From a virus (taxonomy: Duplodnaviria; Heunggongvirae; Uroviricota; Caudoviricetes): 64,000 bases of DNA. Positions 1-64,000 of this stretch are shown piece after piece; position 1 is the first letter of the stretch; every line of letters begins with the position of its first letter. The stretch is taken from the IMG/VR virus record IMGVR_UViG_3300021475_000005; one strand, 5' to 3'. The notes under the pieces were generated by a model, which had not been told where the DNA came from, ran no database searches, and worked only from the letters and a program-made list of their open reading frames with translations. A program made the position numbers and the translations under genes.

Positions 1-3000
1 GCTGGCGCATATGGCATCAGGTCGCGACATTCATATTCGATCTCGACGGTCAATGCTGTAGTCAATGGTGCGCCTGCGCCAACCGCCTTATACCAAAAAT
101 CTTTGCCGCCAGAATCAATCGATTTCTGCTCCAATGCAATCGTAGCGGCACTCAAGAAGACGAATGTTTCTCCAGCAGTGTGGCTATCGCAAGCCCATTC
201 TGTTCCGCGCACGCCGCGCAATAGGTTTGAGATCGTCCATGAACCATCAGCATTCGAGACAACATCCCGAAACTGAATTACTTCATCTCCGATGACCGCC
301 ATATTTCCACCAGCCCATAGCTCGTCATCGGTGATGGATTCGATATCGAACCACGAGATAGCGGGATAAATAGTTACCGTATTCAGCCAATCTAGTGCGA
401 AACAGCCATGACTTGGTGGTGCGAGTACTCCCTGTACCGTTCCCCATTCAACGTCGCTTGACATATTATCAAGAAGGGCAAAGCTGGAATCGTCAGGCGC
501 AATAAACATTGCAGCCGAATCAAAGGTTGATGGTCCCATATTCCCGACGCCCGCATAGTAGATGGAATACGCTCCATTACCAGCCGCGTCGGTATCTCTG
601 AGGTACGGCGTATTAAAGACGAAAGGACGCGCCGGTTGTGCGCCTTTGACAGTCTGAGTAAATCCGGTTCCCCCGTCCGCCGTGAGATTAAAACTATAAA
701 CACCGGAATCCTGACCGCTGGAATTCATGTTTGATGAATAATCCGCGCCCATTTCCATCTGCATGATACGTTCGAAATAAGAACGCCCATCCTGCAAATT
801 GACTGTAATGAGGTCAGTCGGATCAAGATAAGCATATGACAATGGGAAACGTGTCTCGTGCTTCGTACGTTCTCCCCATGTCGTATATAGCATAGCATTG
901 ACGCGATTCTTTGCATCATCCGGATGGAATGCGATTGTTGCTTCAACTCCTTCTTGCTGACGCGAGAACATGGTTGGTACTGGCGCAAAAATACGCTTGG
1001 ATAGTGCTGTACTCGTCTCAAAATCCTGTTCGAGATTATAATAGGTCAGACTGATTTGAGCAGGAAGATCGGCTTCAGAAAGACGCGTCTCTTTCCAAAA
1101 ATTAACGGTATTTGGATCGTTGCTGCCCTGCGCACTCAGGACTTTATAGGAAATTGTTTCGACGCTCTCCGTACCGCCGCGAATGACAGCAACAAGTTTG
1201 CCATCTCTTTCAACGATATCGAAAAGATAGATTTGAGTAAGTTCCTCGATGACGCTCTTAATGTCTGTCATCTGAGCGAAGCCATATCCATTCACAGGAA
1301 TAGCTGCAAGCGCGCTCATGTCGTATTGATCCGGAGTCAATCCAGTCTGCGCCATCAGTGAATTCAAGACGTATGAAAGATCGACTGCGACATTCGCGAA
1401 ATATCCCACACGCACAATGCGTGGGATATCTCCCATGCAAATCAGGTTACCTGTCTGTCCATCATAAATCTGACCACCTGAACCGGTTCCAGACGGAAGT
1501 GTGTAACCGTTTTCTCCCGGATTAAACTGTGCGCCGACAATAACGTCGATTAAAAAGAAAACGCCTGATTGTAGTTGTGGTGAAGCCGGAGTTAAATTAA
1601 CGAACGATCCGTCAGATGTATCCATAATGAATAGAAGACCACCCACAGACCACGCAATCTCTGCCGTGTCTAAGCGCTTGGCCTGATAGTCGTTATCTGC
1701 GAAACCGTGCGGTAGCAGGACCTGCCAAAGAATAGTCTGAGAATCTCTAGAGTATTTTGCCGCATAAGTATTATCGGTGCCAAGGCATTCGAAAAACATA
1801 ATAACGCAATCGGTGCTAACGTCTAATACAACAGCGAGCGGTTCCATGCGAATCGATCCTGAGCCAGCATCAGGATTGTTCAGCGTGAATGGAAGATATG
1901 ATGTATCGACAAATTCTACCGGCGTGATAAACGACAATGTCAACGTATTTGTATCGTCGAACAGGCTTCCACCCCAAAATAGCGCCCATGCGGCAGTATC
2001 GACCGCGCATGCACGACGCGGAGTGTAGATGTCGCCATATACTCCCAAAGCAGACGTTAAGCTTGGAGTCAGGAGATTATCGGTATACCAAATTTGACCG
2101 GAATAAGTGATCAAAATCGCCAACTCACCAGCCGTGTCATAAAGAACTCTATTCGCGGCAGGAATAAATGGCGGATCGAGTGTGACGTATGACGAGTAGC
2201 CAGTTCCCGGAATCGAGTGACTGACGGTACTGACAGGAGCTAATGAAAATGGATCGAGCCGAGCATAACGAGAGAGATTTTGCTGTCCGATGGTTGTTAG
2301 AATTTCTCCAAGGCTGCTAACATCCCAGACGGCTGCAAGTTTACCGCTGTCCCAATAATCTTCAGGAACCAACATTGGGAATGTTTCGCCAGTTTTAATG
2401 CCTGTCGTCATATCGACAGTGATGAGGCCATTTTCATTGGCGTCGTATAGATAAATTACGCCTCGATCAAAATCGGCAGTATACGGATCATCTTTTCCGT
2501 ACCCTGATAGTTCGACCGAACCATCATTGGTCAAATTCGTGTAGGGTGTTGCCTGCATTGGTCCGGCATATAATTCCACAGAAATTTGCGGAATCTGATT
2601 GCCGAAATCAGTCAACAGGAAGCTACTAAAGACGATGTAACAAATCCCACGGTAAGCAGGAGTATTTGATGCACCGACAGACGCTTGAATTATGGGATCG
2701 GGAAGCTGTTCCTCATCACCGGGGTAAAAGGTATAGAGGTACTTTCCATTATTCACGCTTGGAGAAGCACCGGTCGCGTCATAAATGATTTTACCATTTG
2801 CCCAGATTCTGCGAATCGATTGAACGGGTCCAACGCATAGCGCCATCGCCATATCGACGGTGTAAGTGAATTGCTTATAGAAGGAGCCGAGACCGGCCTT
2901 CTGAGTCGTCTTGTGTTCCTTAATCGGATTCGCCCAGATCATGTTCGCAGCAACACGCATGGTGCCGAACGCCTGCGGGATCGGATTTCCATACGTCGAT

Positions 3001-3107
3001 GCGGATACGCTGAGGTCTTTTAGGCGTGGACCTTCAGCGGGAAAGAGAAAGCTGATCGCCGCCGAAACAGCTTCGGCGATGATGAAGAATGCAAATGCCA
3101 TTGCCAT
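1..3107 (-). CDS. Central tail-tip / host-specificity protein (GTA 'megatron'-like); runs off the window end
   Basis: Not in the ORF track because it has no stop in the window. Hand translation starts MAMAFAFFIIAEAVSAAISFLFPAEGPRLKDLSVSASTYGNPIPQAFGTMRVAANMIWA, with a later PAYRGICYIVF motif typical of tail-tip proteins. Follows Dit, hub and NlpC genes. Confidence 0.85.
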   Translation of the reverse strand, partial: MAMAFAFFIIAEAVSAAISFLFPAEGPRLKDLSVSASTYGNPIPQAFGTMRVAANMIWANPIKEHKTTQKAGLGSFYKQFTYTVDMAMALCVGPVQSIRRIWANGKIIYDATGASPSVNNGKYLYTFYPGDEEQLPDPIIQASVGASNTPAYRGICYIVFSSFLLTDFGNQIPQISVELYAGPMQATPYTNLTNDGSVELSGYGKDDPYTADFDRGVIYLYDANENGLITVDMTTGIKTGETFPMLVPEDYWDSGKLAAVWDVSSLGEILTTIGQQNLSRYARLDPFSLAPVSTVSHSIPGTGYSSYVTLDPPFIPAANRVLYDTAGELAILITYSGQIWYTDNLLTPSLTSALGVYGDIYTPRRACAVDTAAWALFWGGSLFDDTNTLTLSFITPVEFVDTSYLPFTLNNPDAGSGSIRMEPLAVVLDVSTDCVIMFFECLGTDNTYAAKYSRDSQTILWQVLLPHGFADNDYQAKRLDTAEIAWSVGGLLFIMDTSDGSFVNLTPASPQLQSGVFFLIDVIVGAQFNPGENGYTLPSGTGSGGQIYDGQTGNLICMGDIPRIVRVGYFANVAVDLSYVLNSLMAQTGLTPDQYDMSALAAIPVNGYGFAQMTDIKSVIEELTQIYLFDIVERDGKLVAVIRGGTESVETISYKVLSAQGSNDPNTVNFWKETRLSEADLPAQISLTYYNLEQDFETSTALSKRIFAPVPTMFSRQQEGVEATIAFHPDDAKNRVNAMLYTTWGERTKHETRFPLSYAYLDPTDLITVNLQDGRSYFERIMQMEMGADYSSNMNSSGQDSGVYSFNLTADGGTGFTQTVKGAQPARPFVFNTPYLRDTDAAGNGAYSIYYAGVGNMGPSTFDSAAMFIAPDDSSFALLDNMSSDVEWGTVQGVLAPPSHGCFALDWLNTVTIYPAISWFDIESITDDELWAGGNMAVIGDEVIQFRDVVSNADGSWTISNLLRGVRGTEWACDSHTAGETFVFLSAATIALEQKSIDSGGKDFWYKAVGAGAPLTTALTVEIEYECRDLMPYAP

Positions 3108-3110
3108 GGG

Positions 3111-3536
3111 TTAGTCTTCAACCCCCGGAAATTCGAATGCGGCCCGGAAATGGTTCTTCAGTTCGCCTTCAAAAGGCTCTTCAATGGTGTGCTTGTGAAG
3201 CGCGCTGCAATGGATAACCGATAAACGGCCATATCGATCAATTGAGGTGATTCCCATATGCCACGGACGACCGTCAAACGAGAAAACAACAACTTGGCCC
3301 GGTTTCAATGGCGGATGCACCTGCGTGAACATGCGCTTCATCGTATCCATTGCGATGGCATCTTGCGGGTAAAGTCCGTACCGCTGGTAGTCTTCGCTCG
3401 GAAGACCGAAACTTTCACGCACCCGAATGAGCAGCCCATAGCAATCGAGACGCGTATCACTGCGTCCCATTCTCTGCCACCGCGTTTTGAGTTCTACAAA
3501 CCGGTATGCTGCTGCTACAATTTCTTCTCGTTTCAT
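3111..3536 (-). CDS. Tail-associated NlpC/P60 family peptidase
   Basis: GRSDTRLDCYGL (catalytic Cys) and WHMGI...IHC; lies between hub and tail-tip genes. Confidence 0.85.
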   Translation of the reverse strand: MKREEIVAAAYRFVELKTRWQRMGRSDTRLDCYGLLIRVRESFGLPSEDYQRYGLYPQDAIAMDTMKRMFTQVHPPLKPGQVVVFSFDGRPWHMGITSIDRYGRLSVIHCSALHKHTIEEPFEGELKNHFRAAFEFPGVED

Positions 3537-5156
3537 TTATTGAACCGGAACATCAGGCGTTGCCATATAAGCATCTTGTCCGGGCACATCGGGAAAACCT
3601 CGAAAATTCAAGATGTTGTTAAATTTCGTAATGCAAGTTGGCCGAGTCTTGTCGCAGCCGGGATGAATGACAAAACGATCTCCCGCGAGCATCGGACGAT
3701 AGGGAGGCTGGAAGAGCGTAATATTCGTACCATCCCATGTTTGAACCTGCATGGCATATCCAGCATTTGCGCCCGTTTCCCAGATCAAAAGTCCGGCATC
3801 GTAATAGCCGGAAGGATGCGGAAGTGTGCATGCAAAGATATTATTCTCTTCTACCGTTGTGACCGTCGTGACATCTTTGAAAGATGCAATGCATTTCCAT
3901 GTCACGCCGCTATCGGTATATGTCGCATTGAGCAACGCCGAGAAGGCAGGCTCGGTAGTGCCGCTAACGCCCGATGTCTGCGCTTGAAACATCACGCCAT
4001 CAGCCTGCAAGTCTGAATTGAATGTACCAACCGTATCATTGAATGAGAGCGTATAGCCGCCGAATGCGCCACCATTTTCGACCGTGCGCTTCTTGGTCGT
4101 ATTGAAGTCAACTCTGATCTTGCGTGTTCCCGATGGAATCAGGGTTGAGTTTGTTTGAATTGGAATCCAGCGGTTTAGCCCATATGTATGAGTACCCGGA
4201 TCGAAAATTGTCGTTACATTTCCATTGGCATCAACCGCCATGAGGCGGCAACTGGTCTTGGCGTCACTGGTCATGCACGCGACATAACCTGTGAAAACAC
4301 ACATGCATTTTCCAGTATCGATGTCATCTGTCGATAGGCCTGATGCCACCAGATCGACATCCTGATACATTCCAAGTGTCTTGGTCGTCTGTGTCGCGAT
4401 ATTGTCGGTGATAGCCGCAAACATGAGGCCGGTCGGACTATTGGTCAGGCTGTGCCAGCTTGTCCGGAGAGTCCAGCGCCCATCCACATCACCGTATGTC
4501 GTCCAGTTTTCAAGACTACGAACCAGTTCTCCAAGCGTTTCATCTTGGAACTGGTTGTTTGTCAAGAGACCGTTCACATAGTCCGTAGCTGATGTAATGT
4601 GCCCAATAATGCAATCACCTTGCTGATAGGCGAAAAGTGGCTTCCAGAAATCTGGATCGAGCCCGACTTTACAGCGTGAATCTCCTAGATCGGCGTTACA
4701 TTCTGGAGCATAGGGTTGACCCACACGATAGGCGAATACCTGCGAAAGTCCCCGAATTTCGGCATGGAAGGAATTGTCTTCCATCATCTCAATTTCGCCG
4801 AGCCAGCCGTCGCGCATCTCCAAGACGCCATCGTCCGTCGAATTATAATTGACGACGAAAACGGAGACCTGCGCAAAATCGTAGAGACCGCCTGCAATAT
4901 CGGCGCGGGCAATTGCGCCGGAATTCAGAATGGCATTGATTTCCATATTATCGACTTCGAGACTTGTCGAATTCGAAATGGACGCGCTCACAAATGAATT
5001 GTAGGGAAAATAAGTCTGGTTATAAACCGTGACTGGAATGTCGAGATTTGTCAGGCCAACAATATAGTTATCACGACGACGAATTTGAATGCATAAGCAC
5101 ACCGTCGTGACTTCGCCCTGAATATGGGCGAGGAGATTGGCAGAAATGTCTTTCAT
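3537..5156 (-). CDS. Tail hub / baseplate protein (DUF2163 / BR0599-like) with an inserted domain
   Basis: N-terminal TTVCLCIQIRRRD, CNADLGDSRC, and C-terminal PGCDKTRPTCITKFNNILNFRGFPDVPG. Confidence 0.85.
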   Translation of the reverse strand: MKDISANLLAHIQGEVTTVCLCIQIRRRDNYIVGLTNLDIPVTVYNQTYFPYNSFVSASISNSTSLEVDNMEINAILNSGAIARADIAGGLYDFAQVSVFVVNYNSTDDGVLEMRDGWLGEIEMMEDNSFHAEIRGLSQVFAYRVGQPYAPECNADLGDSRCKVGLDPDFWKPLFAYQQGDCIIGHITSATDYVNGLLTNNQFQDETLGELVRSLENWTTYGDVDGRWTLRTSWHSLTNSPTGLMFAAITDNIATQTTKTLGMYQDVDLVASGLSTDDIDTGKCMCVFTGYVACMTSDAKTSCRLMAVDANGNVTTIFDPGTHTYGLNRWIPIQTNSTLIPSGTRKIRVDFNTTKKRTVENGGAFGGYTLSFNDTVGTFNSDLQADGVMFQAQTSGVSGTTEPAFSALLNATYTDSGVTWKCIASFKDVTTVTTVEENNIFACTLPHPSGYYDAGLLIWETGANAGYAMQVQTWDGTNITLFQPPYRPMLAGDRFVIHPGCDKTRPTCITKFNNILNFRGFPDVPGQDAYMATPDVPVQ

Positions 5157-5809
5157 TAACTAAAAACCTGTCCCCAGTCACGCACTTCGACGAGTGTGAT
5201 GCTGTTGGCTGTTGCGACTTCAAAGAAATCCTGCGAGACATCAAAATGATCGATGTCGAAACGAACAGGAACGTGAAATTGGGCTGCACCGACGATGATT
5301 GCAGCATCGACCCCGGGAGCGGTCGTGAAAGTAAAAAGACCCGTCGTGTAATCTACGGTATAATCGCCCGGAGAGTTTTTTGTGACACCGCCGACTGTAA
5401 CGCCAGCTATCGTATTCCACGCCGGTTTCGTGATGATGCGTGTGTAGGTATCAGTCTCATCGGACTCAGCTTGATAGGATGTATAGGTTTTAATAAGCTG
5501 GAAAACAGTAGTCGTTCCATCGCCGACGCCGATCTGCTGGGCATTGATATTAAAATCATTATAATCAAGAAACCGGAATCCATAAGCCCGTCCTCGCCGC
5601 GCCATGAAGAATTCCGTCAAAGCCGTCATTTGATCCCAAGTCTTGATTGCTTGGGTTACATCGTATTTCGATTGGATGTTCTGCCAGTCAACATTGCGTT
5701 GCTCATAACCGGAATCGGCTGTGAAAATGCTTGTCTTGAATGCAGGCCCCCCGCTTGACCCATAGCTGATATCGGTCGGGAATAAAACTTCGTGAAAGGT
5801 TCCGGTCAT
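5156..5809 (-). CDS. Distal tail protein (DUF2460 / TIGR02217-like)
   Basis: FHEVLFPTDISYGSSGGPAFKT, FFMARRGRAYGFRF, FHVPVRFD. Start moved to MTGTFHEV at 5809. Confidence 0.85.
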   Translation of the reverse strand: MTGTFHEVLFPTDISYGSSGGPAFKTSIFTADSGYEQRNVDWQNIQSKYDVTQAIKTWDQMTALTEFFMARRGRAYGFRFLDYNDFNINAQQIGVGDGTTTVFQLIKTYTSYQAESDETDTYTRIITKPAWNTIAGVTVGGVTKNSPGDYTVDYTTGLFTFTTAPGVDAAIIVGAAQFHVPVRFDIDHFDVSQDFFEVATANSITLVEVRDWGQVFS

Positions 5810-5943
5810 TCGTAAACTCAAATGTGAGGAAGGATTTTCGACATGAATCGATGTCGAGAAGTCGTGTGCCCTGATCGCATGGATCAGGAATGCCGTCAAG
5901 AATTCCGAACAAGCATGTCGGAGACTATGACAGGAATATTATT

Positions 5944-8900
5944 TTATAGCGTTCCGGTCAGATTCCGGAGTGAGTTCCGCTTCATGAGGCGGTTCTGATC
6001 GCGGATGATTGCACCTTTGGATTGACGGAAGGCATCCGGATTCGGTGCGATAATGGTAATATTCGAATTCATCGACGGCGACTGCATGCCGCCTTCAATC
6101 GGAATCTTACGGTTACGGGACAGCGGAATGACGGCTTCATTCGGATGCACAATTGCTGGAATGCCATCCGTATTCGGCGTTCCTTCGGCGTAGTGAGGCG
6201 CGTCTCTGAATGAGGCATTTGTCATGACCTTTTCCACGGGCTGCGTGGTAAAGCCACCTTCTTTGAAGAGGCTTGTCGCCCCGTTCCATGCATTGCTGGC
6301 GAAATTGCTGATACCGGCCCAGTCAGTGGATAGCTGACCTTCCAAGTTGTTCCCAAGCGCACCTAGATAGCCACCAACGCCCGTATTGGCTGCCGTAGCG
6401 GTCGCAGTAGCTGCGCCGTTTGCCTGCCCCAGCATCGCCTGTGCGACCATGTTGAGCAACGATCCAAGAATGTTCGGCTGTTCTGCCTGCTGCGTTCCGG
6501 TGACGGTATTGGTGGACATCGTGCCGAGGACATTCGTCTGTGGTAATAGTGGGGGCTTTCTCGGTGGCTTAAGAAGATTTTCGATCAATCCGCCAAAAGT
6601 GCCGACAGCACCTAGCAATCCGTTTCCGATATTCTGGCTCGTGCTATTGCTGCTCTTGATGCCGAACAGATTACCGATCAGATCAAGCGTACTCGGATTC
6701 GGGGAAGAACCATCCGAATATGTTCCAGTCATTTGATTTGGCGTGATATTGACGCCCGATACGTCGCTTCCGCCGAATAGGCTTCCAAGGCTGTCGAGAA
6801 TGCCCGGCTGCGCAGCCGCGTTTTGTGCAGCAATCGTGCCCGCACCGTTGAGACTTGGCAGGCTCGTCGGAAGCAATGAGGAACCAACATTGGGGCCGAG
6901 TGCTTGCAGAGAGGCGTTGCTGTACGGCTGGAAAGTCGGCGTGCTGCCATTGCCCAGTCCCATAGACTGCATAAGCTGTGTGCCGCCCGGGAGTGCTCCG
7001 CCAAAGAAGCCTGATCCGGCATCCGATCCCGAACCGCCGACATCCAAAGCCCCACGAAGCGCAGGAATTCCTCCGCCAGTACCGGAGCCACCAGTCAATG
7101 CAGTCGCTAGCGTCCCATTCGCGCTGTCGAGCGTGTTGCTCACATCGCTATTGATCTGACCAAACTGGGTTGCGACTTGGAGCATGGCGGATGCAGCCTG
7201 CTGGAGAGTCGTGGCACCGGTTTGGAGAGTGACGGCAGCGTCTGCCATTGGGGCGACGGCCTTTTTATCAAAAGTATCTGTCATATCAAAGACAGCTTTT
7301 TGTTCCGGAGTTTCTGGATTCGGTGACGCAATACCGAGAGCCTTGAATGCTCCTCCAAGCAATGTATCAGTCTGTGCTTTCATCCATTCCTTGCGGGTGT
7401 CATCGAAGAGCTTCTTAAAAGCCTTCCCCGGCTTTTCGTCGCCGGTAGCAATATCGCTCAAGGCGTTCGAGAGACCTTCTGCGAAGCTTGCTTTGATATC
7501 CTCCATACGTTTTTCGAACGGTTCGAGACCATCGACCCATTTCTGGAAGCCCGGAGGATTTTCAAGCTGTTGCTTTGCCTTAGCCCAGTTTAGAGCGAAA
7601 TCTTTTTCGTCTTGAGACGCCGCGTCATTCAATACAGCAAGTGAGGCTTTCGAAAGTCCTGTCATCTGCTCAAGTGCGCTCTTATAATCGCTGTTTAACT
7701 TATTTGCGGTTGGATTGTTGGCATAAGTTTCCTGCAACGATTGAATTTGATCAGCCATGGCTCCGGCAGCTTCAGCGGTTCTATTGGCAATCTGAGCTTG
7801 TACATTCTGAGCCATGACATTATATTCACTCGTCCCCGTCGTCGGATCGACAATCGACATACGAGCACGAGCTTGATCGATAGTACCACCATTCTTCGCA
7901 GCGTTGGCTTCAAGACCCTTCATCATTGCGTTCTGAAACGGATCGTTGTTATTACGCGCAAAACTTGCGACAGTGTTTTGATTAAGCTGCTTTTGGAGAT
8001 CGAGTTGAGCCGCTAATGTTGCTTGAGTCTGCTTCCCAATAGCAACAGCCTCTTTGCCGGTCATATTGGCAATTTGTTGCGCTGTGTAACCTTCTTCTGT
8101 GAGTTTATTGGTCAACTCCATTAGATCAGCTTGCGCATCGAGTCCTTTTACCCGGAGAGCCGTGATGGCATTTCCCTCCGCCATAACACGATTAGACTTT
8201 TCGATAGGCTGCACCACATCAAAATTCTTCTGTGCAATTCTTTCATTTGCAGCCTGCATAGCCTTAAGATCGTCACTATTAACAACCGATTTAAGGCCAT
8301 GATTGGCAGTCATCAAATCAATTTGATTCGCAAAGATTTTCTTGAGGCCAATAAACTCTTCCTGCATTTGCTCTGCTGCTGCCGCAATGGGGCCACCTCC
8401 TGAAATAAATTTGTCAAGCTCCTTGCGATCACCTAACATCTTCATCTCTAAGGCTTTAGCTGGAGATTCTTGCGGAGTAACAGCTTCTTCATCGCTATCA
8501 AGCGCGTTTAATGCACTTTGAGGATTTGTAAATTGTGCCGCGTACTGATCCGGACGGCGATAACTAAGTACGTCCGAGGCCTTAAAAGGACTGGTATTTA
8601 CCTCATTGTTTTGATTTCCGCCGGTAACGAGAACGTTTCCTTTGGCATCCATTCCCGAATAAAATCCAACGTGACCTGTCGATCCAGCTTCTTGCGGCTT
8701 TAGGACGACAATATCACCCGGAATTGGATTCTTTTCTTCTTGGCCGTAATTTCTAAACGAACTAGCAGCAAGTGAATGTGTGGTAGGATGTCCATTATCT
8801 GCCAAAACCGCGTTGACAAAGGCAGCACACCACTTCACTTTTTCAGGGTCGAGGCCAAGGGTAATTTGGTTTGTACCAAAAAGAGTCTGAAGACCCTCAT

Positions 8901-11874
8901 CTCCTAAATGGTCGCCTCTATATCCTCGTGCATCGGTATACAATGCTGCTGCACTGGTCTTTTCAAGATAGTGAGGATCAGTCATAGGTGTATTCTTAAG
9001 CTTAGTTACTTCCGGACTATCTTCACCGGAAATATGCGGCTTAGCGTTGATTCTATTAAATGCACTTCCGTCCACTAGAGTTTGAAAGAGCGGTAAAATA
9101 TCTTTATTGAAATCCAATGGTTTGTTATCTTTATTATATTCTTCCATTGTATCTTGCATAAGTTCTGCCGCTTCTCTATTTGCTTTTGCGGCAGCTTGCT
9201 GTTGAATAGAAGCTTCAATTTGCTTATTTGCGGCGCTAATGCCTTCCTGCGTAACACGTGCATTTGCGCTATCTACTGCACCTCCTGCGATTCGTTGTGC
9301 ATTATGGATAGTATTCGCACCTGATAGGTCTTGCAGTGACCCATCCCATGCACTCTTCCATGAATTACCGATATCCGTCTTTGCAGCTTTATAATCATTA
9401 TATGCATCAACAGGACGGCCTTGCGCAATATCTGATAAAGCTTTTGCGGCTCCGACAATGACATCGACGGTTGACTTAATTCCTGCCCATGCAATACGAA
9501 TAGGAATCGCAATTTCGTCATACAGTCCAACAAACAATGCTTGCAAAGTACCTGCTATTGCGGCAAAGATTTTCGCACCGTTTGTCGAAACACCGAAGAA
9601 TTTTAGAAGGCTATTACCAAAATCATTGAATCCACCAGCAAGGTCATCCAAGGTTTGGTGAACGCTATCCATCACTTCCTTGAAAGTGGCGTCTTCAAGA
9701 TCACTGTAAAGAATATCGTGGCCCTGAGAAGTTTTCTGACCGGATGCCTTATCGCGTATCGCAAAAAGTACGGCTGCGGTACCGGCGATCACGACGCCTA
9801 ATCCACCAAGAGCGCCTGACAAACTAACCGCTGCTGCATCCGCTGCTGCTACACCCGGAAGTGCTGACTCACCGGCAATTGCGACTTTCGACGCATCACT
9901 TCCAGCAATTTCAGCAACGTCTCCAAAACCACGAATGCGCCCGGAAGCTTTAAAGCCGCTCGGAACTGCAACTAAGGTTCCAGCGGCAGCAGGCGCAGCC
10001 CGTTTGCCGAAAATGGCTTCTGTCGTTGTCATATTTGTAATAGCACGTGAAGACCGTGTCGAAGCTGCTGCACGTTCGGCACGACCTGCCATCATAGCGG
10101 CGTATCCACCAAGGCCCCCAGCGCCAGTAGATACAGTACTTACGGCTCCTTCAGTTGCTTCGGCTCCTGCAAGTCCGCGAATGTATGATGCTAACGTTCC
10201 GACAGATTGTGCGGCCTTTCCTGCTGCCACACTCCACGCAATGAATTCACCTGCAAGTTTGTACGCGACAAATGCTTTTAATAATGTAAGGATCGTATCA
10301 AGATGCTTAATAAGAAATTCAAGCCCAGTCCCCACCGCATGAATCGTGTCAGCGAGATTCTTTCCTAGTGTATCGGCAAGCTTCTGCATTCCAACAGTTA
10401 GATGTGCATTCGCTCCATCGCCAGTAATAATCAGCGAAGTCAGATTCTTTAATTCGCTACCGATAGAACTCATGAACTTTCCACCGCCAACTTCGCGGGC
10501 GAAAATAAAGAACGTATTTTTCAAACGGGACAAGGCAACGTCAGGACGCTGCTGCGCCAACGAAAGAAGCGGTTCATACATCTCGCGAACCGCTTTCGCC
10601 CATTCCGGGATAAATGTCGCTGACAACAATGTTCCACTATGCATCTGCTTGAAGAAATCAGTGACTGAGACGAAGTGCCCTTCCAATTTCGAAAGTGCCT
10701 GCGCACCAATGACGGCGTTACCGGGCAACTGAGCGCCGATCTGACGGTTGAATTCTTTTGAATAAACGACGCCTTTTTGCATCATTTCAGTCAAGCCGTA
10801 GAAGGCAAGCTGCTGCTGCTTAGCGCTCGATCCAACAACAGTTAGAGCAGTTGCAAGAGATTCATAGATCGAATTGGTTTGGTTAAGCTTCAAATCGGAT
10901 GCGGTGGCAGCAATAACGAAACGACCATACGTGTCAATGTTATCCTTGATCGAAAGACCGAGTTTCTGAGCGATCCCAATAAATGAACTTGTAGCCTTTT
11001 CAGCGCCTGCAAATGTTCCCGTTGCGAACAACATTGCCTTCTGAAGCTTTAGAAGCTGAATATTGGCCTGATAAAGACCACCGACGAATGCGCCTAATGT
11101 GAAAGACGTGAAAAGCGTCGAGAAGAGCGTACCAGCCTGATAGGTAAGACGAAAACGGCCTGACAGATTTGTCAAACCGTTGCCCATCATAGCAAATGTG
11201 CCTGCTGCGCGCTTACCTTTGGGCTCAGATTCCTCCAGAACTCGATTTAATCCCGCCGCCTGACCGACGACACCGGTGCCTCCTGCACTATTACCACGCC
11301 CCATAACGCTTCCTGCATTACGTGGCATGCGGTTAAGAGCGGCTGAAGCACGATTTGCAGCAGAAGCAATCTCGTTTAGATCATTGGCGACTCTGCGAGC
11401 GTTCGGAAACTCTTTCGCGTTGCCGATAACAACGAAAAGCTTTTCAAGATTGACGACTTGCTGATTTGTTGGAAATTTTGCTTTGCCGATACCATTGATC
11501 ATCTCCGCCATGGCAAAGATACCAGAATTTGGCTTGATCAGGCTGAGAGCAACGGCCATTTGACGGATACCGGCAAGCTTCTCAGGAGAAACCGTGCGAG
11601 CCCGTCCCATAGCATCTAGTGCAGCCGCCATCTCTTGGATGTGACCGACTGGATTACCGGCGTTCTTGATTTTAGAAAGAAGATTGGCGACAGAAGCGTA
11701 CTTCTCCATCGCCCGAGCAGCTTTTGTGAGATTGACATCCGCACTGGTTGCGGCTTTTGCAAAAGCCACTTCCATTTTTGAAGCGGAAGCGGTGGCGCGA
11801 TCAAGAGCCTTCGACAGCGCAAGTATGTCTGCTTGCGCTGCCTTAGAGTCAATTTTAAGTTTTAGGTCTTCCAT
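5944..11874 (-). CDS. Tape measure protein with an internal TIGR02594/NlpC-like peptidoglycan-hydrolase domain
   Basis: 1976 aa, Ala/Gly-rich, tape-measure motif (EMMQKGVVYSKEFNRQIGAQLPG); internal WCAAFVNAVL...PGDIVVL...GHVGFY...GGNQ. Confidence 0.93.
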   Translation of the reverse strand: MEDLKLKIDSKAAQADILALSKALDRATASASKMEVAFAKAATSADVNLTKAARAMEKYASVANLLSKIKNAGNPVGHIQEMAAALDAMGRARTVSPEKLAGIRQMAVALSLIKPNSGIFAMAEMINGIGKAKFPTNQQVVNLEKLFVVIGNAKEFPNARRVANDLNEIASAANRASAALNRMPRNAGSVMGRGNSAGGTGVVGQAAGLNRVLEESEPKGKRAAGTFAMMGNGLTNLSGRFRLTYQAGTLFSTLFTSFTLGAFVGGLYQANIQLLKLQKAMLFATGTFAGAEKATSSFIGIAQKLGLSIKDNIDTYGRFVIAATASDLKLNQTNSIYESLATALTVVGSSAKQQQLAFYGLTEMMQKGVVYSKEFNRQIGAQLPGNAVIGAQALSKLEGHFVSVTDFFKQMHSGTLLSATFIPEWAKAVREMYEPLLSLAQQRPDVALSRLKNTFFIFAREVGGGKFMSSIGSELKNLTSLIITGDGANAHLTVGMQKLADTLGKNLADTIHAVGTGLEFLIKHLDTILTLLKAFVAYKLAGEFIAWSVAAGKAAQSVGTLASYIRGLAGAEATEGAVSTVSTGAGGLGGYAAMMAGRAERAAASTRSSRAITNMTTTEAIFGKRAAPAAAGTLVAVPSGFKASGRIRGFGDVAEIAGSDASKVAIAGESALPGVAAADAAAVSLSGALGGLGVVIAGTAAVLFAIRDKASGQKTSQGHDILYSDLEDATFKEVMDSVHQTLDDLAGGFNDFGNSLLKFFGVSTNGAKIFAAIAGTLQALFVGLYDEIAIPIRIAWAGIKSTVDVIVGAAKALSDIAQGRPVDAYNDYKAAKTDIGNSWKSAWDGSLQDLSGANTIHNAQRIAGGAVDSANARVTQEGISAANKQIEASIQQQAAAKANREAAELMQDTMEEYNKDNKPLDFNKDILPLFQTLVDGSAFNRINAKPHISGEDSPEVTKLKNTPMTDPHYLEKTSAAALYTDARGYRGDHLGDEGLQTLFGTNQITLGLDPEKVKWCAAFVNAVLADNGHPTTHSLAASSFRNYGQEEKNPIPGDIVVLKPQEAGSTGHVGFYSGMDAKGNVLVTGGNQNNEVNTSPFKASDVLSYRRPDQYAAQFTNPQSALNALDSDEEAVTPQESPAKALEMKMLGDRKELDKFISGGGPIAAAAEQMQEEFIGLKKIFANQIDLMTANHGLKSVVNSDDLKAMQAANERIAQKNFDVVQPIEKSNRVMAEGNAITALRVKGLDAQADLMELTNKLTEEGYTAQQIANMTGKEAVAIGKQTQATLAAQLDLQKQLNQNTVASFARNNNDPFQNAMMKGLEANAAKNGGTIDQARARMSIVDPTTGTSEYNVMAQNVQAQIANRTAEAAGAMADQIQSLQETYANNPTANKLNSDYKSALEQMTGLSKASLAVLNDAASQDEKDFALNWAKAKQQLENPPGFQKWVDGLEPFEKRMEDIKASFAEGLSNALSDIATGDEKPGKAFKKLFDDTRKEWMKAQTDTLLGGAFKALGIASPNPETPEQKAVFDMTDTFDKKAVAPMADAAVTLQTGATTLQQAASAMLQVATQFGQINSDVSNTLDSANGTLATALTGGSGTGGGIPALRGALDVGGSGSDAGSGFFGGALPGGTQLMQSMGLGNGSTPTFQPYSNASLQALGPNVGSSLLPTSLPSLNGAGTIAAQNAAAQPGILDSLGSLFGGSDVSGVNITPNQMTGTYSDGSSPNPSTLDLIGNLFGIKSSNSTSQNIGNGLLGAVGTFGGLIENLLKPPRKPPLLPQTNVLGTMSTNTVTGTQQAEQPNILGSLLNMVAQAMLGQANGAATATATAANTGVGGYLGALGNNLEGQLSTDWAGISNFASNAWNGATSLFKEGGFTTQPVEKVMTNASFRDAPHYAEGTPNTDGIPAIVHPNEAVIPLSRNRKIPIEGGMQSPSMNSNITIIAPNPDAFRQSKGAIIRDQNRLMKRNSLRNLTGTL

Positions 11875-11880
11875 TGCCCA

Positions 11881-12303
11881 TTAACGACCCCGTCTCCGAT
11901 TTCGGCTTTTGGGGTTCATCTCATTTGATTGAATTGCGCGCTTGCGCTCTTCGTCTTCACGGACACGATCAATGTGTTCCATGTAGGCGTTATCGAGGCG
12001 CTCAACGTAGTAGAGAAAATCCTGAGTCTTTCGATAATCGAAAAGGTTCAGTCGGGCATACGCAGAGACTTCACTCAATGGGATTCGCAGAGCGCCATTG
12101 AATCCGATTGGTCGGGTATTCGATAAACGCCAAAAACCATTCCATGCCCAGAGAAGGTCATTAAACGGTTCTACTTTCGGTACAGCCTTAAGGGGACGTT
12201 CGGGTGCGATCCCCTTCTCAGCATTGACCTTTGCTTTCCATTCTGCGTTCTTGTCTTTCTTCGGCGCACTCAGAATGGATGTAAGCGCCTCTATTAGTTT
12301 TTT
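11881..12303 (-). CDS. C-terminal (-1 frame) part of tail assembly chaperone GT
   Basis: The -1 frame is open from the slippery heptamer A AAA AAC (12303-12297) to the stop at 11881: KLIEALTSILSAPKKDKNAEWKAK...WAWNGFWRLSNTRPIGFNGALRIPLSEVSAY. Confidence 0.8.
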   Translation of the reverse strand, partial: KKLIEALTSILSAPKKDKNAEWKAKVNAEKGIAPERPLKAVPKVEPFNDLLWAWNGFWRLSNTRPIGFNGALRIPLSEVSAYARLNLFDYRKTQDFLYYVERLDNAYMEHIDRVREDEERKRAIQSNEMNPKSRNRRRGR

Positions 12304-12719
12304 GAGCCGTCCTCGCGAACTTCCTCACGGAAGTTATCCGCATCGGTTGCAACACCAGCGACCCAGTTTGCCAGTTTCGGCAACTTCTTGATCAAAGCAT
12401 AGGCAGCCTCTGACGAGTAAGGAACATCGACCTGATCGCCGATCTTCACACCACGCCAATCAGCGATGACGCCGCCAGCGATGACACGGAGGCTTAATTC
12501 CTCATTCTTCTCTTCCGGAATCTTGAGGCCTGCACGAACAAGTTGCGCATACGGCTTCGCAAGCTTTTCACGAAGGTCGATAACGGCTTTTGCATTCAGA
12601 GCCCGGATTTTAAATCCGGTCTTGTCGTTGAGTTGTACCCAACGGCCATCTTCTTCGGATTCGCGGTTGGTGCTGAAAATTTCAAAAAGGTCGAGAACGT
12701 CGTTTGCTTCAGTAGTCAT
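12294..12719 (-). CDS. Tail assembly chaperone G
   Basis: Lies between tail tube and tape measure; EEDGRWV...IADWRGV...VPYSSEAA; ends TCA AAA AAC TAA. Start moved to MTTEAND at 12719. Confidence 0.85.
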   Translation of the reverse strand: MTTEANDVLDLFEIFSTNRESEEDGRWVQLNDKTGFKIRALNAKAVIDLREKLAKPYAQLVRAGLKIPEEKNEELSLRVIAGGVIADWRGVKIGDQVDVPYSSEAAYALIKKLPKLANWVAGVATDADNFREEVREDGSKN

Positions 12720-13000
12720 GATACTCTTTCGGGTAAACACTCCTATCGGGATTCATGGCGGGCGGAGTGAAACTCCCGGTCATGATAAATTTTGAATGGA
12801 TTTGTGAGGAGTGAGAGGTCGCCGCTCCCGAAAACCGCGACCTCTCTGCTTCCGGAAGCATTTTGGGTTAGCCAAAATGTCGGGACAATAATTCCAATCT
12901 CGAAAGATTGGGTAGGTCGCCGATAAATCGACGACGGGGATTATATCCAAACTGCGAAATGTGCCCTGTGTAGGCACACTTTGCAGATGGAATGTGACTC

Positions 13001-14884
13001 TTATCCGATAACCGGATAGACGGAGGAGAAACGGTCGATCTGAATGGTGCACTGCGTGACGGGGTCGCGCTTTGCGGTCCACTGCATATTTTCCATAACG
13101 TCTTGATCGCCACCAGCCGGATTGACAGTATCCGTCGAAAACACAACGGCAGGGAGCGTGAACTCATAGTGGTTCTTGTAAACGTCCTGCACGAAGAAGT
13201 TCAAGCTGACAGTGTCGTGATTGATGAAGTTGTCCCACAGATCGCCATCGGAGAAGTAGCCGTCAACGGAACCGGTGAATTCGATACGGCCTGCACCGAT
13301 ACCGACCGCGAACTTGCTTCCGACTGCCATCTGATCACGAAGGTTGTTCGTGCCTTGGAAGGCAATCGTCTTGAGTGCAGTGGAGAGTGCAGTTCCATTC
13401 TTGTAGATGGTTCCAACGTTCGTGGTCGCATTAGCGACTGGAGTCGTTGTCGTTCCAAGAGTGGTGTAACTGCCGGAATTTCCGAGTGTGGTAACGGTCT
13501 CACGAGACATGCCCTGTCCCTGAAGACCGAAGCCGCCCGTCAAGATTGCACCAGCGGAGATATTGTACTGCATGGTGCCGATACGCTGACCGTTGGCAAC
13601 GAAGTATTCGCCGACATCCTCAAAAGCAGTCTCGAATGAGAAAGAGTGAGGAACAATGTTGGCAGAATTTCCCGGGTTACGAAGCATCGAGCCTTTGATA
13701 GTAACCGGAAGGCTGCCGCTGTTTGCATTGGTTGGCGGAGCCGGGCTGACCGTGATTACGTCATCGACAACTGCGGTGATCGTATAGAAGCCATGTTCCG
13801 CTGCATTACCACCTGCATAGTTGACGACCGTCAACGCAGAGTTGGTATCGCCAGCTTTTGAAATCGCACCGCCCGGTGCGTTAAGGCTGCGGATTGTAAC
13901 AACGTTCGAAGCAACTTTTGCGACGACGTTTAACACTCCTTCACCCAAAGTGTTCGCAATTGCTGCCGGACGAAGTGCATTCAAAGCTGCTGCGATGTTT
14001 CCAGCAGTGATAGTATCATCGGTCGCAGATGCAACCACCATGATATTTCCTGCAATCGGAGAACCACCGAACTGAAGTGTAGCAGTATTGATGCCGTCCG
14101 TAACAGTCAAAGTTGCGCCTGCCGCAACAAGTGCCGGAGTCGTGGGATCAAGAACCGTTACAGTTCCAGATTCATAGCCGAGGCCGTCCACATAAATTTT
14201 CTGTCCCGGGACCAACTGTCCTGCTGACACTGCGGCAGTAAACGCGTTTCCGCCATTTGAGTCGAAGGTGCTGGCACCAGTCGTGCCCGAACGGATAGCA
14301 GTGCTTTTGAGGATGATTACGTCGTTTGCGTCTTCGACCGTCGTATAGATCGTGCCGCCTTCAATAACTGAAACAGTCGTTGCGACGGTGATGTCGGTAC
14401 GGGCTGCACCAGAGTTATAGACGCTGCTGACAATTTGAAAATAGTCATTGTTGGTGGGATTCACAAATCCACTGACACGGATACGATGCCCTGCAACAAA
14501 ATACAGGGACATATCAACGCCATTGATGGAAATGATATTGTTAGCGGTCCAGTTAACCGGAAGTCCGGCAGCGCCATCGAAAGTCATGGGGCGCGTCCAC
14601 GCGCCATACATGAAACCTTCCATGAAGTCGTCGTGAGAACCAGCCGAGAATTCGACGTTGATTTCACCTTTTGCCGATGCGCCGGTCTCGATGATATCCG
14701 GGACCATGCGGTCAGACCGAATTTCAGTGGAGATCGCCGTGGTCTTCTCGGCGTTCAGGGTGGAACCGGTATAACGGAGTTCACGAGTGATTCCGGAGCC
14801 GGGCGTTACAGCCCATGCAGTATCCGATTCCTTGATGTAGCGCATGCGAGCGCGATTGGAGTCGGCGAAAATACGCACTGTCAT
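13001..14884 (-). CDS. Major tail tube protein with an inserted domain
   Basis: 627 aa; ELRYTGSTLNAEKTTAISTEIRSDR and a C-terminal tube fold; positioned before the chaperone. Confidence 0.85.
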   Translation of the reverse strand: MTVRIFADSNRARMRYIKESDTAWAVTPGSGITRELRYTGSTLNAEKTTAISTEIRSDRMVPDIIETGASAKGEINVEFSAGSHDDFMEGFMYGAWTRPMTFDGAAGLPVNWTANNIISINGVDMSLYFVAGHRIRVSGFVNPTNNDYFQIVSSVYNSGAARTDITVATTVSVIEGGTIYTTVEDANDVIILKSTAIRSGTTGASTFDSNGGNAFTAAVSAGQLVPGQKIYVDGLGYESGTVTVLDPTTPALVAAGATLTVTDGINTATLQFGGSPIAGNIMVVASATDDTITAGNIAAALNALRPAAIANTLGEGVLNVVAKVASNVVTIRSLNAPGGAISKAGDTNSALTVVNYAGGNAAEHGFYTITAVVDDVITVSPAPPTNANSGSLPVTIKGSMLRNPGNSANIVPHSFSFETAFEDVGEYFVANGQRIGTMQYNISAGAILTGGFGLQGQGMSRETVTTLGNSGSYTTLGTTTTPVANATTNVGTIYKNGTALSTALKTIAFQGTNNLRDQMAVGSKFAVGIGAGRIEFTGSVDGYFSDGDLWDNFINHDTVSLNFFVQDVYKNHYEFTLPAVVFSTDTVNPAGGDQDVMENMQWTAKRDPVTQCTIQIDRFSSVYPVIG

Positions 14885-15131
14885 TGGTTATCACCAATCC
14901 TTAAATCTGAGACGGGAATGCGATTGCGAAACGCCCCGGTTCGCACGCGATGGACGGACCCTACCTCAGCGGATAGAACATGTCAAGAAAATCGACCAGT
15001 ATGGTCCAGTTTCCCGACTCGTGTCAAGAGGAGGTCAGTTTACCCTCCATTAACCAATTGTGAGGGAGGGTATTGTCAACCGCCTCAAGCCAGCGTATAT
15101 GTGAGGCGCAATCGACTATAGGAGGTGTCCC

Positions 15132-15566
15132 ATGAGGAACCTTGGAATTTGTGCTCTTCTGATCGCCGTGCTAGCAATCCTGACGTTCGCTCCAGCACAT
15201 GCCGATGACTTGGCACCCGGTACTTATCCGGGCCAACCGAATTATTATGATGCGGTGCCGGGACAAATTTCGGTGCCCCTCACAGCGCGGCTCAAATTGA
15301 TTCGTTCTCTACGGAACTATATTTCATCTCTCACAGGAACGGACGATATCCTCATGGAATCGGCGATCATCTGGAAGCGCGCCAGCGGAGGAGAAGAAGG
15401 TCTCGTGGTTTGCGGTAATTCCAGCGTCAATGGGCAAGATAAATACTGGGCAGCTTCTGCGGGCGATGACGGTGCTCGGCTGCATTTTATTCAATCGGAG
15501 GATGACTTCGAAGCCTCGGGTTGCAAAACGCCCAATGGAACCGTTCTTTTCGATCTCGACAGTTAG
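15132..15566 (+). CDS. Hypothetical exported protein (signal peptide), moron-like insertion
   Basis: Strong RBS (AGGAGGT) and signal peptide ending APAHA; on the opposite strand inside the structural module. Confidence 0.7.
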   Translation: MRNLGICALLIAVLAILTFAPAHADDLAPGTYPGQPNYYDAVPGQISVPLTARLKLIRSLRNYISSLTGTDDILMESAIIWKRASGGEEGLVVCGNSSVNGQDKYWAASAGDDGARLHFIQSEDDFEASGCKTPNGTVLFDLDS

Positions 15567-16003
15567 GTAGGGGCGGCGGCTGGATTGTTGTAGTAGAAGT
15601 CGAAATGGCAATCCACCACCACCACTTTCTTCCCGTTCTTGATCCCCAACTGCTTGACCGAAGCTGATTGAAGATTCACATAACCATCCGGTGGGACGAT
15701 CCATTGCTGGCGGTTGAGATAGTGCTTCAAAGCACCTGCGAGCTTCAGGGACGGCCCGTCGCCATCCTTTTCAGGCGCGAAGATCGTGAACTGCGCAATT
15801 CCCGGCGAACATTCTTGCCCAGTCATTGAGCCAAGTTCGAGTTGCTCGGCATCGGCTGTCCGGAACCAGAATTCCCCGTACAATGTACCATCGGTCGGCG
15901 GAACAAAAGGTTCCTCGCCGATCTTGCACAAAAAATTGTTGGTATTCACGACGGTGATCGCCTTCGTGTATAAAACCTGCCGAAGCATGTCGTGTTCTAG
16001 CAT
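15563..16003 (-). CDS. Putative tail terminator
   Basis: 146 aa just upstream of the tail tube; GIAQFTIFAPEKDGDG motif. Confidence 0.65.
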   Translation of the reverse strand: MLEHDMLRQVLYTKAITVVNTNNFLCKIGEEPFVPPTDGTLYGEFWFRTADAEQLELGSMTGQECSPGIAQFTIFAPEKDGDGPSLKLAGALKHYLNRQQWIVPPDGYVNLQSASVKQLGIKNGKKVVVVDCHFDFYYNNPAAAPT

Positions 16004-16014
16004 AACCGAATCCT

Positions 16015-16512
16015 TTAAGCCGTTAGACGGCCCATGACTTGACGAATTGCGAGCCGCACAATGCCATTCGCGCTACGAGACCGATCCTTGGTGGGTACAA
16101 GCCCATACTCGGCGTCCACAGCGATATCAGAGGCATTGGTGAGGAAAATATCCACCGGTTCCTTAGCAGACAGTGCGCCGGAAAGAGATTGCTTGGGGCG
16201 CACGCTATTTGCCTTGCGACGAGGCTCTTGTCCAAGCGGCATTCCGCCCGGATTGGCGAGGCTCTTACCGGTATGTCCGGGATCGAGAGGCGATTCGACG
16301 GGATCGATATGCCCATAGATTGGTGCTTTTGTAGACCAACGCCAGTTGACGATGAGTTCACCCTCCCAGACCGGCGTCAAGGCAAGGATGGCGTCATTCA
16401 ACGCAATCAGAATTTCGTCTTCTTGACGGATCGCGGCTGCGGTGACGCCTTTGAAGTAATTCTTGAAGACCGCACCTAAATTTCCATCCGCATGGTATGA
16501 GAAACGTGCCAT
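16015..16512 (-). CDS. Putative tail completion / neck protein
   Basis: TPVWEGELIVNW motif; TAATG overlap with the upstream gene. Confidence 0.6.
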   Translation of the reverse strand: MARFSYHADGNLGAVFKNYFKGVTAAAIRQEDEILIALNDAILALTPVWEGELIVNWRWSTKAPIYGHIDPVESPLDPGHTGKSLANPGGMPLGQEPRRKANSVRPKQSLSGALSAKEPVDIFLTNASDIAVDAEYGLVPTKDRSRSANGIVRLAIRQVMGRLTA

Positions 16513-16886
16513 TACCGCGAAGTTCTCACTTGGCAAACGATGACGGCTGCGGCTGGATCAGAAAGCCGACGTACGATTTCCCATGTACGCCCAGTTTCAT
16601 CCAGAACAATATCGGCGGACTTTGGTGCTACAGGCAGATCGAGCGCCGGAATGAGCAGCTTCGAGTCAGTCAGGACTGAAACGTTCGCATCGATCTCGCT
16701 TTCCTTAAAACGGGCAAAGACAGCGCGTGGCAGCGTATAGTTGACGGAGACTGGCACAACAGTTCCAGCTTCGATGTCGCGTGTGACTGCTCCAGTCAGA
16801 GACATGTAAGTGACTGTCTGGACAAGATCACCGAGTGTGATGAACGCCTGAAGAGCGGCAAGTTGAACTGTATTGCGTAAGCCCAT
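16512..16886 (-). CDS. Putative head closure (stopper) protein
   Basis: 124 aa, in the adaptor-stopper-neck gene order. Confidence 0.6.
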   Translation of the reverse strand: MGLRNTVQLAALQAFITLGDLVQTVTYMSLTGAVTRDIEAGTVVPVSVNYTLPRAVFARFKESEIDANVSVLTDSKLLIPALDLPVAPKSADIVLDETGRTWEIVRRLSDPAAAVIVCQVRTSR

Positions 16887-16897
16887 TATTTTTCCAA

Positions 16898-17419
16898 TTA
16901 GCTACGGATGATTTTCTTGAAGGCCGGACGAACGCCTTTATTCACGAGACCGATTGCCGACAGCATGGCAATGATAAAGTCAGGAAGAGCCGGACGAACA
17001 TAGCTATCATCGTAAACGATCTTGATGACATCGACTTCGATACGATTAAGGCCACGCTGGGGCTGCGGAGCCGTCCAGTCTGAGGTCATCAAATATGATG
17101 CCCACTCGCATACACCGTCCATCAGGACGGTGGGAATCACATCATCAGGGATTTGAAAGCCATCGGCATCATAGGCACAGGACCGGGGCCAGCGCAGTCC
17201 AGATTCATCATCGACGCGGGTGCCAGCCCATTGCATGATACCGTCTAATGACTTCGATGCGCGAACCAGCAGCTTTTGCTTCTGATCATCATCCAAGGCA
17301 GCCCATGTATCGGCTGCATATGAATTGACCGCGATATAATCGTTCGCGTAATCCTCGCTTACATACGAGTTTGCGTCGGGGTCTCCGACGCCATTCTCAA
17401 CAACAAATGTAAAACTCAT
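16898..17419 (-). CDS. Head-tail adaptor (DnaT-like phage family)
   Basis: VVENGVGDPDANSYVS...LRWPR...IPDDVIP. Confidence 0.8.
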   Translation of the reverse strand: MSFTFVVENGVGDPDANSYVSEDYANDYIAVNSYAADTWAALDDDQKQKLLVRASKSLDGIMQWAGTRVDDESGLRWPRSCAYDADGFQIPDDVIPTVLMDGVCEWASYLMTSDWTAPQPQRGLNRIEVDVIKIVYDDSYVRPALPDFIIAMLSAIGLVNKGVRPAFKKIIRS

Positions 17420-17445
17420 AATTAAGAGTCACTTTCTTGGATCAC

Positions 17446-18246
17446 TTAGTGACTCTGACTGTGCAGGAAAGTAGGGAGGTGGTCAAGATTCTCGACATCT
17501 CCTCTCAGTTCCGCAGCAAAAGCCCGTACCCACGCTGCGGTCAACGGTGAACGCACGACATCTTTCTCAGTAAATTCGATAAATGTCATACCCACATCAT
17601 GGCGCTTTCCAATTCCAATAACACGTTCTAGGCCGGAGTTAGGAATATCGATCTGTTCGAGATCGCCGGTAATGACACATTGCGCATCTTCGCCCATGCG
17701 CGTTAAGAAAAGACGTAAGTCGCCGAAGTCCGCATTTTGGGCCTCATCGAGCAGAACGAAAGTTGGAACGTTTCCAAATGTGCGTCCTCTCATATGCTCA
17801 AACGCAGCAATTTCGACCCGACCGTCTTGAAGCCACTGATCGAGGAGGGCCGATCCTACTTCAGCCTTGATCCCGTCGAAAATCGGAATCAACCAAGGGC
17901 GCATTTTGGCGTCGAGTTTACCCGGCAGAAAGCCGAGTTTATGTTGAGGCTTGGAGGCTGTGACGCGAGACAGGACGATCTTGTCGATGACGCCGTCTGC
18001 TAATCTGCGGGCTGCGATCCGGGCTGGAAGAAGTGTCTTACCTGTTCCAGCCGGACCCACAGCAAAAATGCTCTGACCGGCTCTGAGCGCCGCAAGGTAG
18101 AGGCTCTGGTTCTGGCTCCGGGCGGTTAGTGGCCCGGCTGATCCTTGAGCTTTCTTTTGTTTTTCTTTTCGACGTGCTTTACGTGCTTCTGATTTCGAGA
18201 TTGGGCGTGGGGTAATCGGATTTTCAAAAACGAGGTCGTCGTTCAC
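17446..18246 (-). CDS. phoH: PhoH family ATPase
   Basis: GPAGTGKT, LGFLPG, HMRGRTF, LDEAQN, LTRMGE, ITGDLEQID, DVVRS. Confidence 0.95.
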   Translation of the reverse strand: MNDDLVFENPITPRPISKSEARKARRKEKQKKAQGSAGPLTARSQNQSLYLAALRAGQSIFAVGPAGTGKTLLPARIAARRLADGVIDKIVLSRVTASKPQHKLGFLPGKLDAKMRPWLIPIFDGIKAEVGSALLDQWLQDGRVEIAAFEHMRGRTFGNVPTFVLLDEAQNADFGDLRLFLTRMGEDAQCVITGDLEQIDIPNSGLERVIGIGKRHDVGMTFIEFTEKDVVRSPLTAAWVRAFAAELRGDVENLDHLPTFLHSQSH

Positions 18247-18268
18247 TTAGTTCCCCGAAGGTCTCTGG

Positions 18269-18478
18269 TTATGAGGGCTCCTGAAGAATCTGATTTACCC
18301 TCTTGAGACCTGCGTTGAGATTAGAGAGGGATTTGGTCAGTGCCACCACGCTGGTAGCATTCAGTGCACCCGAAAGTAATGTCATGAAATCATCTGCCTC
18401 GATTTGCAGAGATGTTTGGATTTCCTCAAGAACTGTTTCGTTTGAAAGCGTTTCTTTTAGTGCAGCGTTTTGAACCAC
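18269..18478 (-). CDS. Hypothetical protein
   Basis: 69-aa ORF in operon orientation. Confidence 0.5.
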   Translation of the reverse strand: MVQNAALKETLSNETVLEEIQTSLQIEADDFMTLLSGALNATSVVALTKSLSNLNAGLKRVNQILQEPS

Positions 18479-18569
18479 AACTAGCCCTTTCTCTTCTCTG
18501 CCCCGAGAAAGAACTTTTCATGTCCGACGACTGCGAGCAAGAGGCTTTGCCTCCGCGCACAAAATAAAT

Positions 18570-18914
18570 TTAACGATGTGGCTTATCCTGTTTGGTATCG
18601 AGAAGATCGCGAATCTGACGAAGGAGATCAGTCTCATTCTTCATCCAGTCGCGGAGATCGGATGTCTGCGCTTCGAGCGTGCTGACGCGGGGTGCCAACT
18701 TCGCATCTGTTAGTTCATCCACACGGGCACTCAGGACAGCGTAACGTGATTCGTTCTGACCGTATAGACCGGCGGTGCCGAGCAAGAACGAAATCACAAT
18801 CGCCACATGTCCGAGATTCAAAGACCAATCAAAAGTTGGTCCTCTATGTTTGTGATGGTGCGAAGACGTATCCGCAGCATCAATTTCGTCGTCGAAGTTG
18901 ACCAATGTCTTCAC
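18570..18914 (-). CDS. Hypothetical membrane-anchored coiled-coil protein
   Basis: One TM segment (LNLGHVAIVISFLLGTAGLYG) followed by heptads. Confidence 0.6.
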   Translation of the reverse strand: MKTLVNFDDEIDAADTSSHHHKHRGPTFDWSLNLGHVAIVISFLLGTAGLYGQNESRYAVLSARVDELTDAKLAPRVSTLEAQTSDLRDWMKNETDLLRQIRDLLDTKQDKPHR

Positions 18915-19089
18915 TCGCGCGGGGATGAATCAATCTGGTCGGGTCCAGAGTTCGACACATACTTATGCCCCCGGCGCAAGTATTGTTTCGTTCGCGCAAG
19001 TTACTTTAGAGAGGGAATGAAGTCAAGAATTCCCCATTGATACAGTAAGTTGCATGGTTAATAGGAGGATTGGAACTGTGTGTCAAGGG

Positions 19090-19236
19090 CAAAATAAAAG
19101 CCCCATGGGGAGGAAACCCACGGGGCTTTCGTTAACAGCGTACAGATGAGCCCAAGCACGGGCTGCTTCGATCAGGAGAAAAAGGCCGCGCTGGGATTGC
19201 GGCTCAACACGGCCTTCTCCCGTACTAGTCGAAGGA
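19090..19236 (-). ncRNA. Candidate small structured RNA
   Basis: Own TTGACA(19271-19266)-17-TTATCC promoter, long irregular hairpin and terminator; no convincing ORF. Confidence 0.45.
19091..19129 (-). terminator. Intrinsic terminator at the end of the tRNA region
   Basis: AAAGCCCCGUGGG...AUGGGGCUUUUAUUUU on the minus strand. Confidence 0.8.
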
Positions 19237-19272
19237 CGATCAGGATAAGCAATCTTTCTGTGGGGTGTCAAG

Positions 19273-19350
19273 TGGACTCGCTACCGAGGCTCGAACTCGG
19301 ATCGTGAAGACTTCGGAGGTCAACGTTCTATCCATTTGAACTATAGCGAG
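19273..19350 (-). tRNA. tRNA-Arg(CCG)
   Basis: Cloverleaf, anticodon loop CUCCGAA, encoded CCA. Confidence 0.85.
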
Positions 19351-19354
19351 AAGG

Positions 19355-19429
19355 TGGCAGTCCCAGACGGATTCGAACCGCCGACCATTCGTTTAGAAGA
19401 CGAAGGCTCTTCCGCTGAGCTATGGGACT
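19355..19429 (-). tRNA. tRNA-Arg(UCU)
   Basis: Loop CUUCUAA, CCA. Confidence 0.92.
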
Positions 19430-19441
19430 ATGCACATTAAG

Positions 19442-19530
19442 TGGCACTGACGGCGAGATTCGAACTCGCAATGTGGTTTCCCACTCCAGATTCGTAGTCT
19501 GGTGCCTTGATCCAGTTAGACTACGTCAGT
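19442..19530 (-). tRNA. tRNA-Arg(ACG) with long variable arm
   Basis: Loop CUACGAA; V-arm GUGG-GAAA-CCAC; CCA. Confidence 0.88.
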
Positions 19531-19567
19531 GTATTATGTATACGGATAATCCGTACACTGATTAAAA

Positions 19568-19644
19568 TGGCTCCTGTTGCAAGGCTCGAACTTGCCGCGA
19601 TCTGATTAACAGTCAGATGTCCACACCCGGTGCACTTAACAGGA
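19568..19644 (-). tRNA. tRNA-Asn(GUU)
   Basis: Loop CUGUUAA, CCA. Confidence 0.9.
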
Positions 19645-19675
19645 ATAGTGAGATGACATATCTCACAGATTGATT

Positions 19676-19750
19676 TGGATCAAGGAGTAGGATTCGAACC
19701 CACGTTGCCGACGTTCAATGCGTCGTGTCCTACCGCTAGACGATCCTTGA
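19676..19750 (-). tRNA. tRNA-Gln(UUG), A33 variant
   Basis: Loop CAUUGAA, CCA. Confidence 0.85.
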
Positions 19751-19755
19751 AAATT

Positions 19756-19831
19756 TGGCTCACCCTCTTCGATTCGAACGAAGAGCCTCCAGATTCAGAG
19801 TCTGTTGCGCTACCAGTTGCGCCAAGGGTGA
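19756..19831 (-). tRNA. tRNA-Gln(CUG)
   Basis: Loop CUCUGAA, CCA. Confidence 0.9.
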
Positions 19832-19832
19832 A

Positions 19833-19907
19833 TGGTAGTTCCTCGGAGAATCGAACTCCGCTAAATCTCCGTGTAAAGGAGGCGACCAGCCACTGGCCCA
19901 AGGAACT
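19833..19907 (-). tRNA. tRNA-Val(UAC)
   Basis: Loop UUUACAC, CCA. Confidence 0.88.
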
Positions 19908-19941
19908 AAACTTTTTTACTCCTTTCGAGTAAACGTTGATT

Positions 19942-20016
19942 TGGTTGTCCCTGATGGAGTTGAACCATCTACCTAACGGTTATCAGCCGTTTGCTCTACC
20001 GATGAGCTAAGAGACA
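19942..20016 (-). tRNA. tRNA-Ile(GAU)
   Basis: Loop CUGAUAA, CCA. Confidence 0.92.
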
Positions 20017-20021
20017 TCATT

Positions 20022-20096
20022 TGGTTGGCCTACCGAGAATCGAACTCGGGCATAAACGCTCATCAGGCGCTTGCTGTACCACTTAGCTATAGGCCG
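20022..20096 (-). tRNA. tRNA-Ile(GAU), second copy, G37 variant
   Basis: Loop CUGAUGA, CCA. Confidence 0.85.
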
Positions 20097-20101
20097 AAAT
20101 T

Positions 20102-20176
20102 TGGTATCTCTTACTGGAATCGAACCAGTTCATCACGGCATGTCATACCGGTGCTCTCCCACTGAGCTAAAGAGAT
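20102..20176 (-). tRNA. tRNA-Val(GAC)
   Basis: Loop AUGACAU, CCA. Confidence 0.85.
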
Positions 20177-20177
20177 A

Positions 20178-20252
20178 TGGTCGATCTGGATGGTCTCGCA
20201 CCACCGACACGAAGATTTTCAGTCTCCTGCTCTACTCCTGAGCTACAGATCG
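20178..20252 (-). tRNA. tRNA-Phe(GAA)
   Basis: Loop CUGAAAA, T-loop UGCGAGA, CCA. Confidence 0.88.
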
Positions 20253-20345
20253 ATATTCGTTACTTCTCATCTCCATAATTCGCCGTTTCTGGCGAGTTAA
20301 CGTCTGTTTCGTTTGTAACTCGTCGTCTTTGACGAGTTCTGCTTT

Positions 20346-20431
20346 TGGTGGGAGTGGAAGGAATTGCACCTACTCACCCGTGGGGACTGATTTTACAGAC
20401 CAGCGCCGCTCTCTAACTCGACCGCACTCCC
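20346..20431 (-). tRNA. tRNA-Tyr(GUA)
   Basis: Loop CUGUAAA, long V-arm, CCA. Confidence 0.88.
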
Positions 20432-20444
20432 ATGGTCCAAATGC

Positions 20445-20483
20445 AAAAAGGCCCGCTCGGTGTTTACCGGGCGGGCCTTTCGG
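20445..20483 (-). terminator. Attenuator terminator ahead of the Tyr-to-Arg tRNA operon
   Basis: AAAGGCCCGCCCGGU-AAAC-ACCGAGCGGGCC-UUUUU; its 5' arm is also complementary to leader-ORF nt 20542-20527. Confidence 0.85.
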
Positions 20484-20503
20484 AACCTTGAGAGCGACTG
20501 GGT

Positions 20504-20593
20504 TTACCAGATATCCTGCTCACGCGCCGAAGACCCGCCCGGAATATACCGGACGAAGTTGACTTGCTGCACGCGGTTGAATCTCTTGCTCAT
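20504..20593 (-). CDS. Leader peptide A (MSKRFNRVQQVNFVRYIPGGSSAREQDIW), putative tRNA-operon attenuator
   Basis: ATG is 6 nt after the -10 box (leaderless-type); codons 4-17 match the downstream tRNA set. Confidence 0.8.
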   Translation of the reverse strand: MSKRFNRVQQVNFVRYIPGGSSAREQDIW

Positions 20594-20599
20594 GATGTT

Positions 20600-20628
20600 T
20601 GTGTACCTGATTCGATTTTGAATGTCAA
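20600..20628 (-). promoter_or_regulatory. Sigma70-type promoter of leader A / tRNA operon
   Basis: TTGACA-17 nt-TACACA. Confidence 0.8.
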
Positions 20629-20684
20629 GGATACCCAATATGGGGTGGTGAGTCAGTTTGACTGACTTGACATTCCCAAAACTT

Positions 20685-20890
20685 GTCGGGAGGGCTAGGA
20701 AAGGCCAGAGGCTTTTCATCTGGGCTGTAGCAATCCCAGAACAGCGCTACTCCTGCGCTCCGGCCTATCATAGCCCTCCCGACCTCGGCTTGCGCCGGAC
20801 GCGGATGCCACGCGATCTGGGGAGGCTAGGGGATTCGACAGGTGCGGTCAAGGATCGCGACTTTCGCGTATCTCAGGTACGGGAAAGTCG
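20685..20890 (-). ncRNA. Unidentified structured RNA at the 3' end of the Pro-to-Ser tRNA operon (strand inferred)
   Basis: 13-bp stem 20685-20697/20771-20783 enclosing a multibranch; further hairpins at 20811-20859 and 20858-20890. Confidence 0.5.
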
Positions 20891-20894
20891 TAAA

Positions 20895-20984
20895 TGGCGG
20901 AGAGTTGGCGAACCCGAGTCCCATACCCGTAAAGGTACACAAGGTTTAGCAAACCTGTCCCATCACCTGATGAGTTAACTCTCC
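20895..20984 (-). tRNA. tRNA-Ser(GCU), degenerate T-arm
   Basis: Loop UUGCUAA, long V-arm, CCA. Confidence 0.8.
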
Positions 20985-20989
20985 TAATC

Positions 20990-21079
20990 TGGCGGAGCGC
21001 ACTGAAGTTGCGTCAGAGGCCTTTGCAGGCTCGCGATGCTTTCCAAGCAGGCCGGGCGCGCTCGTCCCGTTTACGCTCC
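20990..21079 (-). tRNA. tRNA-Ser(GGA), degenerate T-loop
   Basis: Loop UUGGAAA, long V-arm, CCA. Confidence 0.8.
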
Positions 21080-21149
21080 AATTTTGCGCGAGATGCCACG
21101 ACGCATCCCTTTCAACCATTCCGGCACGTTGGCCTGCGCTGGTCTTGAC

Positions 21150-21239
21150 TGGAGGAAGGCGGGTGCTGCTGCCGCCCAAGCCGGTTAGGGCTCCATCCGT
21201 TTTCAAAACGGAGTCTAACACTGGTTAGATTCACCTTCC
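21150..21239 (-). tRNA. tRNA-Ser(UGA), degenerate T-loop
   Basis: Loop UUUGAAA, long V-arm, CCA. Confidence 0.8.
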
Positions 21240-21244
21240 GTAAT

Positions 21245-21335
21245 TGGCAGAGAGCGACGGGGATGCTCCGCAAACTTCTCTCGAAGTTCGATCCGCTTTC
21301 GAAACGGTCGCCGTACCTCGACGGCTTCACTCTCT
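21245..21335 (-). tRNA. tRNA-Ser(CGA), degenerate T-loop
   Basis: Loop UUCGAAA, long V-arm, CCA. Confidence 0.8.
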
Positions 21336-21342
21336 GTAAAAA

Positions 21343-21418
21343 TGGTGGACCTTGCCGGACTTGAACCGACCACCCGCTGCTTGCAAAGCAGCCGCTCTCC
21401 CAGATGAGCTAAAGGCCC
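21343..21418 (-). tRNA. tRNA-Ala(UGC)
   Basis: Loop UUUGCAA, G3:U70, CCA. Confidence 0.92.
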
Positions 21419-21424
21419 GTAGCT

Positions 21425-21496
21425 TGGTGGAGTAAATGGGAGTCGCGCCCATCGCAATCGGTTTGCAAGACCAATCTCCGCCCTCGCGGTTACCCC
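21425..21496 (-). tRNA. tRNA-Ala(UGC), second divergent copy
   Basis: Loop CUUGCAA, G3:U70, CCA. Confidence 0.8.
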
Positions 21497-21500
21497 GAAC

Positions 21501-21576
21501 TGGAACTGCGTGTCCGATTTGCACGGACCTCCTCCGCCTTCACAGGGCGGCGACTCGCTTGCTAGTCCTACGCAGC
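21501..21576 (-). tRNA. tRNA-His(GUG)
   Basis: Loop CUGUGAA; G1:U72; no encoded G-1. Confidence 0.85.
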
Positions 21577-21584
21577 ATTTAATT

Positions 21585-21668
21585 TGGTCGCTCTACCAGA
21601 ACTTGCATCTGGAATCCCGAAGGACAACGTTCTCAACGTTGCGCGTCTACTAGTTTCGCCATAGAGCG
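21585..21668 (-). tRNA. tRNA-Leu(GAG)
   Basis: Loop UUGAGAA, V-arm, CCA. Confidence 0.87.
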
Positions 21669-21677
21669 TTATTTTAG

Positions 21678-21760
21678 TGGTGCCTCAACCCAGACTCGAA
21701 CTGGGACGCTTTCGCACTGGGATTTGAAGCCAGCGTGTCTACCATTTCCACCATGGAGGC
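21678..21760 (-). tRNA. tRNA-Leu(CAA)
   Basis: Loop UUCAAAU, V-arm, CCA. Confidence 0.88.
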
Positions 21761-21772
21761 ATATTCGTTATT

Positions 21773-21855
21773 TGGTGCCCAACGTCGGGGTCGAACCGAC
21801 ACCTCAATGAGAACGGGATTTAAAGCCGTCGCGTCTGCCATTCCGCCAGATGGGC
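21773..21855 (-). tRNA. tRNA-Leu(UAA)
   Basis: Loop UUUAAAU, V-arm, CCA. Confidence 0.88.
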
Positions 21856-21896
21856 ATTATAAACTTGTGATCGAGTAGTACGATTCACTTGTAAGT

Positions 21897-21980
21897 TGGT
21901 AGCCCTAGAGGGACTTGCACCCCCACGTCTTTCGACATTGGTTCCTAAGACCAACGCGGCTTCTATTACGCCATAGGGCC
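21897..21980 (-). tRNA. tRNA-Leu(UAG)
   Basis: Loop CUUAGGA, V-arm, CCA. Confidence 0.88.
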
Positions 21981-21985
21981 AAACT

Positions 21986-22073
21986 TGGAGGACTCGGAGA
22001 GAATTGCACTCTCGGTGGCAGTTACGCTAGTGGATTAAGAATCCACGCCCATCGCTTCTCGGGTCACGAGTCC
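21986..22073 (-). tRNA. tRNA-Lys(CUU) with long variable arm
   Basis: Loop UUCUUAA, ~16-nt variable region, CCA. Confidence 0.83.
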
Positions 22074-22091
22074 AAATTATTCAGTATACTG

Positions 22092-22176
22092 AGGATCGGG
22101 TGAGATTTGCACTCACGATGGCATTTCTGCGTGGGTTTAAAAGACCCGTGACTTCGACTACTCTGTCCACCGATCC
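22092..22176 (-). tRNA. tRNA-Lys(UUU) with long variable arm; CCA not fully encoded
   Basis: Loop CUUUUAA; acceptor GGAUCGG/CCGAUCC. Confidence 0.82.
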
Positions 22177-22191
22177 ATCTCAGTATAAAAT

Positions 22192-22267
22192 TGGTTCCGC
22201 TTATCTGACTTGCACAGATCATCTCTCGTTTACGAGACGAGCGCATCGCTACCAATGCTTAAGCGGA
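22192..22267 (-). tRNA. tRNA-Thr(CGU)
   Basis: Loop CUCGUAA, CCA. Confidence 0.87.
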
Positions 22268-22272
22268 TCAAC

Positions 22273-22347
22273 TGGTGCCTCTTGAACGACCTGCCCGTTC
22301 CTCTCACCCCTACCAAAGGTGCTCATCGCTTTCTATGATTAAAAGGC
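22273..22347 (-). tRNA. tRNA-Thr(GGU), degenerate T-loop
   Basis: Loop UUGGUAG, CCA. Confidence 0.78.
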
Positions 22348-22348
22348 G

Positions 22349-22424
22349 TGGTGCCGATAGACAGGATCGAACTGCCTCCCTGACTGATTACAAAACAGTT
22401 GCGCTCCACTAGCGCCATATCGGC
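22349..22424 (-). tRNA. tRNA-Thr(UGU)
   Basis: Loop UUUGUAA, CCA. Confidence 0.88.
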
Positions 22425-22513
22425 AAAAAACAATTGCATGATTCGGGTAGTCTCGCCTTCTTCGCGTCCCGATAGTTTCAGCCATCACCGGCTTACGGAG
22501 ATCATGCACAAAA

Positions 22514-22601
22514 TGGTCAGAGTGGTGTGATTCGAACACACGATGCCTTTCGGCTCCTGCTCCCAAAGCAGGCGGAATGAGCCAGCCTATCCGACACTCT
22601 G
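22514..22601 (-). tRNA. tRNA-Pro(UGG) with long variable arm
   Basis: Loop UUUGGGA; V-arm GCC-GAAA-GGC; C1:G72, A73. Confidence 0.87.
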
Positions 22602-22648
22602 ATAATTCTAATATCATCATAGCGAATCTCCGCTTACGATGATTGAAT

Positions 22649-22724
22649 TGGTCTGCCTATCAGGATTTGAACCTGAATCACCAGCTTCCGAGGCCGGGGC
22701 TCTACCAAGTTAAGCTATAGACAG
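22649..22724 (-). tRNA. tRNA-Pro(CGG)
   Basis: Loop CUCGGAA, CCA. Confidence 0.87.
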
Positions 22725-22813
22725 TCGTTCTTCGTCTCCTGTTGGAGCCGGACCTGTTTCTGGAGCGGGGATCAGAAGGTTTGGTCGCGACTCGTGTTAG
22801 CCGCGAGAGGGAC

Positions 22814-22927
22814 TTAGTCCCGTAAGCGGCTTGAGAGTGGTGCGGTCGCTGGCGTTGTCAGCACGAGCGAATGCAAACTGGCGGAGGCCAGTTTGGGGCT
22901 CGACTTGAGTGACAACGTTGCGAACAT
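22814..22927 (-). CDS. Leader peptide C (MFATLSLKSSPKLASASLHSLVLTTPATAPLSSRLRD), putative tRNA-operon attenuator
   Basis: Lies between a promoter and the first tRNA; 30 of residues 3-33 are A/T/L/S/K/P/H, the isotypes of the downstream operon. Confidence 0.8.
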   Translation of the reverse strand: MFATLSLKSSPKLASASLHSLVLTTPATAPLSSRLRD

Positions 22928-22967
22928 TTTCAAACCTTTAAGTGGCGCGAGTCGCGCCGGAAGTCTT

Positions 22968-22996
22968 TGTGTCTCATATCCAGACTCGTATGTCAA
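22968..22996 (-). promoter_or_regulatory. Promoter of leader C / tRNA operon
   Basis: TTGACA-17 nt-GACACA, with GAGTC in the spacer. Confidence 0.7.
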
Positions 22997-23145
22997 CAAA
23001 GAAATTTCAAAATCCACTTTCCGGTTTCGCCGGGTTGCCGCGATTAACAAAAGGACGCCCGCTTTTGCAGGCGTCGTGTCGCTTTCTTTATGGCAATGCA
23101 TCCGAATTCCCGGATGAGCGGCTCATATGAGTAAAGGAGATCAAA

Positions 23146-23442
23146 ATGGACGATGATTGGGACAATGAAGAATGGGAACGCTGGATCGCGCTCACCGATG
23201 CGGAACAGGAGCAGGAACTCCGCGTGGCTGAGGCGGAATATATGGAATGGTATAGATCGTTGACGCCAAAGCAGCGCTACCATTATGAAGTCCGAGGACT
23301 TCTTCGACTCATCGTCAAGGAACGAAAAGGCTTAAAGCTCTTTCCCGAAATGCGAGATTTGATGGTTCGAAGAGCCCAGAAATTACTTTGGGCGCATCGG
23401 CATCATCGTCAAACCGGCATCTATCCTTCGTTCGACGACTAG
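23146..23442 (+). CDS. Hypothetical protein
   Basis: AAGGAGA RBS; 98 aa. Confidence 0.7.
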   Translation: MDDDWDNEEWERWIALTDAEQEQELRVAEAEYMEWYRSLTPKQRYHYEVRGLLRLIVKERKGLKLFPEMRDLMVRRAQKLLWAHRHHRQTGIYPSFDD

Positions 23443-23774
23443 CGGCAAAATACAGCATCAGTCGTCACGCCGACCTCGCCATCAATTTCTTCCAGCGCCG
23501 TGTCCGGAATTTCCGGCATGGGAACTGTGCCTCGAAGTGCGTGATAACTGTCAGCATGAAAAAACAACTGCCCATCCGTTATATTGTAATGGCAGTATCC
23601 ACGTTTCAAGTGCTGACCGAATGACGGACTGTACGTTGGTTTATCATCAGTGCCTGATCGTGCCCAGCGCCCTGTCGGGATAACATGCAGTTCTTCACAA
23701 GCTGGACACCAGTGATATAAATTGCCGCCAAACTCGGCGGTCCAAGGAGCAAGTTTCATTTTATTCCCACACAA
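23439..23774 (-). CDS. DUF6527-like zinc-binding protein
   Basis: HWCPACEELH...PTYSPS...CHYNITDG...DSYHALRG. Confidence 0.7.
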   Translation of the reverse strand: MCGNKMKLAPWTAEFGGNLYHWCPACEELHVIPTGRWARSGTDDKPTYSPSFGQHLKRGYCHYNITDGQLFFHADSYHALRGTVPMPEIPDTALEEIDGEVGVTTDAVFCR

Positions 23775-23776
23775 TG

Positions 23777-23802
23777 AAAAGGCCCGGATCGCTCCGGGCC
23801 TT
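23777..23802 (-). terminator. Intrinsic terminator
   Basis: AAGGCCCGGA-GCGA-UCCGGGCCUUUU. Confidence 0.75.
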
Positions 23803-23879
23803 GTTCGGCTACTCGCCGCCAGCCTGCTTTCACAGACACAAAGATCGCCAGATTTTCATCTGTCGCAGGACGATCTTAT

Positions 23880-24089
23880 TTACGCAGGTGCCAGTTTAGC
23901 CATCGCCTTACCAGCACGTTTCAATAATCCAGTCATTTGAGCGTTCGTATCTGGATTACGAGAAATTGTTCCATCCATGTGTCCCTGATGTAACTTCATC
24001 GCGGCTTGAAGGGCTGCTGTTCCAGCTTGATGTTCTTGCTGGAGATCAGGCCCGATAGAAGCCTGAAGATCAGAGATACCTTGGTCCAA
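23880..24089 (-). CDS. Hypothetical protein
   Basis: 69 aa; last gene of a tightly packed small-gene operon. Confidence 0.6.
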   Translation of the reverse strand: MDQGISDLQASIGPDLQQEHQAGTAALQAAMKLHQGHMDGTISRNPDTNAQMTGLLKRAGKAMAKLAPA

Positions 24090-24091
24090 TT

Positions 24092-24214
24092 TTATTTGCC
24101 CTTCTTCTTGGGCATCGGCATTGCCTTCTTTCCGCCAGCCGGTTTCTTGCCTGCACCTTTCTTCTTACCAAAGGGAGGTGCTGCACCGGGGAATGCAGGT
24201 TTCTTCGAGGCCAT
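24092..24214 (-). CDS. Small Lys/Pro/Gly-rich basic protein (40 aa)
   Basis: Below the track cutoff; MASKKPAFPGAAPPFGKKKGAGKKPAGGKKAMPMPKKKGK, with AAGGA RBS. Confidence 0.7.
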   Translation of the reverse strand: MASKKPAFPGAAPPFGKKKGAGKKPAGGKKAMPMPKKKGK

Positions 24215-24244
24215 TCGGGATTTCCTTTTGTTGGTTGAGGGTAG

Positions 24245-24466
24245 TTACATGCCCGGCGTGTCTGCGTCCGGGTCCATGTCGGGATCGCACATCGCCTGAT
24301 TGGGATGTGCATTATTATTCGGGTCCATCAATTCTCCGGTAGGCCATGCGCCACGAGGCGCAGAAGTTGGCGGACCAGCCTGATTGTTGGTGATGACGCC
24401 AACAAGCGCCTTCGAATTCGGGTGCTTCGTCGAAGCAGCCTTATTCTTTCGCATATTGTACTTCAT
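24245..24466 (-). CDS. Hypothetical protein
   Basis: 73 aa; abuts the stop of the upstream gene. Confidence 0.55.
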   Translation of the reverse strand: MKYNMRKNKAASTKHPNSKALVGVITNNQAGPPTSAPRGAWPTGELMDPNNNAHPNQAMCDPDMDPDADTPGM

Positions 24467-24679
24467 TTATTTTGGAGCCTTTCCATCGCGCTTCTTGTGG
24501 AAGCCTTCCAGAGTTTCGGCGAGACGCGCTTCTTTGCCGATCTTACCCGGTTCCGCAGCCGCCTTTTTGAGTTCGTCCTGCGGAATTTTCTGGCCTTGTG
24601 GAATTCCCAATGCACGATGCAGCGCGCCTTTGTCGCCGCCAATCGCTTTCTGGATAAAATGTTTTGCTTTCTTTGCCAT
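24467..24679 (-). CDS. Small basic phage protein
   Basis: MAKKAKHFIQKAIGGDKGALHRALGIPQGQKIP; GAGG RBS. Confidence 0.75.
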   Translation of the reverse strand: MAKKAKHFIQKAIGGDKGALHRALGIPQGQKIPQDELKKAAAEPGKIGKEARLAETLEGFHKKRDGKAPK

Positions 24680-24737
24680 GACGGCGCTACCTCAATAGGG
24701 ACCTGAGAAGCGCGGATTGTCTCGCTTATGACACAAC

Positions 24738-24756
24738 GAGTCAAGAATTCCGACTC
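24738..24756 (-). promoter_or_regulatory. Recurrent GAGTC-N9-GACTC / CTTGAC promoter motif (representative copy)
   Basis: Similar copies at 5893, 14980, 19020, 33093, 35975, 43834, 47755, 58916 and 63709, all upstream of minus-strand genes. Confidence 0.7.
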
Positions 24757-24815
24757 ATTGCCGGAGTCAAGTTACAGAGATGAAATCTAATATATGAAAT
24801 TTATAATATATGAGA

Positions 24816-24891
24816 TGGCGCACCTAACGAGATTCGAACTCGCAGCGACTTGATCGACAATCAAGCTTCATTCCCAGATGAACCTAGATGC
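24816..24891 (-). tRNA. tRNA-Asp(GUC)
   Basis: Loop UUGUCGA, CCA. Confidence 0.87.
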
Positions 24892-24912
24892 ATTATCTCA
24901 CATATAATAAAT

Positions 24913-24989
24913 TGGTCATGCCAACGAGATTCGAACTCGTGCCACAAGGATTGAAAGTCCCGTATCCTAGACCGCTAGACCATGGCATG
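24913..24989 (-). tRNA. tRNA-Glu(UUC)
   Basis: Loop CUUUCAA, CCA. Confidence 0.87.
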
Positions 24990-24991
24990 AT

Positions 24992-25071
24992 TGGTCGGGT
25001 CAACGGGGAACGATCCCGCATAGCAAGCTTGAGAGGCAAGCTGTCCTAGTCCTGATTTAGACGATGACCCG
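24992..25071 (-). tRNA. tRNA-Glu(CUC), weak anticodon stem
   Basis: Loop CUCUCAA, CCA. Confidence 0.75.
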
Positions 25072-25113
25072 TAGAGAGGAGTTTCGGACGGGTCGAAGAT
25101 TTACGTCGCGCGC

Positions 25114-25221
25114 TTAAGCGGCGACGCGCATATCTCGGCCCGTCGAACGTTCAAGTTCGCGGGCAACGGTGCCGGAGAGGCACACGTGCATGAGTGCGCG
25201 GATGTGATTCGAGATAACCAT
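25114..25221 (-). CDS. Leader peptide B (MVISNHIRALMHVCLSGTVARELERSTGRDMRVAA)
   Basis: Leaderless-type ATG after TTGACA(25255-25250)-17-GATGAA; precedes the Glu/Glu/Asp tRNAs; alternative RNA pairings present. Confidence 0.55.
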   Translation of the reverse strand: MVISNHIRALMHVCLSGTVARELERSTGRDMRVAA

Positions 25222-25337
25222 GCGCTTTCATCTCATTTTCAGACGGCCTTGTCAAGAATGCCTCGATAATATAGACGCCATATAGGAAAGCGGCTGAAAT
25301 CCGGCACTACCGGTCATAAAAAGCGACAGATGCCATA

Positions 25338-25366
25338 TTGACAGCCCCATTCCACTCCATTACACC
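25338..25366 (+). promoter_or_regulatory. Promoter of the RHH/OmpA/ABC operon
   Basis: TTGACA-17 nt-TACACC. Confidence 0.7.
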
Positions 25367-25393
25367 GCATCCCATAAAGAAGGGTCTCACTAC

Positions 25394-25570
25394 ATGGCGA
25401 AAAAACCGCCGAAGAAGAAAGAGTCCAGACTAGCTATGGCGTTGATGCAGAAGGATCGGGCGCTGATCGATAAAGCCGCTGCCCTTCTCGGCCTTCCACC
25501 CTCTGTCTGGGGACGTGCAATCATTCTCAAAGAGGCGGCAAAAGTCGTCGAAGCGGCAGGCGCAAAATGA
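25394..25570 (+). CDS. Ribbon-helix-helix (DUF1778-like) DNA-binding protein, 58 aa
   Basis: Below the track cutoff; MAKKPPKKKESRLAMALMQKDRALIDKAAALLGLPPSVWGRAIILKEAAKVVEAAGAK; ATGA overlap with the next gene. Confidence 0.7.
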   Translation: MAKKPPKKKESRLAMALMQKDRALIDKAAALLGLPPSVWGRAIILKEAAKVVEAAGAK

Positions 25571-26253
25571 CCAAACACCCGAGCATGTTGGAAAAACTGG
25601 GACTCGTCGAAAGCGACGAGCCGGAACTGCCACATGATCTTCCTCATGCGCCGCCACCCGCGCAGCCCTTGATGCAACCAAATACAATGGTGCCTCCTCC
25701 GGCTGCGGTCACTGGCGCACAACCTCCTCCGCAATTTACTTCAAGCGCTCCTTTATATACCGCGCCTGCGGTCCTGACCGAAGCCGACCAGAAGCAACTG
25801 CAAGCAATGACGACGCAAGTCTACGCGATGCCTTCTACATACGTTATCTTCCAACGTGTGCGTGAGAGCTTGGGTAATATCTCGGATGTCAATATGATAT
25901 TCAAGGTGTTGTCGGCGGCAAACCCGGGCGTCACAACCGATAAGGTTGTTGCAGATATCGAAACTCATCTTGGGATCGTCGGTACGCTGCGGGCTCGCTT
26001 CGATCAGCAGATGAAGGACGCACGTGCTGCAAAGATTGATGGTCCAACGCAAGGGATTGCCGATCTCACTGCGGCGAATGCGGCTGCCGTTCAGCAGATC
26101 GCCGACCGCACAGCCAAGATCGCGCAGATGCAGACAGATATTGCGAATGCCGACCGGGCTCTCCAAGATGCGGCGGTACATTTCAAACTGGTTGAAGATC
26201 AGTTGAACGCGCCTCTGCTCCAAACCAAACAGCTTCTCTCCACCGCTCACTAA
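25567..26253 (+). CDS. Coiled-coil protein with Pro-rich N-terminus
   Basis: 228 aa; LEKLGLVES start and C-terminal heptads. Confidence 0.75.
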   Translation: MTKHPSMLEKLGLVESDEPELPHDLPHAPPPAQPLMQPNTMVPPPAAVTGAQPPPQFTSSAPLYTAPAVLTEADQKQLQAMTTQVYAMPSTYVIFQRVRESLGNISDVNMIFKVLSAANPGVTTDKVVADIETHLGIVGTLRARFDQQMKDARAAKIDGPTQGIADLTAANAAAVQQIADRTAKIAQMQTDIANADRALQDAAVHFKLVEDQLNAPLLQTKQLLSTAH

Positions 26254-26262
26254 GGAATTGAT

Positions 26263-27285
26263 ATGAGCAACGATCTGGTCTCGACGCCGTGGACTCCACC
26301 GGAGTCCAAAGTCATGCAGTCAATCGTCAAATGGGGAGGTTTGGCTGCGCTCGTAATTGGAGGTTTCATTGCCTTCAATACGTTTGCGCCAACGGTCGTG
26401 ACTGCTGTCACGTTGCTCAATCTTATCTTGCAAGACGCCACGCACATGATCATTTCCGGAGTCGGGTTGATCATCGTGGCTTGGCTGGCGAGAGAAACAA
26501 TCAGCCCGGCTGGCAGTATCAATCGCCTTCTCCGGATGCCGTATTGGATCATGGTCAACGGTTTGACCAGATTCTTTTTGAACATCGATCCACTTTCGCC
26601 GATCACGGAACGGTTGCAAGCCGTCCGCGCCGATCAGGCGCAGTTTCAAAAGCAGTTCGAAACACTCGATGGCCTGATTTCAAGTCTGCACGATAAGGCG
26701 GCGAACTATCGCGATCAGAGTGCGAAAGCCCAACGGCTTGGAATCGCTGCAACCAAGCAGGGTCAAAAAGCTGCGGCTGAAGTCGCCATTTCAAATTTCG
26801 GTCGATTCAAAGATGCTGCTGATTCTTATGAGGCGACGGCACAACGGCTTGATCCAATCCGCAAGACTTTTCAGAACATTTCGCAGGCGTGCGATATCAC
26901 GGCCCAGAAACTTGAAACTGAGCGCACTCTCCTTGCCGACAAATGGCAAGTACAGAAAGCAGTGGGTTCTGCTACGAAGGCCGCGAGTCGTATTCTCGGT
27001 CGTTCTAAGACGCAGGTCTGGGATATGGCACAACAGGCGGAGACGCTCATCGATACCAAATATTCCGAAGAGCTTGGGCATCTCGATCACCTGAAAAATT
27101 ACGCGGAACCGTTCTTGCAATCGATTGACGTGGAAAATGCGTCATACAGCGAAGAAATGTTCCAGCAAGTTCAGACAGGGGGAGCCAAACTACTCGAATC
27201 AACGGCTGCGACACCACTTCCTCTGGCCCCTCCCGTTGAGGCAAGTACATCTTCGGATATGCTTGCCGGATTCATCCGTTCGTAG
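26263..27285 (+). CDS. Membrane-anchored coiled-coil (PspA/IM30-like) protein
   Basis: Two N-terminal TM helices followed by a long helical coiled coil. Confidence 0.7.
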   Translation: MSNDLVSTPWTPPESKVMQSIVKWGGLAALVIGGFIAFNTFAPTVVTAVTLLNLILQDATHMIISGVGLIIVAWLARETISPAGSINRLLRMPYWIMVNGLTRFFLNIDPLSPITERLQAVRADQAQFQKQFETLDGLISSLHDKAANYRDQSAKAQRLGIAATKQGQKAAAEVAISNFGRFKDAADSYEATAQRLDPIRKTFQNISQACDITAQKLETERTLLADKWQVQKAVGSATKAASRILGRSKTQVWDMAQQAETLIDTKYSEELGHLDHLKNYAEPFLQSIDVENASYSEEMFQQVQTGGAKLLESTAATPLPLAPPVEASTSSDMLAGFIRS

Positions 27286-27304
27286 ATTTAATCAGGAGAC
27301 GACA

Positions 27305-29071
27305 ATGGCATTGAAAATTACACGCGCAGGCTTTCTTGTCATCGCCGTCGTGGGCGTCGCGGCCCTCGGCGCGCTCGGCAAGTTCGCCATCAACAAAGGC
27401 ATTCTCGGCAAACCGACAGACGTTGTGTCGTCGGTTCCGACAGTCACGACAATTCAACACTTTACTGTGTCGGATTCTGCGGCGACTTATTCCCTTCCCG
27501 TATCTGCCAAACCAACTTCCATGCCGACATGTCCGGTCATGGAAGAACTGGCATGGAATGCCATGGGCGCACTCAACGTCGCCAATGGCGGTGCAGAGAC
27601 CGACCGCGATTCCATGGTCGCCAAATATACGAATGGCGGCTGCATCTCGCTCAAGCGTCAAGACGATTATGGGCAGATGGAAACCAATCTTGCAGCTTTC
27701 GTCAGTTCCGATGGAGCGAAAGGCGACGCGTTTATCGCTATTATGGGCGACGCCTATCCGTATGTCGCTGCCGCGCTTCAGAAATTGATTCCGGGACAGT
27801 TTGAAGCCATCGGCGCTATCGGCTTCTCGGATGGCGAAGACAAGTGCATGCTTCCGGGCGAGGTTGCCAAGGACCCGCAAAAGGCTCGCGGAACGCTCGT
27901 CGCTGCTGTGGCACGTGACGGCGACTGGAACATTTGCGTGAAGTGGGCATCGGACAATGGAATTCCGATCAATGTCGATCAGAAGACTTATGACCCGACC
28001 GCAATGAACTTCATGGATGTGGATGCTTTCACGACCGCCGACGACAAACTCATTGCAGGCGCTTGCGAAGATCGTACGGTTGTGTCGAACGGTCTGACGC
28101 ATGGTACGAAGAAAGTCTGCGTCAACGGCGTAGCGACATGGACACCGGGCGACGTGGATGTCATCAAGAAATATCCGGGCAGCATCGTCGGCGTTGCATC
28201 GACACATGACTATGCAGGGCAGATGCCAGCCCTCATCATCGGTGCGAAAACATGGATGGCGGCGCACCACGATTACGTGGTCGGCTTGCTACGGGCTTCC
28301 GACCGGGGCGCGATGGCGATCCGGACCAGTGAAGGTGGCTTGATGCAAATGGGCGCAGCAAACGCTCAAATCTTCAAGGAGCAAACGCCAGACTATTGGG
28401 CGCACTATTTCAAAGGCGAAACTGTCTCACACGCTGGCGATATGGTGAACCTCGGCGGTTCGAAAGTGATCACGCTTCAAGAAGAACGCGATTACTTCGG
28501 CATGCGCGCTGGCACCGAAAACATTTACGCATCGGTCTATCGCGTGTTCGCAAACTATGATGGGACGTTCTACCCGACCCTGTATCCGAAATCTGGATCG
28601 GATTCTATTCCGTCATACGAAGAGGTCGTCGATACCAGCTATCTCGCCGATGCTCTTGCCGGAATTCCCGAAACTCAAGGCGCAGTCACTGCTGCACTGG
28701 CAGTGTCGGCTCCTATCACGCAGACGGTCTCCAAGAAGTCTTGGCACATCGAGTTTGACTCCGGTCAGGCAACGATCAAGCCGGATTCGATGAATCAGCT
28801 TTATCAGATCGAAGATACGGCGGCGATGACCAATCTCCGTATTCGCTTGGATGGCTATACGGACAGCACGGGGTCGGCGACGCGTAACATTCCGCTCTCG
28901 GAAGCGCGGGCTCAGGCCGTGGCTAACTGGTTGACGACCAAAGCTCCGAATAACTTCCCGGCTACGCGTATGGAAGCCCGTGGGCACGGTTCTGACGATC
29001 CGCTGTGCTCTGATAACACGGCAGATTGCCGCGCTCAGAACCGTCGCGTTGAAATCAGCCTAGGATCATAA
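27305..29071 (+). CDS. ABC substrate-binding-like protein fused to a C-terminal OmpA peptidoglycan-binding domain
   Basis: N-terminal TM anchor; ATWTPGD binding-protein motif; IEFDSGQATI...DGYTDSTG...LSEARAQAV...NRRVEI; AGGAG RBS at 27305. Confidence 0.85.
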   Translation: MALKITRAGFLVIAVVGVAALGALGKFAINKGILGKPTDVVSSVPTVTTIQHFTVSDSAATYSLPVSAKPTSMPTCPVMEELAWNAMGALNVANGGAETDRDSMVAKYTNGGCISLKRQDDYGQMETNLAAFVSSDGAKGDAFIAIMGDAYPYVAAALQKLIPGQFEAIGAIGFSDGEDKCMLPGEVAKDPQKARGTLVAAVARDGDWNICVKWASDNGIPINVDQKTYDPTAMNFMDVDAFTTADDKLIAGACEDRTVVSNGLTHGTKKVCVNGVATWTPGDVDVIKKYPGSIVGVASTHDYAGQMPALIIGAKTWMAAHHDYVVGLLRASDRGAMAIRTSEGGLMQMGAANAQIFKEQTPDYWAHYFKGETVSHAGDMVNLGGSKVITLQEERDYFGMRAGTENIYASVYRVFANYDGTFYPTLYPKSGSDSIPSYEEVVDTSYLADALAGIPETQGAVTAALAVSAPITQTVSKKSWHIEFDSGQATIKPDSMNQLYQIEDTAAMTNLRIRLDGYTDSTGSATRNIPLSEARAQAVANWLTTKAPNNFPATRMEARGHGSDDPLCSDNTADCRAQNRRVEISLGS

Positions 29072-29106
29072 TCTCTTTCTCACTGTGTCTTAAAAAGGAG
29101 TTGTCC

Positions 29107-29307
29107 ATGACTGCATTCAAACAGAAACTCGTTACTGCCGTCGTAGGTGCGATGGCAGGGCGCAAATGCGATTGCGAAGGCTGCAATTGCCACTATGGGG
29201 AGGCGGACGCCGAAAAGCTCGTTTCCGCCATCGCGCCAATCGTTGCCGACGAATGCGCAAAGGAAGTTCACGACGATCTTCTGGCTCGCCTTCGCCTGCA
29301 CGCCTGA
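29107..29307 (+). CDS. Hypothetical protein
   Basis: AAGGAG RBS; CDCEGCNCH. Confidence 0.55.
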   Translation: MTAFKQKLVTAVVGAMAGRKCDCEGCNCHYGEADAEKLVSAIAPIVADECAKEVHDDLLARLRLHA

Positions 29308-29348
29308 CAATACGGCGAGGAAAAGCATAAATGAGTACGTGCCGCGAA

Positions 29349-29582
29349 ATGCCTATCGTAACCAAGTATGCTTTCCTCGTCGAACTAGGCGAAGATGAGT
29401 ACATGCCTTATGGATGGTTCCATGAGCCCAGTAACAATCCTCTCGACACGGGAGGTCATTGGGAATCTCTTTCGGTCGTCTCCTATCCCCTAAAGAAAGC
29501 CAGTGAGATTGCAGAGAGGCATCATCTTGATACGGTCGAGGATTATGAGTTATGGGCTGCAATAAATGAGATAGAGGAGTGA
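29349..29582 (+). CDS. Hypothetical protein
   Basis: Acidic ORF with GTGA overlap to the next gene. Confidence 0.55.
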   Translation: MPIVTKYAFLVELGEDEYMPYGWFHEPSNNPLDTGGHWESLSVVSYPLKKASEIAERHHLDTVEDYELWAAINEIEE

Positions 29583-29806
29583 CATTGCTGACGGCATTTG
29601 GCTTGCTCGCCGTCACTTTAATGATTCTGTTTCATAGCCTTGAGTCTCGTAGTCATTGGTTCATGCTGGCGTTCGCTGGAAGTTGTCTTTTGGGATCGAT
29701 CTACGGTTTTGCGCAAGGAGCATGGCCCTTTGGAATTGCAGAATTCGTCTGGACGGGAACCGCTCTCGTGAAGTGGAATACGATCAGGAAGATGATGCCG
29801 AAATGA
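29579..29806 (+). CDS. Small multi-pass membrane protein
   Basis: Hydrophobic 75 aa; YGFAQGAWPFGIAEFVW. Confidence 0.7.
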   Translation: MTLLTAFGLLAVTLMILFHSLESRSHWFMLAFAGSCLLGSIYGFAQGAWPFGIAEFVWTGTALVKWNTIRKMMPK

Positions 29807-30033
29807 GACGGAACGAATGCACTGAAGACCTGAAAAAGCCTTGGGCAAATCGTATGCGCAGGGATACTCAAGTCGCGGGAGCAATCGAATTAGCCTTCCT
29901 GCGAGGTGAACAATCCGGGCGCGAGAAAACGATTGCGCGTGTTCTCAAAATCATCGCTAAGTGGTTTTCCAGTGATTCTGATATCAAAGGCTGCCTCCGG
30001 GAAGTCCGTGCATTGAAGGACGACCATTCATGA
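29803..30033 (+). CDS. Hypothetical protein
   Basis: ATGA overlaps on both sides. Confidence 0.55.
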   Translation: MRRNECTEDLKKPWANRMRRDTQVAGAIELAFLRGEQSGREKTIARVLKIIAKWFSSDSDIKGCLREVRALKDDHS

Positions 30034-30818
30034 ACAATCTGCTTTCCCTCATCACGCCGAATGCCTGTATCAATAAGAGTACGCGGTCGGCGATCATCTT
30101 CGGCTGGATTGTTGTCACGCTGTTGATCTGGCAATTCGTTGATATCCGTTTCCTTCCCAAGCCAACTGAAATTCTCAATGCGTTCGAGACGCTCCGGCAG
30201 AATGGTACCTTCCTTGAATTCGGCACCAGCATCTGGACGATGATGGAAGCAATCTTCTGGACTGTCGCGATTTCACTTTCGCTCGCGTATTTGTCCGTCT
30301 TGCCCATCCTCGAACCATTCGTAAAGTTCATCACCGGGCTTCGCTATCTCGGCCTCGTCGGCCTCATGCTGGCCTTCACGCTGATCGCGCCGGACGGGCA
30401 TGCACTCAAGGTCATGGTGCTGACGTTCGGTATGACAGTCTTTTATCTCCGCGATATGCTCAGTATTGTTCAAGCAATCCCGCAGGAAGAATATGACCAT
30501 GCCGAGACCCTCGGGATGAGCCAGATTCGCATCATCTATGAGGTGATCGTCTTGGGAACCCTCGACGAGGCGCTCGAATCTCTTCGCGTCAATGCTGCGA
30601 TGGGTTGGATGATGCTGACAATGGTCGAGGGCATCGTTCGCTCAGAGGGCGGCATAGGCACCGTGCTGATCAATATGAACCGGCATATGGATTTGCCCGC
30701 AACCGGCGCGATCCTGATTAGCCTTTTCTGTGTTGGAATTATTCAGGACTTCCTCATTGGGATGTTCCGAAACTATATCGCTTGCCCGTATGCCAATCTC
30801 GGGAAAGGACGCGGCTGA
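30030..30818 (+). CDS. ABC transporter permease (SsuC/TauC-like)
   Basis: Multiple TM helices, FLPKPTEI, EAA-like loop (YDHAETLGMS), EGGIG. Confidence 0.9.
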   Translation: MNNLLSLITPNACINKSTRSAIIFGWIVVTLLIWQFVDIRFLPKPTEILNAFETLRQNGTFLEFGTSIWTMMEAIFWTVAISLSLAYLSVLPILEPFVKFITGLRYLGLVGLMLAFTLIAPDGHALKVMVLTFGMTVFYLRDMLSIVQAIPQEEYDHAETLGMSQIRIIYEVIVLGTLDEALESLRVNAAMGWMMLTMVEGIVRSEGGIGTVLINMNRHMDLPATGAILISLFCVGIIQDFLIGMFRNYIACPYANLGKGRG

Positions 30819-31645
30819 TGTCTTCTGATTACACTTACGAGCGCGCCGAAGTTCTGCTTAAGGTCACTGGCCTGTGCGTGAACTACAGCTTGCCGATCCT
30901 GCGCGATGTCAATATCGAAATTCGGGACATCAAACGTCCGGGGATCACGCAAGGCCAGAAAGTGGCGCTCTTGGCACCGAGCGGGACAGGTAAGACGCAA
31001 CTCTTCAAACGCCTCTCAGGACTTCTTCCGCCCAGTTCAGGTACCGTTCTGATTGGCATTGACCAGACGCCAGTCAAAGCTGGAATGGTTGGAATAGTGC
31101 CTCAGAATTACCTCCTGTTCGGACACCGAACGGTCGAGAGCAGTCTGCTTTTGGCTGCCGGGATGCGCGAAAAAAACAGTACGACGGCAAAGGCCAAGGT
31201 TCTGGAGCTTCTGGAGCAGTTCGGACTTGCCGATAAGCGTCACGTCTATCCGCAGGAGCTTTCAGGGGGCCAGAGACAGCGAATCTCGATTGCCGAGCAG
31301 TTGCTCTCTAGCAATCACTTTCTGCTCATGGACGAGCCGTTCTCGGGCTTGGACATCATCGCGAAGAAAACGGTCTGCGATGTGATCGATGCGGTATCGT
31401 CGCGAGACGAACTGAATACGACCATCTTCTCGACCCACGACATCGAGAGCGCCGTCATGATCGCAGATACGATCCTGATCCTCGGACGCGATAAGGATGT
31501 TCATGGAATGCCGGTACCGGGTGCGCGTATCCAGCAGACCATCGATCTAATCGAGCGCAACTTGGCGTGGCATACGGACGTGGAGCATATGCCGAACTTC
31601 GTTTCTACCGTTCAGGAAATCAAGAGCATCTTTACGACACTATGA
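30818..31645 (+). CDS. ABC transporter ATP-binding protein
   Basis: APSGTGKT, LSGGQRQR, LLMDEPFSGLD, STHD. Confidence 0.95.
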   Translation: MSSDYTYERAEVLLKVTGLCVNYSLPILRDVNIEIRDIKRPGITQGQKVALLAPSGTGKTQLFKRLSGLLPPSSGTVLIGIDQTPVKAGMVGIVPQNYLLFGHRTVESSLLLAAGMREKNSTTAKAKVLELLEQFGLADKRHVYPQELSGGQRQRISIAEQLLSSNHFLLMDEPFSGLDIIAKKTVCDVIDAVSSRDELNTTIFSTHDIESAVMIADTILILGRDKDVHGMPVPGARIQQTIDLIERNLAWHTDVEHMPNFVSTVQEIKSIFTTL

Positions 31646-31851
31646 CCGCGTTTGATATCTTCATGGGGTGGGCCTACACGATGATGGGAAGTTCTCTCAT
31701 CTGCGTAAGTGCACTTTGGTTCTCGTCGGTGATCAAACTGAATCTTAAAGTCGCGGACACCGGCATCTTTGGCGTCATCATGCCGATCTTGATGGCGACA
31801 GGTCTGTTCCTTGTCTGGAACGGAATTCCTATTGTTCTTGGAATCAACTAG
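31642..31851 (+). CDS. Small membrane protein
   Basis: Two TM helices; ATGA overlap. Confidence 0.6.
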   Translation: MTAFDIFMGWAYTMMGSSLICVSALWFSSVIKLNLKVADTGIFGVIMPILMATGLFLVWNGIPIVLGIN

Positions 31852-31860
31852 GAGAAAGCT

Positions 31861-32577
31861 ATGCACCTGAATATGATGCAAGTCGTAACACCAGAAGAAC
31901 AGATGAAAACGCTCATTGCGAACTCCTACCGCGACTTCCATGCGCCGGGCGTCGATTACGTTTGCCTGCATAGGCATCCGCATCTGACCATAAAGGCGTA
32001 TTTCTTCGATGAAGGAAGTGGACGCGCGCTTGGGAAGAACCGGCAGATCGTCAGTCCACATGACCATCGCTACGATTTTGCTACTCTCGTCCTACGTGGG
32101 AAAATAGGAAATGCCATATGGGTCGAAACGGCTGAGACGGGGATGTATGGCGACGGCGTTACAAAATTTTTGGAATACAGTTTCCGTACGCCTCTAAATG
32201 GCGGCGCAGGTTTCAAATATGAGCGCGAAAGCTGGCTCAGGTTAAGTGGTACTCGCGTTCACCAAGTCGGTTCGCGCCATACGATGTGCTATGACCAAAT
32301 CCATACACTCATCGATGTTGCGCCCGAAACCGTGCTGCTCATCTGGCAATATCCCGATGTGAAAGGGCCATTCGCATCGAGCCGTACATTCGTCGATCCC
32401 TACGGTGCCAGTATGCTGAAACATCCAACGGGTGCTCCATCACTGGAAGGCCTATACAACAAGTTTACAGAGGCCCAGATAACCCAAAGGCTGAAGCAAC
32501 TTGAGTCGCTTCAGCCCCGGATTCTTCAAAACTATGCGCTGCATAGCTTGGCAGGTTTGGACTACATCGCCGATTAG
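31861..32577 (+). CDS. Hypothetical protein, possible cupin-like fold
   Basis: PHDHRYDF...LRG and a later QIHTL resemble a cupin metal-binding motif. Confidence 0.55.
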   Translation: MHLNMMQVVTPEEQMKTLIANSYRDFHAPGVDYVCLHRHPHLTIKAYFFDEGSGRALGKNRQIVSPHDHRYDFATLVLRGKIGNAIWVETAETGMYGDGVTKFLEYSFRTPLNGGAGFKYERESWLRLSGTRVHQVGSRHTMCYDQIHTLIDVAPETVLLIWQYPDVKGPFASSRTFVDPYGASMLKHPTGAPSLEGLYNKFTEAQITQRLKQLESLQPRILQNYALHSLAGLDYIAD

Positions 32578-33041
32578 GCGTCGATGTACTCGATCATGAC
32601 GGTAGCTGCGCCGGTCGATCCGTCGCCGCCTGAAATTGAGATGCTGAGATCGCCGACAGGCTGCACGTAGACTGGCACATTAAAGTCGCCGGGCGCTGTG
32701 ACGGCTGCATGCGTTCCATCCGTGATGGACGTTGCAGCCAGTGCGCCGCTGCCGCCAGAATGGTCGCCTACGGTGATCTTACCGCCGCTTGGGTAAGCCG
32801 CAGTGACGTGCTCGCGGATGCCAATAATCTTCGAGCCTGACGGAAGCGCTGGGATCGCGACAGGGCCTGCTACGCCAATGGCGACGTGCTGGCACTTGAT
32901 GGCGAGAGCCACGGCTGCGGTAGCTGCCTTTCCTGCTGCATTAACTTCATTGAGTGCGCCCACCACATTGTTGCGATTGACGGTTGTCAATTGCGACATA
33001 TCGCTGTGGTCGCGTTCCGGATCGTATACGCCGCTTGCCAT
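32574..33041 (-). CDS. Putative virion structural protein
   Basis: LTTVNRNNVVGALNEV repeat plus a beta-rich domain; preceded by the recurrent promoter motif. Confidence 0.55.
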   Translation of the reverse strand: MASGVYDPERDHSDMSQLTTVNRNNVVGALNEVNAAGKAATAAVALAIKCQHVAIGVAGPVAIPALPSGSKIIGIREHVTAAYPSGGKITVGDHSGGSGALAATSITDGTHAAVTAPGDFNVPVYVQPVGDLSISISGGDGSTGAATVMIEYIDA

Positions 33042-33115
33042 GGAAATTTCCTTAAGAGATTATGAACTGCAAGATGACATTTAAGACAGATAGAGTCAAG
33101 AATGATGACTCATGA

Positions 33116-33760
33116 TTAGGTCCAAATAACAGGAACGTTCTGACTCGTTTGGAGGGTATTAAAGGTCAGCACAAGATAGTCTTGCGTGTATCCGGATGCA
33201 TTCGTATGCGAGACAGTTGTAGCCGTGTAATCGGTAAAGGCGTTCCAGTCTAACGTATTGGGCATTACATCAGGCGTTGCAATTTGCGGGCGACGAGGCA
33301 GTCCAATGCTTGCCGGATATGCGATGCATGGATAGCCTCCGGCTGCGCAGGCATACTGAACTGTCATCTCCAACTTGCGGTCGATAAACTCGCTTGATGT
33401 TAAAGCTAAAATATCCGCGCTCGACGCCGGAGGTGCTTGAACGACACCCCAGTAAACCAATGGAAGGAATTCAAGCTGGGTCCGCTGACGTGCCTGCGTA
33501 TCTTCATCGGCGCAAATCAGTTCCCATGTCGTATCGTCGGTGAAAGGACCGATTTGGGTGACCTGTGTAATGGCGGGGTTGAGAGCAACACCGTTGAGTG
33601 AAAGCGAGACGGCAGCTTTGGAAAGTCCCCAGTTTAGGATAACGGATGGGACAGTAGAACCGATCTCGGCAATCGGGGGATTTGGCGCGAAGATCGCGAC
33701 GACCATTTCGACCGGAACAGAGAACTGTCCGTAGAAAACACTATACGTGAAGTTGGTCAT
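33116..33760 (-). CDS. Putative virion structural protein
   Basis: Beta-rich; YPCIAYPASIG...TNASGYTQDY. Confidence 0.55.
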   Translation of the reverse strand: MTNFTYSVFYGQFSVPVEMVVAIFAPNPPIAEIGSTVPSVILNWGLSKAAVSLSLNGVALNPAITQVTQIGPFTDDTTWELICADEDTQARQRTQLEFLPLVYWGVVQAPPASSADILALTSSEFIDRKLEMTVQYACAAGGYPCIAYPASIGLPRRPQIATPDVMPNTLDWNAFTDYTATTVSHTNASGYTQDYLVLTFNTLQTSQNVPVIWT

Positions 33761-33770
33761 ATTACCTCAT

Positions 33771-33796
33771 AAAGAAATGGCACCCGAAGGTGCCAC
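33771..33796 (-). terminator. Terminator after the Trp-to-Gly tRNA cluster
   Basis: UGGCACC-UUCG-GGUGCCA-UUUCUUU. Confidence 0.75.
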
Positions 33797-33818
33797 TTCT
33801 CCGACTGAAGGGTCTGTC

Positions 33819-33894
33819 TGGTGCGGTGTGAGGATACTGATTCCCCGTCCTGCTGATTGGAAGTCAGCCGCTACCACCATTGAGCTAACACCGC
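33819..33894 (-). tRNA. tRNA-Gly(UCC), degenerate T-loop
   Basis: Loop CUUCCAA, CCA. Confidence 0.83.
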
Positions 33895-34127
33895 GAATTT
33901 CCGTGGTTGGCGATATCCTCACCTTTCCTGCTGCACCACAAACAGCGCTTCCTCATGCAGGTTACTCGACCATGTCTCCTTTAGGGCTTTAGACATGCAA
34001 TCGAAACCGAGAAACGTCAGAATATCATTCTATTTATTCCGGTCAGCCAAGGCCGTACTTATTTGAATGACAGAGCTAACGGCTATTACCAAAAGTCCTA
34101 CGCACCCGACATGGATGAATATCGAAT

Positions 34128-34200
34128 TGGCGCTAGGGGATGGGATTTCACCACCGATAGCAAATAAGCGCTTACATGCTATCTCTTACACGACCCAAGC
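34128..34200 (-). ncRNA. Anticodon-less tRNA-like RNA 1
   Basis: Acceptor GCUUGGG/CCCUAGC-G-CCA, T-arm GGUGG-UGAAAUC-CCAUC, no D-stem; a long helix replaces the anticodon arm. Confidence 0.65.
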
Positions 34201-34205
34201 AAACT

Positions 34206-34268
34206 TGGAGCCAAGGGCTGGAATTACACCAGCCGGGACTTGCCCCCGTCTTTATACAAGACCTCGGC
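34206..34268 (-). ncRNA. Mini tRNA-like RNA 2 (63 nt)
   Basis: Acceptor GCCGAGG/CCUUGGC-U-CCA, T-arm GCUGG-UGUAAUU-CCAGC, truncated anticodon hairpin. Confidence 0.65.
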
Positions 34269-34274
34269 ATAAAC

Positions 34275-34350
34275 TGGAGCGGGTAAGGAGCCCAGTGATC
34301 TCCTCTATCTACGTTGGCAACGTAGCGCCTCGCCTCTAGGCTTTACCCGC
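34275..34350 (-). tRNA. tRNA-Gly(GCC), degenerate T-loop
   Basis: Loop UUGCCAA, U73, CCA. Confidence 0.83.
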
Positions 34351-34434
34351 ATTTAATTCTAGTTTCGCAATACGGCGCTCACGACGATGAGCAAACCTGA
34401 TATCACGACTGTGTGCTTTCTTGCTGCGCCGATT

Positions 34435-34508
34435 TGGAAGAGTGTATGGGAGTCGAACCCATATCGCTTGTTTTGCAGACAAGAGCCTCACCGCCCGGCT
34501 CACACCCT
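34435..34508 (-). tRNA. tRNA-Cys(GCA)
   Basis: Loop CUGCAAA, U73, CCA. Confidence 0.9.
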
Positions 34509-34516
34509 AAAAATCG

Positions 34517-34591
34517 TGGCACCAGTTGAGCGATTCGAACGCCCGACACGCGGTTTTGGAGGCCGCTGTTCTACCCCTGAACTAAACTGGT
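34517..34591 (-). tRNA. tRNA-Trp(CCA)
   Basis: Loop CUCCAAA, G73, CCA. Confidence 0.92.
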
Positions 34592-34614
34592 GTAAACTTT
34601 TGTGACTCAACGAG

Positions 34615-35142
34615 TCACTGAATATTTGCGTACTCTAGCAAAGCTTTATACGCGATGTCAACTGATCCTTCTGCTCCATCAACTTCAAGATGGATTTTTT
34701 CTGGACCAAACAACTGTCGAATCCGGTCGTCGAGTTCTCGCGCCTCGGATTCCGTCTGACTTCTTCCGTATGTCGCGTATGGTTTAACGCGGCGGACGTA
34801 GCAATTAAAATTATTATATCCCTCGTATAATTCCCAAACCCGTCGAGCGAACCAATCCTGCGTATAGTCGCCTTTCGTATACATCAGGCCAAGCGGTAGA
34901 GCCGTATCATGTATAATAAAATCCACATGCCCTAATAGATCGCGTAAACGCCGATCCTGCTCTCTTGTAACAACGCCCTGATCGTTGATTGTGTTCCAGT
35001 CTCGACGAAACGTGAGTTCTTTCGCATATTCTGGAACGTACTCTGCCTTATGCCCTCGGCTTTTCAGTTTGGCGATCAAGCCATACGACAAGGTCGATTT
35101 TCCGACTCCGGGACCACCTAACGAATTAAAGACGATTGTCAT
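34615..35142 (-). CDS. P-loop kinase/ATPase (AAA_28 / NadR-kinase-like)
   Basis: GGPGVGKST, EYVPEYAKEL, GRSQTESEA. Confidence 0.8.
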   Translation of the reverse strand: MTIVFNSLGGPGVGKSTLSYGLIAKLKSRGHKAEYVPEYAKELTFRRDWNTINDQGVVTREQDRRLRDLLGHVDFIIHDTALPLGLMYTKGDYTQDWFARRVWELYEGYNNFNCYVRRVKPYATYGRSQTESEARELDDRIRQLFGPEKIHLEVDGAEGSVDIAYKALLEYANIQ

Positions 35143-35633
35143 TATGTAATTTCTTTCTGTTTCTCTCTATATCGAGCCCCAGCGTCTCTTCGGCAAATCC
35201 GGCACCCTTCCTTACCATCGTAAGTCACTCTATTTTCCGGAATTTTCTCATGTCCTTGAGGACAATGAGTTTCAGACAATCTTTTCCATTCTTCCTGTAG
35301 TGGTGATAACTTAGGATACCTTTCGAACGTACGAATCTTATGGCAATTGGCACATACGACTTCACATTTAAGCGCTTCTTCCAATGATTTACGCCAGTTT
35401 CTACTTATGAATCTAGCTACATTGGCGGTCTTATCGTCACCTATGTGATCAAACTCAAGAACACGAAAATCATCATTCCCGCAATCTTTACATTTATGAT
35501 CACCGACAATTTTCAAAAGTTCTGCCCGCCATTCCCTATGTCGAACTTGCTCTTGATACCTTAGTCTTTCCTTATTGTCGGCCTTATACTTACGGTAATA
35601 AGCCCGATTTTCCTCGGGGGTCATTTTAGTCAT
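35142..35633 (-). CDS. HNH endonuclease
   Basis: CKDC...LEFDH...CEVVCANCHKIRT and a C-terminal THCPQGHE...CRIC; lower GC than neighbours. Confidence 0.85.
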   Translation of the reverse strand: MTKMTPEENRAYYRKYKADNKERLRYQEQVRHREWRAELLKIVGDHKCKDCGNDDFRVLEFDHIGDDKTANVARFISRNWRKSLEEALKCEVVCANCHKIRTFERYPKLSPLQEEWKRLSETHCPQGHEKIPENRVTYDGKEGCRICRRDAGARYREKQKEIT

Positions 35634-35653
35634 TTAATGGGATAACAAAATCC

Positions 35654-35929
35654 TTAGCCTGCTTTCGGTTTGATCCAAGCGCTCGGGACATAAGTTTCAG
35701 CCACATCTTTCGAGAGATCGACGAATCGCTTGATCTGCGAAAGCTCTTCAGCTTCTCTCTCTTCAGCCTCTACCTTGACGGTCTCAACCGTCTTCACAGC
35801 GGGCTCGGCATCCGGATCGAGCGGTTGCGCCAGCCATCCTTTTTCGAGGCGCAATTCATTCGCCTTTCCGACCGGAAGATCGAAAGGTTCGCCTGTCTCA
35901 GGATGATAAACACGGATACGATCCGGCAT
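35654..35929 (-). CDS. Hypothetical protein
   Basis: MPDRIRVYHPETGEPFD; downstream of the promoter motif at 35975. Confidence 0.6.
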   Translation of the reverse strand: MPDRIRVYHPETGEPFDLPVGKANELRLEKGWLAQPLDPDAEPAVKTVETVKVEAEEREAEELSQIKRFVDLSKDVAETYVPSAWIKPKAG

Positions 35930-36061
35930 GGCTGACCTCAACTATGAGGCGCACCTTAATTCAAGGAAATCGAGGAGTCAAGATCGCCGACTCTTCGTGT
36001 CATCGATTAATCCATATGCCGAATCTCCCCTACAAGGGGTAAAACTCCATATAAATCAATC

Positions 36062-36382
36062 TTAAATGTAGAAGACGACCGGAAGGAGGCGCTGCTCGCC
36101 GAAGATTTCTCCCGTCGAAAGGGTGACTCGGTAAGTAAGAAGGTAAGTATTGCCGGGCAATCCGCCTGTGATCTGCTGGATGACTCGTGTGCCGGATAAT
36201 GATGCTCCTCCCATACGAATATCGCTCGGCGAACTCGCATCTCCGGCAAAGAAGTCCGAATCGACCTCGAAGCTCGCAATGGTTGCGCCGGGAGATTGGG
36301 CTGCAATCTGCGCAGCAAAATCCATCGACGTAATCGGCTCTTCGAAACTGAACTTCGATGGAAATGATTGGGGTTTTATCAT
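36062..36382 (-). CDS. Putative virion protein (fibre adaptor-like)
   Basis: ITSMDFA...ITGGLPGNTYLLTYRVTLSTGE. Confidence 0.55.
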   Translation of the reverse strand: MIKPQSFPSKFSFEEPITSMDFAAQIAAQSPGATIASFEVDSDFFAGDASSPSDIRMGGASLSGTRVIQQITGGLPGNTYLLTYRVTLSTGEIFGEQRLLPVVFYI

Positions 36383-36406
36383 AACTCTACCTTTTCGGGA
36401 AGTCTA

Positions 36407-39400
36407 TCATGCAGCCATTGCGGTTGCAAAGAATCTGGGTGCCATCTCGGCTGCAAAACTACGAACCGCCATTGCATCCTGCGACTCACGGACGATCTGA
36501 TACTCGGCGAACGAACGGAGCGTGTTGATGCCGTCCCCGAACATACGGAGCGCCGTCTGATGGTGCCATGTGCGCCCAACGGCAGTAGTAACGAAGAAGA
36601 CACCCGAGAATTCAAGATAAGTGAAATAGGTGATCTCGACGCTGCTCTCAAAAGCGGTAAAGGCTTCAAAGTCAGTAGTGACGCCGGATGCTTCGCTCAC
36701 TGGAACGTTCGATGTCGTTGCCGACAGCGAAGCTACCACATCGATCTCGGGTAATGGGACCATCTGTGCGCTTGTGTTGATTTCAAGAGGAAATTCACCA
36801 TTGAAGATGACAGATGCATGAATAATAACTTCCGCATAAGACGTAATGAGTGCGGTTGCGCTTACAGCAGCCGACATGGCTATCTGAATGTCTGAATTCA
36901 ATGTCGTGAGCCAGTTCGTCGCAACATTTTCCGTATGAAGAGTAGTTGCAGTCCGTGAAATCTGCGATTCCATGCTGCCATCTATACGAGCACCAATTTC
37001 TTCCAATGGTTCAACAGCAGATTCCGCTTTCGTACCACTTTCTTCACGAACAGGTAGAGTTGCTAAGGTATTAGCGCTGAAATTAACCGGATTCGGCCAG
37101 ATAGCAGAACAGATACCGACCCAATCGATGCGCCCAATCAGGAATGCCTCTGCGGACATCGCAAATTCAATCTGATGCGTATGCGTTGCGCGTGTCTCTG
37201 TCGAATTTTCGTTGAAAATCGTCTCTGCGCGGAAAAGATTGGCTAAATACGTAATCTCGACAAGATTGACGCCCTCGGAAGACACAGAAATTTCCGGATC
37301 ACCCTCAAAATCCTGTGTTGAGACCATTCCGGCATCGAAAAACGCTTCAATCTCGGATTGCAGACTTGTATTGAACTCGACGAGGTCTGAAATACTGGTT
37401 TGAAGATCGCCAATCCAGTCACTATCGAGTTCTTCCGTCATGCTAACGTCTGTCAACGTCGCGATGCCGCTCTCAATCTGCGCGAACGAGCTTGCCAAGC
37501 CTTCAATAATTGAGATAGCGTTAGAAGTTACATTGGTTCCATACTCAATCTGAAACTTTTCTTGAATCGTGTGCATGATAGCCAACCAATTAGCCATCAC
37601 ATGGATAGAAGAAGCAATTGCAGTCTGCATCTCAAAGAATGTGCTCTGATCTGCTTGCGAAGATGCCAAGTTATACAGTGCTGTATTCAAATCCGCGCGA
37701 ACACTTGTAGAAAACTCCGTTTGCACACGCGATGTCGCTTGAGATAACACACCGAATTCAATCGGAGCGTATGTTGTCGATAAGAAGCTAGAATTGTGAA
37801 ATTCCAGAGGAGAAATATTATCTGCATTCAACGATGTGCGCCATTCGGAAGGTCCGGAAATATCCAGTTTCGATGACGCCGAGATTTCCATTTGAGAATA
37901 TGCTCGACCGTAAATGCCATAGCCAAAATCTACGAAGCCCAAGTTATCGGCACGCGCTGTCATGCCAAAATCGATATTCTGGTGTGCCGTGAAGCGAGCG
38001 CCTGTTGCGGCTTCGATCAGAACGTGAGTCAGCGCTAATGGCGCTGACAAATGATCGGAAGGAATTCGCGAATTATTGAATGAAGTTCCACTTTCCTCGA
38101 CGGTTCCAATATCGTCATGTTGCGCAGACATCCCACGCTCTGATACCGAGGCAATATCAGCTTTCGTCGTCATGCCAAAATCGTCAAAGATATGAATTCC
38201 GGCTTGTTCGTTTGTTAGATAATCGAATGCGACGTGTGGATTACTGTAAATACGCGCAGCGCTCTCCAGCGACCCAACAAGATCAATCTTCGATGAAGCT
38301 GCTCTTTCGGACGGCGCGCTGCTATCGCTGCGCGCTCCCATTCCAAACTCAGTTTGCTGTCTTGAAGTTGCACGCATTCCAGTTCCGAATTCAAGCGGGT
38401 TTCGTGGAGTGAATGTCGCAACGCTAGAGCCGAGGAACTCAGTCGGGACCAATTGATCTGTGTTCAACGTCGCTTGCCAGCATGGCAAGGAGACATTATC
38501 GCTTTTGGCTGAGCCTGCGAATTCTATCTGTTGTTTGGGTTGCACATTCTGTAATATATATGCCCAGTCCTGCACGGATGCAGTATCCGCTCTAAATGTC
38601 GCGCCGAATTCAATCAAATTATGTTCTTGAACGGTGTTTAAGATAATATGAAATTCTTGTGGAACGATTACATCCATAAATAGCGATGAAGCATATTCCA
38701 GTTTGGGGAGAACATCGGATTTTGCTGACATTCCCCATTCTTGGCTTGGGATCAGGTCTGTGTGTGTCGTCAGCGCAACTTCATTAACTCCATTGATATC
38801 GGAATTCAGGATGGAGAGCCAATCCATAGATGATAGGATATTTCCCATGATGGAAATGATCGGATTTTCAACAATGAACACTGGGCCTGACGTAATAGCT
38901 TGACGCTGTTGTGTCTCCACTACAAAAGACGGGAATGGGAATGCAGCGTTGATACGTGCGGAGTATTTCGCGATGAGCCACTCTGCGAATGCTAATGTGT
39001 CGGCAGCGATTTTAACGTTGGACAGCCAATCAAAATTGGTAAGAATGTTTCCGATCACAGTCAAAATCGGATTCTCATTCACAAAGACAGGTCCAGAAGT
39101 GATCGCTTGGCGCTGCTGCGTCTCCACTACAAAAGACGGGAATGGGAATGCAGCGTTGATACGTGCGGAATACTTGGCTGTCAGCCATTCCACAAACGCC
39201 ATCGTATCGGCGGTTACGAGCAATCCTTGCAGGGCGATTAAGCCGATTGTATCCGAATTTAACTGCGCTTGACTCTGGATAGGCGAGATAATGTCTAACC
39301 GATTAGATGCAGAGAACTCTTTCGGTGGGATCGCATCTGAGTTGAGACTTGACCCAAATTCAATCAAATTATGTTCTTGAACGGTGTTTAAGATAATATT

Positions 39401-40210
39401 AAATTCTGATGGAACGATTACATCCATAAATAGCGATGAAGCGTATTCCAGTTTGGGGAGGATATCGGATTTTTCGCTAGAAGCATTTTCTTGAGTCGAG
39501 AGAATATCAACCTTCGATGAAGTAGATAACTCAGATGCGGAGACAACATCATTTTTGGACGATGTCCCTCCTTCATTCTGGGAAAAAATATCAACGCGAT
39601 CCGAAGATGAAACTTCTAACCGAGTCAGTATATCGTTTCTTGCACTCGAAGCGATCTCTTGAATCGAAAGGATATCAGCTTTTGATAAGCTAGAGGACTC
39701 CAATGCTGGAATGATATCGCTTCTCGAAGATGCTCCTTCTTCAATTGGGGTAATAGAATCTACACGATCCGCAGATGCGATTTCTACATTTCCAAGATCA
39801 TCACGTCTTGATGTCACATCCGGTTCCACGCGAGGAACGATGTCGAACTGGATGTTATCACTAAACGTCAGACTACCGACGATATCGGACTTCGTTGTTA
39901 GAATAGGAATTTCATTGATAAAAGACGGACCACTGATAATTGCCTGTCGTCCGATGACGCCAGATTCAATCATCATTGCTGGAAAAGGGAGTCCTGCAAC
40001 GATCCGGGCATTGTATTTAATTATATTGAATTCGTTACGGCCAACGGTATCTGACAAGATACTAGATGCCGTTTCTTCCAAGCTGATAACGTCAGCGTTG
40101 ACTTTTTCAGAGCCAACGAGAAAAACAGACACAACAATGTTTTGTTGGCCTGCGCGTTCAGTGGCAAAAGCTGGGAAAGGAAATCCCGCGAGGATGCGCT
40201 GCGTGCTCAC
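36407..40210 (-). CDS. Large 14-residue-repeat protein (putative filament/fibre)
   Basis: 1267 aa; D-x5-E-x7 periodicity; four RIxAxFPFP modules. Confidence 0.7.
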   Translation of the reverse strand: MSTQRILAGFPFPAFATERAGQQNIVVSVFLVGSEKVNADVISLEETASSILSDTVGRNEFNIIKYNARIVAGLPFPAMMIESGVIGRQAIISGPSFINEIPILTTKSDIVGSLTFSDNIQFDIVPRVEPDVTSRRDDLGNVEIASADRVDSITPIEEGASSRSDIIPALESSSLSKADILSIQEIASSARNDILTRLEVSSSDRVDIFSQNEGGTSSKNDVVSASELSTSSKVDILSTQENASSEKSDILPKLEYASSLFMDVIVPSEFNIILNTVQEHNLIEFGSSLNSDAIPPKEFSASNRLDIISPIQSQAQLNSDTIGLIALQGLLVTADTMAFVEWLTAKYSARINAAFPFPSFVVETQQRQAITSGPVFVNENPILTVIGNILTNFDWLSNVKIAADTLAFAEWLIAKYSARINAAFPFPSFVVETQQRQAITSGPVFIVENPIISIMGNILSSMDWLSILNSDINGVNEVALTTHTDLIPSQEWGMSAKSDVLPKLEYASSLFMDVIVPQEFHIILNTVQEHNLIEFGATFRADTASVQDWAYILQNVQPKQQIEFAGSAKSDNVSLPCWQATLNTDQLVPTEFLGSSVATFTPRNPLEFGTGMRATSRQQTEFGMGARSDSSAPSERAASSKIDLVGSLESAARIYSNPHVAFDYLTNEQAGIHIFDDFGMTTKADIASVSERGMSAQHDDIGTVEESGTSFNNSRIPSDHLSAPLALTHVLIEAATGARFTAHQNIDFGMTARADNLGFVDFGYGIYGRAYSQMEISASSKLDISGPSEWRTSLNADNISPLEFHNSSFLSTTYAPIEFGVLSQATSRVQTEFSTSVRADLNTALYNLASSQADQSTFFEMQTAIASSIHVMANWLAIMHTIQEKFQIEYGTNVTSNAISIIEGLASSFAQIESGIATLTDVSMTEELDSDWIGDLQTSISDLVEFNTSLQSEIEAFFDAGMVSTQDFEGDPEISVSSEGVNLVEITYLANLFRAETIFNENSTETRATHTHQIEFAMSAEAFLIGRIDWVGICSAIWPNPVNFSANTLATLPVREESGTKAESAVEPLEEIGARIDGSMESQISRTATTLHTENVATNWLTTLNSDIQIAMSAAVSATALITSYAEVIIHASVIFNGEFPLEINTSAQMVPLPEIDVVASLSATTSNVPVSEASGVTTDFEAFTAFESSVEITYFTYLEFSGVFFVTTAVGRTWHHQTALRMFGDGINTLRSFAEYQIVRESQDAMAVRSFAAEMAPRFFATAMAA
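38607..39473. repeat. Intragenic direct repeats
   Basis: ~117-nt near-identical copies at 38607-38723 and 39357-39473 (offset 750 nt), enclosing a second duplication with offset 207 nt (38914 vs 39121). Confidence 0.85.
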
Positions 40211-40222
40211 GTCGCAATCCTC

Positions 40223-41560
40223 TTAGGAGAAATAGATAGCCGGGTCTACCCAGATGGTTTTCGACACTTTCGGAATCCGTACATAGGCACGAATATATCC
40301 TTGTGTCTGAGGTGTAAAAGAGACAGTGATTTTCTGTGCAATTGGGCTTGTCAGACCGGTAGTGACCCAAGAAGCTGATGAAGATGAGATATTTGCACCG
40401 GCAGCTAATGGGTCCGCTGGACCACTGGAAATCAATGATGCAAGGGGATCAGTGGTATCGGTGAGCCCGTAAACATCAAGATAGATATCAGAATTTTGAA
40501 GTGTCACACCGTCATTGAGTATTTCAAGGTTAACATTGACAGTCTGCCCTACCTTAGAATTCCAAGTATCGATTGGGAATGTTTCGAAAGGAAACGTATT
40601 ATTGGTATTAGCAGTGGTAATGATTTTCCACGACATCGATTGAACACTATCATTCGCGCCACCGCTGCGTACTACAGTTGTCTCCGTAGATAATGTACCA
40701 GCGTAGGTGTAGCGCTCCTGACGGTTCGTGGTGGCAGCCGAATCACAGTTTATCAAATCAATTATAGAAGCATCAATAGTAGGTGTAGCAGCGATAGTGA
40801 CCGATGCGCCTAGCTTACAATTAACAAATATAACTTTTAATGCACTCGCGACTGCTCCGACAATAATATGACCAGAGGCCAACGCACTCAGATCGCAGCC
40901 TTCAAACAGAACTATAGATGAAACGGCGGATGAGACAGAAATTAAGGTCGTAGGAATTGTAGCGCCTTGAATCAAACTAGGCGTATTCCGCCAGTAAACT
41001 GTGCCATTGACTGTAAGACCTTGGCTGGCATTGGAAAAACTACATGTCGTGTTAAACAACTCTATGTAACCAGTTCCAGAACCACCAGAAGTATTCGTGC
41101 CGATTACTATGCGAGCACCAGTGCCGGTGCATTTTACATTTAATTGGCAATTGATAAGTTTCAACCCTACAGGGACAGCCGCTGCACCTCCAATGTTTAA
41201 ATTGTTGCTACCAGACCCAGTTGCATTGTTGAAAATGATGCCGTAAATCTTCGCGTAGCCGGTTGTGGTAATAACGGCAGCACCTGTCACCGTGATCTGA
41301 CCAGTGGTGCGCAAGTCGGCTGAGACAGGAGGTACAGACCCTGCGTGGTTAACACAAATGACAAGGTCTGGGACAGCAGAAGTACCATTAAACGCAAGCG
41401 CGACGGAACCCGCAGTAGATTCGGCATGATCTTCCGAAACGTAGTAGGTATCTCCCGCTGCACCACCTGCTATCGCAGCCGTCATCGTCGTGTAGGCATT
41501 CGCCCACGACGTACCGTTATTCGAGCCTGCTGCGCCTGAACGAACGTAATGCGCTGTCAC
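40223..41560 (-). CDS. Putative virion beta-helix / fibre-like protein
   Basis: 445 aa, G/S/T-rich; YVRSGAAGSNNGTSWANAYTT start typical of beta-helix proteins. Confidence 0.6.
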   Translation of the reverse strand: MTAHYVRSGAAGSNNGTSWANAYTTMTAAIAGGAAGDTYYVSEDHAESTAGSVALAFNGTSAVPDLVICVNHAGSVPPVSADLRTTGQITVTGAAVITTTGYAKIYGIIFNNATGSGSNNLNIGGAAAVPVGLKLINCQLNVKCTGTGARIVIGTNTSGGSGTGYIELFNTTCSFSNASQGLTVNGTVYWRNTPSLIQGATIPTTLISVSSAVSSIVLFEGCDLSALASGHIIVGAVASALKVIFVNCKLGASVTIAATPTIDASIIDLINCDSAATTNRQERYTYAGTLSTETTVVRSGGANDSVQSMSWKIITTANTNNTFPFETFPIDTWNSKVGQTVNVNLEILNDGVTLQNSDIYLDVYGLTDTTDPLASLISSGPADPLAAGANISSSSASWVTTGLTSPIAQKITVSFTPQTQGYIRAYVRIPKVSKTIWVDPAIYFS

Positions 41561-41760
41561 GAATCATCCGTAGAGAATAGAGTGTTGTAATAATTAACTG
41601 TGGCTGTCAGATGCGCATCCAAATCGCATCCGGGCGCTGCAAGATATTGGATCATCTGAGTTGAGCCATCACTGATGGTAATGGTTTCAACAATCCAATG
41701 TGAACCGTCTGCTTGGGTGGCTCCGCTAGAATAACTCGATGAGACTACCGAAAGGGACAC
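41557..41760 (-). CDS. Hypothetical protein
   Basis: 67 aa; GGAGG RBS. Confidence 0.55.
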   Translation of the reverse strand: MSLSVVSSSYSSGATQADGSHWIVETITISDGSTQMIQYLAAPGCDLDAHLTATVNYYNTLFSTDDS

Positions 41761-41770
41761 AGTTCCTCCG

Positions 41771-42805
41771 TTAGGTCGTCTGACCCGTCACACGAATATC
41801 GAAAGAAGTCTTCGCCGCTGCGAGTCCTGCCGTTAAGGCAAGAGACAGCCACATACCTTGTGCGCCCGCAGCATTTGGCGTTGCACCAGATGGAAGATTC
41901 TGAGGCGACGGAACGTTGATGGTCTGCGGTGACGAGCCCGATGAGAACGACGTGATTCCAGAGACAGGTGCAGTCTGGCGATTGGCAACGGTGCCGGTAT
42001 CATTGAGCGCGTTCGTGAGTGCGAACTGCAATGTTCCAGAAGAAGGATCGACCTGTTTCGAGATTACCACAACTGTCAATGCGGTTGTGGTATTGCTGTT
42101 GACTGCAAAGATTTTTTCGTAATAGGTACGGTTCGAGCCACCCGGAACGTCGGCAGCCGCGTTATAGAACGGACGACGAATCTGTGTGACTTGGTTCGGT
42201 GCAAGGTCGAACAACATTCCTTCATAGATGGAATATGTCGATGCGGACGACGGCACAGTTCCCCATGCGCGGTTGACGTAGACGATGTCGCCCGAAATCC
42301 GGATGATGCGGCGAAGCTGGTTCTGAACACCAGAAGGCAGGTTGTTCGTGATGCGGATAATCTGCCCGACAGAAACGGAAGCGCCGTCGCCGGACTGAAG
42401 TGTGATGGATGCTGCGGTCGCACCTGATGCAGCCGAGGCCGCCTGCGCGGTGTGTGCTGAGATGACAGCCGTGTTCGAGATTGCTGCCAGATCGCCGACA
42501 GCCGTTGTACCAGCAATAACACCTTTCAAGAGGCGCTCAAAAGACTGCGATCCTGTAACTGGCGTTGTGCCGTTGAAAGTCTTGGTTTCGGTCTGGATGA
42601 CACCCGTGGAGTCGCGGCCTGAAAGTGTAATGGTCGCAGCCGTGTCCGAGGCAGATGACGAGACATAGTTCATCGTACCAGCAGGCGAGATGTCGTTGAA
42701 GAAGATCAACTTCGTGGTATCGAGCGCGCCGCCCGTGGTCGTGCCATCGCCGTCCGGCATATTTGCCGAACCGTAAAAATAGAGATCGCTTTCCAAGACA
42801 GACAT
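41771..42805 (-). CDS. Putative virion structural protein
   Basis: 344 aa, S/T/A/G-rich, strong codon bias. Confidence 0.65.
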   Translation of the reverse strand: MSVLESDLYFYGSANMPDGDGTTTGGALDTTKLIFFNDISPAGTMNYVSSSASDTAATITLSGRDSTGVIQTETKTFNGTTPVTGSQSFERLLKGVIAGTTAVGDLAAISNTAVISAHTAQAASAASGATAASITLQSGDGASVSVGQIIRITNNLPSGVQNQLRRIIRISGDIVYVNRAWGTVPSSASTYSIYEGMLFDLAPNQVTQIRRPFYNAAADVPGGSNRTYYEKIFAVNSNTTTALTVVVISKQVDPSSGTLQFALTNALNDTGTVANRQTAPVSGITSFSSGSSPQTINVPSPQNLPSGATPNAAGAQGMWLSLALTAGLAAAKTSFDIRVTGQTT

Positions 42806-42818
42806 TATTTAAATTCCT

Positions 42819-43124
42819 TTATTCAGCCAGCGTGATCCAGATGCTTCCATTGCCCGATGCGCTGGCAGCAATTACGGCGGAAATCTGCTCTTCGCCGAAG
42901 ATCGAGACTTCGACAATTGTATTGGCGGGGATGCGGGGGGCCGATGAAGGATCGACAGTTGGGGAAACCGTTCCGACCGGATCGCGTTGAATATGGATAT
43001 CCACATCACTCGAAATCAGCAGCCGGAATTTTCTGACATCCGGGACATCAGCCGTATAAACAGTTGCGGCGGAGTTCGTCACCGATTCGACGACGGTTAC
43101 GCCAATGAAGCCGAAGTGAATCAT
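42819..43124 (-). CDS. Hypothetical virion-associated protein
   Basis: 101 aa, beta-rich. Confidence 0.55.
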   Translation of the reverse strand: MIHFGFIGVTVVESVTNSAATVYTADVPDVRKFRLLISSDVDIHIQRDPVGTVSPTVDPSSAPRIPANTIVEVSIFGEEQISAVIAASASGNGSIWITLAE

Positions 43125-43130
43125 CTAGGA

Positions 43131-43349
43131 TTATCTCTTATTATAGAAGTCTGGATTTTCCGACTTCAACGGAAAACGGCCACCGTTCTGAAGATCATAC
43201 TCGCCGCCGCTAACAATCTTGGCACTTGTTACAGTGTGACCGGCTGACTTGAGTGATTTCACAAATTCGAACGCCATCTGATCGATGTCTTGCGGGATAC
43301 CATTGTGGTGGCATCCAGTGACGTGAATGCTGATGATGTTATTTCCCAT
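43131..43349 (-). CDS. Hypothetical protein
   Basis: MGNNIISIHVTGCHHNG...FVKSLKSAGHTV. Confidence 0.6.
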   Translation of the reverse strand: MGNNIISIHVTGCHHNGIPQDIDQMAFEFVKSLKSAGHTVTSAKIVSGGEYDLQNGGRFPLKSENPDFYNKR

Positions 43350-43755
43350 CTTCAGCTTTCGCTTCACGAGCTTGGCGACGACGCTTCGCTGCCGGTGTTT
43401 CAGGGATTACAACTGATTCTTCTTCGCCTGTGTCATCCGGCTCGTCGAGTACAGGGTCTTTAAATGCCTCTACTTCGACGACTTCCTCAACAACAGGTTC
43501 TTTCTCGACGCCAAGCGTGCGCTCACCGATGGCATTGCCGCCAGTCCCCATGCGATCAAGAAGTTCTTGTGTCGCTGACTTCGGAGACGGCGGCGTGGAA
43601 CGTGCGAATGGGACTGGGTCCATAGGAGACCCGGCTTTCTGCTCGGGCTTCCATTTCCAGTAGCCGCTGCAACCATTCACGAGGTCTCGGGCATTGAGAA
43701 GACTCTCATCACGAACTTCTCCCTGCTGCCCATACACTTTGACTGTCTTTGCCAT
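43339..43755 (-). CDS. Hypothetical protein
   Basis: MAKTVKVY start with AGGA RBS; downstream of the promoter motif at 43834. Confidence 0.6.
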   Translation of the reverse strand: MAKTVKVYGQQGEVRDESLLNARDLVNGCSGYWKWKPEQKAGSPMDPVPFARSTPPSPKSATQELLDRMGTGGNAIGERTLGVEKEPVVEEVVEVEAFKDPVLDEPDDTGEEESVVIPETPAAKRRRQAREAKAEDGK

Positions 43756-43910
43756 TCTTGTTCCTAATTTTTCGGGATTAATGGCGCTCGGGTGCACCAG
43801 ATTTGTGGTTCAGATATACTATGAACAGCTTGAGTGTCAAGGATTCCGACCTCATCTGTCAGTTAAGGGAAATGGTGTAATGAGTTTTATCTCATTACAC
43901 CATCAACTTA

Positions 43911-44696
43911 TTACTTGCTGTTGCGAACCGTCCAGTAATCGCTCGCAAGATTCGGGTTTTCCAGATACGTCGCTGGCATCCAAAAGCATCCCGGGTCAGC
44001 TTTGACGCCCCAGTCTAGCCCCCATGAATTCTGAACGAGATAATAAAGCTGTCCGGTTCCATTGAAGTTCTGATCGTAGCCGATGCAGCAAACCGCATGA
44101 CCGCCAAGAACCTGCTCGGTCGGCTTCGGCATCGGAACGATACCGGTGCTTGCCACAGCCTGAGATTCAAAGCTCTCATAAACCGTGAAGCCGAAGACAA
44201 ACGGAAAGCCGCTTGCAAGGCAGTTTAGAAAATCAGCCCGAGTAGCAAGACGCGAGTAGCTGATGACCTTGTCATTCGCCGCATCCTGAATGGCATGGCG
44301 AGACGGCTTGTGCGGAAAGGTGGAGACGATATATGGAAAGTCTTTCTCAGGCGGAATGCCTTTGACGGACATGACCTTAATAACATCGCGGAGTTCGGCT
44401 CCGGCATCCTGTGGATAGGAGCCTTCAGCGATGAGAGATTCGATATATGTGAACATTCTGCTCCAGCAGGTATCACCGGGAGGAGCGCCGTGGACAAACT
44501 GCCACATCCACATCGTTGAGTTTGCTGTGCAGGACCCGAGATCGCCCTGATCGAAGACCAATGCAAGTTTCGGCTTTAGATTGACAGAAGGCGGTTCGAC
44601 AACCGCAGTTGCGTGATGAACGGCACCGTATAGTAAATCACGGTGATCTGGAAGATCACGCTTCCAGCCATAACGCTTAATGGTACGTTGAATCAT
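43911..44696 (-). CDS. Papain-family (C1A) cysteine peptidase
   Basis: DQGDLGSCTAN, GGHAVCCIGY, QNSWG. Confidence 0.93.
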   Translation of the reverse strand: MIQRTIKRYGWKRDLPDHRDLLYGAVHHATAVVEPPSVNLKPKLALVFDQGDLGSCTANSTMWMWQFVHGAPPGDTCWSRMFTYIESLIAEGSYPQDAGAELRDVIKVMSVKGIPPEKDFPYIVSTFPHKPSRHAIQDAANDKVISYSRLATRADFLNCLASGFPFVFGFTVYESFESQAVASTGIVPMPKPTEQVLGGHAVCCIGYDQNFNGTGQLYYLVQNSWGLDWGVKADPGCFWMPATYLENPNLASDYWTVRNSK

Positions 44697-45071
44697 TTAG
44701 ACAAGTCCCCTCTTATGTTCAGCTACGACAAAGTTCTTCGGCTTCAAATGAGCCTTGAGAACTTCAATGGCTTCCCGGGGATTCGCATCACCGCACATGA
44801 AGACATCGAAGGCTGCAAAATTACGTTCGGGCCATGTGTGAACGCTGATGTGGCTCTCAGCCAACACAGCGACGCCTGAGACCCCTCCACCGTCACCGAA
44901 GGTGTGGAGATGGATGTGAAGCAACGTGGCTCCAGCGGCCTCTACAGCGGCAAGGATGGCCTCTTCGAGGCGCTCACAATCGTCGAGCCCCTCAGCATCC
45001 CAAAAATCTGCAATCAGGTGCGACCCAGCAAACACCAGACCGTCCCGCGTGATGAAGTGGTCTTTCTCCAC
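44697..45071 (-). CDS. speD: S-adenosylmethionine decarboxylase proenzyme
   Basis: GSHLIADF...GVSGVAVLAESHISVHTWPE...DVFMCG (self-cleavage E-S-H). Confidence 0.95.
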   Translation of the reverse strand: MEKDHFITRDGLVFAGSHLIADFWDAEGLDDCERLEEAILAAVEAAGATLLHIHLHTFGDGGGVSGVAVLAESHISVHTWPERNFAAFDVFMCGDANPREAIEVLKAHLKPKNFVVAEHKRGLV

Positions 45072-45128
45072 AAGCGTCTCCGTGAACGGCTAGCCGTCTG
45101 TTTGATCAGGCACCTTTGAATTTTGAAG

Positions 45129-45162
45129 AAAAAAGGGCAGCAGCCGATTAGACTGCTGCCCC
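45129..45162 (-). terminator. Terminator after the capsid operon
   Basis: GGGCAGCAG...CUGCUGCCC-UUUUUU. Confidence 0.85.
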
Positions 45163-45185
45163 TGATTCATTAGCCGTTTAGGCTA

Positions 45186-45635
45186 TTAGCCCCACGCAAG
45201 GTTGGGAGCGATGAATGCCCAGTACTGGAAGATTGGGGTCGTTCCAGCGCAGACAATATCGAGGCCAAACTGGGCGGCAGCCGCGTGAGTGTTCTGCAAC
45301 GTGCGCGTGTCGAACTTCCAGCGATAAGTCTCGCCGATGTTCGCGGTCGTCAGGACCTGAGTTTCCTGATCGGTGCCGTTCGCGCCGTTGATGTCGTAAG
45401 ACTTGAAGTGAACCGTGTAGGTTTCATCTCCGGTCGTGTGGTCAAGGGCAACAACGTGGAAGACCACGTCGAAGGAACCTTCACCGAAACGTCCGTCAAG
45501 ATCACCACGACCTTTTGTGATGAGATTAAGATCGACAATGGACGAAACGTTTGAACCAACGTTCGTGACCGCTGCTGATCCCACCAGTTGAAGCGCCAAA
45601 AGCGCATCGTAGGTGGACTTTACTTTGCTTTCCAT
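45186..45635 (-). CDS. Minor capsid / decoration protein
   Basis: Directly after the MCP; VALDHTTGDETY; strong RBS. Confidence 0.75.
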   Translation of the reverse strand: MESKVKSTYDALLALQLVGSAAVTNVGSNVSSIVDLNLITKGRGDLDGRFGEGSFDVVFHVVALDHTTGDETYTVHFKSYDINGANGTDQETQVLTTANIGETYRWKFDTRTLQNTHAAAAQFGLDIVCAGTTPIFQYWAFIAPNLAWG

Positions 45636-45685
45636 CTGAGGATTTCCTTATCCGTTTGGAGTTATGAAGTCTGTATGACCACTTA

Positions 45686-46621
45686 TTAGGCGGTCACAGC
45701 AGCCTTCTTGATGCCCCAGATGCGAGCCGCAGAACGACCGCTCATGACGGCCAAGCTGACGAGCCACTCGATACGGGTACGCATGACAGGCTGGCTCTGG
45801 ATTTGACCGAGGTCATCAACTTCCATGACACCGTTCTGGAGACCAACGACACCCTCGTCGCCGATACGGACGACGTAGATGGACGTTCCTACTGAGGAAC
45901 CACCACCCGGGTTTGCTTCGTTGAAGTCGATGACTTGGTTGTTGGCGTCATCGTAGTTGGTCGTAAGAATCGGGAGGTCGTTGTAGAACGCAATACGTTC
46001 TCCGAACTCGTTCTTTTCCCACTGAACATAACCACCAACAGACGGATTACGTGCGGACTGCGAGAGCAGATTACGCATCGGACGCGACATGATTAGGTGA
46101 GTTGCGCCATCGACTGCGTCGATTGCGGTGTCAAGCACCGACAACGACAGAGCGTCACCACCGGACGAAGAACCGGCAGGGAAAAGCTGCGAACCAGTAA
46201 TACGCTTACGGATGCCGTCGAACTCACGAGGATCGTTTTCGGAGTCGCCGTTGATCATCTTGCCAGCAATGAACAAGCTGAGGGCCTTGACCTTCATCTT
46301 TTCCTGCGTGGTGCGGATGTCTGGACCATGCGTCTTTAGGAGCGCCTTATCCACGTCGAGGTCGCCACCGACGATGCGGAGACGTTCGGTCTGTGGGTTA
46401 ATGATACCGGTATTCGTGGTATACGACTCGTTGATACCACGGAAGGCAACACCAGCAAGCTGGCCTTCCTGAATGTAAACGTATGCTCCACCTTGAATGT
46501 CGATGAACGGCAATACGCGCAGAAGATCAGGCGCTGCGAACAATTCGATGATTGCCGCGCGCTTCACTTCGTCATTGCCAAGTGCCTGTTCGGCAGCTTG
46601 GAGAAGCGTCAAAGCTGACAT
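45686..46621 (-). CDS. Major capsid protein
   Basis: 311 aa; GVAFRGINESY, IVGGDLDVDK, NGDSENDPREFDGIRKR, RTRIEWLVSLA. Confidence 0.9.
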   Translation of the reverse strand: MSALTLLQAAEQALGNDEVKRAAIIELFAAPDLLRVLPFIDIQGGAYVYIQEGQLAGVAFRGINESYTTNTGIINPQTERLRIVGGDLDVDKALLKTHGPDIRTTQEKMKVKALSLFIAGKMINGDSENDPREFDGIRKRITGSQLFPAGSSSGGDALSLSVLDTAIDAVDGATHLIMSRPMRNLLSQSARNPSVGGYVQWEKNEFGERIAFYNDLPILTTNYDDANNQVIDFNEANPGGGSSVGTSIYVVRIGDEGVVGLQNGVMEVDDLGQIQSQPVMRTRIEWLVSLAVMSGRSAARIWGIKKAAVTA

Positions 46622-46833
46622 TGCTTATTTCCTCAATACTTAGCTGGACAGCAACGAGACGGCCCCCGTCTCGGGATCGCCCCGGATCGTCCAGCGACCT
46701 CCGAGGTAATTTGGAAAATCACATAGGTATGTGATTTTGATGTTTGGATGGGCGAAGTGTTTCCACTTCGCCCAAGCTGCTCCCCGTTAATGAGGAAGTC
46801 CGTATGTCACTTTCCTAGTTGGAAATGTGACTC

Positions 46834-47622
46834 TTAGACGTTAGGTTTTCCGCCGTTCGCCAGTTCAAGGCGTTGCGCTGCGGTCATATTTCTAATCTGT
46901 TCCGGCGTGCGTTTCAGCACTTTCTTAGCTGTATCGCCGCCTGCTCCACCACCATTGGAAGGTTTGAAGAAGTAAGGCTTTTCTTCCTTCAACCGACCAA
47001 TCCACTCACGTGGTGTCATCGGTGTCGTACCATCCGCTCCGTAGATCGGCGCGTCACCCTCGTAAGGGATGATGCGGCCATGATCGTCGCAACGGAAAAT
47101 TCCGAGTGCCGACATCGTAATGTCAGAAATGGCTTTCGGCTCGACACCGGAGTCAGTCTGCATTGCGGCATCCTTAATGGCGGATGCAACCAAAGTCTGC
47201 TTGTAACGACCATCGAGAGTTTCAGCTTTGGTACGCCAAGCTGCCACTTCCTTACCGACTGTCTGGAGCCGGTTATCGTAGTCCTTACGAAGTTCTTCTG
47301 TGCGTCGAGAAAGTTGTTCCTCGATGGCACGCGATTCCTTCAGTTCGCCGTCCTTGACCCGTTGCGCGGTTGCGCGCAACTCTTCAAGTTGTTGCTGAAA
47401 GCTTGAAGGGTCTTCCCCAACAATGGTTCTCAGCGGCGTAAGCTGTTCAAGAAGCGTATCGCGTTCTTTGCTCAGCTTGATGTTGTTGTCACGAAACTCG
47501 TCAACAGCGGTCTTCGGAACAACGTTGACTGCGACTTTACCTTCTCCGCCTTCAACAGTCTTTGCGAACTCACGCAACTCCTTGGGAACTGCATCCAAGG
47601 AATCATAATTCAAAATCGGCAT
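46834..47622 (-). CDS. Capsid scaffolding protein
   Basis: Coiled coil, DEFRDNNI, PYFFKPSNGGGAGG; upstream of the MCP. Confidence 0.85.
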   Translation of the reverse strand: MPILNYDSLDAVPKELREFAKTVEGGEGKVAVNVVPKTAVDEFRDNNIKLSKERDTLLEQLTPLRTIVGEDPSSFQQQLEELRATAQRVKDGELKESRAIEEQLSRRTEELRKDYDNRLQTVGKEVAAWRTKAETLDGRYKQTLVASAIKDAAMQTDSGVEPKAISDITMSALGIFRCDDHGRIIPYEGDAPIYGADGTTPMTPREWIGRLKEEKPYFFKPSNGGGAGGDTAKKVLKRTPEQIRNMTAAQRLELANGGKPNV

Positions 47623-47826
47623 TTTCTACTTTCTCTGGGAACCATACGACCCGTATGGAGGGGCACCGACCCTCGGTGCTCAGGAGAAAAATGGACAGGT
47701 TCGGAAGCCTTCCATTAATCGGGAATGCGCGGACCCTACTAAAGTTCGAGAATGAAGTCAAGAAAAAAGACTCAATCTGTCCAGATTCTCGACAGGATGT
47801 CAAGAGGGTAAGGTCAAAATAAACAG

Positions 47827-47860
47827 AAAAAAGGCCCGGTAGTCGATCTACCGGGCCTTC
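47827..47860 (-). terminator. Terminator after Ro60
   Basis: AAGGCCCGGUAGA...CUACCGGGCCUUUUUU. Confidence 0.85.
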
Positions 47861-47888
47861 AAAAACGTTGAATTATAAAGCTTTTATG

Positions 47889-49214
47889 TTACTCGTTGCC
47901 AGCCTTCTCGACCTCGGCGATCCAGCGGAGAACGTTTTCCGAAAAACCGTCGATATGGTTCCAGCGACCGTAGCCCACGCCATTCTTGTTCGAGGCCACG
48001 TTGATCAAATAGGCATGCTTTGTATCCGGAGCCACTGTCTTGTCATGGGACTGCTCGTCCGTGATGACGATCAAACGGTCATGTTTGATCTTATAGACAG
48101 TCCGAAGAGCTTCGCCGAGATAGGTGCCACCATGCATCTGACTCTTCGAGATCGCCTCGATCCCAGCCATTCCAAGGCGGCGCGGGACTTCAACCACCTC
48201 GTGAGAAAATGTGAAAACTCTCACATCCTCTCCGGGGAAGATAGCGGCAAGCGTCGCCGCTGCGTCCAGCCGGGTAAGGTCCGACTTCTCGGACAACTTG
48301 ACATCCATCGAGCCTGAGACATCGACAAGAAGGATCGTCTTGCCCGGAAGCTTCTCCATTTCCTTCAAGGAGGCGATGAGAGCTTCGTCGATTGCCGGTT
48401 CGAAGGACTTGGCATGCCGGGCAGCCGCCGTGAAGCGGAAGGGAAGAACCTTTTCAGCACCTTTGCGTGCCTTCAAGGCTGCAAGGACGAGATCGCGGTC
48501 AACATTCGCCTCAACCATGTTGCGGAGATTGCGCAACAAAGCGAGATAGCCGAGTTTCCCGGTCGAGAGAAGCCGCTCAAAAGTTTCCTTCTTGCCTTCG
48601 CCTGCACTCAACGCCACTTCCCATGTATCGGGGGCATTGAGCGTGTTGTTGACGAGGCTATCCCACAAAGCCTGCTGCTCCGCATCCTTCGGTTTCGGAT
48701 GCGTCAAGAATAGAACATCCCGAAGACGGATTTCATTCTTTCGGTCGTACTTACCAAGTTGGTAGGCATCGAACTTCGTAAAAGCCATCGCGAGGCCGCG
48801 CTTAAGTTGCGCGGACAGCGGCGCATCTTTGCCGTTGAGCTTCCAATAGAGCGCCAACAGTTCAGAGAGTTCGTCGGCACGCTGAATGACACGTGCGATT
48901 GTCATACTCGTGAGATTATTGCCAGCGCCGGTCTTGCAGAGGGCGACGAGGAGCAGGAGGCTGACATGACGAAGCTTCATATCCTCGCGAGCTTCGATGG
49001 CGATCAAGCCAAGTGTGCCGGGGCTGACCTTCTGGGCAAGATCGTAGATGCGCTTGCTGATCTCGACGCCGTCCTCATAAAATTCATTCTCAAACAGCAT
49101 GCACGACATCACCGAACGGCGAAGCTGTTGCTCCACGGTCGTGCGCGCAGCCGGTGCGCCTTCATGCGTCGTTTCGGTGAAGGAATTCTTGGTCTTGATG
49201 TTTGTACGGGCCAT
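47889..49214 (-). CDS. rsr: Ro60/Rsr orthologue (TROVE + vWA RNA-binding protein)
   Basis: ENEFYEDG, QRADEL, FDAYQLGKY, TWEVALS, ALLRNLRN, LPFRF, vWA DVSGSM, GGT, ITDEQ. Confidence 0.93.
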   Translation of the reverse strand: MARTNIKTKNSFTETTHEGAPAARTTVEQQLRRSVMSCMLFENEFYEDGVEISKRIYDLAQKVSPGTLGLIAIEAREDMKLRHVSLLLLVALCKTGAGNNLTSMTIARVIQRADELSELLALYWKLNGKDAPLSAQLKRGLAMAFTKFDAYQLGKYDRKNEIRLRDVLFLTHPKPKDAEQQALWDSLVNNTLNAPDTWEVALSAGEGKKETFERLLSTGKLGYLALLRNLRNMVEANVDRDLVLAALKARKGAEKVLPFRFTAAARHAKSFEPAIDEALIASLKEMEKLPGKTILLVDVSGSMDVKLSEKSDLTRLDAAATLAAIFPGEDVRVFTFSHEVVEVPRRLGMAGIEAISKSQMHGGTYLGEALRTVYKIKHDRLIVITDEQSHDKTVAPDTKHAYLINVASNKNGVGYGRWNHIDGFSENVLRWIAEVEKAGNE

Positions 49215-49248
49215 GTTTCTCTCGGGTTGGAATACCAAACGCGATGTC

Positions 49249-49290
49249 GCGAATCCTGACATGTGTAGACAGGATTCGCAGGAGTGTCAA
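49249..49290 (-). promoter_or_regulatory. Ro60 promoter with a palindrome over the -10 box
   Basis: TTGACA-17-TACACA; GCGAATCCTG (49249-58) / CAGGATTCGC (49270-79). Confidence 0.75.
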
Positions 49291-49489
49291 TCGTGAGTAG
49301 GCAGCAAAAGCAGTTGATTGAATTCCGGTGCAATAATTACGGGCACACGCAGCAGTCGTGAACAGCGAAATAGCATATACAGACGCCAGATACGAAATGC
49401 CATCACGAAACCTTCTTCTCGCGCTAGACGAAAATATTTCAGCATAAACTTACTTCTTCTCCGTTATGTGTGCATGTCTACGCCCAGGA

Positions 49490-49684
49490 TTAGGAATGAA
49501 GTGGTTTTGCATGATACTCCCAGACTGCAAGCAATTCTTCGAGCGTGATGGTTCGTCCATAGTATGGAATTTCGTGGGGTAATCCCACAGGACGCTTGAT
49601 TGTGAAGCTGCCCCCATCAGGAAGTGTGTAAGCGATATCTTGGAATACATATCCCGCTAAAGCGTATTCTTCATGTTCTGACAT
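49490..49684 (-). CDS. Hypothetical protein
   Basis: MSEHEEYALAG..., the C-terminal part of a track ORF. Confidence 0.45.
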   Translation of the reverse strand: MSEHEEYALAGYVFQDIAYTLPDGGSFTIKRPVGLPHEIPYYGRTITLEELLAVWEYHAKPLHS

Positions 49685-49761
49685 CTGGACAGCTACGTTT
49701 GTCGTTCGGTTGGAGGACGAGATTAATGGTGTGACTGTCATGCACATTGTAGAGGTAACGG

Positions 49762-50109
49762 TCAGGGTCGGCCATAAAGGCGACGCGCCAATCTCAGTTC
49801 TTCTTGCGTCAGCACATAACCGGGTCCGTAGCACCCTAGAAGGCGCTTCCGCCTTTCTTGAAGCCAACCCGCTTTCAGAACTGCTTGTGATTTGGCGGGA
49901 ACACTCGAAGGTATTGGATTAGGTGGTTCAGGCGTCCCTTCCATCGTATTTTCGATAAACGGTAAGTTAGTCATTTCTCGCAAAGCAGCTTCTTGATTCT
50001 CCAATGCTTCTTCAGCGGACAGTAGCCGTCCGTCGATGCGGACATTTGCTGTTTTTCCCCATTTGATGCCGTGCTGATCCAAAATTGCCTGTGCTTCTTC
50101 GCGTGTCAT
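49762..50109 (-). CDS. Hypothetical protein
   Basis: MTREEAQAILDQHG start. Confidence 0.55.
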   Translation of the reverse strand: MTREEAQAILDQHGIKWGKTANVRIDGRLLSAEEALENQEAALREMTNLPFIENTMEGTPEPPNPIPSSVPAKSQAVLKAGWLQERRKRLLGCYGPGYVLTQEELRLARRLYGRP

Positions 50110-50154
50110 TTGATTTTCTTGGCTGCGTGTTTTGAGGGGAGGCTGCAAAAGGAT

Positions 50155-50275
50155 ATTGAGATGGAACAAGCGATAACGAAATTGCCTCACCGTGAGGCGC
50201 TTTTCCCATAAGGAAGATGGCGGGAAAAGTTCGAGTTGAACGAACGATGAATTCGTCGTCTACGCCAATCTCAAT
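50155..50275 (-). ncRNA. YrlA-like Y RNA 5 (permuted tRNA domain, CCA in the acceptor loop)
   Basis: Ends pair; T-arm GUUCG-UUCAACU-CGAAC, acceptor UUUUCCC-GCCA-loop-GGGAAAA, D-arm GCCUC-ACGGU-GAGGC; motif GGCGUA/CGCUUGUUC. Confidence 0.8.
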
Positions 50276-50284
50276 TCTTAGTGC

Positions 50285-50405
50285 TCAACGAAGATAGACG
50301 CGCTCGGGATCGAACCGGGACACCTCTGCTGTTAGCCTTTTAGCAACTCACCGCCCTTGTCGGACTGCTACCCTTTTGGTTGGCTTAGTGGACTATCTTC
50401 GTTGA
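50285..50405 (-). ncRNA. Unclassified T-arm-containing structured RNA
   Basis: 13-bp closing stem UCAACGAAGAUAG/CUAUCUUCGUUGA, GGUUCGAUCCC T-loop; lacks the shared Y motif. Confidence 0.6.
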
Positions 50406-50412
50406 TTGGTAA

Positions 50413-50571
50413 GATGCATTGCAGGATTGAAAAGTACAGGCGCTACCACGTCTTTACAATTAAACCGGCTTGATACCGATTCAAGTGCTGTGGAATTTGA
50501 ATCCACTAGCGCCCGAAGGCACATCATCCGAAGCATGTGATAACTACGCTATTTCAATCCGGCAATGCATC
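50413..50571 (-). ncRNA. YrlA-like Y RNA 4
   Basis: ~20-bp closing stem, T-arm GUGGA-UUCAAAU-UCCAC, closed acceptor-like hairpin, D-like arm; motif AGCGUA/CGCCUGUAC. Confidence 0.7.
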
Positions 50572-50582
50572 CAATTCAGATT

Positions 50583-50728
50583 GATGACTATTCCGAGAAC
50601 AGACGTGAAGACATTTTTAGCGCTCTTCCACTGAGCTACGGTTGCACAGTACAACCGGTTGGATTCGAACCAACGACCTCTCGATTACAAGTCGAAGAAT
50701 TTCTTCACTTCACTACGGACTAGTCATC
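50583..50728 (-). ncRNA. YrlA-like Y RNA 3
   Basis: T-arm GUUGG-UUCGAAU-CCAAC, closed acceptor CGGUUG/CAACCG, D-arm GCUC-AGUGGAA-GAGC in T-acceptor-D order; motif AGUGAA/CGUCUGUUC. Confidence 0.85.
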
Positions 50729-50755
50729 GATCTGAACCGATGATTTTGTTGAGCA

Positions 50756-50883
50756 GGGTGGAACAGGCGACCCGGCGAGCGCCCCAGTATAGACTTATGA
50801 AGTCCGACTAAAGGCATTTGCTTGATATCAGGTTTTTGGCCTGACTTTTGGTAAGCGAAGAACTCCGGTTCTACACCAACCCC
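50756..50883 (-). ncRNA. Y RNA 2 (no tRNA domain)
   Basis: GGGUUGGUGUAGAACCGG...CCGGGUCGCCUGUUCCACCC. Confidence 0.7.
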
Positions 50884-51015
50884 ATTCTCAACAACTTTAA
50901 AAACTATGCAGGCATCGAGTACAATTGCCGCCGTACCCATTGTCGATCCACTTATGGATACCCAATACGCATAACAACAATTTAAGATTTCTCATCTCTA
51001 CAAACCTTATATAAT

Positions 51016-51100
51016 ATCAGGGAACAGGCGCTTACGGGGTAGGCTGCCTACAGCCATGACGGTCATTATCAAGAAGTAACCGTTTGCTTTCACCACTGAT
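51016..51100 (-). ncRNA. Y RNA 1 (short, no tRNA domain)
   Basis: AUCAGUGGUGAAAGCAAACGG...CCGUAAGCGCCUGUUCCCUGAU; TTGACA upstream at 51136-51131. Confidence 0.7.
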
Positions 51101-51147
51101 TGTGACCTTCTCTCATAACCGACTCGTGATGTCAAGGACGAATTTGC

Positions 51148-51540
51148 CTACCAAAACAAAATTTTTGCAGGTTTCTGCTTTTTGTATTTCCGGCGATCCT
51201 CAGCCGTCTTCTTCTTATGACATTTAACGCATAATAGCCGGACATTCGTCGGTTCCCAAAACTCTGGATCGCCATAGGCTATAAAGAGCGGAAGGATGTG
51301 GTCAGCTTCCCAATCGTCAGTCAGATAAAAATGAGTTTTTCCACATTCATGACAGATACCGAAGTCACGGAAGAAAACATACTGCCGCATCCGTTGCGGA
51401 TCGGCACGAAGCAGGTAATGTGTCCTGCAAACGTTGCTACAAAACTTCGCTTTATCCTTTGTTTTGAGTCCACACCAGCGACACATGCCGAGAGGCGCTT
51501 TGTGGAAGCGGCCCGGATAAGCGCGATGCGCGGCCATCAA
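51148..51540 (-). CDS. HNH endonuclease
   Basis: CHECG...WEADHILP...NVRLLCVKCHKKKT. Confidence 0.85.
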   Translation of the reverse strand: MMAAHRAYPGRFHKAPLGMCRWCGLKTKDKAKFCSNVCRTHYLLRADPQRMRQYVFFRDFGICHECGKTHFYLTDDWEADHILPLFIAYGDPEFWEPTNVRLLCVKCHKKKTAEDRRKYKKQKPAKILFW

Positions 51541-51649
51541 TCATCTTCGCCGTCATAACCGTGATATGGAGGTTCTTCCATACTATTTCCGAGGACAAAG
51601 AGAAACCAAGCTGCTGCAATGAAGAGCATCGTTCCGAGCGCTACGAAAA

Positions 51650-52231
51650 TCATGGCGTCACCGGAAGCGCTTCTGCCTGCGTCTTCTCCCGGATCAACGA
51701 CCAACGAATTAGAGAAACCGTTTCAGCCCACGTCTCGGCATATTGGACATGCACGAGAAGATCGCGTTGAAACTTCTCTAATTCATAGGGGCGAACTTGA
51801 AAGCCGTAAAGATACTTAACGGTCTGGAGATGCCTCAGCACGTCGAGCTTGTCGTCGATGAAATGCGTCAGTCCCAGAATTTCTGCAATCGGTGCCTTAT
51901 CGGCACGCTCCAGACAAAAGTAGACATTCTCAGGAAGCACACCGGTCTTTGCATAAAAATTTTGATGTGTCAGCCATTCACGAGATCGTACTTGCGTTTT
52001 CAGGCGTGCTTTTGAGACGATGAAGACGTTCTCGGGCCAAAACATATCGACAAGTTCTGCAATGCTGTCGGTTGCGCGATGTACTTCGGTTGTTTGCAGA
52101 TAATTGTCCGAGAAAAACGACGTATCGGTATTATCATTGGCGCGGTCTATGATAACGCCTCCGATATCGATGCCGAGTTTCAGGTTAGTATCCATAGTCG
52201 TCATAGTCGTCCCAATCATCAGAAAGGTCAC
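51650..52231 (-). CDS. HAD-superfamily hydrolase-like protein
   Basis: GIDIGGVI...VSK...HFIDDK. Confidence 0.7.
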   Translation of the reverse strand: MTFLMIGTTMTTMDTNLKLGIDIGGVIIDRANDNTDTSFFSDNYLQTTEVHRATDSIAELVDMFWPENVFIVSKARLKTQVRSREWLTHQNFYAKTGVLPENVYFCLERADKAPIAEILGLTHFIDDKLDVLRHLQTVKYLYGFQVRPYELEKFQRDLLVHVQYAETWAETVSLIRWSLIREKTQAEALPVTP

Positions 52232-52302
52232 CTCGCCATAAAAGCACCAAGCTTATTACGATCACTATCGCCGCTATAGTCAAGTTAAGTGCCATCTGAG
52301 CC

Positions 52303-52596
52303 TCAGTTCAATTTAAATTCCTTACCGATGTGCTTAAGATCGGTTGGAGAGATGATACCGCGTACTGCGACAATAACGGAGTGCAGCTTACCGTCGAGAT
52401 TTTGTTCCCAGTGGTCCAAGAACCGCGTCAGGACCGGAAACTGTGGGGCTCGATCCAATTCCTGCCATATGAACTCCTGAATTAGTGCAGGGTGATCCGG
52501 CAGGTGATAAAATATTTGTGCCGTCGTCAATCGCCAGCCCAGCAACATCGATCTGTCACTCATCATGGACTCTGATAAAACTGTTCTTCTTTCCAA
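52303..52596 (-). CDS. usg: Usg family protein
   Basis: GWRLTTAQIFYHLPDHPALIQEFIWQELDRAPQFPVLTRFLDHWEQNLDGKLHSV. Confidence 0.88.
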   Translation of the reverse strand: MERRTVLSESMMSDRSMLLGWRLTTAQIFYHLPDHPALIQEFIWQELDRAPQFPVLTRFLDHWEQNLDGKLHSVIVAVRGIISPTDLKHIGKEFKLN

Positions 52597-52735
52597 GGGC
52601 CACCAGACAGGCAGCGGCGAGTACGCATATCAAGGTAGCACTTCACGCATTGCGAACATTTGACGAGCCGGTAGATGTCTGGATGCTTCTCAGGAGAAGC
52701 TGGGTCTGGATCACTAGGTGTTAAGGTCCGCGATG

Positions 52736-53185
52736 TCATAGAGTGAGCACATCAATTCCGTTGCCGCTCCGCGTATCAATCTGCATCGCAGCGTAAACAG
52801 CTTCTTCCGGCGTTGCGCCTGCCGTCATCGCTCCGAGTGCAAGCTCCATCCCCGATCCATAAGCGTGGAAAGGTGCGCGAGACAACTGCAACCCGGCCCA
52901 CGAAAATTCGATGGCAAGTTCAGGATCATTTTTGGTAAAGAGCACACCAATACCTTCGATGCGTTCTTCACCACTTCCTTCACCCATGAGGGGAGGATCG
53001 CCAACACAACCAAGACGAACCCATGCGCAAAATCTATGACAAAGCGAGCCTGTCCCAGCCGCTCCAGCCAAGACGCCTTTATTACGTGCAATCTTGGTGA
53101 TCTGCCCGATGTTAAAACCGTTCAGGGTGATGCGACGGTCGGCAGCCAACATTTTATGTTTTGCGGAGTACGCAATTGTCGTCAT
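52736..53185 (-). CDS. Ntn-hydrolase (HslV / proteasome-beta-like) protein
   Basis: MTTIAY...AAD, AYGSGMELALGAM...AMQIDTRSG. Confidence 0.8.
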   Translation of the reverse strand: MTTIAYSAKHKMLAADRRITLNGFNIGQITKIARNKGVLAGAAGTGSLCHRFCAWVRLGCVGDPPLMGEGSGEERIEGIGVLFTKNDPELAIEFSWAGLQLSRAPFHAYGSGMELALGAMTAGATPEEAVYAAMQIDTRSGNGIDVLTL

Positions 53186-53628
53186 TTGCGCCAAAAGAGA
53201 AGAGTACGAAGAATACCATTCTTGAAGATTTTAAATTCCTGTGGATTGATCGGTACCGTCTGATCTTTCGCATCGACATAGTCGAGTGTCAATGGATCGA
53301 TGTTCTCGCGTCCCCAATGTTCCTTGTATTCGCGTACTTGTGCTTCAACATCATGCTTCTTCTGCCGCATCTTGCAATCGACGCCGCGCAGGATAATCCC
53401 GCTCATGTCATCTGCATGCCCAAGACCAAAGCGTTTCTTCATGTGAATGTGAAGCGGATGCGCTTCATTCCAAAGCCATGCATTACGCATGGCGGTTCCG
53501 TAACCGTGATGCATACTCTCCGCGCCGGTTTGATAGATATACGTAGCATCCGTCAAAGTCATGCTGTTGAAGATCAGTTCGACTGCTTCTTCCAGTGTAT
53601 CGGGGTTATGCTCGCTTGGATTGATCAT
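53182..53628 (-). CDS. Hypothetical protein (DUF6794-like)
   Basis: PDTLEEAV...HHGYGTAMRNAWLW...HADDMSGIIL. Confidence 0.65.
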   Translation of the reverse strand: MINPSEHNPDTLEEAVELIFNSMTLTDATYIYQTGAESMHHGYGTAMRNAWLWNEAHPLHIHMKKRFGLGHADDMSGIILRGVDCKMRQKKHDVEAQVREYKEHWGRENIDPLTLDYVDAKDQTVPINPQEFKIFKNGILRTLLFWRK

Positions 53629-53629
53629 A

Positions 53630-55791
53630 TTAGCACCGTGCTACCAAATCGTCGCCGTGAATGGAATTCAATTTTGCCTGTGGTCTTGGGCCTCCCATTG
53701 ACGGATCGATCTCGTGGGCGAAAACGAGATTCAAATGGGCTCGCACTAACGCTATCTGCGGCGCTGTCAATTGAACAGTAGGTGTCGTCAATTCAAAAAA
53801 GCCTTGCAGCCAGAAACAAAAATCTCGCGATGTCATTCGATCCTCGGATCAGTAAAGGTCAGCGTGCCGCCGTCGATGCGCTCGGCATAGTCCGGTGTGT
53901 TCCAAGCATAGTCAGTTTCGGCATCAGTCCATGTCTCTTCGTTCGACGAAGAGAATTCTACCCAATCGCCCCATGCTTTATAGGCCTTCCATGGAACGAT
54001 GTAGGAATGCCCACTGTTATCGTGTCCAACAAAATATCGTTCTGGCCTTTCCACGCTTCCGCGTGACTCACGAAAAGCTTCAGCACCCGGAGTTGCGATG
54101 ATTATTTTAGAGCCTAACATAAGTTCCTCAGTATATCTGAACGCTGACAAGGGCGCTCGTGCCTTTCAAGAACATCTTAAGGACATCGATCCGCCGCATT
54201 GACATGCGATTAAGCTGGGACGCAAGTATGGTGAAGCGAAAATATTTCTCTTCGCGTTCCTTGGCAGCCTGCGCTTCAGCCTCATCCGCTTTCTTCTTTA
54301 GATCGGCAAGGAAATCATGAGGATCAATATCCCAGTTTTTGTATCCGTTATCCGCCATCAAATTGAATCCGTATAAGTTTCAGTGTCTGGAATTTCGCGC
54401 TCAACGCCATCATCAAACATTTCCTTATCGATGATGTACGGACAATCACTAAGCGGAAGTCGCTCAATCCCGTCCGACCATTTTGGGTCTGGGATATTCG
54501 GGACTGGTGGAAGCGTCACAAAAGCGATGCGATCTTCGCGGACGCCACAGGTATCGAAGGCTGCAAAGATTTTTCCGATCTTCACGTACCATGCAGTACC
54601 TTCAACCATCGTCTCGTGCTCGTACTGAATGCCACCGTAGGTCAGGAGCATTAATCCAAGCAGGAAACCAACGATGACGAACTCACGCTGCATACTTAGG
54701 TCTTAGCTCGAACAGAAGCGCTGACGTTGACACTAACTCCGGTAAAGGCATTCTCTTCACGCCAAGATATGGAGCCGGAGCAACTGACATAAACGTTCTC
54801 ATTGTCACTTGGATTGATCAAAACTTGTAGGATGTGTTCCAATGCATCCTGTGCGATATCTCGGTCTGCACGATGCGTCGGTTGACTGTCTACGACCTTA
54901 TCGAATTCCGCATCGACCTTTCCGATAGCGTCGTCTTTACTGCTGGCTGTGATCGAGAATGAGTAGCTCATATTATTCCCTTCTGGTTTTGGTTTGAGAA
55001 AGTTATTGTGCAGTCTCGCTGGGCATCAGTCCGTACTCGATAGACCGGCGCATGGCTTCGTCCGATGCTGCATTCACCCAGTCATCGACATGATCTTGAC
55101 CCTTGTGGATCAGGACCTCACAGAGAGGGCAATGATGCGATCCGTCATCCTTCATGTGCAGAAGATATTCGCCACCCTGCTGAAGAGCATTTGAATAGAT
55201 GCCGATTGTGACGCCACGCAGCGGATCGAAGTTTGTCGCATTCTCACCGTTGAGATTTGCGTCTTTCATTTTTTGTTTCAGTTCTTCATCGGTCTGAGGA
55301 CGAAGCTTCCACAAGCCACGGAGCGTCATGGCATCTTTGATGTCGGCATAATGTTTGTCGCAGAGTTGCATATCAAGGTCCGCTATGTGCGAGTAGTTGA
55401 AGATACCGTGCGATGGCAGTAATCATTTCCAGCAATTGCTCCATAGGAACGCGTATTGTTCCTGACGGTGCTAGTTGGCTGTCTATCTTCTCTACACCCC
55501 TAATCGAGAAACTGATGACGCCGTCATCCTCGACATTTACTGCCAAGGAAGGAGGCGCAGTCCCGGTAGGGATGTATGAGAAGATATTCATCACTTCACT
55601 TTGAATTTGGCTGCGACGTTCATGATCTTCGTGACAGTCTCGTCATAGTTGCCTTCAACCAAATGCCCATTGGGCCATTCAACAGAAACAACACAAGTAA
55701 CGTTTGGTTGGCCTTCTAAGACACGTAAGATATGTGCTATGTTGAACAGAACTTTCCGTCCGGTAGTCGAAACCTTGAATTCAACAAACAT
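53630..55791 (-). other. Run of eight small hypothetical genes (53630-53836, 53833-54150, 54128-54358, 54358-54693, 54696-54971, 55003-55371, 55373-55594, 55591-55791)
   Basis: Tightly tiled ORFs with overlapping start/stop codons; no recognisable motifs. Confidence 0.6.
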
Positions 55792-56147
55792 CAAACCTGA
55801 CTCAAGGCGGCGACCGTAACCGAGCACAAACGATTCTTCATGCGTTCATTGATGGGGAGGAAGTGATACGGAGCCATCCGAGGGTCGAGCTTTTCGATCT
55901 CACTGAATGTATGACCATATTGCCATCCATCCTTCTTGCGCTCTTCGATCCACACATTATGTTGGGCAGCATCACCAAGTGTTGGAAACTTCAAACGGAA
56001 ATCAACGGCAGCGAGAGCAGCTTCACGCTGATCAGACGGTGCATCGTCCCATGCCAGTTGGCTGTCGTCGCCTTGCTCGAACATGTAGGCACGCTGTGCC
56101 TCATGGTAAACGCGAGCGATCATATGTTTACGGTCTGGAGATAACAT
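55791..56147 (-). CDS. RyR-domain protein
   Basis: IARVYHEAQRAY...QHNVWIEERKKDGWQYG...DPRMAPYHFLP. Confidence 0.8.
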   Translation of the reverse strand: MLSPDRKHMIARVYHEAQRAYMFEQGDDSQLAWDDAPSDQREAALAAVDFRLKFPTLGDAAQHNVWIEERKKDGWQYGHTFSEIEKLDPRMAPYHFLPINERMKNRLCSVTVAALSQV

Positions 56148-56157
56148 TGTAGTCCTT

Positions 56158-58054
56158 TCAAGAGAGTAAGAAAAAATTTTCCGTACAGCCTGCTGCGAGT
56201 TTGCATCTAAGCTGTGAGAGGTACTCGTGCAACGAATTCACCAATAGACTTTCGCTATCTTTTGATGGAGCAAAACGAATTTCATTTTCATACTCACCTA
56301 TCGCAAGATAAATTGCACGAAAGCGGAGGCCCATTAACGGGGACCTTATAGATTTGAAGACTGTCTCCTTTGGGTTATGAGAACGCTGAAGCCTTTCTGC
56401 GGTATCATGCCTTGAGACGACGATCAAAATCGGCAGATCGGGGCGCTCTGTAACAATGTTCTCGCCGAGATGCATTAACGAGGAACTCTTCTGGAACGAC
56501 CTTCAAAGATAAGAGCGTGAAGCTCATCATACGAGCCCGATACTTTTGCAATCACTGTACCTCGAAGAAAAACTAAACAATATTCGTCAGTAGTGGCAGT
56601 GGCAGCAAGCTGATCAACAGCATCACATCTGATTGTCGTTTCTCTTCCGTCAGAAAGAGTACCTTGGATGTAATCGCTCATGGGATGATCGCTCCATTCT
56701 TCGGGTACCACGAATTGTTTTTATCCATTCCCACTATTTGAACCCATTCAATCCGGTGGGTTGGATAAAAAACAAGATCGTCGCCTGCGCAGTGGCAAAA
56801 GCCGTTTGTTACAATGGCGTCAGCTTGCTCACGTGCGACAGGCGACGAATTTACGGTGAAGGTAAAAGGGTAATGACGATCAACTACCTTCACAATGATC
56901 TTTATCTCGCGCTCCCCGTCCAATGAGACCTTATTCTTTTCAGAAAGCGGTGCAACAGGCTCGTCGTAGCGAGGGACGATGCGCTCTCTCGGATGAACGA
57001 TGCCTGCACGATCCTTCGGGAAATTCCTGAACCACTCATTGTCGATGAAACCTTTCGGTGGTGTTCCACATGTGCTGGGTTTCGTACCGGCATCTGGACT
57101 GTGTGACTCGCAACCGGGCAACGCACAAGGATCGAACTTGTTGAACGATCTCACCATGTCATCCCAGAATTCACGGTCTTCATCATCATCATGTTCAAGC
57201 TGTTGCTTGATCTCCTCGTCATGAAAAGGAGAGTTGGCTGCCGGAAAAGCATCCGCAAAATTTTTCCATCTAAATTTAGGTGGCTGCACTGCTCTTACTT
57301 TAACAGTATCAAAGAATTCTTTCAGTTGACGAAATTCTTCGTTCTTGCGTTCGGCGCGTTCTCTTTCATGCTTAGAGAACTCGGCCTTTGCCTGTCTGAG
57401 TTTATCAGTCCACGCATCGAGGCGCTCTTTCAAATCATCTTTTGGGGGTGACATTGGAACTGCATCTCTTTGGTAAGTAGATTTATCAGGATAAGGCGCA
57501 ACATTTCGAATCTGCTGTCGGATCATCTCTTCGCGTTCTTCCGGCGTCATCGCTACAACACGGCGAGCCGATTCTTCGAGAAGAGCTTCCAAGTCAGGCC
57601 GAGGTGGAGCATTAAACTGAAACCGCTTATTTGTTTTCATCGATCTCAGCCAAATTTCCACGCGACTCGCTTACCTTCGTCGTTCGTTCATAAATAACGA
57701 AGCTGCAATCAGATTTTTTGACTGCGTCCAGAATGTAGTCGAACATCGTATCGTCTTCATTGACTTCGCGAATAGGCACGATGTAGTAATCCGCATGGAA
57801 GGGAGCGTTAAGTCGGATACGCTTCCAGTACTTCAGCGTCTTCACGACTTCGCGAGCATCTTCTGGATCGCCGCCAAGTCCGCTACCCAAACGGCATCGT
57901 CTTCCTCGGCGACGCAATTGTCATCGACGTATTTGAGCCACATCCAATCGTCTTCGTCGATCTGGTGGTATTCCCAGCCGCGTGCGGTGAGAGCATTCGT
58001 TTCGGCTTCTGAAAACTCTTCGAAGACCTCATCCATTTTCTGTACTAGACCCAT
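56158..58054 (-). other. Run of hypothetical genes (56158-56475, 56475-56682, 56678-57640, ~57627-57845, 57842-58054)
   Basis: Tiled ORFs; no recognisable motifs. Confidence 0.55.
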
Positions 58055-58866
58055 TCTGATTGCCTTTCTTTGGCGTTGGCGTTGGTGTTATTGATACCGG
58101 TGTTGGCATTGAGTGCCTGTTTAACCTTCCAATTCTTTTCGTGGATCGGCCAAAGTTCATTGAATGTATCCAGCCACCGCATTCTTGCGATGCATGGATT
58201 CCAAATTTCGATTTTGTCCGGATATGGTTTGATCTGCCGGAGAAACTCCCACTCGTCACCCGGTTGGTCTGCAACCATCAAGTCGCGTTTCTCAGTCGCA
58301 GCCATGCGAATATCGATTTGCTTGACTATAGGAGACATCTTTGTCGGGAGATGAAATTGATAAGCAATTGCGCCCGCTGCGGCATCTTCATATTTCTGGA
58401 AGTCTGGGCACAACTGTTTAAGTGGTGTCGTCGTGTCACCAACTAGGGACTCTTGGGAATCATGCATCAAGGCTTCAAATTTGTATTCCTCGGGAGCGTT
58501 CTCACATGCATGCACTGAATGCTGTGCGACCGTATATGCCAAGAAGCCGCTTTTGTTATGCCCGTTGAAACGGGCAATCTTACTCAGCGCGCCTGCAATA
58601 TCTTCCGGCTTTATCGGATACCGATAAGGTTCAAGAAAATTAAAATAGCCACCCGATGTAAGCTGGATTGAGGGTTCGCAAATCAGGAATGGAGGCAGCC
58701 CGCGCTTCTCCAGAAGATCGAGATAGGCTCGCGCCAATACCTCAAGGTCAAATTCTGGAGGAGCCTTATACGGTGTCGAGACGCATAAGCGATGCCGTTC
58801 GGCGGCGCGCTTGGCTGCTTCGTGCAGCCCTACATCGTATTGGTACCCTAATTTCTCGGGAGACAT
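58045..58866 (-). CDS. HD-domain phosphohydrolase (YfbR/YfdR-like deoxynucleotidase)
   Basis: IAGALSKIARFNGH...YTVAQHSV...ALMHDSQESLVGDTTTPLK. Confidence 0.85.
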   Translation of the reverse strand: MSPEKLGYQYDVGLHEAAKRAAERHRLCVSTPYKAPPEFDLEVLARAYLDLLEKRGLPPFLICEPSIQLTSGGYFNFLEPYRYPIKPEDIAGALSKIARFNGHNKSGFLAYTVAQHSVHACENAPEEYKFEALMHDSQESLVGDTTTPLKQLCPDFQKYEDAAAGAIAYQFHLPTKMSPIVKQIDIRMAATEKRDLMVADQPGDEWEFLRQIKPYPDKIEIWNPCIARMRWLDTFNELWPIHEKNWKVKQALNANTGINNTNANAKERQSEWV

Positions 58867-58958
58867 CGAATCCGTTTGTTCAACTCAGGAGGTCAGAAAG
58901 CATATTGGACTCTACCTGTCAAGATGCTGGACTCATAATCCTCTACGGGATCAAGAGC

Positions 58959-61688
58959 TTAGCTTTGAGCAGGCGAGACAATCGAGTTGGGATTCGATCC
59001 AGCTTTAGAATCACAATAGCGCTGGTGGATGTAATTGAAGACGAAAGGCATCGCGGTGCCGAGTGCGGTGAGCACGGCTGCAATATTATTGGGGGAGGAG
59101 ATGGCGATGAAAGGAACGACAAAGATAATCACCCACATGCCGATGCGCGTGGGTGACAGGACGATCTCAGGGCCGGGCTCGACCACATTGAGGAAGCGCA
59201 AGCACGTGCGCCAAATACGACGCGTACCGTCTTCTTTATAGCAATGTGGCGGAAGGGACTTGAGCATTTAATAGATACGTGGACCGATAAAGGTTGGAGA
59301 AATTTCGACGATATCACCAGTGCGTACTTCAGGAAAAGGTACAGCCGGATAAAAGCCTACTGGTTGATCCAGCTTCTTTTCGATGGCTTCGAGCCTTTCC
59401 AGAATTTTCTTCATGAATTCGTCTTTTGCGGGATCGACACAATCAGGTTGATTAGTCTTGCGGTCGAACTCTTCCGCTTGTCGTATTAGCCGCTTGTATT
59501 CAAGCGCCTTCTGATAGTCCCACCACTCATTCGGCATACGCATGCCATAATCTGTAATTGCACTAACCGCGCACATCTTGATTGTCTCCGCCACACTCTT
59601 GATAAAGAACGAGTGCTTGATTCTGGATTTGCTTAAAAAGTTTGCTGCTCTCAGGATTAGGCCAGTTCTTGGCAGGGATCATGAGGTTGGTGAGGGCCTG
59701 CTCATAGCTCGCCGCCAAGCGCAGCAACTCGTCAGCACGAGTATGACCCCGTGCTGCGAGTTCCCGCATATGAAAGGCAATTGTTTTGGCAGGTCTTGAG
59801 GCCACTGGTTAGGCAGCCGGAGGGGTAATCCCAAGCTTGGAGAAAACCCAAGCGCGGAAGGTGGGAATGAAATAGAGAGCGGCCCCGAGGCCTCCCACTA
59901 CAACTAGAACGGCTACAAACATCGCGAGAATCCTTTTAGGTTGGGCGATCAGGAAGCGCTATCCTTACGCTTCTGGACCGGACGTGTCAAGTTTCAGGAC
60001 ATGAAACTTTTACCACGGCGGTAAAATCAAGGCATCCTTGATAATCCAGATCGAGGCTGCGGCTCCAGCGAGGAAGCTTAGAAGGATTACAGAAATCAGC
60101 CAGATCATTTAGAGATTCCTATATTCTAAGCAGACTTCTGGGTATATGGACACTTCGTATCCACGCTTACTGTACCAACGAACAGTCAAATGCCGCATGC
60201 TTATGTGAGGTAATTCAATCCATTGACCCGTTTCTGGGTCTTGCTTGACAGCAGGACAGGTCATTTTCTCATGGCTGTCGATTACTGTCATCAATGGACC
60301 ACCACAACCAAGGGCCACCGCATCACCGACTTTCAATGATGTGAGAGATTTCATTCCTTCATTTTCTCGACAAAGTTATCCCTACAGAAGTCGAATAATT
60401 TGGATTGGAAATCTTTTGGATAACTCTCAGGAAGTTCAATGCGCGTAGCATTATACCAGAACACGCTTAATCCGTGCCATGCACTTGATACTGCTATTTC
60501 GTGTACACGAACGTCGCTGCGCATTTCGCCAAGGCACTTCATTCTTTCATCTCGGAAGTCAATTCAAGTGTATACCGAGAATTACGCGTTTCGATCTCGC
60601 CAGTCTCCTCGTCGAAGCTCATAACCCACGATGTGTGTCCGAACTGTCCGGCGTAATATGGGTGATCGAGAAATTTACCTCGAATCATATATCCGAGACC
60701 TACATCTTCCTTGTAGTAATTTTCTGTCTCAGCCTTATCGAAATGGGCACGATACCAGTTACGGATCGTGCCATTGTGAGGTTTCACAACTTCTGACATG
60801 TAGTCCTTAACACAGGCGGCGCGGAGCAGAACCGGGATTGGGTGGAAGATTGCGCCAGATGTGATGAAGTTGATCTTCCGTCACCTGAACGTGCGAATCC
60901 TTTTTCAGAAGAGCGAGTTCAGATTCGATCTTGTTAAGACGATCTGAAAGTTGAGTCAAGATGGCGCTGAGTGCCGGATCGATTTTTATGTGAAGATCAA
61001 GCTTTTCTTTCTTAGGTTTAGCAGCCTGTTTCTTTTCCTTAATAAATTTCACATTGTTCTTGGGCTTCGTCTTGGTAGCCATTATTTTGCTTTCCGCTTC
61101 TTCGGTTTTGATGTGGGTTTTTTCGTTCTGGGCTTGCGTTTTTGTTTTGGTTTCGGCTGTGTAGGGATAGGGACAGTCGTTGGATGAAGAAGCGCTAAGT
61201 CCTCATCATCCAAGATATCCATCTCGTCATCTTCCGAAAGGGACTCGTGATCGAGGTCGTCGATCAATTCATTCAACGAATTATAATTCTTCCGGCCCAT
61301 GATGATGATTTTAAATTGAACCCTTACCGCAGTCACAACGATCTGGACCACAATAGACAAGACACATTTTTCCAAGATTGCGTGGGCGACCCCAACAGTC
61401 CTTTAATGAACGGTATGGTTCTGATAATGGGACGAGGGCTGGTTTAGGCGGAACATACTCGTGACGGATTTGTGGTCCGTCAGGCAGCTTGGGAAAGCCT
61501 TCAAAATTTTCCGTATTCGGAAAACGAGGGGCACTACCTTCAAATGTTTTGTCGCAGGTCAAGGTGTTATCGTAGAAGAGATCGAGTTGATAAGGAGGAA
61601 GGTGGCATCGTGTGTCTGTTAAAGGCCAACGATCCAGTCGGCTGTACTTGCACCGGCAATCGTCGCCCGGATTGCACTCGCATGCCAT
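58959..61688 (-). other. Run of small genes downstream of the portal (incl. membrane proteins 58959-59267 and 59809-59922, and YodC/DUF2158-like 60109-60354)
   Basis: Tiled ORFs; LKVGDAVALGCGGPLMTV is a DUF2158-like start. Confidence 0.6.
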
Positions 61689-63583
61689 TAGTTACCTCCG
61701 GAACCGCCTGTGCCACCCGGATTAGGCTTCTTCGCTTTGGAAACCTTTCCACTACGTCCCGGTGATGGCGGAGCCGGGCCAGCGGCCTTGGAAGGATTCG
61801 GTCCTTGTGGGTATGGAGCCTGCGGAGCCATGATCTTTGGCGGTGGCGCTTTTTCTTCGAGAACAACCTGACGTTCTTGCAGATCGATTTCCTGCTGCTG
61901 CATATCCGCTTCGCGTGCCACAGAAACCTGATCCAGTTCCTGCTGACGAGTTGCGTAGCCGCGTTGACGCGCTTGGGCATCGGGGCTGTTGATGAAGCTC
62001 ATAGGGTCCTTCAATGCAGAAATGAAATCATCCAGCGTCATGTCCGGGTCGATGACTTCTGCCTTGTGAAGATAGTCATAGAAAACCTCAACAGGAATGA
62101 CACCATCGTCATACATCATATGAATCGCACGGAGTTCACGGGCACCGACTGGGGCCGACAAGAACGCCTGATTGATTTCGTAACGGATGTTTTCGGATTC
62201 GGTGAGTGGGATATCGCGCCACATCATCCACCAGCGGAAGACTTCGCGCATGCCGTCTTCGGTGCTGAGAATGACATTCAGGAGGAGGGATTGTTCGTTT
62301 GCTTCCCGCAGGACGGTCTGATCTTTGGATTCGGAAGACTTCACACCGGGCATGAGGCGTCCGCCAATGGCAGCGATCTGTTCTTCTTTGCCTGTAAGAG
62401 CGCTCTCAAGCGCTTTCAGGCCTGTTCCATGGAATTCTAGGATACCGGGCGCATGAGCGTCGGCTGGGGTTTCCCAGACCATGTCAGGGCCGATGTGATA
62501 CTCAGAAGCGCCTTCGTCGTCTTTGCCGGGCGCGTAATAGACTGGAAGGGCGGTAAAGACACGACCATGTTCGAGGTCGGCGTAGGTACGATAATGGCTG
62601 AGGTTGAGATCGACGATATCGAGGAGCGGTGGTTTCTCGCAGTCAGCGGCATTTGATGTTGCGCCGAAGAACATGAACGGGATGAAACTAAGTGGGACGC
62701 CGCGAACTGTGGGTACAAAGTTCAGTTCGGGGACGGTACGAGGATCGTCCGAGTATACCTTCTGCCGATAGAGCCACGTAAAATCTTCCTGCTGTTCGAG
62801 TAGGAGTTCCCGGTAAACTGTTTTGTAAGTATAGGCTTCGAGATAACGGTTGACCGGTCGAACCATTTGGCCCATCCGGTTACGGCCCCATTGACTATCG
62901 ATGGCTGCTTGAGCGGCGTTCTGAACCGCGTTGGTGGCGCGCATGCCTTCCGGTGAGCCCGGATCGCGTTGACCGATCCATGGATTTTGCTGATCAGGGG
63001 CATTGGAGATGGAGCGTACAAACTCGCGCAGGAGGACGCGAGTGACCATGTAGCGCCCGTTGATGGATTGGACTGTCCAATCGAGAATGTTCTCGGCTGC
63101 ATAGCCCACGGCATAGGGTAGAGGAGTTTTTGAAGGTGTTTCTGGAACATCGACGAGGACGCCGAAACGGCCCATGGCGATCACTTCAGCCATCACGGTC
63201 TTCGTGAATGCTACATGACCAGCGCCATCTTTTGCGAAATTGTTGACGATGGCGTCTTTGAATTTGGATGGTAAGTTTTTGATGACAGGGTCGCGGCGGA
63301 AGACTTGACCAAGCATGCCTGTCTGCGTCTGAGCAGACATATTGTAGAAGACGGCACGCTCTAAGTAGCGAAGATAAGCATCGTCATCCTGACCGGGCAT
63401 GCGCCGCAGATAAATTTCGGCTTTGCGCTTGACTTCACGGGAGCCGGAAATTACATCTCGAATCTTGGCCCAATCTACCCTCCAGTACATAAACTCTGGA
63501 TGAACGACGACTGATGTGGCGTTTGCAACGCCCGCAGCTACGCGAGAAATGTTTGTGCTATTGGGACTCTGACCGGCTGCCAT
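61688..63583 (-). CDS. Portal protein (DUF4055-like)
   Basis: YLERAVFYN, GRFGVLVD, IPFMFFG, KPPLLDIVDLNLSHYRTYADLEHG; 631 aa. Confidence 0.9.
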   Translation of the reverse strand: MAAGQSPNSTNISRVAAGVANATSVVVHPEFMYWRVDWAKIRDVISGSREVKRKAEIYLRRMPGQDDDAYLRYLERAVFYNMSAQTQTGMLGQVFRRDPVIKNLPSKFKDAIVNNFAKDGAGHVAFTKTVMAEVIAMGRFGVLVDVPETPSKTPLPYAVGYAAENILDWTVQSINGRYMVTRVLLREFVRSISNAPDQQNPWIGQRDPGSPEGMRATNAVQNAAQAAIDSQWGRNRMGQMVRPVNRYLEAYTYKTVYRELLLEQQEDFTWLYRQKVYSDDPRTVPELNFVPTVRGVPLSFIPFMFFGATSNAADCEKPPLLDIVDLNLSHYRTYADLEHGRVFTALPVYYAPGKDDEGASEYHIGPDMVWETPADAHAPGILEFHGTGLKALESALTGKEEQIAAIGGRLMPGVKSSESKDQTVLREANEQSLLLNVILSTEDGMREVFRWWMMWRDIPLTESENIRYEINQAFLSAPVGARELRAIHMMYDDGVIPVEVFYDYLHKAEVIDPDMTLDDFISALKDPMSFINSPDAQARQRGYATRQQELDQVSVAREADMQQQEIDLQERQVVLEEKAPPPKIMAPQAPYPQGPNPSKAAGPAPPSPGRSGKVSKAKKPNPGGTGGSGGN

Positions 63584-64000
63584 GTGATTCCTATTATGCC
63601 TTCGGCAAAGAAAAGGGGCAGCGACCTTAGCCGCTGCCAGTTGCCATAAGGAGATCGGCTTCAGACATAAAATAAGCCGACGAAGCTGTGTCTCATGGTT
63701 CTAGGATGGTGTCAAGAATTCCAGAATCACCTGTCGGAGGCTTCGACAGACCCTTGACAAGGCTGAGGAATTAGGCGTAGAGTTCGTCATCTGTGTGGTT
63801 CCAAAGTCGGTTTAACGAACAAAGGAGGCGCTCTCGGCAGGATAACAAACCCCATACCCACCTTATAGAAACCTTTTGTCGTATATTGGATAGCGCCGTC
63901 CGAGTGACTCTCGGGCGGCGCTTTGTTTTGGAATCGTTGACGAGATGGGACAGTGTGTCAGGATCGAGCTTTCAACTTAAAGGATTCGGATGAGGCATTC

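What the first reader, a model, noticed from the sequence alone, without database searches (positions are those of the whole stretch)
47889..51137. Phage Ro60 with a tandem array of five different Y RNAs
Seen: upstream of the TROVE gene are five end-paired RNAs sharing a bulged-helix motif 5'-U-RGYGWA...CGYYUGUWC-3' and a UUCUUCG-like segment. Three carry a permuted tRNA domain (T-arm, closed acceptor, D-arm) and two carry other distal modules. Established: bacterial YrlA RNAs have this architecture, lie next to rsr genes, and Y RNA can tether Rsr to PNPase; some phages encode them. Inference: one Ro protein with five interchangeable RNA adaptors or decoys. This is more than the one or two usually described, and may be linked to tRNA damage control.
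Basis: partly seen in the sequence, partly recalled or inferred. Interest (0 to 1): 0.8.

Follow-up and report, generated by a model that had tools for sequence, protein, structure and literature searches.

The report
Phage Ro60 gene with five Y RNAs
An uncultured soil phage related to Caulobacter phage CcrColossus carries a Ro60 RNA-binding protein gene and, about 1 kb upstream, five small RNA genes that share one Ro60-type handle but have different heads; this is a known kind of RNA-protein particle, and such multi-RNA arrays turn out to be normal in this group of phages and in related bacteria.

Summary
On the Ro60 strand lie five end-paired RNAs: Y1 51100-51016, Y2 50884-50754, Y3 50719-50592, Y4 50560-50424 and Y5 50275-50155. 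All share a basal helix, a bulged U, an RG/CY pair step and an asymmetric loop (5' YGWA(N)G, 3' CGYYUGUW). A strict descriptor finds exactly these five in the whole 156-kb phage record. Covariance models built only from relatives hit all five (E 3e-25 to 4e-6).

Y3 is a YrlA-type permuted tRNA body. Y4 and Y5 keep a T arm and a closed stem but no canonical D arm. Y1 and Y2 have other heads. A sixth end-paired RNA (50402-50285) lacks the handle.

Five is not exceptional here. Related phages carry 3-8 such units (CcrColossus 7, CcrPW 8), and two alphaproteobacterial Ro60 loci carry 2 and 5. The array is separated from Ro60 by three small ORFs.

One metatranscriptome contig bridges the whole array. 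The same phage record encodes RtcB and a CCA-adding-type enzyme.

I read it as a new member of the known Ro60-Y RNA kind. The adaptor or decoy function remains inference. This scan has already reported handle-RNA arrays beside Ro60-like genes on other DNA.

The parts
47889..49214 (-). Ro60 (Rsr-like) gene, 441 aa as called elsewhere; the open frame runs up to 49262 (457 aa)
   Evidence: Pfam TROVE 9e-16 plus vWA families. PHROG 850 at 3e-58. PDB phiLo Ro60 at E 1.6e-27. 60-68% identical to CcrColossus, Brevundimonas-phage and Asticcacaulis Ro60.
47830..47860 (-). Terminator-like hairpin (13-bp stem, then a T run) just after the Ro60 gene
   Evidence: Pattern scan. The number of terminator-like sites in the region is not above chance, so only this site's own strength counts.
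49287..50109 (-). Three small ORFs (115, 85 and 52 aa) between the RNA array and Ro60; no known family
   Evidence: ORF list; gene calls on identical contigs; no Pfam or PHROG match. Absent from the syntenic relatives L010 and L011, where the array abuts Ro60.
50155..50275 (-). Y5 (121 nt): Ro handle, T-arm-like hairpin GUUCG-UUCAACU-CGAAC, 7-bp closed acceptor with G-CCA encoded in its loop, and a 6-bp hairpin in place of the D arm
   Evidence: Descriptor hit. The unconstrained MFE fold equals the handle model. R1 49.8 bits E 1e-9 and R2 42.6 bits E 1e-8. CCA analysis.
50285..50402 (-). Sixth end-paired RNA-like element (about 10-bp closing stem, T-arm-like CCCGG-UUCGAUC-CCGAG next to the 3' strand), without the Ro handle
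   Evidence: Fold. No Rfam match even at E 10. No hit from R1 or R2. No relative found by blastn. Covered by the same RNA-library contig as the array.
50424..50560 (-). Y4 (137 nt): Ro handle (AG/CU variant), UUCG-capped hairpin, T arm GUGGA-UUCAAAU-UCCAC, long irregular closed stem, no D arm
   Evidence: Descriptor hit. Fold z-score -4.2. R1 42.1 bits E 7e-8.
50586..50727 (-). Y3 (core 50719-50592; the helix can extend to 50727/50586): YrlA-type RNA. It has the Ro handle, an anticodon-like arm UUCGA-CUUGUAA-UCGAG, AGGUC, a T arm, a 7-bp closed acceptor and a canonical D arm.
   Evidence: Rfam YrlA 34.8 bits E 5e-5, below the gathering score of 69; Rfam tRNA 30.8 bits. R1 116.9 bits E 3e-25. 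Fold z-score -3.6. ARAGORN most often calls the permuted body tRNA-Thr(UGU).
50754..50884 (-). Y2 (131 nt): Ro handle with a non-tRNA head of several hairpins
   Evidence: Descriptor hit. R1 34.5 bits E 4e-6 and R2 40.6 bits E 4e-8.
51016..51100 (-). Y1 (85 nt): short type with Ro handle, helix 3, the UUACUUC block and one distal hairpin. It is the first unit of the array, as in relatives.
   Evidence: Descriptor hit. R2 51.4 bits E 7e-11. Aligns with 9 relatives with 95% of cells paired and 15 of 18 pairs compensatory.
51130..51135 (-). TTGACA, a possible -35 box 26-30 nt upstream of Y1 and of the end of the RNA-library contig; weak
   Evidence: Read from the sequence. No convincing -10 box. 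The promoter scan is not above chance.

Best explanation
The locus encodes a phage Ro60 ribonucleoprotein system: one Ro60 ring protein and five different Y RNAs, made from a tandem array and probably from a single precursor.

Each RNA closes its 5' and 3' ends into the same handle. The handle is a covarying basal helix, a bulged U, an RG/CY step, and an asymmetric internal loop carrying GGYGWA(N)G on the 5' side and CGYYUGUW on the 3' side. This is the local version of the Ro60-binding bulged helix.

The heads differ. Y3 is a YrlA-type permuted tRNA body. Y4 and Y5 are partial tRNA mimics, and Y5 has an encoded CCA. Y1 and Y2 are not tRNA-like.

By analogy with D. radiodurans and Salmonella Rsr-Y RNA-PNPase, and with Thermus phage phiLo Ro60-Yrl-PNPase, the handle would dock on Ro60 and gate its cavity. 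The head would then tether the ring to a partner: host PNPase, or a tRNA-elbow-binding enzyme. That would direct RNA decay or repair during infection.

Shown here: the genes, the shared structure, its conservation, and that an RNA library holds the array as one contig. Inferred: Ro60 binding, processing into discrete RNAs, and the partners.
For: - Specificity: the strict descriptor finds exactly five hits in the 156-kb record, all in the array on the Ro60 strand. The relaxed version gives 0-3 hits per shuffled genome.
- Handle: the bulged U is present in 44 of 44 unique units. The RG/CY step is paired in 44 of 44, with AG/CU, GU/AC and GG/UC variants.
- Covariation: in the short type, 95.3% of cells are paired and 15 of 18 pairs have compensatory changes; 0 of 500 shuffles reach this, and slid registers pair at 32-54%. 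Helix 3 was not used to pick the units and has 7 of 8 pairs compensatory. In the tRNA-like type, 30 of 36 pairs are compensatory, and RNAalifold recovers handle, T arm, acceptor and D arm unaided.
- Cross-validation: models built from relatives only hit Y3 (E 3e-25), Y5 (1e-9), Y4 (7e-8) and Y2 (4e-6) with R1, and Y1 (7e-11) with R2. All are full-length matches.
- Synteny: 61 of 63 R1 hits in 14 other loci lie directly upstream of Ro60 on its strand. In the complete CcrColossus, Kikimora and 10KY502B genomes the strong hits cluster there.
- Family: Rfam YrlA matches Y3 at E 5e-5. The motif resembles the published GNCGAAN0-1G (PMC4201824). The protein is a Ro60 homologue.
- Expression hint: one 1048-nt contig of a soil metatranscriptome library covers 50059-51104 and so bridges all six elements.
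- Precedent: phiLo Ro60 binds two upstream Y-like RNAs and forms a complex with host PNPase (PMC12135203).
Against: - No binding, processing or function was tested.
- Y3 scores 34.8 bits against a YrlA gathering score of 69, and the other four do not match Rfam at all.
- The handle differs from the published motif (C to Y, AA to WA).
- The array is about 940 bp from Ro60, with three unrelated ORFs between, unlike in relatives.
- Contigs from an RNA library cannot prove transcription, ends or discrete species, and DNA carry-over is possible.
- No PNPase gene was found in this 59%-complete record, so any PNPase partner would have to be the host's.
- The basal helix was itself a selection criterion of the descriptor, so its covariation is partly circular.
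Confidence: 0.72

Rival explanations
1. The tRNA-like heads are the point. On this reading the array is a panel of tRNA decoys or sensors aimed at host tRNA-cleaving defences (anticodon nucleases) or at other tRNA-binding enzymes. Ro60 would mainly stabilise the RNAs, or hand damaged ones to RtcB or PNPase.
For: - Y3 keeps a canonical anticodon-like arm (5-bp stem, loop CUUGUAA) and a 5-nt variable loop exactly 5 nt before the T arm. Units in relatives carry Thr-, Asn-, Gln-, Pro-, Ala- and Glu-type loops at the same place.
- The Y3 arm is identical in the distant Xanthomonas phage 10KY502B.
- 7 of 22 units with a closed 7-bp acceptor encode N73-CCA right after it, against a chance rate of 1/64 (binomial P 3e-8). 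Y5 is one of them.
- The phage record encodes RtcB (E 5e-122), a CCA-adding-type enzyme and 27 tRNAs. In Asticcacaulis, RtcB follows Ro60.
- One chimeric contig in a second metatranscriptome contains a Y3 piece that starts at U34 of the anticodon-like loop and ends 2 nt past the acceptor 3' strand.
Against: - Y1 and Y2 have no tRNA-like head, yet they are conserved units of the array.
- Y4 and Y5 lack both an anticodon-like arm and a D arm.
- Y3 is not a copy of the phage's own tRNA-Thr(UGU).
- ARAGORN calls on artificially permuted sequences are permissive.
- The fragment evidence is a single contig at depth 3.7.
- No nuclease target is known.
Confidence: 0.15
2. The handles are cis-acting Ro60-binding sites in a long leader or polycistronic mRNA. 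They would feed back on expression of the downstream ORFs and of Ro60, rather than being genes for discrete RNAs.
For: No intrinsic terminators lie between the units. One RNA-library contig spans the whole array and runs 96 nt past Y5 into the first ORF. The array, the ORFs and Ro60 share one strand, with a strong terminator only after Ro60.
Against: - Bacterial Y RNAs are likewise made as polycistronic precursors and then processed: M. smegmatis YrlA/YrlB, and D. radiodurans Yrn2-tRNA-Yrn1 (PMC4201824).
- Each unit is a closed, end-paired domain with its own covarying basal helix.
- In L005 two units lie 3 kb downstream of Ro60, and CcrColossus has weaker hits elsewhere in its genome.
Confidence: 0.08
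3. The array is a set of decaying tRNA-gene remnants or chance hairpins without function.
For: The phage is rich in tRNA genes. Model R1 also gives partial hits at junctions of tandem tRNA genes, in line with the published idea that YrlA arose from tRNA dimers (bioRxiv 10.1101/312249).
Against: The handle is conserved and covaries across phages of Caulobacter, Brevundimonas and Xanthomonas and in two bacterial chromosomes, always beside Ro60. Only five sites in 156 kb fit the descriptor.
Confidence: 0.02

Closest known systems
Bacterial and phage YrlA/YrlB Y RNAs with Rsr (Ro60): Rfam RF02553; Chen et al. 2014, RNA 20:1715, PMC4201824
   Same: The RNAs are encoded upstream of the Ro60 gene on its strand. 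Their ends pair into a stem that carries a GNCGAA-like motif. At least one RNA has a T arm, a closed acceptor-like hairpin and a D arm (Y3), and short non-tRNA partners accompany it (Y1, like YrlB). A polycistronic origin is likely. According to PMC12135203, that study already listed a Y-like RNA for the relative CcrColossus.
   Different: There are five handle-bearing units rather than the one or two characterised per species. The handle variant is GGYGWA(N)G, with a conserved 3' strand CGYYUGUUCC and a bulged U. Y3 and several relatives keep an anticodon-like arm and a 5-nt variable loop, whereas the solved Salmonella YrlA is said to lack an anticodon loop (10.1101/312249). Some units encode CCA. 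The Rfam score is below threshold.
Thermus phage phiLo Ro60 with Yrl1 and Yrl2 (NAR 2025, PMC12135203; PDB 9KOP, 9L5Y)
   Same: It is a phage-encoded Ro60 with Y-like RNAs upstream of the gene. The protein is homologous (E 1.6e-27). That paper reports Ro60-RNA binding and a complex with host PNPase, which is the mechanism I transfer here.
   Different: phiLo has two RNAs, identified by a CGAA motif and RNAfold. No tRNA-like head is described there. The host and phage lineage are unrelated.
Deinococcus radiodurans rsr locus (Yrn1, Yrn2 and RNAs a, b, d)
   Same: Several small RNAs (five) are encoded upstream of rsr. Yrn2, a tRNA and Yrn1 are made as one precursor. T-arm-like elements occur in several of them (PMC4201824).
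   Different: Only two of the five are regarded as Y RNAs with the Ro-binding stem. In the window all five carry the handle.
Handle-RNA arrays beside Ro60-like (DUF2828/TROVE-like vWA) genes, reported earlier by this scan in other phages
   Same: These are tandem arrays of 4-9 RNAs with one shared handle and different, partly tRNA-like bodies next to a Ro60-like gene.
   Different: As summarised there, those concern a more distant Ro60-like protein and a different handle. Here the protein matches Pfam TROVE directly and the handle is the classical Y RNA type. I did not test those notes.

Membership tests
Ro60 / Rsr (TROVE + vWA ring protein) | TROVE (HEAT-repeat ring) domain | tested here: met
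   Pfam PF05731 at E 9e-16, 58.5 bits against a cut-off of 23. The whole-genome search also passes the cut-off.
Ro60 / Rsr (TROVE + vWA ring protein) | C-terminal von Willebrand A domain | tested here: met
   VWA_2 at 4e-7 (31 bits, cut-off 27) and VWA_CoxE at 1e-6. The dedicated vWA_Ro60 model scores only 19.2 bits, below its cut-off of 27.7. MIDAS residues were not inspected.
Ro60 / Rsr (TROVE + vWA ring protein) | Sequence homology to a Ro60 of solved structure | tested here: met
   phiLo Ro60 (9KOP, 9L5Y) at E 1.6e-27 over residues 15-393.
Y RNA (Ro60-bound ncRNA) | 5' and 3' ends pair into a stem with a bulged helix carrying the conserved Ro60-contact motif (GGUCCGA in animals, GNCGAAN0-1G in bacteria) | tested here: met
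   All five units have the basal helix, bulged U, RG/CY step and GGYGWA(N)G. Covariation supports the helices. The motif is a variant of the published one (C to Y, A to W).
Y RNA (Ro60-bound ncRNA) | Physical binding to Ro60, and dependence on Ro60 for stability | not testable with these tools
   Needs pull-down or gel shift.
Y RNA (Ro60-bound ncRNA) | Exists as a discrete small RNA | tested here: inconclusive
   An RNA-library contig covers the whole array. Contigs show neither ends nor that the material was RNA.
YrlA (Rfam RF02553) | Score at or above the Rfam gathering threshold | tested here: not met
   Y3 scores 34.8 bits against 69 (E 5e-5 in 4.5 kb). There is no match for Y1, Y2, Y4 or Y5.
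YrlA (Rfam RF02553) | Within 4 kb of the Ro60 gene and on the same strand (criterion of Chen et al. 2014) | tested here: met
   The array at 51100-50155 lies 0.9-1.9 kb upstream of Ro60 (start 49214), on the same strand.
YrlA (Rfam RF02553) | tRNA-like domain: T arm, closed acceptor-like stem-loop and D arm, in that order | tested here: met
   Met for Y3 only: GUUGG-UUCGAAU-CCAAC, a 7-bp closed stem, and UAGCUCAGUGGAAGAGC. Y5 has the T arm and a 7-bp stem but no D arm. Y4 has the T arm and an irregular stem. Y1 and Y2 have none of these.

The most novel reading that the evidence does not exclude
In this clade the tRNA-like Y RNAs are near-complete permuted tRNAs. They keep an anticodon arm with distinct 'anticodons', a 5-nt variable loop and a 7-bp acceptor, and some encode N73-CCA. 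RNase P-type cleavage in the acceptor loop would give them a free CCA end. The array would then be a panel of specific tRNA impostors held on Ro60. These could bait host anticodon nucleases or other tRNA-targeting defences, or report tRNA damage to RtcB or PNPase. That would make Ro60-Y RNA a phage counter-defence module.
Probability: 0.12. Interest if true: 0.8.

Novelty: new member of a known kind. Interest (0 to 1): 0.45.

Why it matters
What Y RNAs do in bacteria and phages is still poorly understood, and the partner of the tRNA-like head is unknown.

This locus, with the 3-8-unit arrays I found in cultured relatives (CcrColossus and CcrPW on Caulobacter, the Brevundimonas jumbo phages, Xanthomonas phage 10KY502B), shows three things:
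- One Ro60 routinely comes with a whole set of different heads on one handle.
- The handle has a well-defined consensus on both strands.
- Some heads keep an anticodon arm and an encoded CCA.

That offers a genetically tractable system (CcrColossus on C. crescentus) for asking what the heads bind. It also explains several 'tRNA-Gln', 'tRNA-Ser' and 'tRNA-Thr' annotations next to Ro60 genes in GenBank phage records, which are Y RNA heads.

For the window itself the result is mostly confirmation of a known kind of system.

Tried and rejected
- Rfam at gathering thresholds finds no YrlA in the window, only a borderline tRNA hit inside Y3.
- I first read the core as RGYG paired with CGYY. I rejected this because it gives 9 mismatched cells among 44 units, whereas RG paired with the last two bases of the 3' motif gives none. 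RNAalifold chose the same register.
- Single-sequence folds of Y1, Y2 and the sixth element are not better than shuffles (z about -0.7), so thermodynamics alone does not support them.
- ARAGORN on artificially permuted units calls many different tRNAs depending on the cut. Only the commonest call is meaningful, and Y4 and Y5 give essentially nothing.
- The sixth element has no Rfam match at E 10, no R1 or R2 hit, and no blastn relative.
- Promoter and terminator scans are not above chance: 5 found against 3.7 and 4.4 expected.
- A single-protein scan of viral contigs gave only one locus. Relatives came instead from the protein search and contig look-ups.
- The supplementary tables of Chen et al. 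2014 and two reviews (PMC10870794, PMC6542706) are not held. I therefore cannot exclude that multi-unit arrays were tabulated or described there.
- Neither metatranscriptome showed cover over the HNH gene upstream of the array (51166-51700), and other stretches also lack cover.
- No PNPase domain was found in this 59%-complete phage record.
- Y3 is not derived from the phage's own tRNA-Thr(UGU).


Full report
**Context.** The window is part of a 156-kb linear IMG/VR virus record, estimated 59% complete. It carries 27 tRNA genes and phiCbK/Colossus-like structural genes next to the locus. The closest cultured relatives by DNA are the Caulobacter phages CcrColossus and CcrPW and the Brevundimonas jumbo phages (Dolichocephalovirinae); a group of small Xanthomonas phages shares the Ro60 gene.

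**The protein.** ORF 47889-49262 on the minus strand (called as 441 aa from 49214 on identical contigs) matches Pfam TROVE at 9e-16 and vWA families. It matches PHROG 850 'RNA-binding protein' at 3e-58 and the solved Ro60 of Thermus phage phiLo at E 1.6e-27. It is 60-68% identical to thousands of homologues, including CcrColossus gp139 and Ro60 of Asticcacaulis and a Hyphomicrobiaceae MAG. It is a bona fide Ro60/Rsr.

**The observation.**
- The 3' motif CGYYTGTWC occurs six times in 64 kb. Five occurrences lie on the minus strand between 50164 and 51030.
- I wrote a descriptor requiring RGYGWA, 40-200 nt, CGYYTGTNY and a basal helix of at least 4 bp flanking both. It finds exactly five sites in the whole 156-kb record on both strands.
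- The sites are Y1 51100-51016 (85 nt), Y2 50884-50754 (131), Y3 50719-50592 (128), Y4 50560-50424 (137) and Y5 50275-50155 (121).
- In every case one U separates the basal helix from the 5' motif, and six bases separate CGYY from the basal helix.
- A relaxed version (up to two mismatches) gives 0-3 hits per shuffled genome.

**Anatomy of the handle.**
- Across 44 unique units from the window, 13 related phage loci and others, the bulged U is invariant.
- The next two bases (GG) pair with the last two bases of the 3' motif (CC). All four exceptions keep the pair: AG/CU in Y3 and Y4, GU/AC, and GG/UC.
- The alternative pairing RGYG/CGYY shows 9 mismatched cells.
- The handle is therefore: basal helix, bulged U, RG/CY, an asymmetric internal loop (5' YGWA(N), 3' GYYUGUW), a closing G-C, and a third covarying helix.
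- After the third helix comes the nearly invariant U-N-CUUC(G) block.
- The 5' strand GGYGWA(N)G is a close variant of the GNCGAAN0-1G motif that Chen et al. 2014 link to Rsr binding (PMC4201824).

**Covariation.**
- Y1 aligns with nine short units from other phages. RNAalifold predicts just this structure.
- The pair count gives 95.3% of cells paired, 15 of 18 pairs with changes on both sides, 0 of 500 shuffles as good, and 32-54% pairing when the 3' partner is slid.
- The basal helix was a selection criterion, so its signal is partly circular. Helix 3 was not, and 7 of its 8 pairs are compensatory.
- I aligned fifteen tRNA-like units from other phages and two bacteria, with no window sequence. 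RNAalifold recovers the handle, T arm, 7-bp closed acceptor and D arm unaided, with 30 of 36 pairs compensatory.

**Cross-validation.**
- Model R1 was built from those fifteen units. Searched over the window, it gives full-length matches to Y3 (116.9 bits, E 3e-25), Y5 (49.8, 1e-9), Y4 (42.1, 7e-8) and Y2 (34.5, 4e-6). After these come only partial matches at junctions of tandem tRNA genes.
- Model R2 was built from ten short units of relatives. It hits Y1 (51.4 bits, 7e-11), Y5 and Y2, and nothing else.
- In the whole record, full-length R1 matches occur only in the array.
- Rfam's own YrlA model sees only Y3, at 34.8 bits, below its gathering score of 69.

**The heads.**
- Y3 is a YrlA-type permuted tRNA body. 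It has an anticodon-like arm UUCGA-CUUGUAA-UCGAG, then AGGUC, a T arm, a 7-bp closed acceptor and a canonical D arm.
- Y5 has a T-arm-like hairpin and a 7-bp closed acceptor whose loop begins G-CCA. A plain 6-bp hairpin stands where the D arm would be.
- Y4 has a UUCG-capped hairpin, a T arm and a long irregular closed stem.
- Y1 and Y2 have no T arm.
- So 'three with a permuted tRNA domain' is right for the T arm and closed stem, but only Y3 has the D arm.
- By similarity of the heads, Y1 and Y3 have clear counterparts in relatives and Y2 has weak ones. Y4, Y5 and the sixth element have none.

**The sixth element.** An end-paired element at 50402-50285 lies between Y4 and Y5. It has a T-arm-like hairpin next to its 3' strand but no handle. 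It has no Rfam match and no relative among the loci I held.

**Not unique to this phage.** R1 plus the descriptor find the following numbers of units, all on the Ro60 strand:

| Locus | Units |
|---|---|
| CcrColossus | 7 |
| CcrPW | 8 |
| Two uncultured Colossus-like contigs | 8 and 7 |
| Brevundimonas phage Kikimora | 6 |
| Brevundimonas phage Marchewka | 5 |
| Other uncultured phages | 3-5 |
| Xanthomonas phage 10KY502B | 3-4 |
| Asticcacaulis chromosome | 2 |
| Hyphomicrobiaceae MAG | 5 |

- 61 of the 63 R1 hits lie directly upstream of Ro60.
- In three complete phage genomes the strong hits cluster there.
- GenBank annotates some of these heads as tRNA-Gln, tRNA-Ser or tRNA-Thr.
- Five units is thus ordinary for the clade.
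- The window does differ in one respect. Three small ORFs of unknown family (50109-49287) separate the array from Ro60, whereas in relatives the array abuts the gene.

**What is published.**
- Chen et al. 2014 found YrlA-like RNAs in 254 bacteria and 22 phages. They report at least two Y RNAs in each of three species studied, and five small RNAs upstream of D. radiodurans rsr.
- M. smegmatis YrlA is cut by RNase P and receives CCA.
- The phiLo study reports two Y-like RNAs that bind the phage Ro60 and form a complex with host PNPase. It cites the 2014 paper for CcrColossus.
- Full-text searches found no paper describing arrays of five to eight units in phages. The 2014 supplementary tables and two reviews were not available to me.
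- This scan has already reported handle-RNA arrays beside Ro60-like genes in many other phage genomes.

**Expression hints.**
- A soil metatranscriptome library (X2) contains one 1048-nt contig covering 50059-51104. That runs from 4 nt before Y1 to 96 nt past Y5. It is identical to the window and bridges all six elements. Other contigs cover the ORFs and parts of Ro60.
- This fits a single precursor, as in M. smegmatis and D. radiodurans. Contigs prove neither transcription nor ends.
- A second library (X3) holds a 170-nt contig made of three exact pieces joined out of order. The middle piece runs from U34 of Y3's anticodon-like loop (50689) to two bases past the acceptor 3' strand (50649).
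- If the joints arose by ligation or template switching between RNA fragments, these would be real RNA ends at tRNA-typical cleavage sites. It is one contig at depth 3.7, so I treat it only as a lead.

**Surroundings that bear on function.**
- The same phage record encodes RtcB (E 5e-122) and a CCA-adding/poly(A) polymerase family enzyme (E 2e-30), both outside the window.
- In Asticcacaulis, RtcB follows Ro60, as in the Salmonella rsr-yrlBA-rtcBA operon.
- No PNPase gene was found in the phage fragment.

**Features beyond canonical YrlA.**
- Among tRNA-like units with a closed acceptor of 6-7 bp directly after the T arm, 7 of 22 encode N73-CCA right after the acceptor 3' strand. Chance is 1/64, giving binomial P 3e-8. 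Y5 and one bacterial unit are among them.
- Many units carry a 5-bp/7-nt anticodon-like arm followed by a 5-nt variable loop at the tRNA-correct distance from the T arm. Their loops differ (UGU, GUU, UUG, UGG, UGC, CUC).
- Both features fit the published idea that YrlA arose from a tRNA dimer. They also keep open the bolder reading that the heads imitate particular tRNAs.

**Verdict.**
- The sequence features are real, and the RNAs are best read as five Y RNAs of a phage Ro60 particle sharing one handle.
- The mechanism is transferred from the D. radiodurans, Salmonella and phiLo systems and is untested here. In it, the handle docks on Ro60 and the heads tether it to host PNPase or to tRNA-binding repair enzymes.
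- The finding is a new member of a known kind. Its main value is the clade-wide picture and the tractable relatives it points to.

Noticed in passing
window 50285-50402 (-): A sixth end-paired RNA-like element sits inside the array, without the Ro handle. It has a closing stem of about 10 bp and a T-arm-like hairpin (CCCGG-UUCGAUC-CCGAG) next to its 3' strand. It has no Rfam match, no R1 or R2 hit and no relative in the loci I held, but it is covered by the same RNA-library contig as the array.
   Followed up: partly
window 50584-50851 (-), metatranscriptome X3 contig: A 170-nt contig joins three exact pieces out of order: 50627->50584, 50689->50649 and 50851->50767. The middle piece begins at U34 of Y3's anticodon-like loop and ends 2 nt after the acceptor 3' strand. 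This may reflect real RNA fragment ends (cleavage in the anticodon loop and in the acceptor loop). It is a single contig at depth 3.7.
   Followed up: no
window 50155-50275 (Y5) and units in L010, L014, L015, L019: 7 of 22 tRNA-like Y units encode N73-CCA immediately after a closed acceptor 3' strand of 6-7 bp (P 3e-8). This is the layout of a permuted tRNA gene or a tRNA-dimer junction, and RNase P-type cleavage would leave a ready CCA end.
   Followed up: partly
L003, L006, L008, L009 (GenBank JX100810, ON529857, OQ622092, ON529850): The genes annotated tRNA-Gln (CcrColossus), tRNA-Ser (Brevundimonas phages Kikimora and Gurke) and tRNA-Thr (Xanthomonas phage 10KY502B) directly upstream of the Ro60 gene lie inside units of the Y RNA arrays. 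They are probably Y RNA heads rather than tRNAs.
   Followed up: partly
CcrColossus JX100810.1 59335-59471 (+) and 68622-68762 (+): Model R1 gives two further full-length matches (42 and 31 bits) far from the Ro60 locus in the complete CcrColossus genome. These could be extra handle-bearing RNAs elsewhere in the genome.
   Followed up: no
L005 6646-6826 (+): In this uncultured phage two short handle-bearing units lie about 3 kb downstream of the Ro60 gene, in addition to one directly upstream. Units are therefore not always 5' of the gene.
   Followed up: no
window 50885-51015 (-): The only long gap in the array (131 nt, between Y1 and Y2) folds into a long imperfect hairpin (z -2.1). A called 75-aa ORF (50940-50713) that starts here runs through Y2 into Y3 and is probably spurious.
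   Followed up: no
G000:C1:1120-2247 (-) and 48457-48825 (+), outside the window: The same phage record encodes an RtcB RNA ligase (E 5e-122) and a CCA-adding/poly(A) polymerase family enzyme (E 2e-30). Together with Ro60, the Y RNAs and 27 tRNAs, this makes up an RNA repair and maintenance toolkit.
   Followed up: partly
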